DNA of 64,000 nt from positions 1 to 64,000 of the IMG/VR virus record IMGVR_UViG_3300020198_000002; one strand, 5' to 3'. This document shows, in pieces, positions 1 through 64,000 of the stretch; within the stretch, counting starts at the first letter, position 1, and every line of letters starts with the position of its first letter. The DNA is from a virus. The notes below the pieces were generated by a model. It made no database searches and was not told the DNA's origin. It was given only the letters and a program-made list of their open reading frames with translations. The position numbers and the translations under genes were made by a program.

Positions 1-1
1 T

Positions 2-151
2 CGCATCCTTGACAACATGAGCACCAAAGATTTGATGCGTTTGGTAGGCGATCAGATCGAAGAAAACCTCTCTGGTTATAGCGACGAGGAACTGATTGCA
101 GAGGTTGAAGAATACTATCCAGAACTGCTGGATGGATGCGATGACGTGTGA
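2..151 (+). CDS. small acidic phage hypothetical protein (5' truncated)
   Basis: Open frame from window edge: RILDNMSTKDLMRLVGDQIEENLSGYSDEELIAEVEEYYPELLDGCDDV*; stop overlaps the palindromic repeat. Confidence 0.7.
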   Translation, partial: RILDNMSTKDLMRLVGDQIEENLSGYSDEELIAEVEEYYPELLDGCDDV

Positions 152-206
152 CAGTTGAGGCGCTGTCCACTGAGGGGGCACAGACTCCCTCCTGACCCTT
201 TATACT
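146..206 (+). promoter_or_regulatory. early promoter module copy 1 (palindrome GTGTGACAG-N8-CTGTCCAC + hairpin + -10 TATACT)
   Basis: Palindrome 146-170, GAGGG/CCCTC hairpin, TATACT at 201-206; -35 poor. Confidence 0.6.
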
Positions 207-230
207 GATCTCAGTTCACAAGCGAATCCG

Positions 231-419
231 ATGACCATTTCGTTTCCCTCCCGCCAGCATCATACCGCTGCCCTGTATGATGCCTGTGCCCTGATTCTGG
301 ACACCTATCGGGAGACGGATCTGTTCTCAGTGTATGAGCAAGAGAACCTGGAAGATCACATCAACTTTGCTGCTACTGCCCGTGAAATCATGGGACTGAT
401 TGCTGAAGGGACGATCTGA
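231..419 (+). CDS. hypothetical early protein (62 aa)
   Basis: ORF track; directly behind promoter module 1. Confidence 0.7.
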   Translation: MTISFPSRQHHTAALYDACALILDTYRETDLFSVYEQENLEDHINFAATAREIMGLIAEGTI

Positions 420-466
420 CAACTGTCACACAGGGGGTTGAAATGCCCCCCGTTCCGTGTCATACT
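415..466 (+). promoter_or_regulatory. early promoter module copy 2 (sigma70 TTGAAA-17-CATACT)
   Basis: CTGTCACAC half-site 423-431, -35 TTGAAA 438-443 in loop of GGGGG/CCCCC hairpin, -10 CATACT 461-466. Confidence 0.7.
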
Positions 467-472
467 AACAGC

Positions 473-640
473 ATGAACAAAACAAACAATCCCTACGTCG
501 CTCAAATCCTCTCTCAGGGTAAGGAACCCAGCAAAGTTCCCGCTGCTAAGAAGCAGTTTCCCTGCACGATTCACGGTCGCATTTATGAGACCGAACAGGA
601 CTATCAGCAGGATTTGCATGACTTTCTGAACGGGCAATGA
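473..640 (+). CDS. hypothetical early protein (55 aa, MNKTNNPYVAQILSQG...)
   Basis: Start moved from 443 to ATG 473 because 443 lies inside the promoter; probably leaderless. Confidence 0.7.
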   Translation: MNKTNNPYVAQILSQGKEPSKVPAAKKQFPCTIHGRIYETEQDYQQDLHDFLNGQ

Positions 641-687
641 TTCACACTTTCACCCGTTCCCGTTCTACACTTTATCATCGCCAAACC

Positions 688-804
688 ATGCTACGCCTCT
701 CTGTTGCTGCTGTGCTGCTCTGGTTGCTATGGGAACCGATCCGACCTGTTCGCGGTGTGACAGCAGACCTGCTGCACACTACCGCTGATCTGATCGCCCG
801 TTGA
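688..804 (+). CDS. small hydrophobic protein (38 aa, MLRLSVAAVLLWLLWEPIRPVRGVTADLLHTTADLIAR)
   Basis: Manual translation; N-terminal hydrophobic helix; contains promoter-palindrome copy 3 in its coding sequence. Confidence 0.55.
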   Translation: MLRLSVAAVLLWLLWEPIRPVRGVTADLLHTTADLIAR

Positions 805-815
805 CCCTGTAGACT
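755..815 (+). promoter_or_regulatory. early promoter module copy 3
   Basis: GTGTGACAGCAGACCTGCTGCACAC 755-779, -10 TAGACT 810-815 at the same offset as other copies. Confidence 0.5.
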
Positions 816-841
816 CAACTCGTTCACCAATTAAACTCATC

Positions 842-979
842 ATGACTCGCTTCGAAGTTCGCTATCAGATTCCTTACAATGATTGTGAATGGCGTTCACA
901 ATTCTTCAGCACTTTGGAAGAAGCAAAGCGCATGGTAGACTTCTATCGCTCCTGCGGTTCGCCCGCTCATCTCGTGTGA
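842..979 (+). CDS. hypothetical early protein (45 aa, MTRFEVRYQIPYNDCEWRSQFF...)
   Basis: Manual translation; stop overlaps the next palindrome. Confidence 0.7.
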   Translation: MTRFEVRYQIPYNDCEWRSQFFSTLEEAKRMVDFYRSCGSPAHLV

Positions 980-1034
980 CACCTGACTAAGTGGCACACA
1001 GGGGGTTGTGAAACTCCCGAATCGGTGCAATACT
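974..1034 (+). promoter_or_regulatory. early promoter module copy 4 (TTGTGA-17-TGcAATACT)
   Basis: Palindrome 974-999, -35 1006-1011, extended -10 1026-1034. Confidence 0.65.
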
Positions 1035-1087
1035 AAAGGAGTCAAGGGGGGACAGACCTTCACCCCAAACCATTCTCTTCTCAAACT

Positions 1088-1246
1088 ATGACACAACAGG
1101 ATCTCACCATCGTTCGCAACTTCTTCTCTGATGATGAGTGGAACGCAATCGAATCTGCAATGCACGATTATGCGGACTATGGTGACGAAGAAAGTGATCT
1201 TTCGTCCAACATTCAGTCCAAACTGTATCAACTCTTTCAGAACTGA
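1088..1246 (+). CDS. hypothetical acidic protein (52 aa, MTQQDLTIVRNFFSDDEWNAIESAM...)
   Basis: Manual translation. Confidence 0.7.
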   Translation: MTQQDLTIVRNFFSDDEWNAIESAMHDYADYGDEESDLSSNIQSKLYQLFQN

Positions 1247-1248
1247 TC

Positions 1249-1467
1249 ATGACTTTCGTTCACGCACTTCTGTCCGCAGGTTATCTTCTCGATGAGGAGA
1301 ACTTTGATGAGAATTGCTACATCAAAACCGATTCACTTGGATTCGTTCACATCTATCAAATGGGTGAAGATGAAGGTGAATGGAACTACGTCAAAATGAC
1401 CGAGGATTATGATGTGATCACCGAGGTCACTTTCAATCCTGATTCTAACACTGTGATTCACAAATGA
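1249..1467 (+). CDS. hypothetical acidic protein (72 aa)
   Basis: ORF track; tightly packed between neighbours. Confidence 0.75.
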   Translation: MTFVHALLSAGYLLDEENFDENCYIKTDSLGFVHIYQMGEDEGEWNYVKMTEDYDVITEVTFNPDSNTVIHK

Positions 1468-1571
1468 AGTACACGATCCTCAAGTTTCAAGGTCGTTGGG
1501 TGAAAGTTTCCAGACAACTTTCCCCACCAACTGAGTGGATTCACATCATCAATCAATCCTACATCAAGTAA
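1464..1571 (+). CDS. hypothetical protein (35 aa, MKYTILKFQGRWVKVSR...)
   Basis: ATGA overlap with the previous stop. Confidence 0.55.
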   Translation: MKYTILKFQGRWVKVSRQLSPPTEWIHIINQSYIK

Positions 1572-1575
1572 AAAA

Positions 1576-1740
1576 ATGACTCACGATTCGATTCCTTCCC
1601 CGTTAAATTGGTTCAAGATTCCAAGTAACAAATACGAGGAAATTGAGGGAATTGCTGCTCGAATGGAGATTCCTGTTGATTATCTTCTCGCGGAGTTTGG
1701 TGTGCAAGGAGGTATCATCATACCCAAGGAGTTTGCTTAA
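1576..1740 (+). CDS. hypothetical protein (54 aa, ...IAARMEIPVDYLLAEF...)
   Basis: Manual translation; resembles small cyanophage proteins with a VDY..EF motif. Confidence 0.6.
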   Translation: MTHDSIPSPLNWFKIPSNKYEEIEGIAARMEIPVDYLLAEFGVQGGIIIPKEFA

Positions 1741-1745
1741 TTTTT

Positions 1746-1898
1746 ATGATGAAAGTTCTTGGTCGTGCTACCACTTATGTCAACTGGATTGCTACTTTAA
1801 CTCCCGCGCAGATTGATCAACTTTATCGAGAAATCCTGATCGATCATTATCATCAATCTCACACACAAAACATTGACAAATCCACCGACAAAAGGTAG
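1746..1898 (+). CDS. hypothetical protein (50 aa)
   Basis: Manual translation MMKVLGRATTYVNWIATLTPAQIDQLYREILID... Confidence 0.5.
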   Translation: MMKVLGRATTYVNWIATLTPAQIDQLYREILIDHYHQSHTQNIDKSTDKR

Positions 1899-1901
1899 AC
1901 T
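1873..1901 (+). promoter_or_regulatory. sigma70-type early promoter
   Basis: TTGACA (1873-1878)-17 bp-TAGACT (1896-1901). Confidence 0.75.
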
Positions 1902-1935
1902 GATTAAATACTACAGTCTTCAACATTGAACGATC

Positions 1936-2109
1936 ATGCTAACTCAAAAACGAACAGTTACACGCTATCGAGTGACCCTAGATTTCACTGTTGATGATAG
2001 CAATGGTAATCCGCCAAGTAGTTGGAACTGGAGAGAACTTTTGCAACTTCGATCCTATGAAAAGGTCAAGGATGTTTATGTCGAAAACCTTGGACAATTC
2101 AACGTGTGA
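1936..2109 (+). CDS. hypothetical protein (57 aa, MLTQKRTVTRYRVTLDFTVDD...WNWRELLQL...)
   Basis: Manual translation behind promoter 1873. Confidence 0.7.
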   Translation: MLTQKRTVTRYRVTLDFTVDDSNGNPPSSWNWRELLQLRSYEKVKDVYVENLGQFNV

Positions 2110-2201
2110 TCGTGACTCTCAGAATGCCGATTCGCTGCTCGCGCTTCTAGAAGATTCTGCAGAAGAGTATGAGTACGATGATGCTTCTATAGAGTCTGAA
2201 A

Positions 2202-2426
2202 TTGAGGACATGTATGATCCCTAATGTCAAACAACTGTGGAGAGTTTGGTGTAAAGCATTGGGAGAGAAAGCAAGCACTAAGGATCACGAAGCGGATGCG
2301 ATTGCTGCTCTGAGAACTGTGATTCTTTTGACTTACTTTGTGACCAATGTTTTTATTGTAAGTGGAGTGATTCGCCATTGGGATGATGTGAAAAACTCGG
2401 AATCTTGTGAGCAATTAAATGGTTAA
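2202..2426 (+). CDS. conserved cyanophage small membrane protein (W.KALGEKA motif)
   Basis: WRVWCKALGEKAS...AD.IA.LRT.ILLTY..TN.FIV.GVIRHW pattern; one TM helix; true start may be a little downstream. Confidence 0.75.
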   Translation: MRTCMIPNVKQLWRVWCKALGEKASTKDHEADAIAALRTVILLTYFVTNVFIVSGVIRHWDDVKNSESCEQLNG

Positions 2427-2489
2427 AAAAATGTATTTGCGTGCTCTATCTCTTGCGTTGATTTTATGCTTTGAGGGGGATTGTGAGGT

Positions 2490-2760
2490 CTTCTGAGCGC
2501 CTCTGAGTGTGCTTCTGAAATGCTCTGAGACGTTGTTATCTTAGCGTGCATTGTATCACAAAACTCCGAGAATGTCAAGTCCCCCCATATACTCGGAAAA
2601 CCCCCACATAAGTAACGCAAATACTTCGAGAATCTCAGAGAGTTGCCATAACCTACTCAGAGCATGTAAAATAACTCTGTCAGGGTTCATAAAGGGGGGA
2701 ATGCTTAAAGAACTCAGAGACCCTTAGGACGCTTACCATGAAACTCCGAGAATCTCAGAG
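2490..2760. repeat. non-coding region with dispersed CTCAGAG/CTCTGAG and AAACTCCGAGAAT repeats
   Basis: AAACTCCGAGAAT at 2561 and 2741, CTTCGAGAATCTCAGAG at 2624, CTCAGAG near 2634/2656/2713/2754, inverted CTCTGAG near 2501/2523. Confidence 0.6.
2550..2578 (-). promoter_or_regulatory. strong leftward sigma70 promoter
   Basis: Minus strand TTGACA (2578-2573)-17 bp-TACAAT (2555-2550) with extended -10 TG. Confidence 0.75.
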
Positions 2761-2765
2761 TGCTT

Positions 2766-2824
2766 GTGCCAGTTCGATGAACCGTCCACTGAGCATCGCC
2801 ATGGGGGTGCTGGCAGCCTATATT
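2766..2824 (+). promoter_or_regulatory. early promoter module copy 5 (TCGCCA-17-TATATT)
   Basis: GTGCCAGTT...CCGTCCAC 2766-2789; -35 2796-2801; -10 2819-2824. Confidence 0.55.
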
Positions 2825-2884
2825 GAGTACACGAGGGGGAGGGAAAGACCCGACCCCCACCAAACCATTCTCTACTCAAACCTC

Positions 2885-3199
2885 ATGCGTAAGATCGAAC
2901 AGCAAATCATCACCGCAATTCGTGACAACAAAGATCTCAAAGTTGCTAACTCTGAGGTCATCACTTTCACCAACCATTCTGATGTTTACCTGCACGGTAA
3001 CCTGATTGCTCGAATCGGTGAAACTTGGATGGAATTGTTCGATGGTGGTTGGCAGACTGCTACTACCAAGTCCCGTTTGAATGCTATTCTGAGTGCGTTC
3101 GGTATGCCTGGCGAGTATGTTTTCCAGAAGAACTTTCAGTGGTTCGTTCAATACGACGGAGCACCGATTCCGTTCTTCTCAGGTATGCGTCTCGCATGA
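2885..3199 (+). CDS. conserved cyanophage hypothetical protein (104 aa, MRKIEQQI...VYLHGNLIA...DGGWQTATTKSRLNA)
   Basis: Start reassigned to ATG 2885, downstream of promoter 5; recognisable conserved motif LHGN.IA...GGW...TTKSRLNA. Confidence 0.85.
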   Translation: MRKIEQQIITAIRDNKDLKVANSEVITFTNHSDVYLHGNLIARIGETWMELFDGGWQTATTKSRLNAILSAFGMPGEYVFQKNFQWFVQYDGAPIPFFSGMRLA

Positions 3200-3204
3200 T
3201 CTTT

Positions 3205-3232
3205 TGTCCTGGAGATGACACTAAACTCTCCG
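3205..3232 (+). ncRNA. small H-type pseudoknot, abiF-RNA-like
   Basis: TGTC(3205-08)/GACA(3217-20) stem, loop GGAGA(3211-15) complementary to TCTCC(3227-31), linker CTAAAC; intergenic. Confidence 0.5.
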
Positions 3233-3261
3233 TCATTCACGTCTCTTTCTTTACTCTTCTC

Positions 3262-3408
3262 ATGTCTACTTCTCTGATGATTGCTGCTCTGCGTCGTGGT
3301 CAGACTGGTTCGGAGATTCTCTCGATTCTCGAAGCACTTACCTCTCCCTCTGAGCAGTCTACTGTGCAGTCGTCTGCTACTGCGACTTTCGAACCTGTAG
3401 AGTTCTGA
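3262..3408 (+). CDS. hypothetical protein (48 aa, MSTSLMIAALRRGQTGSEILSILEAL...)
   Basis: Internal ATG of track ORF 3025..3408. Confidence 0.7.
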   Translation: MSTSLMIAALRRGQTGSEILSILEALTSPSEQSTVQSSATATFEPVEF

Positions 3409-3444
3409 TTCACTCTCACCTCTTCAACACTTCGCTACTACATC

Positions 3445-3639
3445 ATGAACATGATCAACCCCGCAACCGCTAGCAAACTGGATCTGCTGATTGCTGATAC
3501 TCAAGGACAACTCAAGTACACTGTTTTGCCTACTCGCAAAGCACGTCGCTCCGATCTCATCATGAGCAGCACAAAAGGCGTGAGGACTAACACGAACCGC
3601 CAAGGTCAGAGCAGCCCTCAGGCATCACTTGTGCGCTGA
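3445..3639 (+). CDS. hypothetical basic protein (64 aa)
   Basis: ORF track; KYTVLPTRKARRS motif. Confidence 0.65.
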   Translation: MNMINPATASKLDLLIADTQGQLKYTVLPTRKARRSDLIMSSTKGVRTNTNRQGQSSPQASLVR

Positions 3640-3665
3640 GTATAGCACTGAGACCCTCGGAGTTC

Positions 3666-3694
3666 TTGACACTTTGGGGGTCTTATGTTAGAAT
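3666..3694 (+). promoter_or_regulatory. strong sigma70 promoter ahead of a GC-rich non-coding leader
   Basis: TTGACA (3666-71)-17 bp-TAGAAT (3689-94), extended -10 TG. Confidence 0.75.
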
Positions 3695-3836
3695 GCATTT
3701 GAGCAGTCGAGGCGGCGTTCTTATGTGTAGCGCGGGGGCGCGATGTTGCGGTTATAAAAACGCTAACTACCCTAACCTACAACGAACCAAATTCGAGATC
3801 GATATATACATCGTAATTAAAAATTTTTTTAAGATT

Positions 3837-3956
3837 ATGGCAGAGAAAAAACCAAAAAAGAATCCTACATTTGGTAACGGTGATGCACGTAAAGCAACTG
3901 GTCAATGTAGATCTCAGGCACAAAAGAACGCAAGTAATCGTCGTAAGAAAAAATAA
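3837..3956 (+). CDS. small very basic protein (39 aa, MAEKKPKKNPTFGNGDARKATGQCRSQAQKNASNRRKKK)
   Basis: ATG 3837 in the frame of track ORF 3666..3956. Confidence 0.6.
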   Translation: MAEKKPKKNPTFGNGDARKATGQCRSQAQKNASNRRKKK

Positions 3957-3998
3957 TTTTTCCGGCTAAAAAATTTCCTATAAGGTCGATGAAATTGT

Positions 3999-4163
3999 AT
4001 GCTTAAATTTCACGTTTATAAAGAAAATAATCAGGTTTTAGCTCATAGTCTAACACCAGAAGAGTTGGAAGATAAAATCTCAAAAAATGAGATTGATATT
4101 ACGGAACATCAGATACAGCCAGTTGAATTCAATCAGTTTCCGACAGATGAGGTTTCGTATTAA
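3999..4163 (+). CDS. hypothetical protein (54 aa, MLKFHVYKENNQVLAHSLTPEEL...)
   Basis: Manual translation. Confidence 0.65.
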   Translation: MLKFHVYKENNQVLAHSLTPEELEDKISKNEIDITEHQIQPVEFNQFPTDEVSY

Positions 4164-4208
4164 AAATTGCAATTATATACATAAAGTTGATTATGTCTGA
4201 ATTGTTCC

Positions 4209-4358
4209 ATGTCAATAGAGTTAGATGCATATGAACTTGATCTGTTAATGGAAACTCTTTCATTTAGATTGGAAAATGATGATCAGCTGATTTTGAATTT
4301 AAGACTGAAGGAAGAATTAGAAGACCTATTATTATTGATAGAAGATCAGTATGTATAA
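4209..4358 (+). CDS. hypothetical acidic helical protein (49 aa)
   Basis: MSIELDAYELDLLMETLSFRLEND... Confidence 0.6.
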   Translation: MSIELDAYELDLLMETLSFRLENDDQLILNLRLKEELEDLLLLIEDQYV

Positions 4359-4512
4359 TGTATACATTGGTGAACATCTCATTATTGAAAATTGCAAGAA
4401 AGAAGATTTAGATCATAAGCTTCTTTTTGTAAAAGAATATTTTGATTGGTATACAGATGATGATCTCCGTACTCATGAGATTAAAATTGTACCAATAAAT
4501 AATTCTGACTGA
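4351..4512 (+). CDS. hypothetical protein (53 aa)
   Basis: MYNVYIGEHLIIENCKKEDLDHKL...; overlaps previous stop. Confidence 0.6.
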   Translation: MYNVYIGEHLIIENCKKEDLDHKLLFVKEYFDWYTDDDLRTHEIKIVPINNSD

Positions 4513-4515
4513 CCA

Positions 4516-4544
4516 TTGCACTTTTTGAAATGCTGTGGTAAAAT
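4516..4544 (+). promoter_or_regulatory. sigma70-type promoter
   Basis: TTGCAC-17-TAAAAT upstream of ATG 4567. Confidence 0.55.
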
Positions 4545-4566
4545 TAACTCGTTACTATTCAATGTT

Positions 4567-5325
4567 ATGGCTAAAGGATTTACTGTAAAAGCAAACGCAC
4601 CAGCACCCAAAAAAGTCGAAGATGACTTTGATTTGGCTAAAGCAAAAGAACTCATCAAAGGCAAATCGATCATCTTCTGTCTACCTGGACGTGGTGTTTC
4701 ATATACCTTTTTAAAATCATTCGTACAAATGTGTTTCGACTTTGTACAACATGGTGCTACGATTCAGATTTCACAGGATTATTCATCGATGGTGAACTTT
4801 GCACGTTGCAAGGTCTTGGGTGCGAATGTTCTTCGTGGTCCTGATCAACTTCCATGGGATGGCAAACTGCAATATGATTATCAACTGTGGATCGACTCGG
4901 ACATTGTTTTCGATGTCGAACAGTTCTACAAGCTTCTCTGGATGGATAAAGATATTGCTTGTGGTTGGTATTGCACTGAAGATGGAAAGACAACCTCCGT
5001 TGCTCACTGGTTGGAAGAGGACGACTTTGCGAAGAACGGTGGTGTCATGAATCATGAAACAGTCGAGTCCATTTCTCGGCGCCGCAAACCCTTCACGGTT
5101 GACTACACTGGTTTTGGATGGGTGTTGATTAAGAAGGGGGTCTTTGAACACCCTGAGATGAAGTATCCTTGGTTCGCTCCAAAGATGCAGGTGTTTGAGT
5201 CGGGTGATGTTCAAGATATGTGTGGAGAGGATGTCTCCTTCTGTCTCGATGCAATTGCAGCCGGTTATGAAATCTGGTGTGATCCACAGATTCGTGTGGG
5301 TCATGAAAAAACTCGTGTTATTTGA
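4567..5325 (+). CDS. conserved cyanophage GT-A fold glycosyltransferase-like protein
   Basis: WIDSDIVF (DxD), TGFGWVLIKKGVFE, GEDVSFC, VGHEK motifs; start MAKGFTVKA at 4567. Confidence 0.85.
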   Translation: MAKGFTVKANAPAPKKVEDDFDLAKAKELIKGKSIIFCLPGRGVSYTFLKSFVQMCFDFVQHGATIQISQDYSSMVNFARCKVLGANVLRGPDQLPWDGKLQYDYQLWIDSDIVFDVEQFYKLLWMDKDIACGWYCTEDGKTTSVAHWLEEDDFAKNGGVMNHETVESISRRRKPFTVDYTGFGWVLIKKGVFEHPEMKYPWFAPKMQVFESGDVQDMCGEDVSFCLDAIAAGYEIWCDPQIRVGHEKTRVI

Positions 5326-5382
5326 TATTGGCGCGTTTAAAACCAATTTTGGCGCGTAAGCAAACCATACTCTAAGGTAAAC

Positions 5383-5535
5383 ATGGCAACAAAATCAAAA
5401 GGTGGTCTGAATAAAACAATTGGATATATTCCTGGTAAACCAAAATCAACAAGACAGGGAATGGGCAATGGTACAAAGTATAGTGCAACGTCTCGTAACA
5501 ATGCACGTAAGCCCTATCGTGGTCAAGGTAAATAA
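5383..5535 (+). CDS. small basic conserved cyanophage protein (50 aa, ...PKSTRQG...TKYSATSRNNARKPYRGQGK)
   Basis: Manual translation; AAGGT SD-like motif upstream. Confidence 0.75.
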   Translation: MATKSKGGLNKTIGYIPGKPKSTRQGMGNGTKYSATSRNNARKPYRGQGK

Positions 5536-5560
5536 ATAAAGAGAAAGATTTAATAGTAAA

Positions 5561-5704
5561 ATGGCTGATTCTTCTTCAAAAGCAAGTCCAAATCACGAAC
5601 CAGAAAAACCCGACGGCAGTCAGGTGTTCGAATATGTTGTTGGGGCACAAAGTGGTCCCGTTGATTCTGGTCCTAATCCTTATTCTCCTTTAGCCGCAGG
5701 ATAA
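5561..5704 (+). CDS. hypothetical protein (47 aa)
   Basis: MADSSSKASPNHEPEKPDGSQVFEYVVG...; AATAAATA late-promoter-like motif at 5531. Confidence 0.55.
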   Translation: MADSSSKASPNHEPEKPDGSQVFEYVVGAQSGPVDSGPNPYSPLAAG

Positions 5705-5713
5705 GATGTAACA

Positions 5714-6313
5714 ATGTATCCTACTGATGATGAGGAATGGAATTTAATTCATCCTCACGACTTATGGGCATACAATAAACTTCAAATAAGTCGGATTTTG
5801 GGTTATCAATGTGGTCCAGCTGGGACTACAGTACCCAAGTCCGACTTTTATATTGTCCGCCCATGTATGAATATTCAGGGGATGGGATTAAATGCAGAGA
5901 TTCGATGGATAGAAGGAGCAACAAAAGACCTTCATCCAGCTGAATTTTGGTGCGAACTCTTCTCTGGTGAACATTTGAGTGTTGATTTTTATAAAAAAGA
6001 GTGCAATCTGGTTGTGAAAGGTATAAGACATCCAGAAAATCCGATATACAAGTGGGACAGATGGGAAAAAATTGATAGAAAAATCGAATTTCCTCCGATT
6101 TTATCCAATTTAGTCGGCAATTATGACTGGATTCAGTGCGAATTCATCGATGGTCACCTAATTGAAGTGCATTTTCGAAGAAATTCGAACTTTAAGTATG
6201 GAAATAGTGTAGCAATTCCGATATGGGGCGATGTATCGCAACAAAATGACATAAATTTGAAGTATGTTGACGCTCCAAATTACCTTAGAACTGGGTTTTT
6301 GGTTGATTTTTGA
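5714..6313 (+). CDS. conserved cyanophage protein, possible ATP-grasp-like fold
   Basis: YIVRPCMNIQGMG, FWCELFSGEHLSVDF, CEFIDGHLIEVHFRRN motifs. Confidence 0.75.
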   Translation: MYPTDDEEWNLIHPHDLWAYNKLQISRILGYQCGPAGTTVPKSDFYIVRPCMNIQGMGLNAEIRWIEGATKDLHPAEFWCELFSGEHLSVDFYKKECNLVVKGIRHPENPIYKWDRWEKIDRKIEFPPILSNLVGNYDWIQCEFIDGHLIEVHFRRNSNFKYGNSVAIPIWGDVSQQNDINLKYVDAPNYLRTGFLVDF

Positions 6314-6315
6314 AT

Positions 6316-6380
6316 AATAAATACGTTTGGAGATAGAAACCTCCTTAAAAGTTCTGTTTTTTCAGAACTTTGGAGAATTT
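6316..6380 (+). promoter_or_regulatory. late-promoter-like AATAAATA followed by a structured leader with SD GGAG
   Basis: AATAAATA 6316-23; hairpins GGAG/CTCC (6329-44) and AAAGTTCTG/CAGAACTTT (6348-71); GGAG 6372-75. Confidence 0.5.
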
Positions 6381-6623
6381 ATGGCTACTAATCCAAATCC
6401 AGACACCGATAAACTTCATATGATGAAAGAATGGGGCACAAAATATCTTATTACTGACCCCAAATCCGATCAACTTCTTCGTGAAGTTTGTTTTGATCAT
6501 TTAAATGATATTAAAATGCAAAATCATTTGCATGAAAATATTCGTAATGACGAAGATTATGACGATTGGGAGTATGGCACTGAACCATTCTATGGTCAAG
6601 ATTGGAAATCCGATAAAATCTAA
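6381..6623 (+). CDS. conserved cyanophage hypothetical protein upstream of gp25
   Basis: MATNPNPD...WGT.YLITD...LLRE...DYDDWEYGTEP; SD supports ATG 6381. Confidence 0.75.
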   Translation: MATNPNPDTDKLHMMKEWGTKYLITDPKSDQLLREVCFDHLNDIKMQNHLHENIRNDEDYDDWEYGTEPFYGQDWKSDKI

Positions 6624-6656
6624 TATAGATATAGTAATTAATCTTAAAGCTGGTAA

Positions 6657-7067
6657 ATGAAACTGCGAACGGCTCAAATTTCAAGGGGATTTAAAGACAT
6701 AAGTCTTGCATTCCGTAAACATCCAGTTACTAATGATTTAATTATTTTGCAAAATGAAGATGCCATTAAAGTATCTGTTATAAATTTAGTTAGAACACGA
6801 ATTGGCGAAAGATTCTATAATGATTTAATAGGCACTCAAATTGAAGAATCTTTGTTTGAACAACAGTGTCCAGAACTTGCTTACACAATACAATCTAGAA
6901 TTGAAAATTTATTGGAAAACTTCGAACCAAGAATCAGACTATCAGAAGCAGCCGTCGTGTTTCCAATTGATTCAAATGAAATGAATGTCTCTATTCGTTA
7001 TGCAATTGTTGGACAACAATATCCAGTTCAACAGGTAGATTTCATCTTACAACCAACTAGAATATAA
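6657..7067 (+). CDS. gp25: baseplate wedge subunit gp25
   Basis: FKDISLAF..HP.TNDL....NEDAIK.S..NL..T..GERF, FEPRI; synteny with gp6. Confidence 0.92.
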   Translation: MKLRTAQISRGFKDISLAFRKHPVTNDLIILQNEDAIKVSVINLVRTRIGERFYNDLIGTQIEESLFEQQCPELAYTIQSRIENLLENFEPRIRLSEAAVVFPIDSNEMNVSIRYAIVGQQYPVQQVDFILQPTRI

Positions 7068-8935
7068 TGGCATTCAATCAATTTACAAATTTAGACTTTG
7101 ATAGTATTAAAACTCAGATAAAAGATTATTTGAGAACTAGTACTACGTTCACTGATTTTGATTTTGAGGGTTCTAACTTTACAACCCTCATTGATATTCT
7201 TGCTTATAATTCTTATATTACTGCCTATAATACAAATATGGCAGTAAACGAATGTTTTTTGGACAGTGCAACATTAAGAGAGAACGTAGTATCTCTTGCT
7301 AGAAACATTGGTTATATTCCAAGATCGAAAAGATCTTCAAAGGCAGTAGTTACTTTCGTTGTAGATTTGGATGGAAATGATACTAGAACAGTTACCCTGA
7401 AAGCTGGACCTGTTGCTCTAGGTAATGTTCAACAAGGCAATTATATTTTTTCTATACCAGAAGATTTTGTTACAACTAAGAATGAAGATCTCAAAGCCAC
7501 GTTTAGTGGTATAACCGTATATGAGGGAATATACTTAACTAAAACATTCACTGTTGACAATTCTCTTCCAAATCAAAGATATATTATTCCAAATCCAAAT
7601 GTTGATTCAACTTCTATTCGCATCAAAGTAAAGACTACAACAGAAGAAATTTATGAAAATTATACAAATGTTTTGAGTGTGGATTCAACATCCAAAGTTT
7701 TTCTATTGCAAGAAATTGAAGACGAGAAATATGAAATCATATTTGGAGATAATATTTTAGGAAAGAAACCTGCAGCTGGAAGTACAATCACAGTAAGTTA
7801 TATTGTAACTAATGGTCAAAATGGCAATGGAGCGTCAAACTTTACTTTTAATGGTATTTTGAAAGATGATAAGGGGTTGACAATAACAAGTGGCATTTCT
7901 TTTCTTACTACAGTTGAAAAATCCCAAGATGGCGATGATATTGAATCTGTAGATTCAATTAAGTATCTTGCTCCTCGTGTATATTCCGCTCAGTTTAGAG
8001 CAGTGACTGCAAATGACTATAAAGCAATTATTCCTTCAATATATCCAAACGTACAATCCGTAACCTCATATGGTGGAGAAGAATTAGACCCACCCGAATA
8101 TGGTAAAGTCTTCATATCCATTAAACCTAGAAATGGTAAATTTATTTCGCAAATTACCAAAGATAATATCTTACGACAACTAAAACAATATTCTATTGCA
8201 GGAATTAAACCAGTACTTGTTGACTTGAGTTATCTTTTTGTTGAGATTGATTCCACTCTATATTACAACACAAATGCCGTTGCAGATGCAGAATTGCTGA
8301 GAACAAAAACGTTCAAGACGTTGACTACCTATGCTGAATCTCCAGATGTCAATAGTTTTGGTGGTAGATTCAAATACAGTAAAGTAGTGGGTCTCATTGA
8401 TGATACTAATAAGGGTATTACATCAAATATTACTAAAATCAAAATTAGAAGGGATCTAGTTCCAGCTTTTGGTAATTTTGCCACATATGAATTATGTTTT
8501 GGAAATAAGTTTCATCAAAAAAGATCTGGGTTTAGTATTAAATCAAGTGGATTCAGTATTAAGGATGTTGACGGTACTGTTTATATTGGAGATCAACCAC
8601 AAGATTCAAAAACTGGTAAATTGATATTTTTTAAATTAGTAAACAATACTCCGATTATCGTCAAAACTAATGCTGGCACCGTAGATTATATAAGTGGTGA
8701 GATTATTCTTTCCCTAGTAAATATAACTAGTACTACATTGGAAAGTGGAGTTGTTCAAGTTGAAGCAATTCCAGATTCAAACGATATTGTTGCATTACGA
8801 GATTTGTATTTACAAGTTGATATTGCAAATAGCAAAGTTGTTACTATTCAGGATATTATCACTTCTGGAGAAAATACTTCTGCAACTCAGTATATCTCAA
8901 CTTCAAGCTATTTAAACGGATCATACACAAGATAA
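7067..8935 (+). CDS. gp6: baseplate wedge subunit gp6
   Basis: LDFDSIK...FTDFDFEGS....LIDILAYN, FLDSATLRENVVSLARNIGY, RAVTANDY; TAATG coupling to gp25. Confidence 0.95.
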   Translation: MAFNQFTNLDFDSIKTQIKDYLRTSTTFTDFDFEGSNFTTLIDILAYNSYITAYNTNMAVNECFLDSATLRENVVSLARNIGYIPRSKRSSKAVVTFVVDLDGNDTRTVTLKAGPVALGNVQQGNYIFSIPEDFVTTKNEDLKATFSGITVYEGIYLTKTFTVDNSLPNQRYIIPNPNVDSTSIRIKVKTTTEEIYENYTNVLSVDSTSKVFLLQEIEDEKYEIIFGDNILGKKPAAGSTITVSYIVTNGQNGNGASNFTFNGILKDDKGLTITSGISFLTTVEKSQDGDDIESVDSIKYLAPRVYSAQFRAVTANDYKAIIPSIYPNVQSVTSYGGEELDPPEYGKVFISIKPRNGKFISQITKDNILRQLKQYSIAGIKPVLVDLSYLFVEIDSTLYYNTNAVADAELLRTKTFKTLTTYAESPDVNSFGGRFKYSKVVGLIDDTNKGITSNITKIKIRRDLVPAFGNFATYELCFGNKFHQKRSGFSIKSSGFSIKDVDGTVYIGDQPQDSKTGKLIFFKLVNNTPIIVKTNAGTVDYISGEIILSLVNITSTTLESGVVQVEAIPDSNDIVALRDLYLQVDIANSKVVTIQDIITSGENTSATQYISTSSYLNGSYTR

Positions 8936-8939
8936 TAAT

Positions 8940-11900
8940 ATGTCATCAGAAATTAAAAGAGTAAAAGTTGGAAAATTAGTTGAATCTCAAATTCCTTCAT
9001 ATTTGAATGAAGAGTCCAATCTTTTTAGAGAATTTTTAGAGTTATATTATTATTCTCAAGAACATCAGTCTGGAGTTCTTGATCTTGCTAATAATATTCC
9101 AAACTATATTAAAGGTACTTTCTTTAACAGAGAAACTCTAATTCCATATGCTGTTTTATTGAGGGACATTACATTTGCAGATAATAGAATTATTGTTAAT
9201 TCTACGACTGGTTGGCCAGATGAGTATGGTTTGTTAAAGATTGATGATGAAATTATCACATATACTAGAAGAACACAAACAACCTTTGAAGATTGTTTTA
9301 GGGGGTTTAGTGGAATTGATCAAATATCAAAAGATGCTGATGTTGAATTTTTAAATTTTTCAGCCACTGATGCAGAGAAACATGACCAGGGATCAATAGT
9401 TTATAATTTAAGTAATTTATTTTTACAAGAAATATTTACAAAGTTCAAGAGCCAATTTTTGCCTGGATTTGAAAATAGAAAGTTCACTGAGGGCGTAAAT
9501 CTCGCAAGTATTCTTAGTAGGGCTAAGGATTTTTATACTGCAAAGGGCACGGATACATCTTATAAACTATTATTTAAAATTCTATTTAATGAAGATATTG
9601 ATATTATTAAACCACAAGAATATACTTTGGTGCCTTCGGATAATGAGTATTTTGTAACTAAAAATGTTTTGGTAGAAAAAATATTTGGAGCTGGCGACCC
9701 TATTTTTTCAAAGGGAAATTTTCTATTCCAAAATATTTCTGGAATAGGAACAGTAAGTGCATCAATTTATAATGTTGAGTATAGGCCCATAAATGGTAAA
9801 GATTTTTATGAAATTTCCTTAGACTCATCCTCCTTTGATGGAAAGTTTAGAGCCCCAGGTAAGACTAAAATTATTGAGAATACTCCAATAAATTCTGCCA
9901 CAATTCTTGTAGACTCTACGATTGGATTTCAAAAAAGTGGCAATCTATTAATTAAACCAACACCAACATCTGAATATATTAAACTCACATATAGAGATAA
10001 AACTATAAACCAATTTCTTGGTGTTACTGGTATTAATACAACATTTCTATTTGGTGCTGATGTTTCGGAAGACAATTTGGCGTATGCATATGTCGGTTTG
10101 GGTCAAACTTCAAAAGTTGATCTAAGATTAGTTAATGTTATTGATGAGGTATCTACAACTGAAACCTCCAATATGAGAGTTGGTGATACTTTAATGTTGT
10201 CTTCGTTTGGATTTGATTTGATTGATGATCCAAAATTCAGTACATGGGTATATAATGTTCCAACAAAGCATAGAATACTTTCAGTAGTTCAACAAAACCA
10301 AAATACTTTTAGAATTCAGTTATACGATTCTGTTATTTTTAGTATTGGTGAGGAACTTTTTGTTCTTAATAATCGAAATCAAAAGATTCGTGGGACAATA
10401 CGATCTGTAGAATTTCCTCCAGGTGATACTCTGAAATTGAAATCAGACACGATCATTGTTCAACTTGTTGGTTCTTTGCCAAGCAATCCATATCAGATTG
10501 AAAAAATTATCGTAAAGGCGACACATAACTCAAATTATTTTCCTGGTCTTTCTGATATTGCAGTTGGAGTTCAAAATTCATATTTGGATTTTGATGAAAA
10601 GAATATGTATGTTGCTTCTAGTGGTATAGCCAATTATCCAATTTTTGCAACTGATAATAAAATATTCATAATTACTGGATCAAATTCGGATGGGATCGTA
10701 AGTATAATTAATTCTATTGATCCGTTAAATAGAACTCCTTTCAGGCACAATCTTGTAACGGGTGATAAACTATATTGGAATAACAGCACTAATAGTGGAT
10801 TGTCAACTGGAATCTATTTTGTTACAAGTATAAATGAATTTGATTTCAGATTATCATTTAGCAATTCCGATGTTTTTAGTAACAAATATATTTCCGTAAG
10901 ATCTAATTTACCTGGACAGTATGTATTCAAGTCTGGTTGGGAAAATAAAAACGCAGTTCATCAAAAACTTCTAGCCAAATTTCCATATCAAAAAGAAGTT
11001 TTTTATTTTGATGACGAATCTAAAAGATCAACAGCTAATAGACCCATTGGACTTTCTGCAAATGGAGTCGAACTCTATCCATCGACAGTTTTTGAAGAAA
11101 AAATATTCTTTGGTAAATTAGATTCGATACTTGTTACAAATCCAGGTAGGAACTTTGATGTCATTAATGGGCCACCATTAGTAATTCAGGATGATTTGGG
11201 ATTTGGGGCCAAGGCATATGCAAACATAGTGGGATCATTCAAAGAAATCAAATTAGTAACTCCAGGTATTGGTTATCAAGAAAAACCAAAAATTACCGTA
11301 TCTGGTGGTAATGGTAAAGGTGCTGTTCTTGAATCTAATCTAGTTAGAGGTAGAATTGTAGTACCATTTAAAGCTGATGGCACATCAGTTAATGTCTCTT
11401 CAGATACTATTGATTTTCCAATCAAACATAATTTTGAACTTGGTGAAGAAATTATTTACGATTCTGGCGGGAATCCACCTATTGCTGGTATTGTTGATGA
11501 TTCTAGTTATTTTGCAAGACCTGTAGATCCATTTACAATCTCATTGCATACTACACCTAAAGATGCTAGATCTGGTATTAATACTGTTAATATCGGATCG
11601 GTAAGTACTGGATTTCATAACTTTAAAACACTGAATAGTAAAAATACTATTACTAAAATTTATGTTAAAGATCCTGGATCTGGGTATTCAAATAAAAAAA
11701 TAGTTGTTCCATCTAGACCCACGAACAGAGATATTCAAAGTGGTATAAACACTTCTGATAATTATTTCTTTGCTCAAAATCATAAGTTTGAAAGTGGAGA
11801 AATAGTCATATATGAATGTACTGGTACGGTTGCAAATGGACTGTCAACAACTACCGAATATTTTGTTCATAAAATAAACGAAGATAAGTTTAGATTATCT

Positions 11901-14900
11901 GATGCTGGTCTTGGTACAACTAGAACTTCTGAAAATTATTCTAAGAAAAAATACGTAAGAATTTCTGGTGTTGGTACTGGCAATCATACAATAAGATATC
12001 CATCTATTCGCATCAATGTAGAAACTCTTGCTGGTATTTCTTCTGCTGGAATAGTTAGACCAGAAATAGAACCCGTTGTTTTGGGATCTGTAGAAAGTGT
12101 TTATGTTGAAGACTTTGGTGTTGGTTATGGATGTACAAATATTGTGAATTTCCACAGAAGACCAAACGTTGGAATTTCTACTGTAACCATCAAAGCTCTT
12201 TTAAAGCCAATTATTATTAATGGTACAATTGTTGATATTCAAATTTTAGCTCGTGGTTCGGGGTACAGGAAAGATTCTGAAATAGTCATTTTTGATAATA
12301 CTGAAAGAGGAAACTTCGCGCAGATACTTCCGATCATCAAAAATGGAAAACTGCAATCCGTTCGTATTATTGATGGGGGATTGAATTATAGTTCCGATAC
12401 TACCTATGTTGAACTTAGGAATAGAGGAACAGATGCAAAATTCTTGGCAAATGTTAATTCTTGGACTATTAATCAAAATGTTAAGAGCCAATCAATTATT
12501 AACTCTGAAGATACTCTTCTAACTAAACCTAATGATAATGGACTTCAGTTTATTGCATTAACTCTATCCAATAAACTTAGATATCAACTTAGCGATAATA
12601 TTGACTCTGCAAATATTGAATTGGTCAATAATCCTTCCCATTCTCCAATTCTTGGTTGGGCTTATGATGGTAATCCAATATATGGTCCATATGGATTTTC
12701 TGCAGCAACAGGGGGACCAATAAGAAGAATTTTAAGTAGTTATGAATTAGATATTTCCCCGAAGATTGGATTAAGGCCACCTGGTTTTGCTCCTGGGTAT
12801 TTTACAAATGATTATTACTTTAATTCTTCTGGAGATCTTGATGCATCCAATGGCAGGTATTGCATCACTCCAGAATTTCCAAATGGAACTTATGCTTATT
12901 TCTATACGATAGATATTGATTCTAGTGGAGTCTCAAATCCAAAATATCCATATCTTGTTGGAAATTATTTTAAAGATAGACCACTAACAGAAAATTTTGA
13001 CTCTACTTTTACACAAGACTTAAATCTTTCGGATTTCAATTTAATTAGAAATGTTGGCCCATATTATCTAAACAATAGAAATAGTAGTTACGATGTTATT
13101 GATAAAGTTACGAAAGAGTCAAAACAAGAGTTTACAGTTACTAAAATCAAAACCTCTGGCATAAGTTCTGTAACAATATTCTCGCAAGGTAGTGGATATC
13201 GAGTCGGCGAATTATTAAATTTGGATAATGAGGGAACTGATGGAACGGGAACCAATATTGTAGTTTCACATGTAGCTGGTAAATCTATTGATATTATTAA
13301 CGTTGGCGTTAGTACAGTAACTAATATTCAGATTCAAATTGTAAACAACCGAATCATTGGAATATCAACAGATCCGCATAATTTTGTTAATGGGGAGACC
13401 ATAATTGTTAGTGGAGTTTCTACATCCAAATTATCTTCTATTGAGGGATCCTACCGCGTTAGTGTAATTTCTAGATCCGTTGGATTATCACAATATTTGC
13501 CATCAGCGAGTGTAACTGGGATATCTACTTTCATTAACGTTTCTGATACTAGAGGATTTTTTGTAAATGACGTAATAGGAATTGGTACAGAAGTATTGAG
13601 AGTAACCAGTATAGATGAACAGTTCTCTAGGCTTGGAGTTAACAGACAAGTCGGAGTTTCATTGACCCATCCTACTGGCACTAATAATGTAATTCTTCTT
13701 CCAACTAGATTTGAATATACGGTAGAAAATGCAGTCAAGTATCCAACGTATGAAAATAAAGTTGTATATTTTAATCCAAAGTTTACCATTGGTCTAGGAA
13801 CCACTGGAACAAATTATAGAATTTCTGCAACTGGAATTGGTAGCACCTCTACAGAAACAATAATTAATAGATTTGTACGGGAACAATCAATCTATATTAA
13901 AAATCATCCATACTATACTGGGCAACAATTAAAGTATAATGCTGGGATAGGTGGGTCTACTATAGTATACTCTTCTACTGGTTATGGATCTACGAGTGGA
14001 ATTGGAACGCAAAGATTACTACCAAATTCTACGGTTTACGCAATCAATCTAGGTGTTGATTATCTTGGTATATCTACTGTTGGATTCCCTACAGTAGGAA
14101 ACGCTGTATATTTCTTTCCAGTAGGTGCTGAAGTTGGAACTGCTCACTCATTTACTACCACATTTGATAGTGTTTCTATAGTTGCTGAAAAATATAAAGC
14201 TTCTATTAAAACAACAGCAAAACATAATTTAGTAGATGGGGATTTGGTATCACTAACGAGTCTTCCACAACAGGTAGAAACTGTTAAATTGAGATATGAT
14301 CCGATTCTTTTGAAAATAACTTCGGAAACAGTATCTTTTTCCAGTACTACATTTTCAAACGATCTTACGAGTTTTAAAATTGATACTCAAAAATTTAACA
14401 ATGGGGACAAAGTTGTTTATTATTCCTCTACGGGCAACATTGGTGGATTGGTTAATAATGAAGTGTATTATGTATTGAAGGAAGATCCAGATAGAATTAA
14501 ATTGTGCAGAAATTTTTCTGATGTAGCCGAGTCTAAAGCAATTGTAATGTCATCGGTTTCTCTTGGTAGTTATTCTTTAGCAAAAATTAATCCGCCTGTA
14601 TTGGTTAACCGAGGAAATAGACTGGAGTTTGATATTTCGGATCAAAGTCTATCTAGTATGAGATTGGATTTTTATGAGGATATTAATTTTAGAAATAGAT
14701 TAGATATAACTGGAACTTCGGAATTTGGATTCTCAATTTTTAGAGATGGTATACCTGGAACTGTAGGGGCAAAAGTTATAATTTCAACAGTAAATCAATT
14801 TCCTAAAAAATCTTTTTATAATTTAACCCCAATTACACCAACAGATGAAAGAAAAAATCAAATAACAAGTGACGATAGTGTTCCAGGTAGAAATTCAATA

Positions 14901-17873
14901 ACAGTTAAAGATAGTATACTTAGTGGTGAACATGCAATTATTGTATCTGATGGTAATAATTTTTCTTTCAATCTATTATCTAAACCGGCTTTTTATGAAA
15001 ACTTTATAACAAAGGCTGGTTTAGCAACGGTATATTACGAAACCACTTCTCCTTTTGCTGTGGGTCCTGTATCAAGAACAAAAATAAATTTCAAAGGCAA
15101 AGGATACTCACGACTTCCAAAAGTACTTGGATTTGATACTATTAGTGGAAAAGACGCGGTAATTAAAATTAATAGCAATAAGATTGGTCAAGTAGAAACA
15201 TTTGAACGTATTAAAGATGGATTTGATTATCCAACTGATCCAACATTACTACCATTTTTGAGTGTACCGACTGTTTGCGATATAAGTGGAATTTCTAGAA
15301 TTGATAGGGTAGATATAACTGATGGTGGCATAAACTATCAACAACCACCGACTCTAATAGTTCCCAGAAATAGAAATATAAAATTAAGAGCCGTAGTTAA
15401 TGGTGGATCTGTTACTAATGTATTGGTTTTACAAAACGAGAATACATTTACTGAACCTTTACAAGTACTTTCAACCAGAAATTCAAACGGATATGATATT
15501 GATACTATCACACATACTGGTAATTTAGTGACCCTAGAATTGTTATTGGATCCGCAGTTCAATAGACCAATCACTGTTGGTTATGGTTCGTCCGTTATTG
15601 ATTTTCCATTCGAAATCGGTGACAGAGTTTATGTTGAGGGGTGTAGACTGACACCAAGCTCAAGGAATGCAGGAGAATTAAATTTCAATTCTGAAGACTA
15701 TTCATATAGATTTTTCGATGTCGTCGGCGTAAATACTACCAATTTTACCGTCACTTATAACATGGCAGGTATTGCTACTGGTACATTGGGACAATATGAC
15801 GATGATTTTACTTTAGGTTATGTTGTAAATGAAAAACATCTTGCAAAGTTTGATATGAAAATTATTGATGATTCTAGTTACATTTCTGGAGAAAGGGTAA
15901 CATCTAGAAAATTCACCGCAAGAGTTTCCGAAAATGGGTATGATAGTAATTTAAATCAATTACGCTTATTTGATAGTATTGGTGAACTCAGGGTAGGTGA
16001 TATTCTAGTTGGAGAACAATCTAAACTTCGTGGTAAGGTAGAAGCGGTTAATAGATTTAATGTTAAAACCAAGTTGGGAATTACAAGAGATAAGGTTGGT
16101 CAAGTAGATAAATCTCGTGGAATACTCAATGAATACCTACAGAGAATTTCTGATAATTTCTACTATCAGAAATTCTCTTATTCGATTAACAGTAAGATTC
16201 CATATGATAAGTGGAGAGAATCAGTAAGATCTATCATTCACCCATCTGGATTTAGAGAGTTTTCTGATTTAAAAATATTTGGAGATCCAAAACGAGATGC
16301 AATTGTAAACAACTACGTGAATGTTGGATTAGCAAAATCGATCAACATGAAAGTTAGGGCACTAACTCAAAATGTTAAGTTAATTATAAACATTGATAAC
16401 GAAATTTCCTTTACTTCTAGATCAAACTTTGCAATGGTTACAGAAGATGATCCTCTTGAGGATGGGGGCGTACAGAGAATATTTTTCCCAGAAAGTAGAC
16501 CACTTAGGGGATATATCTTAAATAAGACGAATAAAGTTTTAAATCTTGATGATATTAGTAATGGATTTAGCGGAAGATTAGACAGAGCTGGGAATTTAAT
16601 TGGAAATACTAATTTTAAATTAACAACAAAATCTGGAGTTCCCGTATTCAAAGCAACATTTAATTCTGCGTCTTCATCTATTGTTGATCTGACTAATAAT
16701 ATTATTAGTATTCCAAATCATAACTTCCAAAGTGGCCAAGAATTAATTTATAGTACTCAAGGTGGGTCTGTATTGGGAATAGCAACAACTTCACATACTT
16801 CAGGATCCAGAACTATCGTTATGTCGGTAACTGGTGCTGGTGGAAGCGCTCTGTTTGAAAATGGATATAATTCTTCTGTAGTAGGTCCAATAATTGGAGT
16901 TTCTACAACTGCAAACCCAATTGTTGGTGCAAAATTATTTGGATTTGGTACTGGGATTCCTGGAATTTCCACCTTCGGTACTGGCGCCAAATTCGAGGTT
17001 CTCATAACATACAGTCAAAGTACGGGAGTTCCACTTTCTACTAGTATATTACTTCGTCAAGGTGGATATGGTTACAAAGTTGGAGAAACTGTAAGTATTG
17101 CTGGAACCTTTATCGGCGGGACCAATCCAACTAATAATCTGTCCTTCGTTGTTACTAAAGTTGCTAGTACTAGAGTTGGAATTCAAACAGTTTATTCAAA
17201 CTTGCCCGCAACTACGAATGGATCTGGCACTGGAGCAACATTTGATGTCGAACGCGATGTGAATTATGATATTTCTAGAGTTTCTGTTGTTACGGGCGGA
17301 ACAGGATATGCAAATACCGAAACAATCTCTATTGCTGGAACTTATATTGGGGGATCAACTCCGATAGACAATTTATATCTAACTCCAACGGAATTGGGTA
17401 GAAATACTATCCCCTCCTCCGTATATGTTCAGAAAATTGATGATGTTAAGTTTAGATTAGCTGGATTATCTACATCTCTAGCATTCAATATTACTGGATT
17501 GGGTACTGGAACTCACTTACTTACATATCCAGAACCAAACGAAAATGCTTTGATTCTGGTAGATGGAATAATTCAAAGTCCTGTAAAAAATAAAAAATTA
17601 TCAGTAACGGTTACCGCTCCAATTTCTCCTACTGATCAACAAATTTCGGTTGGAGCTGGAATCAATTCCATATCTACAGGAGATTTGATAAAAATTGATA
17701 ATGAGTATGTAAGAGTTAATTTCATTGGTAAGGGATCCTTTGTTGTAAGTAGAACAGCAGAACCACTTAGTGAAGTAGATACCAATTTCTATTATGATAC
17801 TAATCGTATGAATTCTAATGTTACTACTGTAGATACTACTATAGTAACTGCAGATGATCGCCCGCCTTATTAA
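8940..17873 (+). CDS. gp7: baseplate wedge initiator gp7-like giant protein, N-terminal part (2977 aa)
   Basis: KDFYTAKGTDTSYKLLFKILF, DNFYYQKFSYSI.S...Y..W......IHPSGF motifs; YHYH-like segment HSPILGWAYDGNPIYGPYG...DLDASNGRYCITPEFPNGTYAYF; position after gp6. Confidence 0.85.
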   Translation: MSSEIKRVKVGKLVESQIPSYLNEESNLFREFLELYYYSQEHQSGVLDLANNIPNYIKGTFFNRETLIPYAVLLRDITFADNRIIVNSTTGWPDEYGLLKIDDEIITYTRRTQTTFEDCFRGFSGIDQISKDADVEFLNFSATDAEKHDQGSIVYNLSNLFLQEIFTKFKSQFLPGFENRKFTEGVNLASILSRAKDFYTAKGTDTSYKLLFKILFNEDIDIIKPQEYTLVPSDNEYFVTKNVLVEKIFGAGDPIFSKGNFLFQNISGIGTVSASIYNVEYRPINGKDFYEISLDSSSFDGKFRAPGKTKIIENTPINSATILVDSTIGFQKSGNLLIKPTPTSEYIKLTYRDKTINQFLGVTGINTTFLFGADVSEDNLAYAYVGLGQTSKVDLRLVNVIDEVSTTETSNMRVGDTLMLSSFGFDLIDDPKFSTWVYNVPTKHRILSVVQQNQNTFRIQLYDSVIFSIGEELFVLNNRNQKIRGTIRSVEFPPGDTLKLKSDTIIVQLVGSLPSNPYQIEKIIVKATHNSNYFPGLSDIAVGVQNSYLDFDEKNMYVASSGIANYPIFATDNKIFIITGSNSDGIVSIINSIDPLNRTPFRHNLVTGDKLYWNNSTNSGLSTGIYFVTSINEFDFRLSFSNSDVFSNKYISVRSNLPGQYVFKSGWENKNAVHQKLLAKFPYQKEVFYFDDESKRSTANRPIGLSANGVELYPSTVFEEKIFFGKLDSILVTNPGRNFDVINGPPLVIQDDLGFGAKAYANIVGSFKEIKLVTPGIGYQEKPKITVSGGNGKGAVLESNLVRGRIVVPFKADGTSVNVSSDTIDFPIKHNFELGEEIIYDSGGNPPIAGIVDDSSYFARPVDPFTISLHTTPKDARSGINTVNIGSVSTGFHNFKTLNSKNTITKIYVKDPGSGYSNKKIVVPSRPTNRDIQSGINTSDNYFFAQNHKFESGEIVIYECTGTVANGLSTTTEYFVHKINEDKFRLSDAGLGTTRTSENYSKKKYVRISGVGTGNHTIRYPSIRINVETLAGISSAGIVRPEIEPVVLGSVESVYVEDFGVGYGCTNIVNFHRRPNVGISTVTIKALLKPIIINGTIVDIQILARGSGYRKDSEIVIFDNTERGNFAQILPIIKNGKLQSVRIIDGGLNYSSDTTYVELRNRGTDAKFLANVNSWTINQNVKSQSIINSEDTLLTKPNDNGLQFIALTLSNKLRYQLSDNIDSANIELVNNPSHSPILGWAYDGNPIYGPYGFSAATGGPIRRILSSYELDISPKIGLRPPGFAPGYFTNDYYFNSSGDLDASNGRYCITPEFPNGTYAYFYTIDIDSSGVSNPKYPYLVGNYFKDRPLTENFDSTFTQDLNLSDFNLIRNVGPYYLNNRNSSYDVIDKVTKESKQEFTVTKIKTSGISSVTIFSQGSGYRVGELLNLDNEGTDGTGTNIVVSHVAGKSIDIINVGVSTVTNIQIQIVNNRIIGISTDPHNFVNGETIIVSGVSTSKLSSIEGSYRVSVISRSVGLSQYLPSASVTGISTFINVSDTRGFFVNDVIGIGTEVLRVTSIDEQFSRLGVNRQVGVSLTHPTGTNNVILLPTRFEYTVENAVKYPTYENKVVYFNPKFTIGLGTTGTNYRISATGIGSTSTETIINRFVREQSIYIKNHPYYTGQQLKYNAGIGGSTIVYSSTGYGSTSGIGTQRLLPNSTVYAINLGVDYLGISTVGFPTVGNAVYFFPVGAEVGTAHSFTTTFDSVSIVAEKYKASIKTTAKHNLVDGDLVSLTSLPQQVETVKLRYDPILLKITSETVSFSSTTFSNDLTSFKIDTQKFNNGDKVVYYSSTGNIGGLVNNEVYYVLKEDPDRIKLCRNFSDVAESKAIVMSSVSLGSYSLAKINPPVLVNRGNRLEFDISDQSLSSMRLDFYEDINFRNRLDITGTSEFGFSIFRDGIPGTVGAKVIISTVNQFPKKSFYNLTPITPTDERKNQITSDDSVPGRNSITVKDSILSGEHAIIVSDGNNFSFNLLSKPAFYENFITKAGLATVYYETTSPFAVGPVSRTKINFKGKGYSRLPKVLGFDTISGKDAVIKINSNKIGQVETFERIKDGFDYPTDPTLLPFLSVPTVCDISGISRIDRVDITDGGINYQQPPTLIVPRNRNIKLRAVVNGGSVTNVLVLQNENTFTEPLQVLSTRNSNGYDIDTITHTGNLVTLELLLDPQFNRPITVGYGSSVIDFPFEIGDRVYVEGCRLTPSSRNAGELNFNSEDYSYRFFDVVGVNTTNFTVTYNMAGIATGTLGQYDDDFTLGYVVNEKHLAKFDMKIIDDSSYISGERVTSRKFTARVSENGYDSNLNQLRLFDSIGELRVGDILVGEQSKLRGKVEAVNRFNVKTKLGITRDKVGQVDKSRGILNEYLQRISDNFYYQKFSYSINSKIPYDKWRESVRSIIHPSGFREFSDLKIFGDPKRDAIVNNYVNVGLAKSINMKVRALTQNVKLIINIDNEISFTSRSNFAMVTEDDPLEDGGVQRIFFPESRPLRGYILNKTNKVLNLDDISNGFSGRLDRAGNLIGNTNFKLTTKSGVPVFKATFNSASSSIVDLTNNIISIPNHNFQSGQELIYSTQGGSVLGIATTSHTSGSRTIVMSVTGAGGSALFENGYNSSVVGPIIGVSTTANPIVGAKLFGFGTGIPGISTFGTGAKFEVLITYSQSTGVPLSTSILLRQGGYGYKVGETVSIAGTFIGGTNPTNNLSFVVTKVASTRVGIQTVYSNLPATTNGSGTGATFDVERDVNYDISRVSVVTGGTGYANTETISIAGTYIGGSTPIDNLYLTPTELGRNTIPSSVYVQKIDDVKFRLAGLSTSLAFNITGLGTGTHLLTYPEPNENALILVDGIIQSPVKNKKLSVTVTAPISPTDQQISVGAGINSISTGDLIKIDNEYVRVNFIGKGSFVVSRTAEPLSEVDTNFYYDTNRMNSNVTTVDTTIVTADDRPPY

Positions 17874-17874
17874 C

Positions 17875-17882
17875 TATAAATA
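17875..17882 (+). promoter_or_regulatory. T4-type late promoter
   Basis: Exact TATAAATA upstream of ATG 17904. Confidence 0.8.
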
Positions 17883-17903
17883 ACAGAAAAGTGTACTGAA
17901 ATA

Positions 17904-18920
17904 ATGGCTAAACAGGGTATAATTACTGGGACTACTCCAAATGATGGCACAGGAGATACTTTACTTGCTGCTACTTTAAAAATAAACTCTAATTTTGGTG
18001 AATTATATAATATTTTTGGTGATGGAACCAATTTAGTAAGTTTTGTCTCGTTTGCTAGTACTGCTGGTTATTCTACTGCTTGTGGAGTTGCATCTACGTC
18101 TACTTATGCCCAAATTTCCAGATTTGTTTCTACCGAAGTAAGTATCAATAGTACTGGAGTTTCTACTTTTTCATATTCCGATACTGGTGGAATTATAATT
18201 GAAAAATCTGGAGTACCAGCAAACACTCCATTTCAAGTTGGATTTGCTGGTACTATGCTTCGTGTTGAGAAATCTAAGGTTGGTATAGGTACGTCTGTTC
18301 CAACTTCTCAACTTGAAGTGGTCTCTTTTGATCCAGAATTACCAGTATTGCAAATAGTTCCAAAAAGCAATGGTCATGCAATAAGAGTTTCCAATAAACC
18401 CGTAGTATCTGCAAACAGTTTTGTAGTTACTAATGATGGTAAAGTAGGAGTTGCTTCTACTGCTCCTGGTTCTAAATTGACAGTTATTGGCGATATTTCC
18501 ATAACTGGCATTTCAACATTTACTGGTGTAACACACTTTGACGGTTCGGTTACTGAAAAGGTGATTGGTAATTTTTCTAGTGCGTTAACAGCCATTGGTG
18601 GAACTCTGACGATAGATGTTTCTCAAGGAGCAGTAATTCTTGGTGGATTGACTACATCTGTTACAACATGGTCTTTTATAAACGTGAGTACTCTAAACAG
18701 CAAATCAACTACAGTAACAATAATAAATGATGCCGGCACTAGTTCCACATATGGAGATGTTTGTCGTGTTAATGGATCGTTGATATCTGGTGGAATACGA
18801 TGGGTCGGAGGCAATCCCCCACCAGCAACAAATCAAGAAGATATTTTGACTTTTAGTATTATTCGAGATTCCACTGGCGAAGCAAGAGTTTACTGTAATA
18901 GTTCGCTTAATATTAGTTGA
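17904..18920 (+). CDS. short fibre / baseplate connector with T4 gp9/gp10-like N-terminus
   Basis: MAKQGIITGTTPNDGTGDTL.....KINSNFGELY; VGIGTS.P...L.V fibre repeats; C-terminal W.GG.PP......DILTF domain. Confidence 0.75.
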   Translation: MAKQGIITGTTPNDGTGDTLLAATLKINSNFGELYNIFGDGTNLVSFVSFASTAGYSTACGVASTSTYAQISRFVSTEVSINSTGVSTFSYSDTGGIIIEKSGVPANTPFQVGFAGTMLRVEKSKVGIGTSVPTSQLEVVSFDPELPVLQIVPKSNGHAIRVSNKPVVSANSFVVTNDGKVGVASTAPGSKLTVIGDISITGISTFTGVTHFDGSVTEKVIGNFSSALTAIGGTLTIDVSQGAVILGGLTTSVTTWSFINVSTLNSKSTTVTIINDAGTSSTYGDVCRVNGSLISGGIRWVGGNPPPATNQEDILTFSIIRDSTGEARVYCNSSLNIS

Positions 18921-18931
18921 GGATCCTCTAG

Positions 18932-21900
18932 ATGCCCACAAGATTTACTCCAGGTGCAGGTGCTGTTCTGAGACCCTTTTTTGATTCTACTTATGGTGTT
19001 GAAAGGATAGAAGTTGTTTTTGGTGGTTCTGGATATGCGAAAACCGATCCACCAAAGGTACAGATATTTGGCACACAAACACCAATAACTGAAGGTGTTT
19101 TTTATCCAGTTATCAGTGGTGTTGGTACTATAAAATCTGTAGTTATTTTTAAGTCTGGAGAAGGGTATTATCCAGTTTTTTCGACTACTACTGGTGGCCA
19201 AGTTTATGTTGATAGGGGAGTTTTTGGTACAACTGCAGGAGTACATACTACTGGGATTCAAAGTGTTTTTAACGGAGATTTCAATATTGTTGATGATAAC
19301 ATTTATTTTGCTTCTGCACCATATGGTAAAAGTGGACCCGTTGGTCTAGAAACTGGATCTAACTTTACTGGAAGAATTTTTTCTAGAAAAATTGATCCAT
19401 TAAAGACTCAAGATAAAAATTTAATTTTAGATGACATATCCTTAGAATTTACTGGTCTGGCCGGCACTCAATTTAAATTGACAGAAAATTTTAACAAAGT
19501 TGACGCATTATTCAATAATGTCAATTCTGGATCTGACATCAATAATAATCCATTTATTTTAATTAATAATGTAAGTCAGACTCCAGGACTTGATTTTGAA
19601 ATTGTAAATTCTACTGAAAATAATATTAATTTTCTAAGTGGAGTACCTAGAGCTGGAAGAATAACAAAAGTCGGATTGCAAACTGGTTCTGGATATTATA
19701 CTCAACTAAAAGCGTCAGGAACCATCGGTGTAAGCACCACAGGGACGTTATCATCAGTAAACCTTACTGGACCAGGAGCCGGGTACAGAAGTGCCCCAGA
19801 GGTCATTGTGAGGGGATCTCATGGATCTGGTGGACTTGTAACCGCGTTCTTGGGAACACTAGATCCCACCGTCTATAATATTTCCACTGCAGTTTACAAT
19901 AGACATGTTGGAATTGTAACTTTTACTACTTCGACAGCACACAATTACAAAGTTAATCAAAGAGTCAGAGTCGTTGGAGCGGGATTTACTTTTCCTGCAC
20001 TTTCCGCAGTAAGAAATGTAAACACATTTGCATACAATCCAGTCAGTGGAATTGCAAGTATAACTGTTTATGGTGGACATTATATTGGTACAGCAACTAA
20101 TCGATCCAGAAATCTATTAGTAAAATCTATAGAAGTAACTGATGGTATATCTACTTTTCTTCTTAGAGAAGATGCATATCCAATAATTTCGGTTGGATCT
20201 ACAAATAATGTAGAAATTAATATTGGAATTGGAACTACCTCATTAAGTTACGTTGCCGGTGGGCTAGTTCAGGCTGGTGTCGATACTGCTATTTTGGAGG
20301 GAGCGGACGTAGTTGGATTTGATATTCTTGGTGTAACTACTAACACCTTCAAAGTTTTTGTTGGACTATCTACATTCGATCACACATATACTTCTGGTGG
20401 AAAGGTCCAAAGAAATGAAGTTGGCATTGTTACTGGATTGCAAATTATAAATGCAGGTCAAAATTATTATACATCCCACAACGTTGCTTATGTTGATTAT
20501 GAACCAGTAACTGGAGTAACTACAATAACTGGATATGGAAAAAAACTCGGAATAACAACAACAATTGCAAATGTTTTTTATACCCCATCTACTGGTATTG
20601 CCACTATTCAGGGGACAAATGTCCATGGGTTGTCCATAAATGATATTGTTAAATTATCTGGAATTGGATTTAGTACTATAAATGGAAACATTACATTTCC
20701 ATACACTTCCGATGCATTTTTTGCGGTAAAATCAATTCCAAGTACATTAGATTTTTCTGTCAATATTGGTATTTCCACCATTGGGGTACATACTCATCAA
20801 ATGAGTACCGGCACATTTACTTTATACGAGGGACATGGATTAAAAACCGATGATTTTGCGGTGGTTTCTGGAATAGCCATGACCACAAATTATTGGCCAC
20901 CAATTGATATAGGAAACGTTACGTATGATCATGTTACTGGTATAGCAACTATCACCACCAATTCTAATCATTATTTGGAAGAACGAGATTTTGTTATTCT
21001 TAGTGGTATTGCTATGACTTGCGGATATGATAATGGTGTAGGCATACTTACTTTCCCGAGAACTACGGATCCTGCATATAATGGAGTTTTTGTTACTAAT
21101 GTTGGTACGTCTACAGTATTCACTGCTAATGTAGGACCATCAACAACCCCACACACATATAATTCTGGCGGAACAATCCAACATGCGATAAGATATCCAT
21201 TGCCCTACATGCAAGGATTTGATTTAATTTCACGACAATTTGGAGATGGATTTTATATCTTAGAAGTATATGATCAAGCTAGATTCAGAGTGTCCTCTGG
21301 ACTGATTACCTCTAGATATAATTACAATAGAGGGGGAACTATAGAAAAACCAATTTCTTTGGAAATTGTGGATCCAGATCCCTATTATAATATGAATTTA
21401 GAGTATGTATCTGGTTCTACTGGAATTGGAACAACGGGAATCGGAACTGGGGCTAAAGCAAACTTTTCAATTAATGTTGATGGTGATATCGGAGTTTTTG
21501 ATGTAATTGAGGAGGGGTTGGCATATAAAGTTGGAGATAGACTAACAGTATCTGGTATATGCACAGATGTTACAGTTGGTATAGTAACCCAATTTGAATT
21601 ATCCGTTTTGGAAATTGCAAATGATAAATTTTTTGGATTTTATCCAGGTCAATTTATATTGTTTGATGATATTTCAAAATTTTTCAATGGAATTCGCAAA
21701 AAGTTTACTCTTTCTGTTACTACTGGTGGAGTGGTTTCTATTTTAAGTTTAAAAACAGAACCTGGTTCCGACTTGGATGTTACAAATAATATGTTCATTT
21801 ATATTAATGATATATTGCAAACTCCAAATATTTCATATTCTTTTAGAGGAAGTAGAATTATATTCACTGAAGCTCCAAAATCAGATTCCAAGTGTTCCGT

Positions 21901-24178
21901 CTTTTATTATAGAGGATCTGATGCTGATGTTGAGTTAATTGAACCAATTCCGACAGTGAAACCAGGAGATATTGTACAGATAAAAGAAAACCGATTAGAT
22001 ATTTTCGATAGAGACCAATTTCCAAGAACTACAAAAAGAATTGTTGCTTCCGATGTAATGGAGACATTTACTTACGACAGCGTAGGTATTGATACAAATC
22101 AAGACAATGAGAGACCATTATCTTGGGAAAAACAGAAAGTAGATAAAATCTTAAATGGCGTATATTTCTCAAAAGCAAGAGATATTAATAAATGCAAAGT
22201 ATCTCCAGCAACATTCCCGATAAAAAATATTGGACCTACTGATTCAGAAATATATGTTGCAAATGCATTTCCAGTCTTCAGTGAAGTTGACTTGTTGGTA
22301 GAGTCCGAACGGCATCTGAGGATATTTGAAAATAGAGATATATCTCCTGCACTTGTTACTTCTGTTGTTTCTGCTTCCTCAAGTATATCTTCACTAGGTA
22401 TTACATCTTCTGGATCGGGTTATCTAAATTTAACAAATCCTGTTGTTTCAATATCTGCATCAAAACTTACTAAAAAAGATCCAATCAAAAACTGGAAATT
22501 TGATGTTATTACATCTATTTCTACTTCAATAACTTTAAAAGGAATAACCAGATCTATTCCCGTTGTTGCTGTTGGAAGTAGCAGTCAATATATCAACACA
22601 TTGAGCGGAACTTTCTGGGAAAGAGGTAAAATTGGATTTGGGGATACAATAACATTCAATGCAATTGAAGTCGGATCTGATGGTAGGACTCTATTGACGG
22701 TTGGAGAATATGGAAAAGCAGCTAAAGCAGTATCTTATGGAACTACAATTTCTTCTTGGACTCCAGTTTCTCTTAAAGAAGAAAGACAGATTCCAGCAAT
22801 TGGAGTAAATGTAGTTTACGATTCTAATTATGTTGGAACTTTTAATGATGTTGTATATGAACCAATTCTTTCTACTTGGGTAGCTGTAGGTGCAGGAGGA
22901 AGTATATTTAATGGAGTGGGGATTGGTACAACCACACTATTCAGCCAGTTCTCGGGAACTATTCAAAGTTTGAATTCAATTGTTTATGCACAGGGAACGT
23001 ATATCGCAGTCGGAAATGGTGGTGTAATTATTAGTTCTGTTACAAGTAGATTTTGGGAACCAAAAATAAGCAATACTCCACAAAACCTTAGAGATGTGAT
23101 CTATGACGGAAATAGATTTATAGCCGTTGGTGATTCTGGAACGATTATCATATCTTCTGATAGAGATTATTGGCAACCCTTTAGTGAACAAAATTATAAC
23201 ATTGCACTAAATCCAGCAACATTTTCTTTTAGGAAAATTAGATTCGTAAATGGAATTTACATTGCTTTAAGTGATGTCGGCGTTCTATACTATTCGTTAG
23301 ATCTTCTCAATTGGATACCTAGATCAACCATTCAAAATAATCCAGTAAATGATTTGCTTTTCTCTCCATTTGGTTTGGAGGGCAGATTTATTGCGGTTGG
23401 TGGAGCCGGTACGGTTTTCTACTCGGAACCAATTTACAATAGAGCAACAGCGACATCCTCAGTTACAAATGGGATTGTTACCTCTATCAGTATTACTAAT
23501 GGTGGATTTGGATATCAATTATATTCTTCTCCACCAGTTCTCGTTGAATCAGATAAGACGGTAGAAGAGAAAATTTATTCATATAAAACAAAGGGAGATT
23601 TCGGAACAATAGTTGGGGTAAATACTCAGATTCCAGGCCAATCTGTCAATGGACTTGCTCCTAGATTGGAATTCCAACTTAAATCTGAATTTAATGATAA
23701 TACTAATCTTGGGTATGGATATTCATCTCTGAATGTTTTTGGAATCAATCATAGTCAACTACAAATTGGAGATTATTTTATAATCTATGACAGTCCAGTA
23801 AAAGTTGGACATGCTTTAACTGGAATCAGCACTCATGTTGGTGGATTAACAAATTATCCAACAAATAAAGTTGGAATTGCATATTCAACAATAGATGGAT
23901 TGTACAGAGTAGATGCAGTCACGACTGCAGATCAAATTAGTGGAATTGTAACAGTAACCTGTTCGTTCTTACCAGCACCAAATAGTAATAGTCAAATTCG
24001 GGTTGGAGTTGGAACTACGGCTTTAACAAAATATTATGGTAAATACTCCTGGGGTTTGATTTATGACTATCAAAATAGAGCTTCATTTAGTCCCAAACAA
24101 TTCCTAGTTAATCCAGATAATGGTTTAGTTGGTTTTGCCACAGCTCCATTGATTACCAGAACTAAACCCCTAACTTAA
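18932..24178 (+). CDS. large baseplate/virion structural protein (1748 aa), probable C-terminal part of the gp7-like giant
   Basis: LDDIS..F.G....F.L motifs, GSGY repeats, beta-propeller-like AVG..G.I repeats, ends YGKYSWG...P...R..PL; directly upstream of gp8. Confidence 0.75.
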   Translation: MPTRFTPGAGAVLRPFFDSTYGVERIEVVFGGSGYAKTDPPKVQIFGTQTPITEGVFYPVISGVGTIKSVVIFKSGEGYYPVFSTTTGGQVYVDRGVFGTTAGVHTTGIQSVFNGDFNIVDDNIYFASAPYGKSGPVGLETGSNFTGRIFSRKIDPLKTQDKNLILDDISLEFTGLAGTQFKLTENFNKVDALFNNVNSGSDINNNPFILINNVSQTPGLDFEIVNSTENNINFLSGVPRAGRITKVGLQTGSGYYTQLKASGTIGVSTTGTLSSVNLTGPGAGYRSAPEVIVRGSHGSGGLVTAFLGTLDPTVYNISTAVYNRHVGIVTFTTSTAHNYKVNQRVRVVGAGFTFPALSAVRNVNTFAYNPVSGIASITVYGGHYIGTATNRSRNLLVKSIEVTDGISTFLLREDAYPIISVGSTNNVEINIGIGTTSLSYVAGGLVQAGVDTAILEGADVVGFDILGVTTNTFKVFVGLSTFDHTYTSGGKVQRNEVGIVTGLQIINAGQNYYTSHNVAYVDYEPVTGVTTITGYGKKLGITTTIANVFYTPSTGIATIQGTNVHGLSINDIVKLSGIGFSTINGNITFPYTSDAFFAVKSIPSTLDFSVNIGISTIGVHTHQMSTGTFTLYEGHGLKTDDFAVVSGIAMTTNYWPPIDIGNVTYDHVTGIATITTNSNHYLEERDFVILSGIAMTCGYDNGVGILTFPRTTDPAYNGVFVTNVGTSTVFTANVGPSTTPHTYNSGGTIQHAIRYPLPYMQGFDLISRQFGDGFYILEVYDQARFRVSSGLITSRYNYNRGGTIEKPISLEIVDPDPYYNMNLEYVSGSTGIGTTGIGTGAKANFSINVDGDIGVFDVIEEGLAYKVGDRLTVSGICTDVTVGIVTQFELSVLEIANDKFFGFYPGQFILFDDISKFFNGIRKKFTLSVTTGGVVSILSLKTEPGSDLDVTNNMFIYINDILQTPNISYSFRGSRIIFTEAPKSDSKCSVFYYRGSDADVELIEPIPTVKPGDIVQIKENRLDIFDRDQFPRTTKRIVASDVMETFTYDSVGIDTNQDNERPLSWEKQKVDKILNGVYFSKARDINKCKVSPATFPIKNIGPTDSEIYVANAFPVFSEVDLLVESERHLRIFENRDISPALVTSVVSASSSISSLGITSSGSGYLNLTNPVVSISASKLTKKDPIKNWKFDVITSISTSITLKGITRSIPVVAVGSSSQYINTLSGTFWERGKIGFGDTITFNAIEVGSDGRTLLTVGEYGKAAKAVSYGTTISSWTPVSLKEERQIPAIGVNVVYDSNYVGTFNDVVYEPILSTWVAVGAGGSIFNGVGIGTTTLFSQFSGTIQSLNSIVYAQGTYIAVGNGGVIISSVTSRFWEPKISNTPQNLRDVIYDGNRFIAVGDSGTIIISSDRDYWQPFSEQNYNIALNPATFSFRKIRFVNGIYIALSDVGVLYYSLDLLNWIPRSTIQNNPVNDLLFSPFGLEGRFIAVGGAGTVFYSEPIYNRATATSSVTNGIVTSISITNGGFGYQLYSSPPVLVESDKTVEEKIYSYKTKGDFGTIVGVNTQIPGQSVNGLAPRLEFQLKSEFNDNTNLGYGYSSLNVFGINHSQLQIGDYFIIYDSPVKVGHALTGISTHVGGLTNYPTNKVGIAYSTIDGLYRVDAVTTADQISGIVTVTCSFLPAPNSNSQIRVGVGTTALTKYYGKYSWGLIYDYQNRASFSPKQFLVNPDNGLVGFATAPLITRTKPLT

Positions 24179-24210
24179 CCTTCATAAATATAAAAAAAAC
24201 TAGCTTTAAA

Positions 24211-25806
24211 ATGCCTGCTATTATATCAGATCAATTTAGAATATTAAACGCTGAAACTTTCGTAAGAAGTTTTGTTGGTATTGGGTCTACAGTAAACAAA
24301 TATTATTCTTTCATTGGCTTGCCTGGATCTACAAATCCAAAAGCTGGTGGAACTCCCGATTGGAATTCCAATACACCTGCACCCCTAGACGGATTTAAAG
24401 AAGAATATGAGGTGAAGGAATCTGTTATTGCAATGAAAAAAATAACGGATAGGGACGTTAGACGACTTGTTCGAAAAGTCCAATGGACTGCTGGACAAAC
24501 ATATGAAATGTACAGGCATGATTACAATATTTACAATTTGACTCCTCTTACAAATCAAGCTAGTTTATATGAAGCATATTTTTATGTTATAAATGAAGAC
24601 CTTAGAGTTTATATTTGTCTCCAAAATGGATCAGATCCAGAAAATCCAAAAGGTAGGCCATCATATGACCAACCCACATTTATTGACCTTGAACCAAGAG
24701 CAGCTGGTACAAGTGGCGATGGTTACATTTGGAAATATCTTTATACGATTAAACCATCGGAAGTAGTTAAGTTCGATTCCATCGAATATATACCAGTTCC
24801 AGAAAATTGGGGGTATGAGGGGGAATCTATAGCCACAAGAGGCAATGCAATAGATGGTAGAATTGAAGTAGTAGTTATTAATAATAGAGGCAGTAGTTAT
24901 CAACCAATTTCTACATCTTTTGCAAATGTTCCTATTTTGGGAGATGGTACTGGAGGAAAAGCAACTATAACCATTGACTCGTTTGGAAAAATTTCCGAAG
25001 TTTTTGTTACTGATGGCGGCATTGGATATTCTCATGGCAGTATTCAATTTTTTCCTGGAGCCCCAGGAACTGAACAAGGGGGTCCATTAGAAAACCTAAC
25101 AAACACAGGCATCGGTACAACTGCTAGAGCTATATTTGATGTTATTATTCCACCCAAAGGTGGACATGGTGCTGATATTTACAGAGAACTTGGTTCATAT
25201 CGAGTATTACTCTATTCTAGATTCGAAACCTTGGACACAAATCCAGATGTCATTGAAGGTAATGATTTTGCTAGAATCGGAGTCATAAAAAATCCCACTG
25301 TTTTTGGTAGTACATATGAATTACTTGATTCTTCTGTTGTTAGTGGATTGAAGGCATTGAAACTGGTTGGATTAGCAACAGAGACTACTTACGCTGTGGA
25401 TGCAGTTATTAAACAAACTGTTGGGGTTGGATCTACCGCGATTGGTATTGTAGCTTCTTGGGACAAAAAAACCAATGTCCTCAAATACTATCAACCCATG
25501 GGACTTGCATCAAGTGAGAGTGGTTATAAAATTATCCCATTTACATCAACACCAGAGACTGGTTATGGATTAACAGTTAGTTGTTCTTCCATCATTGGCC
25601 CAGTATTGCAAATTAATAACAATTTCAACGGGGTCACTACGTCAATAAATAACACAACATACCAGTTGGGAATGAACTTTGTTGCTGGAATAGCTTCCGC
25701 TGAATACAACACTAAATCTGGAGAAATAATCTACATAGATAATAGGATTGCAATTCCAAGATCCTCAAGCCAAAAAGAAGATATTAAGATTGTACTGGAG
25801 TTCTAA
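24211..25806 (+). CDS. gp8: baseplate wedge subunit gp8
   Basis: MPAIISDQFRILNA, W..G..Y.MYRHDY, VYICL.NG, DGYIWKYLYTI, SGEIIYIDNR..I.R...QKEDIKIVLEF; CATAAATA at 24183. Confidence 0.93.
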   Translation: MPAIISDQFRILNAETFVRSFVGIGSTVNKYYSFIGLPGSTNPKAGGTPDWNSNTPAPLDGFKEEYEVKESVIAMKKITDRDVRRLVRKVQWTAGQTYEMYRHDYNIYNLTPLTNQASLYEAYFYVINEDLRVYICLQNGSDPENPKGRPSYDQPTFIDLEPRAAGTSGDGYIWKYLYTIKPSEVVKFDSIEYIPVPENWGYEGESIATRGNAIDGRIEVVVINNRGSSYQPISTSFANVPILGDGTGGKATITIDSFGKISEVFVTDGGIGYSHGSIQFFPGAPGTEQGGPLENLTNTGIGTTARAIFDVIIPPKGGHGADIYRELGSYRVLLYSRFETLDTNPDVIEGNDFARIGVIKNPTVFGSTYELLDSSVVSGLKALKLVGLATETTYAVDAVIKQTVGVGSTAIGIVASWDKKTNVLKYYQPMGLASSESGYKIIPFTSTPETGYGLTVSCSSIIGPVLQINNNFNGVTTSINNTTYQLGMNFVAGIASAEYNTKSGEIIYIDNRIAIPRSSSQKEDIKIVLEF

Positions 25807-25812
25807 ACTAAA

Positions 25813-28800
25813 ATGCCGCAAAATACTAATCTAAATGCATCTCCATATTTTGATGATTTTAAGGAAGATAAAAATTATCAAAGAGTTCTTTTTAAACCAG
25901 GATTCCCAATCCAAGCAAGAGAATTAACAACTTTACAGTCTATACTTCAAAATCAAATAGAAAAATTTGGGAAACATTTTTTCAAAGAAGGATCTGTAGT
26001 AGTTCCTGGACAACTTGCTTATGATTCTGACTATACTTGTGTTCTAATTGATGAAACCCATCTTGGGATACCAGTATCAATTTATCTCGATGCATTGATA
26101 GGAAAAACTATCAAAGGAGAAACAAGTGGTGTAACGGCAAAAGTAGAAAATTATATTACAAATTCGGAATCCGAATTAAAGAGTTATACATTGTATGTAA
26201 AATATCAAAGTTCTAGTGATACAGATTTTGCTAGACAAAAGTTTGTAGATGGGGAAAATCTAATAACTTTAGATGAAATTGAATATTCAATATCCAACAT
26301 TAGATCGGGATCTACATTTGCAACTACTCTAATTGCAAATTCAACAAGAACTGGTTCTGCTGCTAAAATTGCAGATGGAGTATATTTTATTAGAGGGTTT
26401 TTTGTAAATGTTCAAGCGCAGACTGTAATCCTCGATCAATATTCAAATAAACCAAGTTATAGAGTTGGACTTGTAGTTTCGGAAGAAATTACCACGGCTT
26501 CTTCAGAGTACAACGACTTGTTCGATAATGCAAAGGGATTTTCTAACTTTGCTGCGCCTGGAGCCGATAGATTTAAACTCTCTACGCAATTAGTAAAAAA
26601 ATCTTTGAATGATTTTAATGATGAAGATTTTATTGAATTGATTAGAGTTGAGAACGGGATACTTTCAAAATTCGTAAAAACAAGTAATTATAATTTAATT
26701 AGAGATGAACTGGCTAGAAGAACATACGATGAATCTGGAGATTATTACGTAAAACCTTTCACAATTAGTGTGAAAGAATCACTAAATGATAGACAAGGAA
26801 ATCATGGAGTTTATTTTGAGAATCAGAAAACTTTAAGTGGAAATACTCCATCTGATGATTTACTAACATTATCAATAAGCCCTGGGAAAGCATATGTAAG
26901 GGGCTATGAAATTGAAACTATTAATACTTCAAATGTAGATATACCGAAAACTAGAGAACCAGAAAATCAAGAAAATGAATCAATTCAATTTAGCCTAGGA
27001 AGACAAATTGAATTAAATAACGTTTATGGATCAGCTCCTGTTGGATTTGGAACTACTTCCCATGTAAGATTATTTGATAAAAGAACAGAAACTCCTGGCA
27101 CTCCATCTGGAATTCAAGTTGGAATTGCTAGATTATATGATTTAAAATTAAAAAACTCAGAATATCTTAATGCCACAACAAAATTTGAAGCGTCACTGTA
27201 TGATATTCAAACATTTACGTATCTGGAAATAAACACCCATATGCTCCTTCCCACTCCAGCTTTTGTTGAGGGTAGGAGTAGTAATGCATCTGGATTTTTA
27301 TATCAAACTGTGAATGATGTTCGTCAGATGATTCTTTACCAGTCTTCTGGAACTTTTCAAGTCGGTGAAGAAATTTTAGTTAATGGTGAAGATATTTCTA
27401 GAACAATTACTAGAGTATCTGATTATAGAATCTCTGATGTCCATCAAATATGTGGTATTGATGGAGTAAACTTTACTGGTGATCCAGTTTTAAATTCTTT
27501 AAAATTATTAGCACCAGCTGGCAGTCAATTCACAATCTCTGCATCTAGTGGTGGAGTGTCTACGGTAACTTCTCCAAATACATCTTTTTCGGTTGGAATA
27601 CAAACTGGAGATATTATTTCTTATAGTATACCTGGATCTTCTGTGCCTACTTTTAACAGGGTAAAAGAAGTAAATACGACCGCAAGATCATTGATTATTG
27701 AACCAACAACTTCAGTTACTGGAGTTTGTACAGGCGGACTTCCTGCAGCTGCTGGATTAACTGTAAATGACTTTGTAGTTGCCTCCACACAGGTAAACAA
27801 TGTAGGGGATGCATATTTATTCAGTGATTTGACTCGTAGAAATGTATCTAATACGAATTTATCATCATCTCAAATTGTAATTAGAAAATCATATGCTGTA
27901 ACCATATCATCTGGTGCTTTTAGTCAAGTTTTAGAAACCGATCCAAACCTAACTTTGGAACCTTTTGATGAAGAAGACTATACTGTATCATTTAATTCAA
28001 ACGGAGCGGTGGAATCGTTAAACAACCAGAAAGTATCTGTGAGTGGAAGAACAATTTCTTTACAGAATATAAGCCAAAATGGAGCTGCTACTCTCACAGT
28101 TACTTGGAGGAAAATTAATTTACGTCCTAAGAAAAAAGTATATCAAAGATGTAGTATTAGTGTTATAAACAAATCGAGTAAAAATGCTTCAGGAGTTTCT
28201 ACGAGTTCATTGAATGATGGACTTACTTTCTCTAATGAATATGGAACAAGAGTTCAAGATAAAAGGATTTCCCTTGGAATTTCTGATGTTGTTTCGGTTA
28301 TTGGCGTTTTTGAAGCATCAGGACCAAACGATCCACAACTACCAAAATTAGTTTTAGCAAATTTAAATTCTAATATTTTAAATTCCATTCGTGGAGAAAC
28401 TATTATCGGTCAAAATTCAGGGGCGGCCGCCTCTTTTGTTCTAACGAATGGTACTAATGAAATCGATTTTGTATATTTAAATGAAAATATATTTGAAATT
28501 AATGAGGTAGTTTCATTCCAGGAGTCAAAAATAACTGCAACAGTTTCATCATTCATACCTGGAGATAGAGATATTAAGAATAATTATGAGTTTGACCCAG
28601 GACAAACTAGAGAAATTGTAGATTGTTCTGCTATCGTTAGAAAGTCAACGGCATCCGCTGCTACTAGAAGATTGTCAATTGTTTATAATAATTATTATAT
28701 TGATCCTGCGGATCCTGGTGATTTTGTAGTTGTGAACTCTTACGATAAGGATCGTTATACGTATGATATGCCCAGAATCTCTGGACTTTCGGCTTCGGAT

Positions 28801-31800
28801 ATTATTGATGTAAGACCAAGAGTTTCTTCGCATACAAGTGGTTCTGGAACTTCTCCATTTGAGTTTAAATCTAGAGTTTTCAATCCATTTACATCGTCAT
28901 CATCTCATATTTTTGCAAAAGATAAAGCAACTACGATTTCATATGATTATTATGTGGGAAGAATTGATAAACTTTTCTTAACAAAAGAAGGAATATTTAA
29001 TGTTTCGAGAGGGCTTCCATCTCTCAGTCCAAAAGTGCCCACTTCTATTGAAAATGCTTTAGAAATTGCCACTATTGTTTTACCTCCTTACGTTTATAAT
29101 CCAGATGAAGTTTCTATATCTCTTAATAGTCATAAGAGATATAGAATGAAAGATATCTCTGTGATTGAAAAAAGGTTAAAGAATGTAGAATATTACACTG
29201 CACTATCTCTCTTGGAGAGTGAGACTGCTAATATGTCTTTGAGAGATTCCCAGACAAATCTGAATAGATTTAAAGCTGGATTTTTTGTCGATAACTTCAA
29301 ATCGGTTCTTGGTGGAGATATTACTAATGTACTATACAAAGCAAGTGTAGATACAGTTGAAGGTAGACTTAGACCATCTCACTATACGACTTCTGTTGAT
29401 CTTCTTCTTGGTTCTGAAGTGGTAATTGGTGCTGCAGTCACATCAAATCCATCCGCAGATTATCGATTTGTCAATGATCTTGGCGATACAAATGTCAAAC
29501 GTGTGGGTGATGTTGTGTGTCTGAATTATACTGATGTCGTTTTTGTTCAAAATAAATTTGCAACAAGGAGTGAAAATGTAAATCCATTTGCTGTCGTTAA
29601 CTGGATTGGTCAAATTGAATTGAATCCATCTACCGATACTTGGATTGAAACTAGAAGAAGTGCAAGAACATATGATATTGAAGGAAGTTATTCCGCATCC
29701 ATTGGCATTACTGGTGCTGACTCGAATACAGGAATATCTCCAATTGATTGGGGTGGATGGGAAACTACCTGGACAGGACAATCGATTTCAAACGGACCAA
29801 CTATATTCAGCAATACAACATCGACACAAACAGGGTCTCAAGAACAACAAGGTGGATTCCAAAATGGCCGTGGTATTCCTATCACTACAACAACTACACA
29901 TCAAGATAGAACAGTTTCTTTTAGAAATCAAACTGTAAATACAACTACTAATCAAACGAGACAGGGAATTCAATTTAGAGTTGGAGAAAGATTTGACTCT
30001 ACAAGTCTTGGAGATAAAGTTGTTTCTCTTGATGTTGTCTCTACTATGAGATCTAGAAATATTGAATTTATTTGCAAGAGATTGAAACCAAATACAAGAC
30101 TGTATGGATTCTTCGACAACATTGACATGAACAAGTATGTTGTTCCAAAGTTGATCGAAGTTACAATGGTAAGTGGAACTTTTGGTTCTAATGAAATTGT
30201 TTCTGGTTCATTTGGGTCAGCTGCAATCAGATTTAGACTTGCACAACAAAATCATAAGTATGGTCCATACAACGCTCCAACTGAAACATATAAGGTAAAT
30301 CCATATTCCCCAGAATCTGTTCTGTCAAGTATCTATTCATCAACCTCTACGGTATTAAACGTAGATACTGCATCTTTAGAACTGCAATCTGCGTCTGGAT
30401 ATTACGGTTATGTTACTACTGGTATGAGATTAGTTGGACAATCTAGCGGTGCGATTGCAACAGTAAAAGATATACGTTTAATCACTGACCAAGCAGGCGT
30501 TGTAATTGGATCTTTATTCATCCCAGATCCAACAACTCCAGCTGCACCCAGATTCGATACTGGCACAAAAACATTTACACTAACGACAAGTTCTACCAAC
30601 GAAACTATTTCTGGATTTACTGATAGTTCGGCTGAGGCAAACTTTACTTCATCTGGAACTCTTCAAAATGTCGAAGCAAGCACTCTTAGAATGAGAAATG
30701 CGGATGTTCAAAGAATTCCAAGATCAGATTCTAGAACAATTCAGTCTTCTGAGACGAGAGTTGTAGCAGACACTACTTTTGCAAATAGAACTACCCAACA
30801 AACAAGATGGGTTGATCCTCTTGCACAATCATTTGAAGTTCCAGATGTCAATGGAGTATATTTAACTAAATGCGAAGTCTTCTTTAGAACAAAGGATACA
30901 AAGAGTCTTCCAATTACACTGCAAGTAAGAACTCTGCAAACAGGTCTACCCACTCAAACAATCTTACCTTTTGGTGAAGTTGTTTTGGATCCAGATCAAG
31001 TGGCACTTTCTGGAGATGGTACGGTTCCAACTACGTTTACGTTCCCATCTCCAGTTTACTGTGAAGGTGGTGGGGAGTTCGCTATTGTTTTACTTTCGGC
31101 ATCTAATGAGTATACCGTATTCATTTCTCGAATGGGAGAAGAAGACGTTACTACTATTAATAAACCAGACTCTGAGAAAATTATTGTTTCTCAACAACCA
31201 TTGTTGGGATCACTATTTAAGTCTCAGAATGGTGCTACTTGGGATCCAAGTCAGTTAGAAGATCTTAAGTTTAATTTGTATCGAGCTAACTTTACAAGTA
31301 AAATTGGAAATGTAAGATTCTATAATCCAGACCTTGATATTGGTAATAGACAAATTGCTTCTTTGAGAGAAAATCCAGCTGACATGATTTCTAGAAGTGT
31401 AATTGTTGGTCTGGGAGTAAGTTTGAGTGCATCTCAGGTTTCCAATTTAACCGCTGGTATAACTGTCATACAACAAAATAATCCAAACTTTAAGGCAAAA
31501 TTAAGTAAAATTTTAGGATCTATCGGGATTGGTAGTGTTCTAAGTTTGAGTTCTATTGGTGCTGGATTTACTGCTGGTGCTGTTACTTACACAAATGTTC
31601 CTTTAGTTTCAAAAACTGGAAGGGGATTTGGGGCAAAAGTGAATATATCTGTAAATTCTGGAGTTGCAGTCGCAGCAACAGTTTCTGTTGGTGGAACTGG
31701 ATATTCTGCTGGAGATATTTTAACCGTAAATTCTGTTGATACTGGTGGATTTGGTAAAAATCTTATATTAACAATTCCAAACAACATTGGTATTATTAGT

Positions 31801-33318
31801 GCATATAATACTTTAATTCTAGATAATTTACAAGGCACTCCGACTGTTGATGGTGGTTCTGCTATTGTATATGTAAGTGCGGCCGGAACAACTATTCTAA
31901 GTGGTGCAACAGTTCAATCATCAAATACAATCAATGACGGACTTCATATTAGAGTAAAACATAACAGCCATGGGATGTATTCTCCTTTTGAGAGGGTTAT
32001 CCTCAGTGGATTCCAATCTGATTCCAAATCGGAAAAACTAACGGCTTCTTATGATTCATCAAGCACCGATTCTATTTCAGTATCTTCTGTTGGAATATTC
32101 ACTTCTTTTGAAAACTATGAGGTTAGTGTTTCAAACCCAGGATATGCTTTGATTGGAAATGAAATAATCAGATATGTTGGGGTGTCAAGTTCTTTAGGAA
32201 CATTAACTGGAATTACTAGAGCAATTGACAATACTAGAGCAAGTGATCATTTGAACAATGCATTAATTTCTAGATATGAATTGAATGGCATTTCATTGAG
32301 AAGAATAAATGCAGAACATAGTTTCGCTGATGTAGATTCAAGTACATATCCTGTTGATATTGATCACTATTGGGTTAAAGTTGGTGTTTCTAGTAGAGGC
32401 GTCGATAGATCAATTGGAAATTCAAGTGGACTTCCAGAACTATTTTTCAATAAAACAATGTCTGGCGGTTCTTATGATGTTAATTATGTTATTGTTGGAG
32501 TTCCATTTGGACCTAGAGCAACGCAAAATATTCCATTCAATGCACTAACACCAAATGTATCAATTCTTAATCCAGAAGGAACATCTGTTTCTGCACGGGT
32601 GCGAACGTTCACTGGAAATAGTGTTGATGGAGAAACCACTGCATTTGTTGATCAAGGATTCGAACCAATTTCTCTTACTGGTATAAACTACTTCACTTCA
32701 CCAAGAATTATTGCTTCAAAGATTAATGAACTTTCCAAGTTAACAGACTTCCCAGGAAGAAAGTCATTCACAATGGAATTTACTTTGTCAACTCAGGATG
32801 GAAAAGTAAGTCCAATGATTGACTTGGATAGGGTAAATATAATTACAACTATGAATAGGATTAATAGTAAGGTTCTTAACTATGCAACCGATTTTAGAGT
32901 TAATTCTTTAGATGCAGATCCAAGTGCCGCAATATATCTTTCCAAACCAGTTAGATTGGAAAAGCCTGCAGACGGACTAAAAGTGCTTTTTGATGCATAT
33001 AGACATTCTAGTAATGACATTAGAGTAATGTATAGAATACTAAGACCAGATTCACCAGCAGAATATCAACTGTTTGAATTATTCCCTGGTTTTGATAATA
33101 TAGACGGTGATGGAGTCCCTCTTGATATTGCAAAAAATAGTGGATTGCCCGATAAAAGAGTATTGGCTTCAAACGGATTGGAGGATTATAGAGAATATGA
33201 ATATAATGCTGTTAATTTGCCTCCATTCAATGGATTCCAAATTAAGATTATTATGACTGGAAATAATTTTGCTTATGTTCCAAAAATTAGAGATTTACGA
33301 GCAATTGCATCCATTTGA
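25813..33318 (+). CDS. large virion structural protein, DUF4815/VrlC-like (2501 aa)
   Basis: MPQNTNLNASPYFDDF...VLFKPG.P.QARELT.LQSILQNQ, APGADR, RTYDESG.Y, DPLAQSF; ends P.IRDLRAIA. Confidence 0.88.
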   Translation: MPQNTNLNASPYFDDFKEDKNYQRVLFKPGFPIQARELTTLQSILQNQIEKFGKHFFKEGSVVVPGQLAYDSDYTCVLIDETHLGIPVSIYLDALIGKTIKGETSGVTAKVENYITNSESELKSYTLYVKYQSSSDTDFARQKFVDGENLITLDEIEYSISNIRSGSTFATTLIANSTRTGSAAKIADGVYFIRGFFVNVQAQTVILDQYSNKPSYRVGLVVSEEITTASSEYNDLFDNAKGFSNFAAPGADRFKLSTQLVKKSLNDFNDEDFIELIRVENGILSKFVKTSNYNLIRDELARRTYDESGDYYVKPFTISVKESLNDRQGNHGVYFENQKTLSGNTPSDDLLTLSISPGKAYVRGYEIETINTSNVDIPKTREPENQENESIQFSLGRQIELNNVYGSAPVGFGTTSHVRLFDKRTETPGTPSGIQVGIARLYDLKLKNSEYLNATTKFEASLYDIQTFTYLEINTHMLLPTPAFVEGRSSNASGFLYQTVNDVRQMILYQSSGTFQVGEEILVNGEDISRTITRVSDYRISDVHQICGIDGVNFTGDPVLNSLKLLAPAGSQFTISASSGGVSTVTSPNTSFSVGIQTGDIISYSIPGSSVPTFNRVKEVNTTARSLIIEPTTSVTGVCTGGLPAAAGLTVNDFVVASTQVNNVGDAYLFSDLTRRNVSNTNLSSSQIVIRKSYAVTISSGAFSQVLETDPNLTLEPFDEEDYTVSFNSNGAVESLNNQKVSVSGRTISLQNISQNGAATLTVTWRKINLRPKKKVYQRCSISVINKSSKNASGVSTSSLNDGLTFSNEYGTRVQDKRISLGISDVVSVIGVFEASGPNDPQLPKLVLANLNSNILNSIRGETIIGQNSGAAASFVLTNGTNEIDFVYLNENIFEINEVVSFQESKITATVSSFIPGDRDIKNNYEFDPGQTREIVDCSAIVRKSTASAATRRLSIVYNNYYIDPADPGDFVVVNSYDKDRYTYDMPRISGLSASDIIDVRPRVSSHTSGSGTSPFEFKSRVFNPFTSSSSHIFAKDKATTISYDYYVGRIDKLFLTKEGIFNVSRGLPSLSPKVPTSIENALEIATIVLPPYVYNPDEVSISLNSHKRYRMKDISVIEKRLKNVEYYTALSLLESETANMSLRDSQTNLNRFKAGFFVDNFKSVLGGDITNVLYKASVDTVEGRLRPSHYTTSVDLLLGSEVVIGAAVTSNPSADYRFVNDLGDTNVKRVGDVVCLNYTDVVFVQNKFATRSENVNPFAVVNWIGQIELNPSTDTWIETRRSARTYDIEGSYSASIGITGADSNTGISPIDWGGWETTWTGQSISNGPTIFSNTTSTQTGSQEQQGGFQNGRGIPITTTTTHQDRTVSFRNQTVNTTTNQTRQGIQFRVGERFDSTSLGDKVVSLDVVSTMRSRNIEFICKRLKPNTRLYGFFDNIDMNKYVVPKLIEVTMVSGTFGSNEIVSGSFGSAAIRFRLAQQNHKYGPYNAPTETYKVNPYSPESVLSSIYSSTSTVLNVDTASLELQSASGYYGYVTTGMRLVGQSSGAIATVKDIRLITDQAGVVIGSLFIPDPTTPAAPRFDTGTKTFTLTTSSTNETISGFTDSSAEANFTSSGTLQNVEASTLRMRNADVQRIPRSDSRTIQSSETRVVADTTFANRTTQQTRWVDPLAQSFEVPDVNGVYLTKCEVFFRTKDTKSLPITLQVRTLQTGLPTQTILPFGEVVLDPDQVALSGDGTVPTTFTFPSPVYCEGGGEFAIVLLSASNEYTVFISRMGEEDVTTINKPDSEKIIVSQQPLLGSLFKSQNGATWDPSQLEDLKFNLYRANFTSKIGNVRFYNPDLDIGNRQIASLRENPADMISRSVIVGLGVSLSASQVSNLTAGITVIQQNNPNFKAKLSKILGSIGIGSVLSLSSIGAGFTAGAVTYTNVPLVSKTGRGFGAKVNISVNSGVAVAATVSVGGTGYSAGDILTVNSVDTGGFGKNLILTIPNNIGIISAYNTLILDNLQGTPTVDGGSAIVYVSAAGTTILSGATVQSSNTINDGLHIRVKHNSHGMYSPFERVILSGFQSDSKSEKLTASYDSSSTDSISVSSVGIFTSFENYEVSVSNPGYALIGNEIIRYVGVSSSLGTLTGITRAIDNTRASDHLNNALISRYELNGISLRRINAEHSFADVDSSTYPVDIDHYWVKVGVSSRGVDRSIGNSSGLPELFFNKTMSGGSYDVNYVIVGVPFGPRATQNIPFNALTPNVSILNPEGTSVSARVRTFTGNSVDGETTAFVDQGFEPISLTGINYFTSPRIIASKINELSKLTDFPGRKSFTMEFTLSTQDGKVSPMIDLDRVNIITTMNRINSKVLNYATDFRVNSLDADPSAAIYLSKPVRLEKPADGLKVLFDAYRHSSNDIRVMYRILRPDSPAEYQLFELFPGFDNIDGDGVPLDIAKNSGLPDKRVLASNGLEDYREYEYNAVNLPPFNGFQIKIIMTGNNFAYVPKIRDLRAIASI

Positions 33319-33319
33319 T

Positions 33320-33526
33320 ATGAAGATAAAGGTAGAAAATAGCACATCTCTTTATAGAGACAGTCATAGTAATGCAATTATAAATTGTTCTGATTTGGAA
33401 TATGATAATTATATAAAAATTAAAAACAAAAAACTTAACGAAATTAATGAGATGCAACAATTAAAAAATGATGTTGATGAGTTGAAAGATATGATGAAAC
33501 TAATTTTAGAAAAATTAAATAAATAG
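33320..33526 (+). CDS. small coiled-coil conserved phage protein (68 aa)
   Basis: KVE....LYRD..SNAIIN...; ATG 33320 just after the previous stop. Confidence 0.8.
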   Translation: MKIKVENSTSLYRDSHSNAIINCSDLEYDNYIKIKNKKLNEINEMQQLKNDVDELKDMMKLILEKLNK

Positions 33527-33547
33527 TTAAACACTTCCCTGTGACAA

Positions 33548-33880
33548 ATGGCAGCAAGAGTTATAAATTTAGTTTTGGATCAGGGTGTAGATTTTCAAGC
33601 AAGTTTTACGCTTAAAAATCAAAATAACACTCCATTAAATCTTACTGGATATACAGCAGTATCAAAAATTAGAAAACATCCAGCCGCAACTAAGTCATAT
33701 CCATTTACAGTGACATTCCCAGATAGACTAAATGGAGTGGTACAAGTTTCTATGGGATTTACATCGACTGGATTAATTGAAGGAGGTAGATATGTCTATG
33801 ACATAATTCTCACATCGCCGAATGCATATAAAACTAAACCAATACAGGGAAATATTCTAGTTATTCCTGGAGTTTCATAA
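33548..33880 (+). CDS. virion structural protein (110 aa)
   Basis: NL.LDQG.DF...F.L......LNLTGY.....RK...GRYVYDI motif. Confidence 0.8.
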   Translation: MAARVINLVLDQGVDFQASFTLKNQNNTPLNLTGYTAVSKIRKHPAATKSYPFTVTFPDRLNGVVQVSMGFTSTGLIEGGRYVYDIILTSPNAYKTKPIQGNILVIPGVS

Positions 33881-34560
33881 TGACAAATTCCTACTTTGTA
33901 ACAGTAAATCAACCCGATCCATATAATATTGGGGTAAACTATGAAATTCCAACAAAGTCTGTACAATATGGAAATGTAATTCTGGATAGTATAAATTCTC
34001 TTTTTAATGGAACTTCTTTGAATTTTCCACTGGCTGCTACGGGAACATCATATCTTCCAGTAAACGATCAACAATTAATAGTATCGAAAAATAATTTAAT
34101 ACTAGAACCAGTTGAAGATTTTACTATTTCTGGTTCCAATATAATCTTTACAACTCCTCCAACTTTGGGAGATGATGTTTTTATCATAGCTCTTGCTACT
34201 ACTGCAGATTTGACCAGGACTATTAATTACGTCATTGATAGTGGCAGTTCACCAATGTTGCCAGGAAAAAAAGGAAAAGTTACATTAGATGTAAGTGGTA
34301 TTATTGATTCTGTAAAAATATTTTCAGATCAAACTGGAGGAGTTGTTTTTGAGATTTCAAAATCAAATTATACCAACTATCCTACTTTTACAAGTATCAC
34401 TGCAGGACAACGAGTCCAATTGATAAACAATAATAAGTATTTTGATGATATTCTAAATAATTGGGATAAAACAATTGTTGCGGGTGATATTTTAGATTTC
34501 GAAGTCATTAGCGTTTCCAATATCCGAAGATTTCTAATCTCTTTAAAATTAAAATTATAA
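33880..34560 (+). CDS. virion structural protein (226 aa)
   Basis: LDSI...FNG....F.L module plus TINYVIDSG...G.KG domain; TAATG coupling. Confidence 0.75.
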   Translation: MTNSYFVTVNQPDPYNIGVNYEIPTKSVQYGNVILDSINSLFNGTSLNFPLAATGTSYLPVNDQQLIVSKNNLILEPVEDFTISGSNIIFTTPPTLGDDVFIIALATTADLTRTINYVIDSGSSPMLPGKKGKVTLDVSGIIDSVKIFSDQTGGVVFEISKSNYTNYPTFTSITAGQRVQLINNNKYFDDILNNWDKTIVAGDILDFEVISVSNIRRFLISLKLKL

Positions 34561-34563
34561 ATA
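34556..34563 (+). promoter_or_regulatory. T4-type late promoter
   Basis: Exact TATAAATA; strong SD AGGAG before ATG 34607. Confidence 0.8.
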
Positions 34564-34606
34564 ATCATAGTTCTTAAAAGTCTAACCCCTAAGAGGAGTT
34601 GTTTCG

Positions 34607-35614
34607 ATGGCATTACTAGTTCCTAATATTGGTGAAATTGAGACTCTACGTTATCTGATTGCTCAAAATAACTTTGTTGCTGATCTTGAGGACACTTCAC
34701 CAAGAAATCTTGTCCTAAAGTTGTATACAAGTAACACCACTCCGGCTGAGGGTGATGTTCCCACGGCTTCTGCGTATTTTGAACCATATATTGACGGTAA
34801 CGTCAACGGTTACGGAACTATCCCAGTTACTGGGTATCCACCTTTGGTAAATAATAGAACTGATCAAGTCTATACTTCCCAGTATGGTATTCTCTTAAAT
34901 GGTTCTCGTTGGGTTATTAAGAACGTTGGTAGCGGCACAACCGCTACATATCCAGAACAGACATTTACCTTCAGTGGTCCTGCGGGTAATATCTATGGTT
35001 ATTATGTAACTAGAGCAAACAATATGCCAATCGCGGTACAAGGTGTTGTACATGCTGCCAGTGTTGGTATTGGAACAACTATTACTAAGGGTACTGGTTC
35101 AGATCCATGTATTGGTATTGTTGGTAACTTCTACTTTATTGTTGATCCCGATGTAAGCATCGATGATCTAACTCTTGGTCAGTATATTGCAGGAAACGCT
35201 GGTATTCAAACTGGAACTAGGATTATCGGAATTGATAGGGCATTAAAAGTTGTTTATGTTGATAAACCACTTGTTGATAACATTCAAACTGCAACCGATC
35301 CATCTATTACTTTCAGTTTCGGTAAGATCTCGATTGTCAATCACCAACTCAAGAAGGGAGATGTTATTTACATCGCCGCGGGTACAGGAAATACTACTTT
35401 AGAATCAAACGTATATACTGTATTTGATGTTCCTAATGCAAATGAGTTCATTACGACTCCTTCACTAACTGCAACATCAAATGGTGTTCTTGGTCTAAAC
35501 ACTGCAACTCTTTACAGTTCAATCATGTATGCTGAAAGATTTACAAATGGACCATACAATATCCAAAACAATGGCGACCAAATTAAGATCACTCTAAACG
35601 TCGCTCTCGACTGA
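34607..35614 (+). CDS. virion structural protein (335 aa), probably abundant
   Basis: MALLVPNIGE...LKLY.SN.TP.E.D...A.YPEQTFTF......YGYY...AERF...P..IQN.GD.IKIT; own late promoter, SD and terminator. Confidence 0.75.
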   Translation: MALLVPNIGEIETLRYLIAQNNFVADLEDTSPRNLVLKLYTSNTTPAEGDVPTASAYFEPYIDGNVNGYGTIPVTGYPPLVNNRTDQVYTSQYGILLNGSRWVIKNVGSGTTATYPEQTFTFSGPAGNIYGYYVTRANNMPIAVQGVVHAASVGIGTTITKGTGSDPCIGIVGNFYFIVDPDVSIDDLTLGQYIAGNAGIQTGTRIIGIDRALKVVYVDKPLVDNIQTATDPSITFSFGKISIVNHQLKKGDVIYIAAGTGNTTLESNVYTVFDVPNANEFITTPSLTATSNGVLGLNTATLYSSIMYAERFTNGPYNIQNNGDQIKITLNVALD

Positions 35615-35645
35615 TATATATTTAAAATAAAATTATTGTCATGGT

Positions 35646-35684
35646 TGGGGGTTGCTTTATTACTAAGCAATCCCCATTTTTCTT
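35646..35684 (+). terminator. intrinsic terminator
   Basis: TGGGGGTTGCTT...AAGCAATCCCCA hairpin followed by T-run. Confidence 0.75.
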
Positions 35685-35704
35685 CAAATGAGAATTATTA
35701 AACT

Positions 35705-38700
35705 ATGCCAAATGTCTACGTCTACGATGAAACAAGAGTAGATTACTTTGTTACTGACGATTTGGGGAATGTTCCTCAACCAGTAACAGAGTTCATTGAC
35801 TATGGCAATGTTTCTGCACAAGCAGATCCACCAGAAATTGATTCATTGCAGTTTAATATAAATGATTACGGATTTGTATCGAGAATTGGTGATGTTTATC
35901 CATACGGCAAGATAAACATAACTGGAAATATTTCGACAGAAAGAGCATATGTACCTGTAACCACTGGACTTGGAATTGTTAGTGGTGCAGCTAAACAAAG
36001 ATTTATTAAATCGACCTGGATCGGGTCTGGCACCCTCTTTGAAATTGGTGGAGGACTGGAAAGACTTGTCATACCCGATTTGGGTGCCGCAGGACCATCT
36101 CCACGCATCACTGGTGGTTCTAGAGAAAGAACTACTAATCGTTATAATGGAACAACCGCAACATTTAAAGTCGTTGCTACTTCTGCGGTAACAAAGGAAT
36201 TTAATGTATATCCAGTAGTCTCTACAATTACCATATCGGTAACTGGAGGTACATCACAAGAATATCCATATGAGTATATCCAAACTATTGTTCAAGAACA
36301 GTTAGTTGGTAAAGCTCGAGAAAAAATTGCGTATCAGTATGCACTTACTGAGATTCTTCCTTTTGAAGAGGATGATTGGGGAGAGTTATCTGATGTAAAT
36401 GGAAGTGCGTTTGATGAAACAACAACAACATTTGATAGTACACTCACACAAAACGTTGCATTTAGTGATCAAGTTATTGTAGAAAAGGAATATTGGGGAG
36501 TAATAACACAAAATCCAAGTCAGACAGAAGATTATGGAAATATTGAGTCTGCCTTCCTGAATAAATTTGGCAAAATACGAACGGTCAAATATACTAAGGC
36601 GAAGTATTGTAAATCATTTGATTACTCTGGTTCTGGTTCAATTTCAGTTTCTACTGGAGTACCACCTACAGATACAGATAGAGCTCGCAAATTTGCAGGA
36701 TCTGGAAACATTGTTATTAATGGTCAACTGGGTCTTTCTCAAGCTCCTCAACATAGAGTATTTGGTCTTGGTGATAAAATTGTTCTTTCTGGCGGATCTA
36801 ATCAAAGATTTATACCAAAACCAATTAGGGGATCTGGACTCGTTAAGATCTTGGGTTCAGCTAGACACAGAAAGACATCCAATCCACCAGAAAGGAAAGC
36901 GGAAATCCTTATCTATGGTTATGTTGATAACGTTAAGACTATATTCCAGCCACAAAGAAAGACAGTCAGAATCAATGTTTCTGGCCAGGCTACAAGGGTA
37001 AAACTATTCAAGGCGTTTAAGGGATCCGATACGATTAGGGTTCTTGGTGCTCTTTCTACTCTGGATATCAGATTTGGTCCACATTGGAGGAGTCCCCTTG
37101 AGAGAGATGGTTATATCGAACCAATTGATTATGGATTTATTACTCAATCAACGACAGAACCTAATGAGGATTGGGGATTAGTAAGTGAAATTCCATTAGT
37201 CATTAATGGTGGCGGATCTCTTGACTTTGGTTATATTATTCCAATATTTACTCGAATCAATATCGTTGGAATTGCTGCTCAAGCATTTGCTAGAGATGCA
37301 TATAAGGGATTGGGTCTGATTAATCTATCTGGAATAAAGGCAGAAAAATCGGCTTATATCTTCAAATCTAATGGACTTTCTGGTATTGCAACTCATCCAG
37401 CCGGATTCTTCTTCTCTGGTGCAAATTGGTTCAGTCAGGCTCCTCAACATAGAGTATTTGGTATTGGTGATTACGTCAAGGTTCTTGGAACTGGTAATGA
37501 ATCCATAACTCCTACAACGGAAATTGGATCTGGAAATATATCAATTTCTGGTGGACTTTCTAATCTTAAGTTTGTAAGTTCTGCAGGAGAACAAACAATT
37601 CTTACCACTATTAGTGGTTCCTCAAAAGAAAGATTCATTCCCAACTTTAATGGATCTGGAAAACTTACTCTCAGTCAGGGAAGAGAGGCTGGACAAACCT
37701 ATCTCAGAATTATTACTGTGGATCCAAAAAGATCTGCAGTTCTATTCTCAGTATATAACAGTCTATCAATATTTGAGAAAAATACAGAATCTTACAATAA
37801 TTCATCAATCAGCAAGAGCGGTGGTGGATCTGCAGATTATGGAAGTATTCTTAATATTCCTTCTTATGGATTTGACCTATCACAACAAGGAAGTGGAAAT
37901 GGCGCATTAACACAAACCTTTGATAATGAAACTAATACTTATGATCAGGATATTGTTACAGGTCGTCGTTATAGTGATGATTTAATTAGCTCTGGATTGC
38001 TGCCAACATTTGATAAGACTTCTTCATATGAAGTCAATTTTGGTTCAAGAAATGTCAGCGAAGATTATGGATATGTCTATCCAAATACTGTTGGTGGACC
38101 GGCATACGATCAATACTTATATCCATATAATACTGGATTCTCTGATCAGGATGGAATTGATAAGGGATACGAAGATCTAGGGTTCTTGAATGAGAATCCG
38201 AATGAACAGGCAAAGGCTCCATTTGGAACAATCCGTCTCCAACAACCATCGTTTGCAAATATTTCCCGAGTTATTCCAAAATATCCAGGAAAAGTTACAC
38301 TATTTGTTTCTGGATTTGCTTCGCAGAAATTTGTACCGAATTGGAATGGATCTGGTACATTAAGTGTTCTTACTGGAGCTGCAGAAGCTTACAGTGCTCA
38401 GACCCCAGAAAATACACCACTAGTTGTAATTTCTGGATCCAGAATTAGTGAAAGGGCAACCTTTGCTATCGAAGGATCTGGTAATATTACAGTTTCTGGA
38501 CAAATTGTAGAAAGAGCAACATTTAGTGAAGTCGGTTCTGGATCTATTAATATTTCTGGAGATTCTCTCAATAGTGTCAGAGCCGATCCAATTGAAAATA
38601 CGGTCCTATTTACATTATATGGTGAATACGAGAAACTTAAGTTTGCCGTTAATCCACCAGTAATAAAAGCCACACTGCGACTTGCTGGGGAACTTAAACA

Positions 38701-40285
38701 TCCATTTATTGACTATACCCCACATTACGGTATTGACAGGAACGTTGGAATTGAGACTGGTATATTCATTCTACCTGGCGGGGCTGGTGGTGAATATGGA
38801 AATCCAGGTATTGTTACTACAAGATATATTCCACAATATCCTGGTGGTTATTCCAATGGTGGAACTGCAGGACCAATTATACTCAGAGATAGAGCAATTT
38901 CGCGTACAAATGCTCCTATCTTTACTGAAGGTACAATTTACATTCTTGGTATTGGTACTGCAGCAAATGGCGATCTCAATGGGGTCCAAGTTGGCGCTAA
39001 ATGGAGATTTATTCCGCAACTTGTTCGTGGTGGTCCTGGACTTATTTCAATCAAAGGTATTGCAGTCACAGCACCACGTCGAGTTTATGGTTACTACGGA
39101 GATCAGAAAAACCCAGGCACTTCTGGAACCATTGTTCTATCTACAGAAAAGAGAAAAACAGAAGAAAGGAAGATTATCAAAATCACTTCTTCAGCTGGAA
39201 TTATTTCTGTTTCTGGAACTGCAACCGAGAGAAAAACAAATGCGTATCAGGGTACTGGAACCCTATTCAAACTATCAGATGCACTGGATTCCAGAACAAA
39301 ATCTTATGTTGCAAGTGGCACTGTACGAGTACAAAGTCAGTCCATATCTTCAGAATCCTTTGTCGCACAAACTCCAGAAAATACAGTCCTCTACACTATC
39401 AGCGGACAAGCGAAAAAATCCGTTCTACTCACTACAGATTTCACTGGAGTTGTGCAAGTTTCGGGAACCAGTGGGGATCCCATTATTCGCAAATCTTTTG
39501 GAGGATCTGGAAAACTATCAACCCGTTCTGGAGCTGCTTGGAACTTTACTCGAAAGTCAATATCAAACGTTGTTCTCGTCAGTATTTCTGGAATCTCAAG
39601 AACCAAGATTGTCCAAGTATTTGGATATTATGGAGATCAAAAGAATCCAGGAACTTCTGGGACTATTACGATTTCTGGACAACTCAGCCATCCACAAATC
39701 GATTATACTCCGGCGTACAAAACTTCTGGATTGTTCAGAGTTGGTGGAACCGCAAAAACAAATCCAAGTCTTCTTGTCATTGGTATCGGCCGAATTTCAA
39801 TTTCTGGGGCATCAAAACAGAAATTCTCCTATCAGGGTTCGGAAAGAACAATTCTCACCACTATTTCTGGATCTGCAAATACCAGAGAACTCAATGTATA
39901 TCAAGACTTTATTACATCTGGTCTTTACAGGATATCTGGTATTTCGGCTACAAGGGAAATACAACTTTATGGATATTATGGGGATCAAAAGAATCCAGGA
40001 ACTTCTGGTGTTATCAGAATATCTGGGACACCTCTGGTACATCCAAATGTCAGATATATTCCATCTCCAGATGGCAGCGGCACAATCTTTATCAGTGGTG
40101 TTGGAAGAAGAAGAAGGATATTCCCACTATACACTGGCGCAGGAATTCTATTTGCATTTTCATCTGGAAAAGAATCTTATTCCAGATCAACATATGTTGG
40201 TATTGGAAATGTTATCCTATCTTCCTCTGGCATTACAGAAATATTGCAATTCGAAGAAGGCAGAACTTACGTTGTTATCATATAA
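35705..40285 (+). CDS. large repetitive Gly/Ser/Thr-rich virion protein (1526 aa)
   Basis: ORF track; repeats (E)DYG.I, GSG.I..SG, QTPENT, SQAPQHRVFG x2, GYYGDQKNPGTSG x3. Confidence 0.8.
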   Translation: MPNVYVYDETRVDYFVTDDLGNVPQPVTEFIDYGNVSAQADPPEIDSLQFNINDYGFVSRIGDVYPYGKINITGNISTERAYVPVTTGLGIVSGAAKQRFIKSTWIGSGTLFEIGGGLERLVIPDLGAAGPSPRITGGSRERTTNRYNGTTATFKVVATSAVTKEFNVYPVVSTITISVTGGTSQEYPYEYIQTIVQEQLVGKAREKIAYQYALTEILPFEEDDWGELSDVNGSAFDETTTTFDSTLTQNVAFSDQVIVEKEYWGVITQNPSQTEDYGNIESAFLNKFGKIRTVKYTKAKYCKSFDYSGSGSISVSTGVPPTDTDRARKFAGSGNIVINGQLGLSQAPQHRVFGLGDKIVLSGGSNQRFIPKPIRGSGLVKILGSARHRKTSNPPERKAEILIYGYVDNVKTIFQPQRKTVRINVSGQATRVKLFKAFKGSDTIRVLGALSTLDIRFGPHWRSPLERDGYIEPIDYGFITQSTTEPNEDWGLVSEIPLVINGGGSLDFGYIIPIFTRINIVGIAAQAFARDAYKGLGLINLSGIKAEKSAYIFKSNGLSGIATHPAGFFFSGANWFSQAPQHRVFGIGDYVKVLGTGNESITPTTEIGSGNISISGGLSNLKFVSSAGEQTILTTISGSSKERFIPNFNGSGKLTLSQGREAGQTYLRIITVDPKRSAVLFSVYNSLSIFEKNTESYNNSSISKSGGGSADYGSILNIPSYGFDLSQQGSGNGALTQTFDNETNTYDQDIVTGRRYSDDLISSGLLPTFDKTSSYEVNFGSRNVSEDYGYVYPNTVGGPAYDQYLYPYNTGFSDQDGIDKGYEDLGFLNENPNEQAKAPFGTIRLQQPSFANISRVIPKYPGKVTLFVSGFASQKFVPNWNGSGTLSVLTGAAEAYSAQTPENTPLVVISGSRISERATFAIEGSGNITVSGQIVERATFSEVGSGSINISGDSLNSVRADPIENTVLFTLYGEYEKLKFAVNPPVIKATLRLAGELKHPFIDYTPHYGIDRNVGIETGIFILPGGAGGEYGNPGIVTTRYIPQYPGGYSNGGTAGPIILRDRAISRTNAPIFTEGTIYILGIGTAANGDLNGVQVGAKWRFIPQLVRGGPGLISIKGIAVTAPRRVYGYYGDQKNPGTSGTIVLSTEKRKTEERKIIKITSSAGIISVSGTATERKTNAYQGTGTLFKLSDALDSRTKSYVASGTVRVQSQSISSESFVAQTPENTVLYTISGQAKKSVLLTTDFTGVVQVSGTSGDPIIRKSFGGSGKLSTRSGAAWNFTRKSISNVVLVSISGISRTKIVQVFGYYGDQKNPGTSGTITISGQLSHPQIDYTPAYKTSGLFRVGGTAKTNPSLLVIGIGRISISGASKQKFSYQGSERTILTTISGSANTRELNVYQDFITSGLYRISGISATREIQLYGYYGDQKNPGTSGVIRISGTPLVHPNVRYIPSPDGSGTIFISGVGRRRRIFPLYTGAGILFAFSSGKESYSRSTYVGIGNVILSSSGITEILQFEEGRTYVVII
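39001..40282 (+). other. segment with no stop triplet in any of the three + frames
   Basis: Read line by line: no TAA/TAG/TGA from 39001 to 40282; track ORFs 38682..40298 (+1 frame) and 39001..40329 (-1 frame) overlap the main gene. Confidence 0.9.
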
Positions 40286-40289
40286 AAAG

Positions 40290-40297
40290 TATAAATA
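40290..40297 (+). promoter_or_regulatory. T4-type late promoter
   Basis: Exact TATAAATA upstream of ATG 40333. Confidence 0.8.
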
Positions 40298-40332
40298 AAT
40301 CAGAAGCAAAATCGGTTCATGATTTTTGACTC

Positions 40333-40791
40333 ATGACAAAACAAGTACAGTTTAGAAAGGGCACAACTGCGGAGCATTTTAACTTCACAGGCGCCCTTGC
40401 TGAAATTACAGTTGATACTGATAAAAAGACAGCCATTGTACACGATGGAGTAACTCCTGGTGGTTTTGAACTTACGAAATCTAGATGGACATTAGCAACT
40501 GGAAATGCATATTTGGGGACAAATCAAAAGTATACTGTTGATTCCCAAAACAGTCCTGGTGGATTTACTTTAACAATGCCAGAACCAAGATCTGTTGGAG
40601 ACTGGGTTTGGATTGAAGATTTCGCAAATTTTTGGAGTCAAAATCCAGTAAATATTGTGTCCGCCTATGATTTTGAAAACGGACATTTGGTTAGAGAATC
40701 ATCTCCACTTATTCTTGATGTATCTGGTGCTTCAATTTCTTTAATTTGGAATGGAACCTTATGGAAAATCTTCAACAATAGAGGAAGTTAA
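40333..40791 (+). CDS. small fibre-associated protein with Mtd-like N-terminal domain
   Basis: QVQFRKGTTAEH..FTGA.AEITVDTDK....VHDG.TPGG; C-terminal Y.VDS.....T.T.P....GD...I.D domain. Confidence 0.75.
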   Translation: MTKQVQFRKGTTAEHFNFTGALAEITVDTDKKTAIVHDGVTPGGFELTKSRWTLATGNAYLGTNQKYTVDSQNSPGGFTLTMPEPRSVGDWVWIEDFANFWSQNPVNIVSAYDFENGHLVRESSPLILDVSGASISLIWNGTLWKIFNNRGS

Positions 40792-40793
40792 CT

Positions 40794-41198
40794 ATGGCAT
40801 TAACATTAAGTAATAGTATCTCTGGTGAGTTTATTCCATCAGAATCTTCTGGATTTTATGTTTATGCTTTAAGAAGAGATGCAGAATCAATGCTGTATCT
40901 ATCAAAAGTTAGCGCTGCCTCTACTGAAACTGGAGAATTTTATAGGGCAAATGGTACTGCAATTCCTGAATTTGGTGATGGTATTGATTATGGTTGTTAT
41001 GATGTAGGTGTAGGAAAAACTTCAGAAATTAGAAATGATATTGCAAGTAATAAAAAATTTCTAGATGATCCAAATGATAAATATCAACAGATCCGTTTCG
41101 ATAGAAGAAACTTATACTACTACATAGATAATGATGGTTTCTTCGTCATCCGATTCAATGGACCAGATTATGATTACCTCTCTATCGGACCCAAATAA
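40794..41198 (+). CDS. hypothetical virion-associated protein (134 aa)
   Basis: ORF track; YALRRD....LY, KYQQ.RFD.R.L.YYID.DG.FV.R motif. Confidence 0.75.
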   Translation: MALTLSNSISGEFIPSESSGFYVYALRRDAESMLYLSKVSAASTETGEFYRANGTAIPEFGDGIDYGCYDVGVGKTSEIRNDIASNKKFLDDPNDKYQQIRFDRRNLYYYIDNDGFFVIRFNGPDYDYLSIGPK

Positions 41199-41216
41199 TA
41201 ATTAACAGGAGAAAAA

Positions 41217-44200
41217 ATGGCTGAGTTTAGACTTGGAAGAGTAAAATTCAACTGGACTGGCAATTGGCAGCCATCCAAATCCTACTTGATTGATGACATC
41301 ATCAAGTTCGGTGGGAATAGTTACGTGGCGGTCGTTAATCACACTTCCGTAGCCAGTACAGCAGATTTTTATGTAACTGATTTTGCTAAATGGAATGTCC
41401 ATTTAGAGGGTATTTCTAATACTGGAGAGTGGGCACCCAATTATTTGTATAAGGAAAACGAGGTTTTCAAATTTGGTAACGTTCAATATAGAGTTGTTGT
41501 CTCTCACCTTTCACATGGATCTTTTCCAGATCTAAGTAAAGTAGTTGAATACGTAGCTGGATTTAAAGCTGAAGGTGAGTGGAACAATAATACTCAATAT
41601 CAAACTGGAGATGTTGTCAACTATCAAGGATCTTCTTACGTTGCTTTAACAACATCCCTCGCTGGATTTTTGCCGCCAATTAACGTTGCAATTGGAACCG
41701 ATGTCGCCGGCAAATCTTGGCAAATTCTTGCCGATGGTCTTGCAGGTGCCGCAATCACCTTTACTCCTGGTACTTACTATAGAGGTCAATTAGTACAGTA
41801 TGGTGGACATATTTTTAGACATAAACTAGGTGTTACTACAAGCGTTTATCCTTTAGGGTCTGGTGATCCCGTAACTGGAACTGGTATTGGGAATTCTGCT
41901 TGGGAGCTCTTAGTACAAGGATTCAAATTTGTAGGTAATTTCTCGACAACATTTAATTACAATGTTGGGCATGTTGCAAGATTTGGTTCAAATTCATATG
42001 TTGCAGTAGGTAATTCATTCATAAATATTGACCCTTTAGCTGGTCTTGGTACATATTGGGAGACTCTTGCTGCTGGAGACAGTTCTGCAGCTCTTACTAC
42101 CAAGGGTGATATTTTAACTTACAATGGCGGTCCATTTAGAATCGGGATTGGTTCTACTGGATATGCACTTGCAGTAAATCCTGATGGGCTTCCTGGTTAT
42201 CAAATTGTGGGTGCTCAAACTCGTGTTTACTACGTAGACTCTGAGTCTGGTGATGATGGCTCCAATGGTCTTGCACCTAACCTAGCGTTCAAAACAATTA
42301 AGCAAGCTTGTCAGGCTGCACGTCCTGATAGAAGTATCACTAATTTTGAATATACTGCATCAACTGGACTTTCAACAATTACCGCTCCTGGTCACGGATT
42401 GGCAAACGTTGGAACATTCGTTCAGTTAGCTGAAATTGAATTTGAGTGTACCTCTGGTGGTAACACTTATGGAGTTCTTGGATTCAATTACACTCCAACA
42501 ACTGGTATTGCTACAGTAACTGCTATTAATATTGGTCTTGCTCCAGAAACTGGTATTGGAAATCTATTAAGAGTGAGAGATGTTCAAGTTTCATATAACA
42601 CGGGTGCAGGAAGTACTACGGCATTATTTGCAAATGCATTTGGTGGATCAAACTTCCCAATCACTGCAATTCCAAGCAACAACTCGGTAGCATTGAACGT
42701 TGGTATTAGAACATTCTCACTCAACTATATTGGTGGAGGTACTATCTTTGCTGGTATCACTACAACCATCTTCCCAGATGTTGCTTCCAAGTCTTATTTT
42801 GAAGTTCTTCAAGTTCTTGATACGAATAGAATTGTTGTTAACGTAGGTCCTTCTACTATTGCACACACCTACGTAGGCGGAGGACATATAACTGACCTAA
42901 CTCCTGCTGTTCTAAGACTTTCTGCCTCTCAGTTCTATGAGCAACTACCAATCATTGTTCCTCCATTCACTTCTATTGTTGGACATACACTTAGAGGTAC
43001 TACTGTCTTACCTAAGACTGGATTCTCCGATGACAATTCAACTCCAAATAATAGAGCTACAATGTTCCAGTTGAGTGATGCAACTACAATTCAAGCGTTG
43101 GCATTCAAAGGATTAGAAGGATTCCATTACGACTCTGCAGCTCCTTTTGAAATTAATAATACAAACGTTAGAACTGGTGTTGGTACAACCGCTTGTGGTA
43201 AGTTCTTTGCACTTAATCCAAATTCTCCAGTTAACAATAAGTCGCCTTATGTTAAGGATTGCACATGTTTCTCCGATCCTGCCAGTGCAGATGGCAGATT
43301 TGGCGGCGGTGGAGTAGGGGTATTCCTTGATGGTGGAGTCCATGAAGAGGGTGCGAGATCAATGGTATTTGACTCGTTTACCATGGTCAACTCTGATGGT
43401 GCTGGATATATTCTTGATAAAAACGCAATTGCAGAAATCGTTTCCTGCTTTACTTATTATTGCAAGTGGGGATATTATTCTGGTGGTGGATCCAGAATTC
43501 GTGCAGTTGGTGGTAATAACTCTTATGGTGATTATGGCGTCATTGCTTCTGGATTCTCTACCTCTGAACCAGTAAGATCCGCAAGACTCTTTGGTGATCT
43601 GATGAAGATGCAACCAGCAACAATTTTGGGTACAGTCGCTGTCGGGCAGACAATGGTTGGTGAAACATCTGGTGCTCACGGTTGGCTCATAAACGATCAA
43701 AGAGCTGCAGATAAATTCCACTTCAAGTATTATCCTGGTTACGGTGCAACTGCAACTACAGCAAACGGTAACATTGCGATTGGTACTTCACCATTTATTG
43801 ATGGAGAACTCGTCAATACATATAGCCCCACTAGTGGTGCAGGTGTAGCTGGTTCTTTCTATGTTGGTGCTGCTTCCAGTTCTATAAGTGGACAGAAGGG
43901 AACTATCGTCGAAGTTGATGCTGTTAGTGGTACGCTTCTTGTTGGAGACTCGGTTGGTTTCAAAACTACTTTTGGTCAAGAATCACTATTCTACATCATT
44001 AACACAATTACTAATGTTTCTGCTGCTCAGACTTTCATCGATGGTATGACTGGTATTGCATATACTTACTACAATAGAGCAACTTTGACAATTTCTCCTG
44101 ATAAGTCAAGAGCCACTCCAGATACTAGAAATATCCACCCACTTGGTAACTTCTCTACTTCCGTATCGGCTGGTTCTTCAATTGATGTAAGAACCAAGTT

Positions 44201-45035
44201 CTCACAAGTTCGTCTAACTGGTCACGACTTCCTCTATGTCGGTACTGGTAATAAGACCGAAACCAACTATCCATTTGTTGATGAAACAGCCCTTCAACAG
44301 GGCAATGAAACAAGAACATTTGGTCCTGGTAAGGTATTCTTCGTATCTACTGACCAAGGAGGCAACTTCCGTGTTGGTCAATTCTTCTCGGTTAATCAGT
44401 TAACTGGTCGTGCAACTTTGGATGCATCCGCATTCAACCTATCTGGTCTAACAGAACTTAGACTTGGTGCGATTGGTGGTCAGGTTGGAGAATCGATTAA
44501 TGAATTCTCTTCTGATGAACAAATGGGGGGCAACTCAAATAGTGCTTGCCCAACCGAATTTGCAGTTCGTGGTTTCTTACTTAGAGACAAAATGGGTACA
44601 GGCGCAATGGTTCCACCTAGAGGAACAACTGCACAGAGACCTTCAGGCCTAGATGCAAGTTTTGTTGCAGGTGCTCTTAGATTCAATCTAACCAACTCAT
44701 CACTAGAATTTTATGATGGATCAAAATGGGTTCAGCCTGGTAAACTGACTTATAACACAATTAACTCCGCAACCACCCTGGTGGCGCAGAATGTGTACTT
44801 TGTAAATACTGTATCGGGTGCTATCACAGTCACTCTCCCCGCTAACCCAGTTATCGGGGATACGGTTAGAATCTATGACCTTGCTAAAACCTTTGATAAT
44901 AATGCATTAACCGTCAACAGAAACGGCAAATTGATTCAAGGTGATGCACAAGATTTGACAGTTAACATCGAGGGTTCTGCTTTTGATCTAACCTTCTCTA
45001 ATGATACTTGGGGATGGAGAATCTTCTCAATCTAA
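41217..45035 (+). CDS. tail fibre/spike protein (1272 aa) with carbohydrate-binding-like repeats and beta-helix
   Basis: MAEFRLGR.KF.W.G.W; W.....Y..GD.V...G.SY repeats (CBM5/12-like); YYVDS..G.D...G......FKTI..A; SPYV..CT; C-terminal TVTLPA.P..GD.V domain; SD AGGAG. Confidence 0.8.
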   Translation: MAEFRLGRVKFNWTGNWQPSKSYLIDDIIKFGGNSYVAVVNHTSVASTADFYVTDFAKWNVHLEGISNTGEWAPNYLYKENEVFKFGNVQYRVVVSHLSHGSFPDLSKVVEYVAGFKAEGEWNNNTQYQTGDVVNYQGSSYVALTTSLAGFLPPINVAIGTDVAGKSWQILADGLAGAAITFTPGTYYRGQLVQYGGHIFRHKLGVTTSVYPLGSGDPVTGTGIGNSAWELLVQGFKFVGNFSTTFNYNVGHVARFGSNSYVAVGNSFINIDPLAGLGTYWETLAAGDSSAALTTKGDILTYNGGPFRIGIGSTGYALAVNPDGLPGYQIVGAQTRVYYVDSESGDDGSNGLAPNLAFKTIKQACQAARPDRSITNFEYTASTGLSTITAPGHGLANVGTFVQLAEIEFECTSGGNTYGVLGFNYTPTTGIATVTAINIGLAPETGIGNLLRVRDVQVSYNTGAGSTTALFANAFGGSNFPITAIPSNNSVALNVGIRTFSLNYIGGGTIFAGITTTIFPDVASKSYFEVLQVLDTNRIVVNVGPSTIAHTYVGGGHITDLTPAVLRLSASQFYEQLPIIVPPFTSIVGHTLRGTTVLPKTGFSDDNSTPNNRATMFQLSDATTIQALAFKGLEGFHYDSAAPFEINNTNVRTGVGTTACGKFFALNPNSPVNNKSPYVKDCTCFSDPASADGRFGGGGVGVFLDGGVHEEGARSMVFDSFTMVNSDGAGYILDKNAIAEIVSCFTYYCKWGYYSGGGSRIRAVGGNNSYGDYGVIASGFSTSEPVRSARLFGDLMKMQPATILGTVAVGQTMVGETSGAHGWLINDQRAADKFHFKYYPGYGATATTANGNIAIGTSPFIDGELVNTYSPTSGAGVAGSFYVGAASSSISGQKGTIVEVDAVSGTLLVGDSVGFKTTFGQESLFYIINTITNVSAAQTFIDGMTGIAYTYYNRATLTISPDKSRATPDTRNIHPLGNFSTSVSAGSSIDVRTKFSQVRLTGHDFLYVGTGNKTETNYPFVDETALQQGNETRTFGPGKVFFVSTDQGGNFRVGQFFSVNQLTGRATLDASAFNLSGLTELRLGAIGGQVGESINEFSSDEQMGGNSNSACPTEFAVRGFLLRDKMGTGAMVPPRGTTAQRPSGLDASFVAGALRFNLTNSSLEFYDGSKWVQPGKLTYNTINSATTLVAQNVYFVNTVSGAITVTLPANPVIGDTVRIYDLAKTFDNNALTVNRNGKLIQGDAQDLTVNIEGSAFDLTFSNDTWGWRIFSI

Positions 45036-45043
45036 TAATATGG

Positions 45044-45066
45044 TGGGGAGGCAACTCCCCGTTTTA
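45044..45066 (+). terminator. intrinsic terminator
   Basis: GGGGAG-GCAA-CTCCCC GNRA hairpin then GTTTT. Confidence 0.75.
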
Positions 45067-45107
45067 TTACTTAATTTTGCAACCAAAAAACAATGGGATT
45101 GTAATCA

Positions 45108-45890
45108 ATGGCAACATATGGAAGTTATAAAAGAATCACTACTGATCGAGTAACACCTGCAAGTCTACCAGATAATGCATTTGCTACTGGTGTCGGATTC
45201 AAGTATGGCATTGCATGGATTAGAGGTCCTATAGGTGGCACTACTTCTGGGTGTTGCTGCCTTTGGACAGTACCGGCGGGTGTTCATAAATTAACTTTTG
45301 AACTTTGGGGAGCCGGTGGTAATAGTCACGGATTTTGTTCCTGGAACCGCTGCCATCACTATTTTGGTGCTGGGTCTGGCACTTACGCAACAAAAACAAT
45401 TGCAACCGCGCCAGGGTGCCAGTACACTGTTTGTGCAGGCGGAACATTTCCTTGTTGTTCTTTTGAATGTGTTGGCTGTTGTGGTTGTGTTACGTATGTT
45501 AATGGATATAACTTGAGCAACTTCTGTTCTGTCGGAGGCAATCCAGGATGTGCTAATACAGACTGGAACACAATGTGTTATTCAGATTGGGACTGTTGTG
45601 TAGGCAGAACCATGAATAGTTCAGATTTTGCTATGGGAAATATGAGACCTGCAGGTACTGGACCGTTTAACTGCCATTGTTATAGACATACTTGGTGTGC
45701 TGCTAATGCTCCATTCCTCGCTGGATCAACCACCGGCGGTGAACTTGCTGAATGCTGGGTGCGACATGCGTGTTGGACTTCGGTCTATGCCCAGGGTGGC
45801 GGCGGCGGAATGACCACTTATTGTGGAAACTGGGATAATGGTTATGGGGGAATCGGCGGCAGCGGCGTAGTTAAAATTACATACGTGTAA
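45108..45890 (+). CDS. Cys/Gly-rich adhesin-like protein 1 (260 aa)
   Basis: GCCCLWTVPAGV...FELWGAGG, YTVCAGG, GGSGVVKITY: glycine-rich fibre-tip domain. Confidence 0.75.
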   Translation: MATYGSYKRITTDRVTPASLPDNAFATGVGFKYGIAWIRGPIGGTTSGCCCLWTVPAGVHKLTFELWGAGGNSHGFCSWNRCHHYFGAGSGTYATKTIATAPGCQYTVCAGGTFPCCSFECVGCCGCVTYVNGYNLSNFCSVGGNPGCANTDWNTMCYSDWDCCVGRTMNSSDFAMGNMRPAGTGPFNCHCYRHTWCAANAPFLAGSTTGGELAECWVRHACWTSVYAQGGGGGMTTYCGNWDNGYGGIGGSGVVKITYV

Positions 45891-45916
45891 ATATTAAGAG
45901 AGGAACCAAGTAAAAA

Positions 45917-46714
45917 ATGGCAAACTATTCATCTTACAAAAAAGTCTCTAGCGATATGGTTCCAGATGCATTCGTAACGGATGCTATGCTTGCTCCTGGA
46001 ACTAGAAAAAACTACGGTGTTCAGTGGTTCCGTGGATCACCAAACTCTGTGAGCAGTGGTTGTTGCTGTTTATGGACAGTGCCAGCTGGCGTTTCTAAAA
46101 TGCATATTGAGGCTTGGGGTAGTGGTGGTAATGGTCATGGATCTTGTTCCTGGGACCGCTGCCATCACTTTAAAAGTGCCGGCGGCGGGCAATACAATTC
46201 AAAATATATATTAACTGTACCTGGGTGTCAGTATACTATTTGCGCTGGTGGTGTATTTCCTTGTTGTTCTTTTGACTGCACTGGATGTGAGGGATGTTCA
46301 TCTTATGTGAATGGATATAATTTAAGTAACTTCTGTGCAGTTGGTGGAACCAGAGGATGTGCAAATACTTCTTGGGCAGAAACTTGTTACTCCGCGTTTG
46401 AGTGTTGTTTAGCACCTGGTAATAATGGTGGAGATTTTGGTTTTATTTCTCACGGTGGCCGTTTTGGTTCGGTAGAGTGGTGGTTTGGTGTTGGATTCTG
46501 TCACTGTCACAAACAAACTACAAGATCATCAACGGCTCCTCTAATTGGAGCTAACGTAGAAATATCAATTAATTACTGTTGGATTCGTCATGGTTGTTGG
46601 ACTGTTCCATATGGCACTGGCGGCCAAGGATCACAGACGAGTTATTGTGGAGACTGGAATAATGGTTATGGAAATACTGGTGGTCCAGGATTAGTTAAAA
46701 TTACGTATTTCTAA
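45917..46714 (+). CDS. Cys/Gly-rich adhesin-like protein 2 (265 aa)
   Basis: Paralogue of 45108 with the same Cys pattern. Confidence 0.75.
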   Translation: MANYSSYKKVSSDMVPDAFVTDAMLAPGTRKNYGVQWFRGSPNSVSSGCCCLWTVPAGVSKMHIEAWGSGGNGHGSCSWDRCHHFKSAGGGQYNSKYILTVPGCQYTICAGGVFPCCSFDCTGCEGCSSYVNGYNLSNFCAVGGTRGCANTSWAETCYSAFECCLAPGNNGGDFGFISHGGRFGSVEWWFGVGFCHCHKQTTRSSTAPLIGANVEISINYCWIRHGCWTVPYGTGGQGSQTSYCGDWNNGYGNTGGPGLVKITYF

Positions 46715-46740
46715 TAAATAATATAAACAGGATCTAAAAA

Positions 46741-47523
46741 ATGGCAAGTTACAGTTCCTACAAGCAATTAGCACCAACACAGTATGATGATGGTATCTTT
46801 ACAGATGCAAAAATATCAAATGCAGCTTTTGCATCCTGGTGTGTTCAGTGGGTTTATGGGCAACCAGAGGTTCTTGCTAGTGGGTGTTGCTGCCTTTGGA
46901 CAGTTCCTGCTGGTGTATCAAGAGTAACTTTTGAACTTTGGGGATCTGGTGGTAATGGTCATGGATCTTGTTCCTGGGACCGCTGCCATCACTTTAGAGG
47001 TGCTGGTGGTGGATATTACAACACAAAAACAATCACCACTGCAGCTGGGTGTCAGTACACTGTTTGTGCTGCTGGTGTATATCCTTGTTGTTCTTTTGAA
47101 TGTGTTGGCTGTAACGGATGTTCATCTTATGTGAATGGATATAACTTGAGCAACTTCTGTGCAATTGGTGGATACCGTGGCGAAGCTAATACTGCCTGGA
47201 ACACAGCGTGCAATAGTGTTTATGAGTGTTGTTTAGGTCCTGGTGATAATGGTGGAGACTTTGGTATGGGTAACCACTCTGGAAACTTTGGTTGGCACGC
47301 GAGTAACTGCCATTGTCATTGTGTTGGAACAGCCCCTTCAGCAGCTCCTTTCATTGGGGGGGATAGTCAACAACAACTTCATGAATGCTGGATTCGTCAT
47401 GGTTGTTGGACTGTTCCAGCTGGATATGGTGGTATGGGAGCGATGACCACTTATTGTGGAAACTGGGATAATGGTTATGGAAATACTGGTGGTAGTGGTC
47501 TAGTTAAAATTACTTACGTTTAA
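46741..47523 (+). CDS. Cys/Gly-rich adhesin-like protein 3 (260 aa)
   Basis: Paralogue of 45108 and 45917. Confidence 0.75.
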   Translation: MASYSSYKQLAPTQYDDGIFTDAKISNAAFASWCVQWVYGQPEVLASGCCCLWTVPAGVSRVTFELWGSGGNGHGSCSWDRCHHFRGAGGGYYNTKTITTAAGCQYTVCAAGVYPCCSFECVGCNGCSSYVNGYNLSNFCAIGGYRGEANTAWNTACNSVYECCLGPGDNGGDFGMGNHSGNFGWHASNCHCHCVGTAPSAAPFIGGDSQQQLHECWIRHGCWTVPAGYGGMGAMTTYCGNWDNGYGNTGGSGLVKITYV

Positions 47524-47547
47524 TTTTAATATAAACAAAAAACTAGG

Positions 47548-47578
47548 TGAGTTGGAGTACAATCCGACTCATTTTTTT
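47548..47578 (+). terminator. intrinsic terminator
   Basis: TGAGTTGGA-GTACAA-TCCGACTCA then T7. Confidence 0.8.
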
Positions 47579-47588
47579 GTGTGATTAT

Positions 47589-47596
47589 TATAAATA
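47589..47596 (+). promoter_or_regulatory. T4-type late promoter
   Basis: Exact TATAAATA upstream of ATG 47630. Confidence 0.8.
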
Positions 47597-47629
47597 ATAT
47601 CGAAGGATAGTTAACCTGGACAAATAACG

Positions 47630-48508
47630 ATGGCAACAAAAATTATTAAAGTAGAGTTTGATCTACCTCTTCCAAATGAGTACCTTGTAGATCATGGATA
47701 TGATAAAGGAAATTCAAGAAAATACACATATCATGGGCCAGATAAAATATATTTACAAATTGGCCAGGATGGCAGCGAAAAATATGGCCCACTCACCGAA
47801 GATGACATTGCAGATGGTCGTCCTCAACCCCTTGATGTCGTAGAGTGGTTTGAAGTTGATTGCACCAAATACCCTCTTGTTTGCCAACTAAGAGGTCCCA
47901 TCGTAAATGAGTCGCAGGAAATTTCTGGACCTATTGGTCCAGACGGGAAAACACCGAATCCACAAAAAGGTGCAGCTGCCGGGTCTGTTAAGGCACATCC
48001 ACAATCACCAGATCTGGATGGATATGAGCGGTATGTATATAGTTTGCCCATCCTTCCAAAATTTATTCATGATCCTCTTTCCGTAAAAGTAGTTGATGGT
48101 GTTCCCGTTGTAAGACCATTTACGGTAAACGAGTGTGTATTAGGAGTTGATAGAGAATTTACTATCACTGATTTGAGAATTCATAGAAACCAAATGTTAA
48201 ATGCTTCAGATTCTAGCATTTCATCGGATATGCCAGAATTTGCAGTAAATGCATTTAAGACATTTAGACAGGGTTTACGAGATTGGCCAGATTTGGTGGA
48301 AACCAAAAAGATTCCAGTACATATTGCCTTAAAAATGGCTCCTATCCATCCAGATACAAATACTCCTAATGTTGGAGTAGGCGCATATGCTGCAGCTGCT
48401 GCTGGTGATGCACGAGCTGCAGAGATTAAATCAAGACAGGAGGAACTTAGAGAATTGGCTGAGGAAGAAGGCCGTAAACAGATGGAAAGAGCGAAGTATA
48501 AGGGATAA
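47630..48508 (+). CDS. tail fibre assembly chaperone-like protein (292 aa)
   Basis: LR..RNQML..SD.....DMP.....F..FRQ.LRD.P motif of phage tail assembly chaperones. Confidence 0.65.
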   Translation: MATKIIKVEFDLPLPNEYLVDHGYDKGNSRKYTYHGPDKIYLQIGQDGSEKYGPLTEDDIADGRPQPLDVVEWFEVDCTKYPLVCQLRGPIVNESQEISGPIGPDGKTPNPQKGAAAGSVKAHPQSPDLDGYERYVYSLPILPKFIHDPLSVKVVDGVPVVRPFTVNECVLGVDREFTITDLRIHRNQMLNASDSSISSDMPEFAVNAFKTFRQGLRDWPDLVETKKIPVHIALKMAPIHPDTNTPNVGVGAYAAAAAGDARAAEIKSRQEELRELAEEEGRKQMERAKYKG

Positions 48509-48524
48509 TAATTACATAGTTAAA

Positions 48525-48546
48525 AGGGGGGGTCAATGACCCCCCT
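48525..48546 (+). terminator. GC-rich hairpin (terminator or processing site)
   Basis: GGGGGGTC-AAT-GACCCCCC; no clear U-tract on +; CTAAATA late-like motif overlaps its 3' end. Confidence 0.55.
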
Positions 48547-48583
48547 AAATAGTTTTAAGTTGAATTTGATATTTTAAATTCTC

Positions 48584-49729
48584 ATGAGATCTAAAGCATT
48601 TTTTATTAACGGCGGCGCCGGTAGAGTAATTTGTTCTATTCCTGCATTTGAAAAGTATGCAGAAACACATGAAGATTTTATTATCGTGTGTGAAGGGGGA
48701 ACCGATTTTTTCAAAGGACATCCAATATTACACAATAAAGTTTACGACAATTGGCACAAGGGACTATTCGAAGATCAACTGATTCATAGAGATCTTATTA
48801 GTCCAGAACCATATAGAAATTGGCATTATTACAATCAAAAGTGCAGTCTTTCTCAAGCTTTTGACATCATTATTAACGATCTGGATGATCCTAGGGAACT
48901 TCCAGATCCAACATTAAACCTCACTAAAATGGAGGTTTGTACAGCTCAAAATATACTAAAAGAAATTAAATCTGGTACAGGAAAAGATAAAGTTGTAATC
49001 ATACAACCTTTTGGTAGATCAGTACAATCTCTAGAAGATTTTATTGTTGACCCCACTTCAAGAAGTATGAATTTGGTCAATACTATTGATATTATTAATG
49101 ACCTTAAAAAAGATTATTCGATAATTATTATGAGTGAAATTCATTTTCCTCTTGAAGAAAACGAAGATAAATCAAAATATAAGGTTGCTAGACCCCAAAT
49201 TGAAGATGTTCGACTTTGGGCCGCATTAATTGAAGGTGCAGATCATTTCATTGGATGCGATAGTGTAGGACAACATATTGCAAAAGCCGTTGGTACGACA
49301 GCAACGATTATTATTGGATCAACTTTCCCAATCAATATTTCTTATCCAAATTTTTCTGGATTCGATATTATTGATATTGGAGATGGTAAGAGGAAGTATG
49401 ATCCAATCAGGGTTTCTATCGATGATGAAAGAACAAGATTTAACGATCAATCATGCGAAATGTCCAAAGAACAGGTTAAAATGGTAATTGAGTCCGCAAG
49501 AAAGAGATTGGGAAAATCAGTTGAATATAAACGACCCCAAATAGAACCAAAAAAACCCGATAGTTCTACTAATAATAATTCTGGATATCCAATTGTTCCA
49601 AGTCAACTACCAAGTTTAAAACCACAAAAATTGGAAATTCCCAACTCAATCCTCAGTTCCGCAAGTAAAACAAAAGTATCTAAGGGTTTTAAAGAAGAAG
49701 TAGAAAATTTGCTTAAGTCAACAAAATAA
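48584..49729 (+). CDS. GT9-like (heptosyltransferase-like) glycosyltransferase
   Basis: N-terminal GGAGRVICSIPA and WAALIEGADHFIGCDSVGQHIAKAVG.....I.GST, matching the GT9 DSG..H.A.A motif. Confidence 0.7.
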   Translation: MRSKAFFINGGAGRVICSIPAFEKYAETHEDFIIVCEGGTDFFKGHPILHNKVYDNWHKGLFEDQLIHRDLISPEPYRNWHYYNQKCSLSQAFDIIINDLDDPRELPDPTLNLTKMEVCTAQNILKEIKSGTGKDKVVIIQPFGRSVQSLEDFIVDPTSRSMNLVNTIDIINDLKKDYSIIIMSEIHFPLEENEDKSKYKVARPQIEDVRLWAALIEGADHFIGCDSVGQHIAKAVGTTATIIIGSTFPINISYPNFSGFDIIDIGDGKRKYDPIRVSIDDERTRFNDQSCEMSKEQVKMVIESARKRLGKSVEYKRPQIEPKKPDSSTNNNSGYPIVPSQLPSLKPQKLEIPNSILSSASKTKVSKGFKEEVENLLKSTK

Positions 49730-49743
49730 CAAGGAGATTTATT

Positions 49744-51546
49744 ATGGATCAATGGATTGCTGGTATAACCAGAGGTCACAATTCTGGTGTATGTTTGATT
49801 AAGAACGGCGAATTGGTATTTGCCATTGAAGAAGAAAGACTATCAAGAGCAAAGTATGATGGTGGACCTTTTGCAGCAATGATAAAGATCCTAGAATATA
49901 CCAACAGATTGGATTACCTCGTTGTAGCACATACGCAATCGTTAGTTCAAACTGCAGGCCGAGTTGATTTTAGTGGGGATGATGTCTATACTGGTTTGGC
50001 AAGAAAACTTGGATTAATAGACAGGAAATCCAAACTACAGGATCATCCACAAGTCATTGATTTAAGTAGAACTCACCACAAACTTCATGCTGCTTGTGCA
50101 TTCTATAGATCTGGATTTAAAGATGCTGTCGCATTAATTGTTGATGGTGCAGGAACATTCATCCAAATGAATATTGGTAATCAAGTAGAAACTACTTGGG
50201 AACTAGAAACCATTTTTGATTGTAAATATCCTGCAGATTTTAAAACACTCTATAAACATCAGGGTGGTAGAGGACCTTGGGGATCAGCAAGAATTGAAAA
50301 ATTCCCAAGTGATGGGGAAGGTGAGGAAGGAACTCACGAATTCGTTCTTGATGACAGTGCAGGTATCACAAAAGCATACGAAGCAGTAACGCAATACTGC
50401 GGTTGGGCTCCAATTGAGGCTGGTAAAACTATGGGACTATTCCCATACGGACAACCAAATGAAAAAATTCCAAAAATTTACTCTGATATTGGTGGAAATT
50501 CAAATTGGAAGACGGCAAACCGAGATGTAATTATTCCAACATATCCAAATGGTGCTCTAGTTAATGAAGGTAGATTTCCAGAATTGTACACACCAGAAAA
50601 CTTTGATGGGGATCTAACCCAATTAAAAAATAGAAGAGATATGGCTTATGCAATCCAAACCCAATCTCAATCAATGGTTTTGGATTTAATTAGAAAGGCC
50701 GTAAAAATTAGTGGCAAAAATAACGTTGTTATCTCAGGTGGTTATGCACTAAATTGTGTTGCAAATTACTGGTATCTAGAACAACTGAAAGACGAAGGAA
50801 TCAATCTATATGTAGAACCAGTTAGTAATGATGCGGGGACTGCAATTGGAGCTGCATATTTGCAATATTACAGAACAACAAATGATAATAAAATTAGAGA
50901 ACCACTTAAAACTTTATATTCTGGACCAATATACACGTACACAATCGAAGATATCGTAGATATTGCCGATAAGTATGGTGCTGATAGAGTATTTGAAGCA
51001 AGCAATGAAGATGTCGTTGAATTGATTTCTGATAAAAATATTGTTGCTCTCTTCCAAGGAAGATCGGAAGCTGGTCCTCGTGCTCTTGGTAATCGTTCCA
51101 TTCTTTATGATCCTCGTGATCCTGATGGAAAAGACCATGTGAATTCAATTAAACATAGGGAATATTTCCGACCATTCGCTGGATCTATTCTAAACGAACA
51201 TGTTCATGAATGGTTTGATCTTCGTGGAATGGAAGATACTCCTTTCATGATGTATGCTGTCAATTGTAAAGAAGGCATTGAGGAAAAAATTCCAGCGATC
51301 ATTCATGTTGATGGGACATGTAGAATTCAGACAGTAACAAAAGAAGAAAATAAGAACTATCATGATCTAATTGAGACATTTTACAAAAAAACTGGCTGTC
51401 CAATTATTTTCAATACGTCTTTCAACTTAGGTGGAGAACCACTAGTAGAAGATCTTGATGATGCTTGTCGCACTTTAGAAAACAGTCTAATCGAGTACTT
51501 ATATCTTCCAGAATATGGATTAATGATTGAGGTGAAAAATAAGTAA
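49744..51546 (+). CDS. carbamoyltransferase, NodU/CmcH family
   Basis: GHNS, EEERLSR.K, HH.LHA..AFY.S, DGAG, GKTMGL, SGG.ALNC.AN, E.GPRALGNRSIL, RE.FRPFA, HVDGTCR.QTV, NTSFN..GEP. Confidence 0.95.
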   Translation: MDQWIAGITRGHNSGVCLIKNGELVFAIEEERLSRAKYDGGPFAAMIKILEYTNRLDYLVVAHTQSLVQTAGRVDFSGDDVYTGLARKLGLIDRKSKLQDHPQVIDLSRTHHKLHAACAFYRSGFKDAVALIVDGAGTFIQMNIGNQVETTWELETIFDCKYPADFKTLYKHQGGRGPWGSARIEKFPSDGEGEEGTHEFVLDDSAGITKAYEAVTQYCGWAPIEAGKTMGLFPYGQPNEKIPKIYSDIGGNSNWKTANRDVIIPTYPNGALVNEGRFPELYTPENFDGDLTQLKNRRDMAYAIQTQSQSMVLDLIRKAVKISGKNNVVISGGYALNCVANYWYLEQLKDEGINLYVEPVSNDAGTAIGAAYLQYYRTTNDNKIREPLKTLYSGPIYTYTIEDIVDIADKYGADRVFEASNEDVVELISDKNIVALFQGRSEAGPRALGNRSILYDPRDPDGKDHVNSIKHREYFRPFAGSILNEHVHEWFDLRGMEDTPFMMYAVNCKEGIEEKIPAIIHVDGTCRIQTVTKEENKNYHDLIETFYKKTGCPIIFNTSFNLGGEPLVEDLDDACRTLENSLIEYLYLPEYGLMIEVKNK

Positions 51547-53066
51547 TGCAAAGAAAAGCCAAATCAATAACCATTGTTGGTGGTGGTAGTTCTGCGTGGT
51601 TAACTGCAGCACTTTTAAATAATAGTATTAAAAAATATAGAGAAATCTACGTTATTGATAAAGAAGTAGGCACTCCAGTTGGAGTGGGAGAAGCTACAAT
51701 CCTAAGTTTCAAAAAATTTATGGATGATTGTGGATTCTCTATCCTAGATTGGTTCAGTGAAATATCAGCAACTTTCAAAGGTGGTATTTTATTTGAGAAT
51801 TGGCTTGGAAAAGAAAATCATGTTTGGCATCCATTTGCATTTCCAGATTTCCAATATAATCAAACAACAATGTTGGAACATTGGTCAAATTGTCAAGAAT
51901 TAGATTTTAAAACACATTCTCTTGTCCACTATAATGTTTGCACAAAAGACCAAAAAATAGATCCAGATAACATAGGAATCTATGCATTTCATATTGATGC
52001 TGCACTACTAGTCAAATACATCAAATCAAGAATTGTTGGAAATGGAGTGACATTCATACAATCTGAAGTAAAAGGTATTGTCAGGGACGATAATGGTTAT
52101 GTTACAGAATTGGTTTTAAACAATGGGGAAGTTCATAAGTCAGATTTGTTTGTTGATTGTACTGGATTCAATGGACTATTAAAAGAAAAGAATGATAGAG
52201 TTGATTTAAGTGACAGACTATTCTGTGATACTGCAGTTTGCACTCAAGTTCCATATTTGAATAGAGAGATTGAACTCAAACCATACACTGGATGTGATGC
52301 AGTAGATCATGGATGGATTTGGAAAATTCCAGTAAAGAATAGAATTGGTTCTGGTTTAGTTTTTAATAGATCAGTTACTGATATTGAAGAGGCAAAAGAG
52401 TACTTTGTTAAATATTGGGACAATAGGATTACCAAAGAAGAACTAAAAGTTCTGGATTGGACACCTTTCTACAATAAAAACTTCTGGGAAAAAAATATTG
52501 TTTCCGTTGGACTTGCTGCTGGATTCATTGAACCTTTGGAAAGTACTGGTATTGGACTTGCTTGTGCAGGAGCATGGGGATTATTGAATCGAATTAAAAC
52601 AACAGAATTTGATTCACATGATATCGATTTTTATAATGCAGAACTAAAATGTTTCTTTGAAAACTGCATAGATTTTGTCAATATGCATTATTCAAAATCT
52701 AAGAAAGAAGGTAAATTCTGGGAGTGGGTACATCAAACTTATAAACCAACCGAAAAATTCTCATATCACATTGATGAGATGAAATCGAACACGATTGATA
52801 TTGTTGACGAAGGGAAAGAAATGTTTTCTTTTAACAACTGGATGTGTTGGATGATTCAATTGGGTCATGAAATTTCGCCAAAAATTAGATCAAACTCAGT
52901 TCAAAATTCTGAAGATCTGGTTAAAGATTTCTATTCTAATGAAAAAAATAAGTATGATTACTTACCTACAGCTTCGGTATACAATGACTACTTTAACGCA
53001 CTAACTACACTCACAAAAGAAGTGATAAATCCGTATAAGAACAATGAAAAGACCAAACTTTATTAA
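51546..53066 (+). CDS. flavin-dependent tryptophan halogenase family (PrnA-like)
   Basis: IVGGGSS, GVGEAT, ATFK (catalytic Lys position), FVDCTGF, GWIWKIP, GFIEPLESTG. Confidence 0.9.
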   Translation: MQRKAKSITIVGGGSSAWLTAALLNNSIKKYREIYVIDKEVGTPVGVGEATILSFKKFMDDCGFSILDWFSEISATFKGGILFENWLGKENHVWHPFAFPDFQYNQTTMLEHWSNCQELDFKTHSLVHYNVCTKDQKIDPDNIGIYAFHIDAALLVKYIKSRIVGNGVTFIQSEVKGIVRDDNGYVTELVLNNGEVHKSDLFVDCTGFNGLLKEKNDRVDLSDRLFCDTAVCTQVPYLNREIELKPYTGCDAVDHGWIWKIPVKNRIGSGLVFNRSVTDIEEAKEYFVKYWDNRITKEELKVLDWTPFYNKNFWEKNIVSVGLAAGFIEPLESTGIGLACAGAWGLLNRIKTTEFDSHDIDFYNAELKCFFENCIDFVNMHYSKSKKEGKFWEWVHQTYKPTEKFSYHIDEMKSNTIDIVDEGKEMFSFNNWMCWMIQLGHEISPKIRSNSVQNSEDLVKDFYSNEKNKYDYLPTASVYNDYFNALTTLTKEVINPYKNNEKTKLY

Positions 53067-53769
53067 TGAATCCGAAGTATTTGCAATAAACCCAGGACTT
53101 GAAGCTTCTGTACATGTAATTGGACCAGAAGAAGTAAAAGTAGTCGTTATTGAAAATTTTTATTTAAATCCAGATTTGGTAAGAGAATTGGCGTTAACAA
53201 TTCCGCCAACAGAAAATTCAAAAATTTTAGCAGGATCTCCTGGAACTAGGGTTTTTGGACATTATAATTTTGTTAGTATGTTCCCCATCTTTCAACATAT
53301 TTTTAGAAACGTATATCCTGAGGTGACAAAAGAAGTAACAGACGAAGAAATGAAGTCCAGTATCTGCAATACTCCATTCTGTGTAAATATCAGTCAGTCT
53401 GACAAGATGCCTCCTGTTGTTCCCCATATTGATGATGAAGATAGAATGTTATTTGCTGGAGCTTTATACCTCAATAAACCCGATGAGTGTTCTGGTGGAA
53501 CATCTTTTTACATGTTAGATGGAAAACAACAAGTAACAAATACATATGTTGGTGATTGGTTGAAAAAAAATAATCATACAAATTTTTATACTCATTACTT
53601 AACTGACAGTGAAGATGATTGGGATCTTTTATCTGTTGCAGAAATGAAGTATAATAGATTAATAATTTATCCTGGAAACGTTCTGCATACTGCATACGTA
53701 AAACCAGAAATGTTTACAGATGACAAATATAGACTAGTCCAGATGTTTTTTATAGCACTTAAATCATAA
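53044..53769 (+). CDS. DUF6445-like 2OG-Fe(II) oxygenase-fold protein
   Basis: VVIENFY.NPD.VR, PHID, YLN....SGGTSFY, MKYNRLIIYPG..LH, RL.Q.FF. Confidence 0.75.
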   Translation: MKRPNFINESEVFAINPGLEASVHVIGPEEVKVVVIENFYLNPDLVRELALTIPPTENSKILAGSPGTRVFGHYNFVSMFPIFQHIFRNVYPEVTKEVTDEEMKSSICNTPFCVNISQSDKMPPVVPHIDDEDRMLFAGALYLNKPDECSGGTSFYMLDGKQQVTNTYVGDWLKKNNHTNFYTHYLTDSEDDWDLLSVAEMKYNRLIIYPGNVLHTAYVKPEMFTDDKYRLVQMFFIALKS

Positions 53770-54485
53770 TGAGTTTTACTTCTAGATTTCCATCAATTTG
53801 TATTGATGGATTTTATTCCGAACCAGATGAAATCGTCAAATGGGCTTCATCTTTAGAATATAATAAAGACCCCAAGTCTGGATGGCCTGGTTGGAGAACT
53901 CCGCCACTATCCACTATTGATTATCAATTTGATGATCAATTTAGTAAAAAATTAATGGGAGTATTTTTTGATCTAGATCGAGATTGGGTTAGTTGGGAGA
54001 TACAAACTCATTTCCAAATTATAAAACCATTTTCTGGTGATAAAAATGATCCAAGGAATTGGGGTTGGGTTCATCAGGATTCTGATGGTGTTTATGATTT
54101 GGTAAAAGGATTTGAACCAATGAAATGCGAGTACGCAGGAATTTTATATTTAACTCCAGAGGCAGATTTGGACACTGGTACATCTATTTTTAGATCAAAA
54201 GTAAAAGATCCAGACACAAAACAGCCTTTCAAAAAAGAACTATTTTCTGGAGAAGAAATTGAGTTTGAAAAATATAAAGAAGGTATGATTAATGCTAGAT
54301 CTCAATTTGAAGAGACAATACGTTACTGCAATGTATACAATAGATTAATTGCATTTGAAGCGTCAAATTACCATGCAGCAATGAACTTCAAAATGGATTC
54401 CGATAAGATTAGATTGACTCAAGTATTTTTTATAAAAAATATTAAAACACAGGTCAATCCAATTCTAAGAGGATTTTTAAGATGA
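53769..54485 (+). CDS. DUF6445-like 2OG-Fe(II) oxygenase-fold protein
   Basis: DGFY.EPD, WPG.RT, GWVHQD, AGILYLTP....GTS, NVYNRL......HAA, RLTQVFF. Confidence 0.75.
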   Translation: MSFTSRFPSICIDGFYSEPDEIVKWASSLEYNKDPKSGWPGWRTPPLSTIDYQFDDQFSKKLMGVFFDLDRDWVSWEIQTHFQIIKPFSGDKNDPRNWGWVHQDSDGVYDLVKGFEPMKCEYAGILYLTPEADLDTGTSIFRSKVKDPDTKQPFKKELFSGEEIEFEKYKEGMINARSQFEETIRYCNVYNRLIAFEASNYHAAMNFKMDSDKIRLTQVFFIKNIKTQVNPILRGFLR

Positions 54486-55273
54486 AAAAAAATTTTATTA
54501 ATGAGGATGAAGTTTTTGCCTTGAATGAAGGATTGGAAGCAAAAGTTTATACTATAGGTCCAGAAAAAGCCAAAATAACCTATGTTGATAATTTTTATAA
54601 AAATCCAGATTTGGTTAGGGACCTTGCGTTAACAATTCCACCAACAAGGAATCCAATTATTATGGCTGGAGCTCCTGGATCTAGAGTCGATGCGTATTAT
54701 AATTTTTCCCCCATGTCTCCATTTTTTCATTATATTTTTAGAAATGTTTACGGAGATATAGTTAAAGATATATCTGATGAAAAAATTTATGATTCCATGA
54801 AAGGAGTCACTTTTTGCGTAAATGTAACTCAATCAGACATTCTCAATCCAATTGTCCCACATGTAGATGATACTGGAGACCTACTTTTTGCAGCAACCGT
54901 ATATCTCAATAAACCAGAAGAATGTGCGGGAGGAACTTCCTTTTATACTTTAGAAGGAGAACAGCGAAGTAGTGCAGATAAAATTGATGCATGGTTAAAA
55001 AAAGTAGGCAAGTATCCATACTATGATAATTATATTACTGACAGTGAATCTGACTGGGAAATGATTCATTTGGCTGAAATGCAGTATAATAGGTTTGTAA
55101 TCTATCCAGCAAATATTTTACACACAGGATATATAAAACCAGAAATGTTTACTGGAGACACTCATCGTTTAGTCCAGATGTTCTTTGTTTTTCTTGGCGG
55201 ACCAGGATCATTCTTACCAGTGAATCATAATGAATATAAAAAATACTTAGAGAATAAAGATGCATCTAGTTAA
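54482..55273 (+). CDS. DUF6445-like 2OG-Fe(II) oxygenase-fold protein, paralogue of 53044
   Basis: Collinear with 53044: NPDLVR.LALTIPPT, PHVDD, YLNKP.EC.GGTSFY, LHT.Y.KPEMFT.D..RLVQMFF. Confidence 0.75.
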   Translation: MKKNFINEDEVFALNEGLEAKVYTIGPEKAKITYVDNFYKNPDLVRDLALTIPPTRNPIIMAGAPGSRVDAYYNFSPMSPFFHYIFRNVYGDIVKDISDEKIYDSMKGVTFCVNVTQSDILNPIVPHVDDTGDLLFAATVYLNKPEECAGGTSFYTLEGEQRSSADKIDAWLKKVGKYPYYDNYITDSESDWEMIHLAEMQYNRFVIYPANILHTGYIKPEMFTGDTHRLVQMFFVFLGGPGSFLPVNHNEYKKYLENKDASS

Positions 55274-55847
55274 GGCTTTTGAAAATTTTATTTCTATAGA
55301 AGAAAAAAATATTTTAAACAAATGGACTCTTGCGAATTATAATCAAGATTATTTTATTGACCCAAGAATGGATTCTCGGGGATTAAAAAGAACGAAGTTA
55401 ACAACTAGGTTTGCTACTCCATTAGTTACACCATCATTATTTGTAAGTTCAAACTCAAATTTTGAGTATCCGAGTTTAGTATACAACATACAAAGAAGAA
55501 TAATATATACCTTTGGATTTAATGAATATGGTTTGTCTCCAGTTGGCAAGAATGGTATAATTACAGAAATAGGTTTTAAGGGAGGAACTGTACATCCACA
55601 TATTGATCCAGTTTGGATTGAAAATACGGATACTATTCATTGCAATATAATAACACAAAAACCAAAATCTGGTGGAATTACATATATTGAAAATGAACCG
55701 TGGGAGGTTAATGAAACTGATCTTCTGATGTATGTTGTATCTTCGGCAGAACATAAGGTAGATGAAATCATTGGGGACAAAAATAGAATATTATGGATTT
55801 TTAGTTTTATCTTATCAAAAAATGATGCGGAGAAAATTTTATCATGA
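55260..55847 (+). CDS. 2OG-Fe(II) oxygenase superfamily protein
   Basis: H.H.D (HPHID), GG, distal H (EHKV) and R (NRILW). Confidence 0.7.
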   Translation: MHLVKAFENFISIEEKNILNKWTLANYNQDYFIDPRMDSRGLKRTKLTTRFATPLVTPSLFVSSNSNFEYPSLVYNIQRRIIYTFGFNEYGLSPVGKNGIITEIGFKGGTVHPHIDPVWIENTDTIHCNIITQKPKSGGITYIENEPWEVNETDLLMYVVSSAEHKVDEIIGDKNRILWIFSFILSKNDAEKILS

Positions 55848-56245
55848 AAACAGTTTTTGTTAATGGTACTTTCGATATCCTGCACCCAGGACATATAGAA
55901 CTTTTCAAAGTTGCTAAATCTTTGGGAGATAGGGTCATTGTCGCAACGGATAGTGACGAAAAAATTCGTAGGGATAAAGGACCAAATAAACCCATTAATG
56001 ATCTATGTCACAGAGTTTCTATGCTCCAATCAATTAGATACATAGATATGGTTCTATATTTTAATACTAAAGAAGAGTTGGAATCAATTATAAAATTATA
56101 CCAACCAGACATTCTTCTTTTGGGAAATGATTGGGAGAATGGAGTAGTAATTGGAAAAGAATTTGCAAAATCCGTAAGATTTTTTCCTAGGGTTGGAAAT
56201 TATTCTACTAGTAATATTGTTAATAAGATCAAAAATCATGAGTAA
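55844..56245 (+). CDS. HldE/RfaE domain II nucleotidyltransferase (heptose-1-P adenylyltransferase-like)
   Basis: GTFDILHPGH (HxGH), SDE....KG..KPIN....R, STS.I. Confidence 0.88.
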   Translation: MKTVFVNGTFDILHPGHIELFKVAKSLGDRVIVATDSDEKIRRDKGPNKPINDLCHRVSMLQSIRYIDMVLYFNTKEELESIIKLYQPDILLLGNDWENGVVIGKEFAKSVRFFPRVGNYSTSNIVNKIKNHE

Positions 56246-57011
56246 TTTTTCGGTATTAGTTATTGGCGATTCATGCGAAGATGAGTATGTTTATGGATCG
56301 GTCACTAGGATCAGTCCAGAAGCTCCCGTACCCGTATTAAAGTATGAATACTTAAAAAAGTCTTTAGGAATGGCTGCAAATGTCAATGAGAACTTAAAAT
56401 CTTTTGGAATGCAAACAAATCTTGTCACACAAAAAGAAAAAATAGTAAAAAGAAGATTTATTGATAGACAAACAGGACAACAGTTGATGCGAATGGATGA
56501 AGAAAACGTATCTACATTTTGCAGTGCAGCTCAGATCCGAATTGCTTTCATTCATGGAAATTATGATGTCTTAGTGATTTCGGATTATGATAAGGGATTT
56601 TTGGGTTACAGTGAATTAGAAGATCTATGTCAAAGTTTTGATGGTCCTGTTTTTGTAGATACAAAGAAAAAAAGACTTATTAAAAAAGAAAATGTATTTT
56701 TCAAAATAAATTTAAAAGAGTATGAGAAATTAGACAAGGATTGTTTGCCGGATCCAACAAATTTAATTGTAACTCTTGGGGCAAATGGTGTAAAATGGAA
56801 TGGTATAGACTTTGCATCCGAGAAAGTACCAGTATATGATGTAGTTGGAGCGGGAGATACTTTTCTTGCGGCTTTAGTTTATCATTATATGATTACGTCA
56901 ACTATGAAAGAGTCTATTGAATTTGCAAATAAAGCTGCTGCACTTGCAGTTCAGCATCCTGGGACTTATAAACTTACTGAAAATGACATTAATTTACTGT
57001 GTGGATATTGA
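56238..57011 (+). CDS. HldE/RfaE domain I heptose-7-phosphate kinase (PfkB family)
   Basis: GD...D.Y.YG...RISPEAPVPV, G.AANV..NL, ISDYDKG, DVVGAGDTF; start ATG 56238. Confidence 0.9.
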   Translation: MSNFSVLVIGDSCEDEYVYGSVTRISPEAPVPVLKYEYLKKSLGMAANVNENLKSFGMQTNLVTQKEKIVKRRFIDRQTGQQLMRMDEENVSTFCSAAQIRIAFIHGNYDVLVISDYDKGFLGYSELEDLCQSFDGPVFVDTKKKRLIKKENVFFKINLKEYEKLDKDCLPDPTNLIVTLGANGVKWNGIDFASEKVPVYDVVGAGDTFLAALVYHYMITSTMKESIEFANKAAALAVQHPGTYKLTENDINLLCGY

Positions 57012-57309
57012 TGGTACAATCTGTAATAATTCCAAAGATGGAAATTATATATCAGTTATTCCAAATCCCGATAGAATTGCAAAAATAAATAACCTGTATG
57101 ATGAAGGCCACTACATCATATACTTAACAGCAAGAGGAATGTCGAGATATAAAAATTCCAGAGTGGCTGCTCATAACGAATTTTATAATTTTACCTACAA
57201 TCAATTAAGATCTTGGGGTTGTAGATTTCATGAACTTCATATGGGTAAACCTGCTGCAGATATATATGTAGATGATAAAGGGGTGAACGACAATGACTTC
57301 TTCAATTAA
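56983..57309 (+). CDS. HAD-family (capsule biosynthesis-type) phosphatase
   Basis: DIDGTIC, TARG, GKP.AD.YVDDK; start ATG 56983. Confidence 0.85.
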   Translation: MTLIYCVDIDGTICNNSKDGNYISVIPNPDRIAKINNLYDEGHYIIYLTARGMSRYKNSRVAAHNEFYNFTYNQLRSWGCRFHELHMGKPAADIYVDDKGVNDNDFFN

Positions 57310-57652
57310 ATTTGTTTCTAAAGGATGGGGATTCGAAAAGTGGATTGTAAACTGCGATAAGTACTGCGGAAAACTTCTTTATTTTATAAAAGGAGGACAG
57401 TGCTCTTGGCATTATCATAAAGTAAAAGACGAAACATTTTATATTCAATCTGGAAAACTTATTTTGTTTTACGGGGAAGATGATGATATTAATTCAGCAC
57501 AAAAGAAAGTTTTGAGAAAGGGCGATCATTTTCATGTTCCTGTAGGACTTAGACATAGGATGTATGCTCTAGAAGATACTGAATTATTTGAATTCTCTAC
57601 AGAGCATTTTGAGGAGGATAGTATTAGGATAATTCTTGGAGATACTGTTTAA
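57293..57652 (+). CDS. cupin-fold sugar isomerase-like protein
   Basis: KGWG.E.W......YCGK.L, S.HYH..KDETF, H.P.G..H, EFST.H..EDS.R. Confidence 0.8.
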   Translation: MTSSIKFVSKGWGFEKWIVNCDKYCGKLLYFIKGGQCSWHYHKVKDETFYIQSGKLILFYGEDDDINSAQKKVLRKGDHFHVPVGLRHRMYALEDTELFEFSTEHFEEDSIRIILGDTV

Positions 57653-58433
57653 CTGAAATATAATCATGATCATACCATGATGTATCTGCACATGTGTATG
57701 TCTGATATTGGCCACTCAAATGTTCTGGGAAGGGGACGAGTTCAATCTCACCCCCTTCTTTTTTTGCAACCAATTCCGCAACTTCTTTAAATGAAATTGG
57801 ATTCCCAGTCCCAATATCATAAATTCCACTATCGCAGTTATTGTTTAATACGACATCAACTATGTCACCAACATATACAAAGTCTCTGTAGAATTTTTCG
57901 GATCCTTCAAATAGTTTTAACTTTCCAGTTTCACGAATTTGTTTTGTAAATTTTGATATGGGACTAGCCTGTTCTCCTTTATGATCTTCCCCCGAGCCAT
58001 ACACATTAAAATATCTAAATCCTTGGATTGATTTAAAGTTTCTAATGTTATCAAGAACAAAATAATCAATTTGCAATTTTGATATTGCGTAATAGTTTAA
58101 TGGATTAATCAATTTTTGTTTTTTAGTTTGATTGCCATACACAGATGCAGAAGATGCATATTTTACTGGGATTTGATATTTGATCGCATAATCAAACAAC
58201 ATTAAAGTGAAAGCGACATTGTGGTGATGTATTGTTCGTATATCTTTTTCCGTAGTTGAAGATATTGCTCCTTGATGGATAATCATTGTTACCTTATCCC
58301 AATCTTGGAAACTACTTAAAAATTTCCAAGAATTTTCTCGTTCTATGCATTTTGTTGGCAATCTGATTTCTTCTTCTAAAACACGAAGAAAATTTGATCC
58401 GATAAATCCGTTATATCCAGTTAGTAAGATCAT
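57624..58433 (-). CDS. hldD: ADP-L-glycero-D-manno-heptose 6-epimerase-like (extended SDR)
   Basis: TG..GFIGS, HQGAISSTTE, YASSASVYG, PLNYYAISK (YxxxK), RYFNVYG..E.HKG..AS, RDFVYV.D, YQ.YT.AD. Confidence 0.85.
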   Translation of the reverse strand: MILLTGYNGFIGSNFLRVLEEEIRLPTKCIERENSWKFLSSFQDWDKVTMIIHQGAISSTTEKDIRTIHHHNVAFTLMLFDYAIKYQIPVKYASSASVYGNQTKKQKLINPLNYYAISKLQIDYFVLDNIRNFKSIQGFRYFNVYGSGEDHKGEQASPISKFTKQIRETGKLKLFEGSEKFYRDFVYVGDIVDVVLNNNCDSGIYDIGTGNPISFKEVAELVAKKEGGEIELVPFPEHLSGQYQTYTCADTSWYDHDYISVKQYLQELS

Positions 58434-58493
58434 AAGTATTTTGCTCCTGATAAATTATAACATAAATATCTCTAGAAATAGGAGAAAGTTGGA

Positions 58494-59312
58494 ATGGCCC
58501 GTCCTTCTAGTAGAGAAGAATTGAAGGAATATTGTCTTAGAAAGTTAGGCAAACCTGTGCTAGAAATTAACGTTGACGATGATCAAATTGAAGACGCTAT
58601 AGATGAAGCCGTCCAATTTTATCAGGAAAGACATACTGACGGTATTGATAGAGTATTTTTAAAGCACAAATTAACCAATCAAGATATTACTACAATTGTA
58701 GGTATTGCGAGTACAACTATAGGCACTAGTACTAAGGGAGGAATTCCATCTGCACAGTGGCAAGAAGGTGCAAACTATTTACCACTCCCAGACCCAGTAA
58801 TTAGCGTAACAAAAATATTTAAACTAGACTCAAGTTCTATCTCAGACGGACTATTCAATATAAAGTATCAATTATTTCTTAATGACTTATATTATTACGG
58901 TGCAATTGATTTACTAAATTATTCAATGGTAAAAACATATCTAGAAGATTTGGATTTTTTGATAAATCCAACGGCACAAGTTAGATTTAATCAAAAAAAT
59001 CGTAGACTATATTTGGATATTGATTTAAAAGATATTTCCGAGGGTAGATATTTACTTATAGATTGTTACAGAGTAATAGATCCAGAAGGAGAAAATGCTG
59101 TTTACAATGATTTTTGGTTAAAGAGATATACAACGTCTTTGATTAAGAAACAGTGGGGCCAAAATTTAATTAAATTTCAAGGAGTGAAACTTCCAGGCGG
59201 AGTCGAACTAAACGGTAGACAAATATATGATGATGCAGTTTCTGAACTAGAAGTTTTGGAAGAGAAGTTGATGACTGAATATTCTTACCCACCATTAGAT
59301 ATGATAGGATAA
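58494..59312 (+). CDS. gp13: neck protein gp13
   Basis: P.SREELK.YCLR.LG.PV.EINVD.DQ.ED, K.QWG.NL.KF.G..LPGGV.LNG..IY; CATAAATA at 58461. Confidence 0.95.
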   Translation: MARPSSREELKEYCLRKLGKPVLEINVDDDQIEDAIDEAVQFYQERHTDGIDRVFLKHKLTNQDITTIVGIASTTIGTSTKGGIPSAQWQEGANYLPLPDPVISVTKIFKLDSSSISDGLFNIKYQLFLNDLYYYGAIDLLNYSMVKTYLEDLDFLINPTAQVRFNQKNRRLYLDIDLKDISEGRYLLIDCYRVIDPEGENAVYNDFWLKRYTTSLIKKQWGQNLIKFQGVKLPGGVELNGRQIYDDAVSELEVLEEKLMTEYSYPPLDMIG

Positions 59313-61591
59313 TGCCATTAAATCCTTTTTTCCTACAAGGTTCACAGAGCGAACAGAGATTAGTACAAGATCTCGTCAACGAACATTTAAAAATGTTTGG
59401 ACAGGATATTCTGTATTTGCCAAGAAAAATTATAAATGAAAAGACTATTATAAAAGAAATTGCTGATTCGAAATTTGATGATAGTTATAGAATAGAAGCA
59501 TACCTAGAAAACTATGATGGTTACGGAGACTCTCCAGATTTTCTCACAAAGTTTGGTGTAAGAGTTGCAGAAGAAATTACCCTCATACTTTCTAAAGAAA
59601 GATATGATGATTTCATTACTCCATTTTTAAGACTCTATCCAGAAGGAACTTTCAAATTAACAAATAGACCAGCAGAAGGAGATTTGATTTACTTCCCACT
59701 CGATAATGCCTTATTTGAAGTTAAGTTTGTTCAATATGCAGTTCCTTTTTATCAGTTGAACGATTTGTATATGTATCAACTCAAGTGTGAGTTGTTTGAG
59801 TTTGAAAACGAAGTCATTGATATTCCAGATTCTGAAACTGGGACGAATGGCGAATCAATTATTGAACCAATTGGTGGTGCTGGCACGGCAATGATTGTGA
59901 ACTTTGTTGGTTCTGGTGCAAGTTCAGCAACCGCTAACATTTCCTATGCATCTACAATTCAAGGAGTAAAATCTGTACAATACATTGATTTAATTAATGA
60001 TGGTGCAAATTATATTTCTGCTCCAATAATTACTATAAGTAGGCCAGAAATTGGTAGATCTGCTGTTGCAATAGCTGGAATTGATACTGGAAGCGTATCT
60101 TCAATTACACTCATGGACTCGGGGTATAATTATACCAATATTCCATCAATTACTTTTACTCCTCCCAATAGACCAATATCTGCTCAATTAAAATTTGGAA
60201 ATAATACATTACATCATAGTAATTTTTCAATGGTAGAAAATTCTACTTTTAATTTTCCTTCGAATATTGATGCTAGGAATGGAAGAGTAGTTATTAGTTT
60301 TTGGATTTATCCAACTATTTTAGACCCAGACCCATCATACGGTGGATCTATACTTTGGTCTAATACTTTAAAAGTATATCATCTCCCAGACGGCAAAATT
60401 AGATTCTCATCAGCACAAGCAACTGCGGGAACAAATAATACATTAAATTTAAATCAATGGAATTTTGTAAGAATAGTACAATATCAAAACCAAGCGAGTA
60501 TTTCTTTAAATGGAACTGTACATGGACCATTTTCAAATTACAATCCGATTCCATTCCCAGGACATAAACCTTTATACATTGGATCCGATGCACAAGGAAG
60601 TAGTGTTTCAGTTTATCCAACCAGAGGGTTTGTGGGATACTTTGATCATTTAACTATCAATGTAACTTCCGATAATAATTTTAGGTCTGTTGTTGCTTCA
60701 CAAATACCAACGTCAACAACTGAACAAGAGGTTGACTCATACACAGGAACTTCTGCTCAATATGTAAGGCCATTTAATAATTTACATCCAGTGGCTACAG
60801 CTACTTTAGGTTTAGATAACAAAGTATCAGGTATTACTTTAAATAGTCCAGGATATGGGTATCTAAATCCACCAAATATAATTCTAACTCCTCCAGTTTC
60901 TGGTAGACAAGCAACAGCAGTTGCAATAATGACCAGTAGAACTGGTGTTCCAAAGTTAGCAATTGATCGAATACTTTTGGTCGATCCAGGAGTTGGATAT
61001 GATAATCCTCCTACAGTAACCATAACTAGTGGAAACGGATCTGGAGCCATTGCAACAGCAGTTATTAACCGAGGTGTAATGGGCCCTGTTGCAATAACAA
61101 CTGGTGGAGTTGGATATTCTACGATTCCGAATGTTTATGTTGATCGTACTTTCATACCATCTGGAGTAGGCATTTCATCAAATATTAGGAATGTATCAGC
61201 CGAAGCAATTATTAATTCAGCTGGTACGGTAACTCAAGTTAGATATGTAAATGCGGGAACTGGATATAGTTCTATTCCAAATATTACTTTTGATCCCGTA
61301 CAAGATCCATCTTTTGGTAATTTTACTTTTAACGAAAAGGTAAAAGGATTGCAAAGCAACACAGAAGCATATGTTAAATCGTGGGACTTTAAAAACAGAA
61401 CTCTGTCACTATCTTCTCCAAATGGAAAATTTATTATTGGAGAAACTATCGTTGGGATCGGTGCAAGTTACACGATATCAGAAATAGATTTCCAAGATTC
61501 GAGTTTTGGTTATGGGGAAAATGATACTATTGAAGAGGAAGCAGATGATATTTTAGATTTCTCCGAGAGAAACCCATTCGGTGAGTTCTAA
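59312..61591 (+). CDS. gp14: neck/head-closure protein gp14, enlarged (759 aa)
   Basis: EQRLVQDLVNE.LK..G....YLPR, RP.EGDLIYFP, PFYQL; ends ILDFSE.NPFG; internal LamG-like insert. Confidence 0.9.
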   Translation: MPLNPFFLQGSQSEQRLVQDLVNEHLKMFGQDILYLPRKIINEKTIIKEIADSKFDDSYRIEAYLENYDGYGDSPDFLTKFGVRVAEEITLILSKERYDDFITPFLRLYPEGTFKLTNRPAEGDLIYFPLDNALFEVKFVQYAVPFYQLNDLYMYQLKCELFEFENEVIDIPDSETGTNGESIIEPIGGAGTAMIVNFVGSGASSATANISYASTIQGVKSVQYIDLINDGANYISAPIITISRPEIGRSAVAIAGIDTGSVSSITLMDSGYNYTNIPSITFTPPNRPISAQLKFGNNTLHHSNFSMVENSTFNFPSNIDARNGRVVISFWIYPTILDPDPSYGGSILWSNTLKVYHLPDGKIRFSSAQATAGTNNTLNLNQWNFVRIVQYQNQASISLNGTVHGPFSNYNPIPFPGHKPLYIGSDAQGSSVSVYPTRGFVGYFDHLTINVTSDNNFRSVVASQIPTSTTEQEVDSYTGTSAQYVRPFNNLHPVATATLGLDNKVSGITLNSPGYGYLNPPNIILTPPVSGRQATAVAIMTSRTGVPKLAIDRILLVDPGVGYDNPPTVTITSGNGSGAIATAVINRGVMGPVAITTGGVGYSTIPNVYVDRTFIPSGVGISSNIRNVSAEAIINSAGTVTQVRYVNAGTGYSSIPNITFDPVQDPSFGNFTFNEKVKGLQSNTEAYVKSWDFKNRTLSLSSPNGKFIIGETIVGIGASYTISEIDFQDSSFGYGENDTIEEEADDILDFSERNPFGEF

Positions 61592-61613
61592 ATAACTAAT
61601 AAACAGTCTCATT

Positions 61614-62675
61614 ATGTTATCAAATCAATATTACCACGAAATAATAAGAAAAACCATCATCGCTTTTGGTACATTATTCAATAATATTGAAATTGCATCG
61701 AAGAATGAACAGGGAGATATAATCAAACAACTGAGAGTTCCTATTGCATATGGACCTACTCAGAAATTTTTGGCTAGACTTGAAGCAAGAAATAATATAA
61801 AAGGACCTGGGCCCGCAAAAGTAGCAATTACATTACCAAGAATGTCATTCGAAATGACAGGCATTCAATATGATCCCTCAAGAAAGATAAGTACCCTACA
61901 AAGTTTTAATTCAATAACAAAAACTGGCAAACTAGTGAAAAATTTTATGCCAGTTCCATATAATATTTCAATGCAGTTGAATATCCTTACGAAGTTAAAT
62001 GATGATGCATTACAAATATTAGAACAAATACTTCCATACTTTCAGCCAAACTTTACACTAACTGTAGATTTGGTTAATACCTTAGGTGAAAAAAGAGATA
62101 TTCCAGTTACTATAGAAAACATAAGTTTTGATGATAACTACGAGGATGATTTCACAAGTAGAAGAAATTTGACTTATACTATAAACTTCCTATGTAAGAC
62201 ATATCTATTTGGTCCTACAGTAAATAATTCAACTGGACTTATCAAAAAAGTTCAAATTGATTATCACGGAAATACACAAAATCTAAAAAATTCATCTAGA
62301 CAATTAAGATATACAGCTGTTCCTACTGCAGCTAAAGATTATGATTCTGATAATCAAGCTGTTCTTGCAGAACTTTTAAATGAGTCTGTTACCGAGTTTA
62401 ATGTAAGTATAACAGGAACTCTTCTTTACAATATGTTTATTCAAATTGATGATGAAGTAATGAAAATTAAAAATATAGAAGGTAATACTTTAACGGTACT
62501 TAGAGGTCAAAATGGCACAAGAATGGTTCCACATGATGTTGGAACAATAATTCATAGTCTAACGGAAGCCGATAATAATTTAATTGAGATCGATGATGAT
62601 TTTGGATTCTCGGAAACTATAGAAGAATTTGGTGATGGAAGATTATATAGTACAACAAAAAGGACTGATGTATGA
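61614..62675 (+). CDS. gp15: tail sheath stabiliser/terminator gp15
   Basis: YHEIIRK.IIAFG.LFN.I, VP.AYGP..KFLARL, LPRMSFE, QI.EQILP.FQP, YL.GP. Confidence 0.93.
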   Translation: MLSNQYYHEIIRKTIIAFGTLFNNIEIASKNEQGDIIKQLRVPIAYGPTQKFLARLEARNNIKGPGPAKVAITLPRMSFEMTGIQYDPSRKISTLQSFNSITKTGKLVKNFMPVPYNISMQLNILTKLNDDALQILEQILPYFQPNFTLTVDLVNTLGEKRDIPVTIENISFDDNYEDDFTSRRNLTYTINFLCKTYLFGPTVNNSTGLIKKVQIDYHGNTQNLKNSSRQLRYTAVPTAAKDYDSDNQAVLAELLNESVTEFNVSITGTLLYNMFIQIDDEVMKIKNIEGNTLTVLRGQNGTRMVPHDVGTIIHSLTEADNNLIEIDDDFGFSETIEEFGDGRLYSTTKRTDV

Positions 62676-63094
62676 ATACTGATTTTGATGAGATAAACAA
62701 ATCTTTAGATATTGAATCTACTTCAGTGTCTAAAGATATTGTGAGATCTAAAAAATCACCCATTACAAAACAAGACAAATCAGAACCAGAAGCTGATTAT
62801 GAATATACAAGGGCTCAACTTTACTCGTTAATCGAAAAGGGACAGGAAGCAATCGATGGAATTTTGGAAGTTTCTCAAGCAAGTGATTCTCCACGAGCAT
62901 ATGAAGTTGCAGGTCAACTAATTAAAAGTGTTGCAGACACTGCAGATAAACTAATTGATCTACAACAAAAAATGAAAGATTTAAGTAAAGATGATTCTAA
63001 AGGACCAGCAAATATAACAAATAATGCTCTATTCATTGGATCTACTCACGATTTGCAAAAATTTTTAAAGGCTCAAAACAGTGAAAAGAAATAA
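62672..63094 (+). CDS. gp16: terminase small subunit gp16
   Basis: DYEY.R..L..LIEKG..A, PRAYEV...LIK, NNALF.GST..LQK. Confidence 0.93.
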   Translation: MNTDFDEINKSLDIESTSVSKDIVRSKKSPITKQDKSEPEADYEYTRAQLYSLIEKGQEAIDGILEVSQASDSPRAYEVAGQLIKSVADTADKLIDLQQKMKDLSKDDSKGPANITNNALFIGSTHDLQKFLKAQNSEKK

Positions 63095-63095
63095 T

Positions 63096-63248
63096 GTGAA
63101 TCCCAAAAAAGAATGGGAAAAGACTTTGGGATCAATGTTAAATAATAAAAATACTTTTGTTCCCCAAAAGTTAACAGCAAAACAACTCCAAAAAGATAGT
63201 CCATTGCGTATGATAATGTATTATCTCAATAGTAAATTGAAAAAATAA
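63096..63248 (+). CDS. hypothetical protein (50 aa)
   Basis: GTG start; fills the gp16-gp17 gap exactly (MNPKKEWEKTLGSMLNNK...). Confidence 0.45.
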   Translation: MNPKKEWEKTLGSMLNNKNTFVPQKLTAKQLQKDSPLRMIMYYLNSKLKK

Positions 63249-63250
63249 TT

Positions 63251-64000
63251 ATGGCTGATAAAAGTTTATATCTTGGTAATCCGAATCTAAAAAGAACTAA
63301 TGTTGCCATTCAATTTACCCAAGATCAGATTCAAGAATATTTGAAATGTAAAAGTGATCCAGTTTATTTTGCACAAAATTATGTAAAAATTATTAATCTC
63401 GATCATGGATTGGTTTCATTTGACATGTATCCATTCCAAGAGAAGTTAGTAAAAAATTTCCATCATAGTAGATTTAATATATGTAAGATGCCTAGACAGT
63501 CGGGAAAATCCACGACAGTCGTTTCTTACTTATTACATTATGCTCTCTTTAATGACAGTGTAAATATTGGTATTCTTGCAAACAAGGCTCAAACTGCAAG
63601 AGAACTCTTACAGAGATTACAAACTGCATATGAGGCATTACCCGACTGGATGCAACAGGGGGTTGCTGTGTGGAATAGGGGTTCCGTAGAGTTAGAAAAC
63701 AAATCCAAAATCATTGCTGCTTCCACATCAGCATCTGCTGTCCGAGGAATGTCATTCAATATCATTTTTCTAGATGAATTTGCGTTCATTCCAAATCACA
63801 TTGCTGATGATTTCTTTAGTTCAGTATACCCCACAATTTCATCTGGTACATCTACAAAAGTAATTATTGTTTCTACCCCCAAGGGTATGAATCATTTCTA
63901 TCGTTTATGGCATGATGCAGAACTTGGTAGAAATGAATATGTGACTACAGAAGTTCATTGGTCTGAGGTTCCTGGTAGAGATGAGGCGTGGAAGGAACAA
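63251..64000 (+). CDS. gp17: terminase large subunit gp17 (3' truncated by window)
   Basis: Manual translation: YLGNPNLK, Walker A MPRQSGKST, Walker B IIFLDEFAF, VSTPKGMNHFY; open to window end. Confidence 0.97.
   Translation, partial: MADKSLYLGNPNLKRTNVAIQFTQDQIQEYLKCKSDPVYFAQNYVKIINLDHGLVSFDMYPFQEKLVKNFHHSRFNICKMPRQSGKSTTVVSYLLHYALFNDSVNIGILANKAQTARELLQRLQTAYEALPDWMQQGVAVWNRGSVELENKSKIIAASTSASAVRGMSFNIIFLDEFAFIPNHIADDFFSSVYPTISSGTSTKVIIVSTPKGMNHFYRLWHDAELGRNEYVTTEVHWSEVPGRDEAWKEQ

What the first reader, a model, noticed from the sequence alone, without database searches (positions are those of the whole stretch)
39001..40329. 1.28 kb of a virion gene purged of stop triplets in all three + frames
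Seen: 39001-40282 contains no TAA, TAG or TGA at any position, so the main frame, the +1 frame (open 38667-40298) and the -1 frame (open 39001-40329) are all open. The preceding 334 nt of the same gene has 8 stops in the -1 frame alone (38695, 38710, 38734, 38752, 38791, 38890, 38926, 38998), so about 30 would be expected at that local rate. Synonymous choice looks directed. This T3-rich genome switches to C-ending codons just before AA/AG/GA codons (ATC AAA, TTC AAA, TCC AGA, ACC GAG, GTC AGT, CTC AGC, ATC GAT, TAC AAA, GGC AGA), while TAT/TAC/TGG/TGT and minus-strand stops stay common. The constraint is therefore on sense-strand termination signals. The -1 frame begins TAA-ATG exactly at the boundary and ends 3 nt before the next ATG; all three frames close within 47 nt. 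Inference: ribosomes traverse this RNA out of frame. Candidate mechanisms are programmed frameshifting or slippage giving alternative C-termini, long-range sliding or iterative re-translation that stop codons would abort, rolling translation of a circularised RNA, or triple overprinting. I know of no described phage system of this kind.
Basis: partly seen in the sequence, partly recalled or inferred. Interest (0 to 1): 0.92.

Follow-up and report, generated by a model that had tools for sequence, protein, structure and literature searches.

The report
Phage fibre gene without off-frame stops
The last 1.3 kb of a giant tail-module gene of a freshwater cyanobacterial virus has been cleared by natural selection of every stop triplet in its two unused reading frames, and relatives share this; no described mechanism explains it, and it runs against the usual idea that off-frame stops are neutral or useful.

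Summary
Observation confirmed. Window 38998-40283 has no TAA/TAG/TGA at any + strand position. That is 1285 nt, against a next-longest 162 nt in the whole 116.6-kb contig. Synonymous permutation expects 34 off-frame stops (minimum 21 in 5000); none is observed.

The sequence is natural: identical contigs at 148-244x depth in four lake metagenomes. The feature is conserved: 37 of 40 orthologous loci, plus the very distant S-CAM3 orthologue, share it. In the complete S-SSM7 genome it is confined to this one gene.

The three stop triplets are the three most depleted off-frame triplets (each 0.13 of expectation). The minus strand is normal. Synonymous sites evolve freely, but stop-creating synonymous changes are accepted at 0.09 times the rate of others, against 1.03 in the gene's first 900 nt.

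Hidden proteins are rejected: the -1 frame has no start codons and the alternative-frame peptides are not conserved. I found no conserved slippery site, RNA family or frame-shifted variant.

Best reading (inferred): selection favours long runs for ribosomes that slip out of frame, so that defective chains get a long nonsense tail instead of being released as near-complete stubs. The mechanism is unproven.

This scan found the same phenomenon before on other DNA. Six full-text searches found nothing in print.

The parts
35705..40285 (+). Giant structural gene (1526 aa) of the baseplate/tail-fibre module. It is the positional orthologue of S-SSM7 SSSM7_110, Sf-FS3 gene 93 and S-CAM3 T040910_094. 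It has 1 Met and 1 Cys in 1526 residues.
   Evidence: ORF. tblastn orthologues and synteny. PHROG 11522 (unknown function) and no Pfam family. Composition.
38999..40282 (+). Off-frame stop desert: 428 codons with no stop triplet in the +1 or the -1 frame. It covers the last protein module, from ...GAK|WRFIP to the C-terminus EEGRTYVVII.
   Evidence: The boundary falls at the same alignment position in five lineages.
38664..38666 (+). Last +1 frame stop before the desert. The +1 frame is open from here to 40296.
38998..39000 (+). Last -1 frame stop (TAA, from GCT AAA), at the 5' edge of the desert.
39089..39127 (+). First GYYGDQKNPGTSG repeat. Further copies lie at 39623-39661 and 39971-40009. 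In relatives the motif reads GYYGDD[KR]DPGTSG, coded GAC GAC ARR GAT CCN.
40283..40285 (+). Main-frame stop codon TAA.
40290..40297 (+). TATAAATA, the T4-type late-promoter consensus (the consensus itself is recalled). Its TAAs help close the frames; the +1 frame stop lies at 40296-40298.
   Evidence: The motif lies 4-19 nt after the main stop in 16 of 19 loci examined.
40327..40329 (+). -1 frame stop TGA, 3 nt before the next gene's ATG. This placement is not conserved in relatives.
40333..40791 (+). Downstream 152-aa tail protein with an Mtd_N domain. Its first 30 residues are identical in 11 of the 19 loci (12 with the window), marine ones included; the L005/L007/L009 group differs at two of the 30 positions.

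Best explanation
This is a selection-maintained 'off-frame stop desert' in the last module of a giant, Met-poor tail/baseplate-module gene of S-SSM7-like and S-CAM3-like cyanomyoviruses.

Shown:
- Purifying selection removes TAA, TAG and TGA, and only these, from both unused sense frames.
- Synonymous sites otherwise drift freely, and the alternative-frame peptides are not conserved.
- The -1 frame cannot be entered by initiation.
- The genes split into long deserts and stretches of normal stop density.

Inferred:
- The selected trait is how far a ribosome can run after it has slipped out of frame.

Most likely purpose (speculative):
- A chain whose ribosome slips in the last module is not released as a near-complete, assembly-competent stub that would poison a multimeric virion part.
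- Instead it receives a long nonsense tail that keeps it out of the particle or marks it for degradation.

The benefit grows with run length. A new stop inside a desert is therefore strongly deleterious, while removing one stop from a stop-dense stretch gains little. This would explain the sharp boundaries and the all-or-none segments.
For: Stop-specific and strand-specific:
- Pooled over 14 representative genes, off-frame stops are 64 observed against 485 expected.
- TAA is at 0.136, TAG at 0.128 and TGA at 0.132 of expectation.
- These are the three lowest among the off-frame triplets with an expectation of at least 20. One-step neighbours are enriched: CGA 1.73, TGG 1.57, CAA 1.44.
- The minus strand is normal.

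Ongoing selection:
- Context-matched stop-creating synonymous changes: 10 of 1161 possible, against 822 of 8188 for other synonymous changes. The ratio is 0.086, Fisher p = 4e-36.
- In the first 900 nt of the same genes: 59 of 677 against 388 of 4563, ratio 1.03 (7 pairs, each used in both directions).

No hidden gene:
- pS is 0.16-0.5 in desert blocks, like the rest of the gene.
- 36 of 39 open -1 frame stretches have no ATG.
- There are no ATG/GTG/TTG in the -1 frame of the zone in 7 of 7 relatives.
- Alternative-frame peptides gave 0 BLASTP hits to any main frame and no Pfam or PHROG family.

Conservation and uniqueness:
- 37 of 40 loci are below the minimum of 200 shuffles.
- S-CAM3 has deserts of 1303 and 1203 nt.
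- In the complete S-SSM7 genome the six longest stop-free stretches, and the 20 lowest-z windows of 424, all lie in this gene.

Run-length pattern:
- 53 of 1128 -1 frame gaps are at least 240 nt, against 0.6 expected. They cover 30,774 of 62,928 nt.
- Neutral-density segments sit next to deserts.
- In the Sf-FS3 clade the purge persists between fixed stops that lie 240-520 nt apart.
Against: - There is no direct evidence that ribosomes are ever out of frame here.
- Nothing tested explains why only this gene is affected. The density of codons read by the phage's own tRNAs is ordinary, 0.127 against 0.117-0.134 in six other large virion genes (0.043-0.094 in gp23, gene 236 and gp43). Homopolymer avoidance is shared with the neighbouring fibre gene, which has normal off-frame stops.
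- A chain with a nonsense tail is also defective, so the advantage over a stub is assumed, not shown.
- In several lineages the off-frames close 33-117 nt before the main stop, and conserved D/E-rich segments are unprotected.
- The L034/L035/L038 lineage has the orthologous gene with fully normal off-frame stops: 68-69 observed against about 68 expected.
- The protein's place and copy number in the virion are unknown. The structure prediction failed.
Confidence: 0.4

Rival explanations
1. Programmed or heavy use of the off-frames. A substantial share of ribosomes is sent out of frame in the last module, by an unrecognised recoding signal or by slippage at many sites. The trans-frame products or the ribosome transit itself would then have a function, possibly linked to the phage-encoded tmRNA.
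For: - Selection per stop is about as strong as typical amino-acid constraint (ratio 0.086).
- The purge is complete and sharply bounded at a conserved position.
- Both frames are purged although the -1 frame can only be reached by shifting.
- A cyanobacterial-type tmRNA is present in S-SSM7, Sf-FS3 and two IMG/VR relatives. By blastn a tmRNA-like stretch is also in S-CAM3, which has deserts too.
Against: - No slippery heptamer is conserved in the zone or at its boundary.
- There is no synonymous-site conservation and no conserved alternative-frame peptide.
- S-SCSM2R has a partial purge (16 against 41 expected) but no tmRNA by three Rfam families.
- In tmRNA-carrying phages the off-frames close at ordinary stops before or near the main stop, so no non-stop complex is expected.
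Confidence: 0.15
2. Termination events inside this mRNA are harmful in themselves. A ribosome that terminates at an off-frame stop might trigger cleavage or decay of the message, break up the ribosome train, or uncouple downstream events. The selected trait would then be 'no termination inside', and the fate of the protein would not matter.
For: - The signal is stop-specific and equal for all three stops.
- Only openness is conserved, as proposed for ribosome-covered ambigrammatic narnavirus RNAs (PMC8155312, abstract and Discussion read).
- Termination-linked mRNA cleavage by RNase LS in T4 infection is a recalled precedent. I did not check it.
Against: - It needs frequent out-of-frame ribosomes, just as the best explanation does.
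- Deserts in the S-SSM7 clade are interrupted by normal-density segments where shifted ribosomes would terminate anyway.
- The downstream gene has its own late-promoter motif, so coupling is not required.
- The position of the off-frame stops relative to the next start is not conserved.
Confidence: 0.15
3. Evolvability. Open off-frames would let pairs of compensating indels create long novel patches in a receptor-binding module.
For: The gene lies in the fast-evolving, mosaic fibre module. Short compensating gap pairs appear in nucleotide alignments of close relatives.
Against: - On inspection the gap pairs lie in variable patches or are allelic mosaics. Only one tiny candidate, about 2 codons, was found.
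- Alternative-frame peptides gave 0 hits to the main frames of 40 sources.
- No frame-shifted variant was seen among the 40 sources (every frame runs to the shared C-terminal region or off the contig end), and the four metagenome contigs laid show no inserted or missing letters.
- Second-order selection is unlikely to give a per-site acceptance ratio of 0.086 (inference).
Confidence: 0.05
4. Avoidance of a non-translational motif: a nuclease, primase or RNA-binding factor that recognises these triplets on one strand.
For: The avoidance is strand-specific. Trinucleotide recognition by primases is known (recalled).
Against: - The avoided set is exactly the three stop codons, each at the same 0.13 of expectation. 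TGG, TAT, TAC, TGT and TGC are at or above expectation (1.04-1.57). No degenerate nucleic-acid motif gives that set.
- The effect is confined to parts of one gene in a 233-kb genome.
Confidence: 0.04
5. Two overprinted protein-coding genes in the +1 and -1 frames.
For: Both frames are open for 1.3-1.6 kb, and for up to about 3.6 kb in the +1 frame of the S-SSM7 clade. In this window the -1 frame starts with ATG.
Against: - The -1 frame lacks any ATG/GTG/TTG in 7 of 7 relatives.
- pS is not depressed.
- The alternative-frame peptides match no family.
- In many lineages the frames are broken by a few fixed stops.
Confidence: 0.03
6. Chance, base composition, recent repeat amplification or an assembly artefact.
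For: The protein is repetitive and rich in G, S and T.
Against: - 0 of 5000 permutations come near zero stops.
- Internal DNA repeats are weak, 72% over 108 nt.
- Identical contigs occur in four runs.
- The feature is conserved at 28-48% amino-acid identity.
Confidence: 0.01

Closest known systems
Ambush hypothesis / out-of-frame (hidden) stop codons (Abrahams & Hurst 2018, PMC5909447, abstract read; Seligmann & Pollock 2004, recalled)
   Same: It concerns selection on off-frame stops as a way of handling ribosomal frameshift errors, and it is tested with the same kind of synonymous-shuffle null.
   Different: The sign is reversed. That paper reports excesses of off-frame stops, typically in AT-rich genomes. 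Here an AT-rich phage removes about 87% of them (100% in this window). The effect is confined to parts of one gene and is not genome-wide.
Ambigrammatic narnaviruses (PMC8155312, abstract and Discussion read; 10.1101/761890 and 10.1101/2020.12.18.423567, start of the abstracts as shown in the search listing)
   Same: A non-coding reading frame is kept free of stops over kilobases by synonymous choice. The authors argue that it does not encode a functional protein and that openness itself (ribosome association) is what is selected.
   Different: There it is one frame of the reverse-complement strand of a small RNA virus of eukaryotes. Here it is both unused frames of the sense strand in part of one gene of a large dsDNA phage, and the opposite strand is normal.
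Overprinted (dual-coding) viral genes
   Same: Long alternative-frame ORFs that exceed the codon-permutation expectation.
   Different: There are no start codons, no conserved alternative-frame peptide and no suppression of synonymous change. Two frames are affected at once.
Programmed -1/+1 frameshifting in phage structural genes (lambda G/GT, T7 10A/10B; recalled)
   Same: A phage late structural gene with an off-frame that stays open downstream.
   Different: There is no conserved slippery site or stimulator. The open stretch is 10-30 times longer. Both frames are open. The trans-frame sequence is unconserved.
Endless ORFs on circular or concatemeric templates (220-nt satellite circRNA; DRT2 'neo' gene; both recalled)
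   Same: Absence of stops in all frames is what such systems require when the unit length is not a multiple of three.
   Different: There is no ribozyme, intron or repeat-junction signal. Stops close all frames at the gene end. No RNA data are available.

Membership tests
Overprinted / dual-coding gene | The alternative frame has a usable, conserved start codon. | tested here: not met
   36 of 39 open -1 frame stretches have no ATG. There are 0 ATG/GTG/TTG in the -1 frame of the zone in 7 of 7 relatives.
Overprinted / dual-coding gene | Synonymous rate of the main frame is depressed, or the alternative-frame protein is conserved. | tested here: not met
   pS is 0.16-0.5 in desert blocks, similar to other blocks. 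No family matches the alternative-frame translations.
Programmed ribosomal frameshift site | A conserved slippery sequence (X XXY YYZ or equivalent) at a fixed position. | tested here: not met
   0-2 heptamers per zone and none shared. The boundary codons differ between lineages.
Programmed ribosomal frameshift site | A trans-frame protein product. | not testable with these tools
   Proteomic or ribosome-profiling data could not be consulted.
Ambigrammatic (reverse-frame open) virus genome | A stop-free frame on the complementary strand. | tested here: not met
   Minus-strand stops are 20/20/38 against a null of 20/22.8/41.3.
Ambigrammatic (reverse-frame open) virus genome | Openness is conserved without a conserved encoded protein. 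| tested here: met
Ambush-type off-frame stop enrichment | Off-frame stops at or above the synonymous-shuffle expectation. | tested here: not met
   0 against 34.4 in the window. 64 against 485 pooled.
Contingency locus / phase-variable gene | A simple-sequence or homopolymer tract that switches the frame, and frame-shifted variants in populations. | tested here: not met
   Homopolymers are at or below expectation. No frame-shifted variant was seen among the 40 sources (every frame runs to the shared C-terminal region or off the contig end), and the four metagenome contigs laid show no inserted or missing letters.
Circular-RNA or rolling translation template | A ribozyme, permuted intron or a circular junction. 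| tested here: inconclusive
   Rfam gave only one sub-threshold chance hit. No RNA run is available for a junction test.
T4-like cyanomyovirus baseplate/tail-fibre module gene | Synteny with the S-SSM7 genes 105-113 and homology to SSSM7_110. | tested here: met
   tblastn gives 36-41% identity over the full length. The gene order is the same.

The most novel reading that the evidence does not exclude
A sizeable fraction of ribosomes is deliberately out of frame in the last module of this gene. The phage would exploit unlimited out-of-frame transit as part of a so far undescribed recoding or quality-control system. One possibility is a system coupled to the tmRNA that most of these phages carry. 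Another is the making of a cloud of trans-frame C-terminal variants of a virion protein.
Probability: 0.12. Interest if true: 0.95.

Novelty: categorically new. Interest (0 to 1): 0.84.

Why it matters
It is a clean natural case in which selection acts strongly on reading frames that encode nothing. The direction is opposite to the ambush hypothesis. The case comes with a built-in negative control (one lineage and the neighbouring genes lack the feature) and with cultured relatives in which it can be tested.

If the error-management reading is right, it shows that the fate of frameshifted products can shape a gene at hundreds of synonymous sites. It also makes the cost of frameshift errors measurable in a real virus. 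If a programmed mechanism is behind it, it would be a new kind of recoding.

On the practical side, synonymous recoding or codon optimisation of such phage genes may not be neutral. Long alternative-frame ORFs in these genes should not be annotated as genes.

Tried and rejected
- **Structure.** AlphaFold2 on a 15-sequence alignment of the last module gave pLDDT 33, all-beta and unusable. I therefore ran no fold search. The ESM Atlas gave only unnamed viral clusters at scores of 0.87 or less.
- **Expression.** No RNA holder is listed among the sequencing runs. All runs laid were DNA contigs.
- **RNA families.** The only hit was a sub-threshold Pospi_RY match on the minus strand (32.5 bits against a gathering score of 40), taken as chance.
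- **Frame-switched homology.** 0 BLASTP hits of alternative-frame to main-frame peptides.
- **Compensated frameshifts.** The gap pairs were inspected and are mostly alignment effects or mosaic alleles.
- **Internal initiation.** Off-frame ATG, GTG/TTG and SD-like counts are near expectation, and [GT]TG in the +1 frame is mildly raised.
- **Slippery heptamers and homopolymers.** No heptamer is shared between lineages (counts are at or below expectation except in L007, 2 against 0.3). Homopolymer avoidance is not specific to this gene.
- **Hungry-codon idea.** The density of codons read by the phage tRNAs is ordinary.
- **'Ambush zone' idea.** The stop cluster just upstream of the desert is at neutral density, not enriched.
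- **Coupling to the next gene.** The UCAUGA-N8-UCAUGA hairpin over its start is weak (z -0.1 to -1.0) and absent in two lineages. The positions of the off-frame stops are not conserved.
tmRNA is present in four purged genomes and, by blastn, in S-CAM3. It is absent from S-SCSM2R, which is partly purged. Its absence from this 55%-complete contig is uninformative. S-CAM1 carries the tmRNA, but I did not examine it for a desert.
- **In-frame start-codon avoidance.** It is real: ATG 38/20156 against 223/19536, GTG 1.3% against 4.0% of Val, TTG 2.6% against 11% of Leu, and the control CTG 9% against 18.5%. The unpurged L034 lineage shows it too, so it is a separate trait.
- **Literature.** Six full-text searches found no description of this phenomenon. 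Supplementary files were not consulted.
Full report
**1.

The main ORF is 35705-40285 (+), 1526 aa. No TAA, TAG or TGA starts at any + strand position between 38998 and 40283, a gap of 1285 nt. The next-longest such gap is 162 nt in the 64-kb window. It is also 162 nt in the whole 116,601-nt contig, where 6766 stop triplets lie on average 17.2 nt apart. Under an exponential gap model that is about e^-75 (my inference).

The +1 frame is open from 38664 to 40296 and the -1 frame from 38998 to 40327.

Permuting synonymous codons inside the 428-codon zone gives 34.4 +/- 3.9 off-frame stops, with a minimum of 21 in 5000 permutations. Drawing codons from the usage of the upstream part gives 42.8. 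No codon before AA/AG/GA ends in T in the zone (0 of 85), against 108 of 275 upstream.

The minus strand is normal, at 20/20/38 against 20/22.8/41.3. Of 146 600-nt windows in long ORFs of the window, the 11 lowest z-scores all lie in 38667-40201.

**2. It is not an artefact**

The window is part of an IMG/VR virus contig, 55% complete. 20 of 23 listed public runs, all lake-water metagenomes, hold every sampled word. In the four runs I laid, one 8672-nt contig each covers the stretch with 0 differences and 0 gaps at depth 148-244. Some of these runs may be the source of the contig. Internal DNA repeats are weak, 72% over 108 nt, so recent repeat amplification does not explain it.

**3. What the gene is**

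- Position: it sits in the baseplate/tail-fibre module of a T4-like cyanomyovirus, in the same order as S-SSM7 genes 105-113.
- Downstream neighbours: a 152-aa tail protein with an Mtd_N domain, a 134-aa protein, and a fibre with CBM_5_12.
- Family: it has no Pfam family and matches only PHROG 11522, of unknown function.
- Relatives among isolates: S-SSM7/S-SSM6a, Sf-FS3 and S-SCSM2R, at 31-41% identity in the last module.
- Composition: the protein is a G/S/T/I-rich repeat protein with three GYYGDQKNPGTSG motifs and only 1 Met and 1 Cys.
- Structure prediction failed, with pLDDT 33.

**4. The desert is conserved**

The search for related loci gave 36 IMG/VR loci. Together with the three isolates and the window there are 40 sources.

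- In 37 of the 40, the off-frame stops in the last 1284 nt (0-16) lie below the minimum of 200 synonymous permutations (17-31).
- The three exceptions, L034, L035 and L038, form one lineage at GC 33% with 68-69 observed against about 68 expected.
- The 37 sequences of at least 1300 aa fall into 17 clusters at 90% identity; three short ones were left out. Identity between clusters is 22-89%, and 28-48% to the window.
- In five lineages the 5' edge of the desert falls within a few codons of the same alignment position, between ...GAK and RFIP. Off-frame stops are used freely in the 25 codons before it and never after.
- In the Synechococcus-phage clades the purge is wider and mosaic. The +1 frame has no stop for about 3.6 kb. 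The -1 frame alternates between deserts and D/E-rich segments of normal density.
- S-CAM3 belongs to another genus. Its 2558-aa positional orthologue is barely alignable (24% identity over one part, E = 8e-3). It has deserts of 1303 and 1203 nt at its 3' end, while its neighbours 089 and 093 are normal.
- In the complete 232,878-nt S-SSM7 genome the six longest + strand stop-free stretches (1197, 549, 459, 294, 204 and 192 nt; the next is 179) lie in this one gene. So do the 20 lowest of 424 window z-scores.

**5. What is selected**

Pooled over 14 representative genes, off-frame stops in the last 1284 nt are 64 against 485 expected. TAA is at 0.136, TAG at 0.128 and TGA at 0.132 of expectation. 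Among the off-frame triplets with an expectation of at least 20 these are the three lowest. Their one-step neighbours are enriched: CGA 1.73, TGG 1.57, TGC 1.48, CAA 1.44. No nucleic-acid motif gives that set, so the signal is 'being a stop codon'.

Between close pairs, synonymous divergence in desert blocks (pS 0.16-0.5) is like that elsewhere in the gene, and pN is much lower. Context-matched synonymous third-position changes that would create an off-frame stop were accepted 10 times of 1161 possible. Other synonymous changes were accepted 822 times of 8188. The ratio is 0.086, p = 4e-36. In the first 900 nt of the same genes the ratio is 1.03, from 59 of 677 against 388 of 4563 (7 pairs, each in both directions, so not fully independent).

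**6. What it is not**

Hidden genes are rejected:
- 36 of 39 open -1 frame stretches contain no ATG.
- The -1 frame of the zone has no ATG, GTG or TTG in 7 of 7 relatives, because Cys and Trp are almost absent from the protein.
- Alternative-frame peptides hit no main frame of any relative and no Pfam or PHROG family.

A programmed shift site is not visible:
- No slippery heptamer is shared between lineages.
- Homopolymers are depleted, but equally so in the neighbouring fibre gene, which has normal off-frame stops.

DNA-level frame variation was not seen, and the candidate compensated frameshifts dissolve on inspection. Rfam finds nothing.

The features that made the window look designed are local or ordinary. 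The ATG at the 5' edge and the TGA 3 nt before the next ATG are not conserved. The closure of all frames within 47 nt follows from an ordinary AT-rich spacer. That spacer carries TATAAATA 4-19 nt after the stop in 16 of 19 loci.

**7. How it most likely works**

A set equal to the stop codons, on the sense strand only, points to ribosomes with release factors (inference). The -1 frame cannot be entered by initiation, so its readers must be ribosomes that shifted.

The genes divide into deserts and normal stretches. 53 of 1128 -1 frame gaps are at least 240 nt, against 0.6 expected, and they cover 49% of the length. Segments next to deserts are at neutral density, neither purged nor enriched. 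Where a few stops are fixed (Sf-FS3 clade), the purge persists between them at spacings of 240-520 nt.

This pattern fits a benefit that grows with the distance an out-of-frame ribosome can run. In a desert a new stop cuts short every ribosome that shifted upstream of it, so it is strongly selected against. In a stop-dense stretch, removing one stop gains about 40 nt and is nearly neutral. That gives two stable states and sharp edges (my argument, not a computation). It speaks against three alternatives:
- an all-or-none need to reach the gene's end;
- a uniform hazard per stop;
- evolvability, which could hardly give an acceptance ratio of 0.086.

The most plausible purpose is protein-level error management. 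A chain that shifts late is not released as a near-complete stub that could enter and spoil a multimeric virion part. Instead it drags a long nonsense tail. I put this at 0.4.

It leaves three things unexplained:
- why only this gene is affected, since its phage-tRNA codon density is ordinary;
- why a tailed chain would be harmless;
- why the L034 lineage does without the purge.

Rivals are programmed out-of-frame transit (0.15) and harm from termination events to the mRNA (0.15).

**8. Relation to earlier notes of this scan**

The scan has found the same phenomenon before on other DNA: e1-6098302, e1-5994377, e1-5875135, e1-5362471 and e1-6052903. I treated these as leads.

One note claimed the trait occurs only in phages with their own tmRNA, and I tested that claim. 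A cyanobacterial-type tmRNA is present in S-SSM7 (109 bits), in Sf-FS3 and in two IMG/VR relatives. By blastn it is also in S-SSM6a, S-CAM1 and S-CAM3. S-SCSM2R is a complete genome with a partial purge and has none by three Rfam families. In tmRNA-carrying phages the off-frames end at ordinary stops. The link is therefore at best a clade marker so far.

**9. Comparison with what is known, and novelty**

The ambush hypothesis predicts, and Abrahams & Hurst 2018 report, excess off-frame stops, typically in AT-rich genomes (PMC5909447, abstract). This is the reverse, and it is local.

Ambigrammatic narnaviruses keep a complementary-strand frame open without, as argued, encoding a protein, perhaps to keep ribosomes on the RNA (PMC8155312, abstract and Discussion). 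This is the nearest analogue in logic. It differs in strand, number of frames, genome type and host.

Six full-text searches found no description of a sense-strand, two-frame stop desert in a phage gene. The library lacks most subscription journals, so this is not proof of absence.

I rate the finding real, conserved, under strong selection and mechanistically unexplained. Interest is 0.84.

Noticed in passing
L041:20984-21286 (S-SSM7 record GU071098.1); also L046, L047, L048: S-SSM7 encodes a cyanobacterial-type permuted tmRNA (RF01851, 109 bits against a gathering score of 70). It lies under a CDS annotated 'hypothetical protein'. Sf-FS3 and two IMG/VR relatives have it too (143-147 and 109 bits), and blastn finds it in S-SSM6a, S-CAM1 and S-CAM3. 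ARAGORN reads an unusually long tag.
   Followed up: partly
window 35705-40285 and orthologues: In-frame start codons are scarce throughout the gene family: ATG 38 of 20,156 codons against 223 of 19,536 in neighbouring genes. GTG and TTG are depleted 3-4 fold, while the control CTG is depleted 2 fold. The L034 lineage, which has normal off-frame stops, shows the same scarcity, so this is a separate trait. The proteins have almost no sulphur-containing residues.
   Followed up: partly
window 40290-40345: A TATAAATA late-promoter motif lies right after the stop. It is followed by a conserved AAATCAGAAGCA and then by UCAUGA-N8-UCAUGA, whose second copy contains the next gene's start codon. The predicted hairpin is weak (about -6 kcal/mol, z -0.1 to -1.0) and is replaced by other sequences in the S-SSM7 and L022 lineages.
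   Followed up: partly
window 40333-40791: The 152-aa Mtd_N tail protein is extremely conserved. Its first 30 residues are identical between this lake phage and 11 of the 18 other loci compared, marine Synechococcus phages included (the L005/L007/L009 group differs at two positions), although the upstream gene's last module is only about 40% identical.
   Followed up: no
window 35646-35676: A strong terminator-like hairpin (12 pairs, followed by a T run) lies between the upstream 335-aa gene and the start of the giant gene, 28 nt before its ATG. It could attenuate expression or stabilise the 5' end.
   Followed up: no
L034:3976-8799, L035, L038: One orthologous lineage (GC 33%) has fully normal off-frame stop density. 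Its downstream Mtd_N domain is fused to a longer protein, and it lacks the exact TATAAATA. It is a natural negative control for any experiment.
   Followed up: partly
S-SSM7 record, loci L044 and L045: The phage tRNAs read GGA, AUA, ACA, AGA and UUA. In the purged part of the gene TTA and TTG are avoided (5% and 3% of Leu, against 28% and 17% elsewhere), while CTA and CTG are not.
   Followed up: partly
window 39134-39215 (-): A sub-threshold Rfam match to the Pospiviroid RY motif (32.5 bits against a gathering score of 40). I took it as chance.
   Followed up: no
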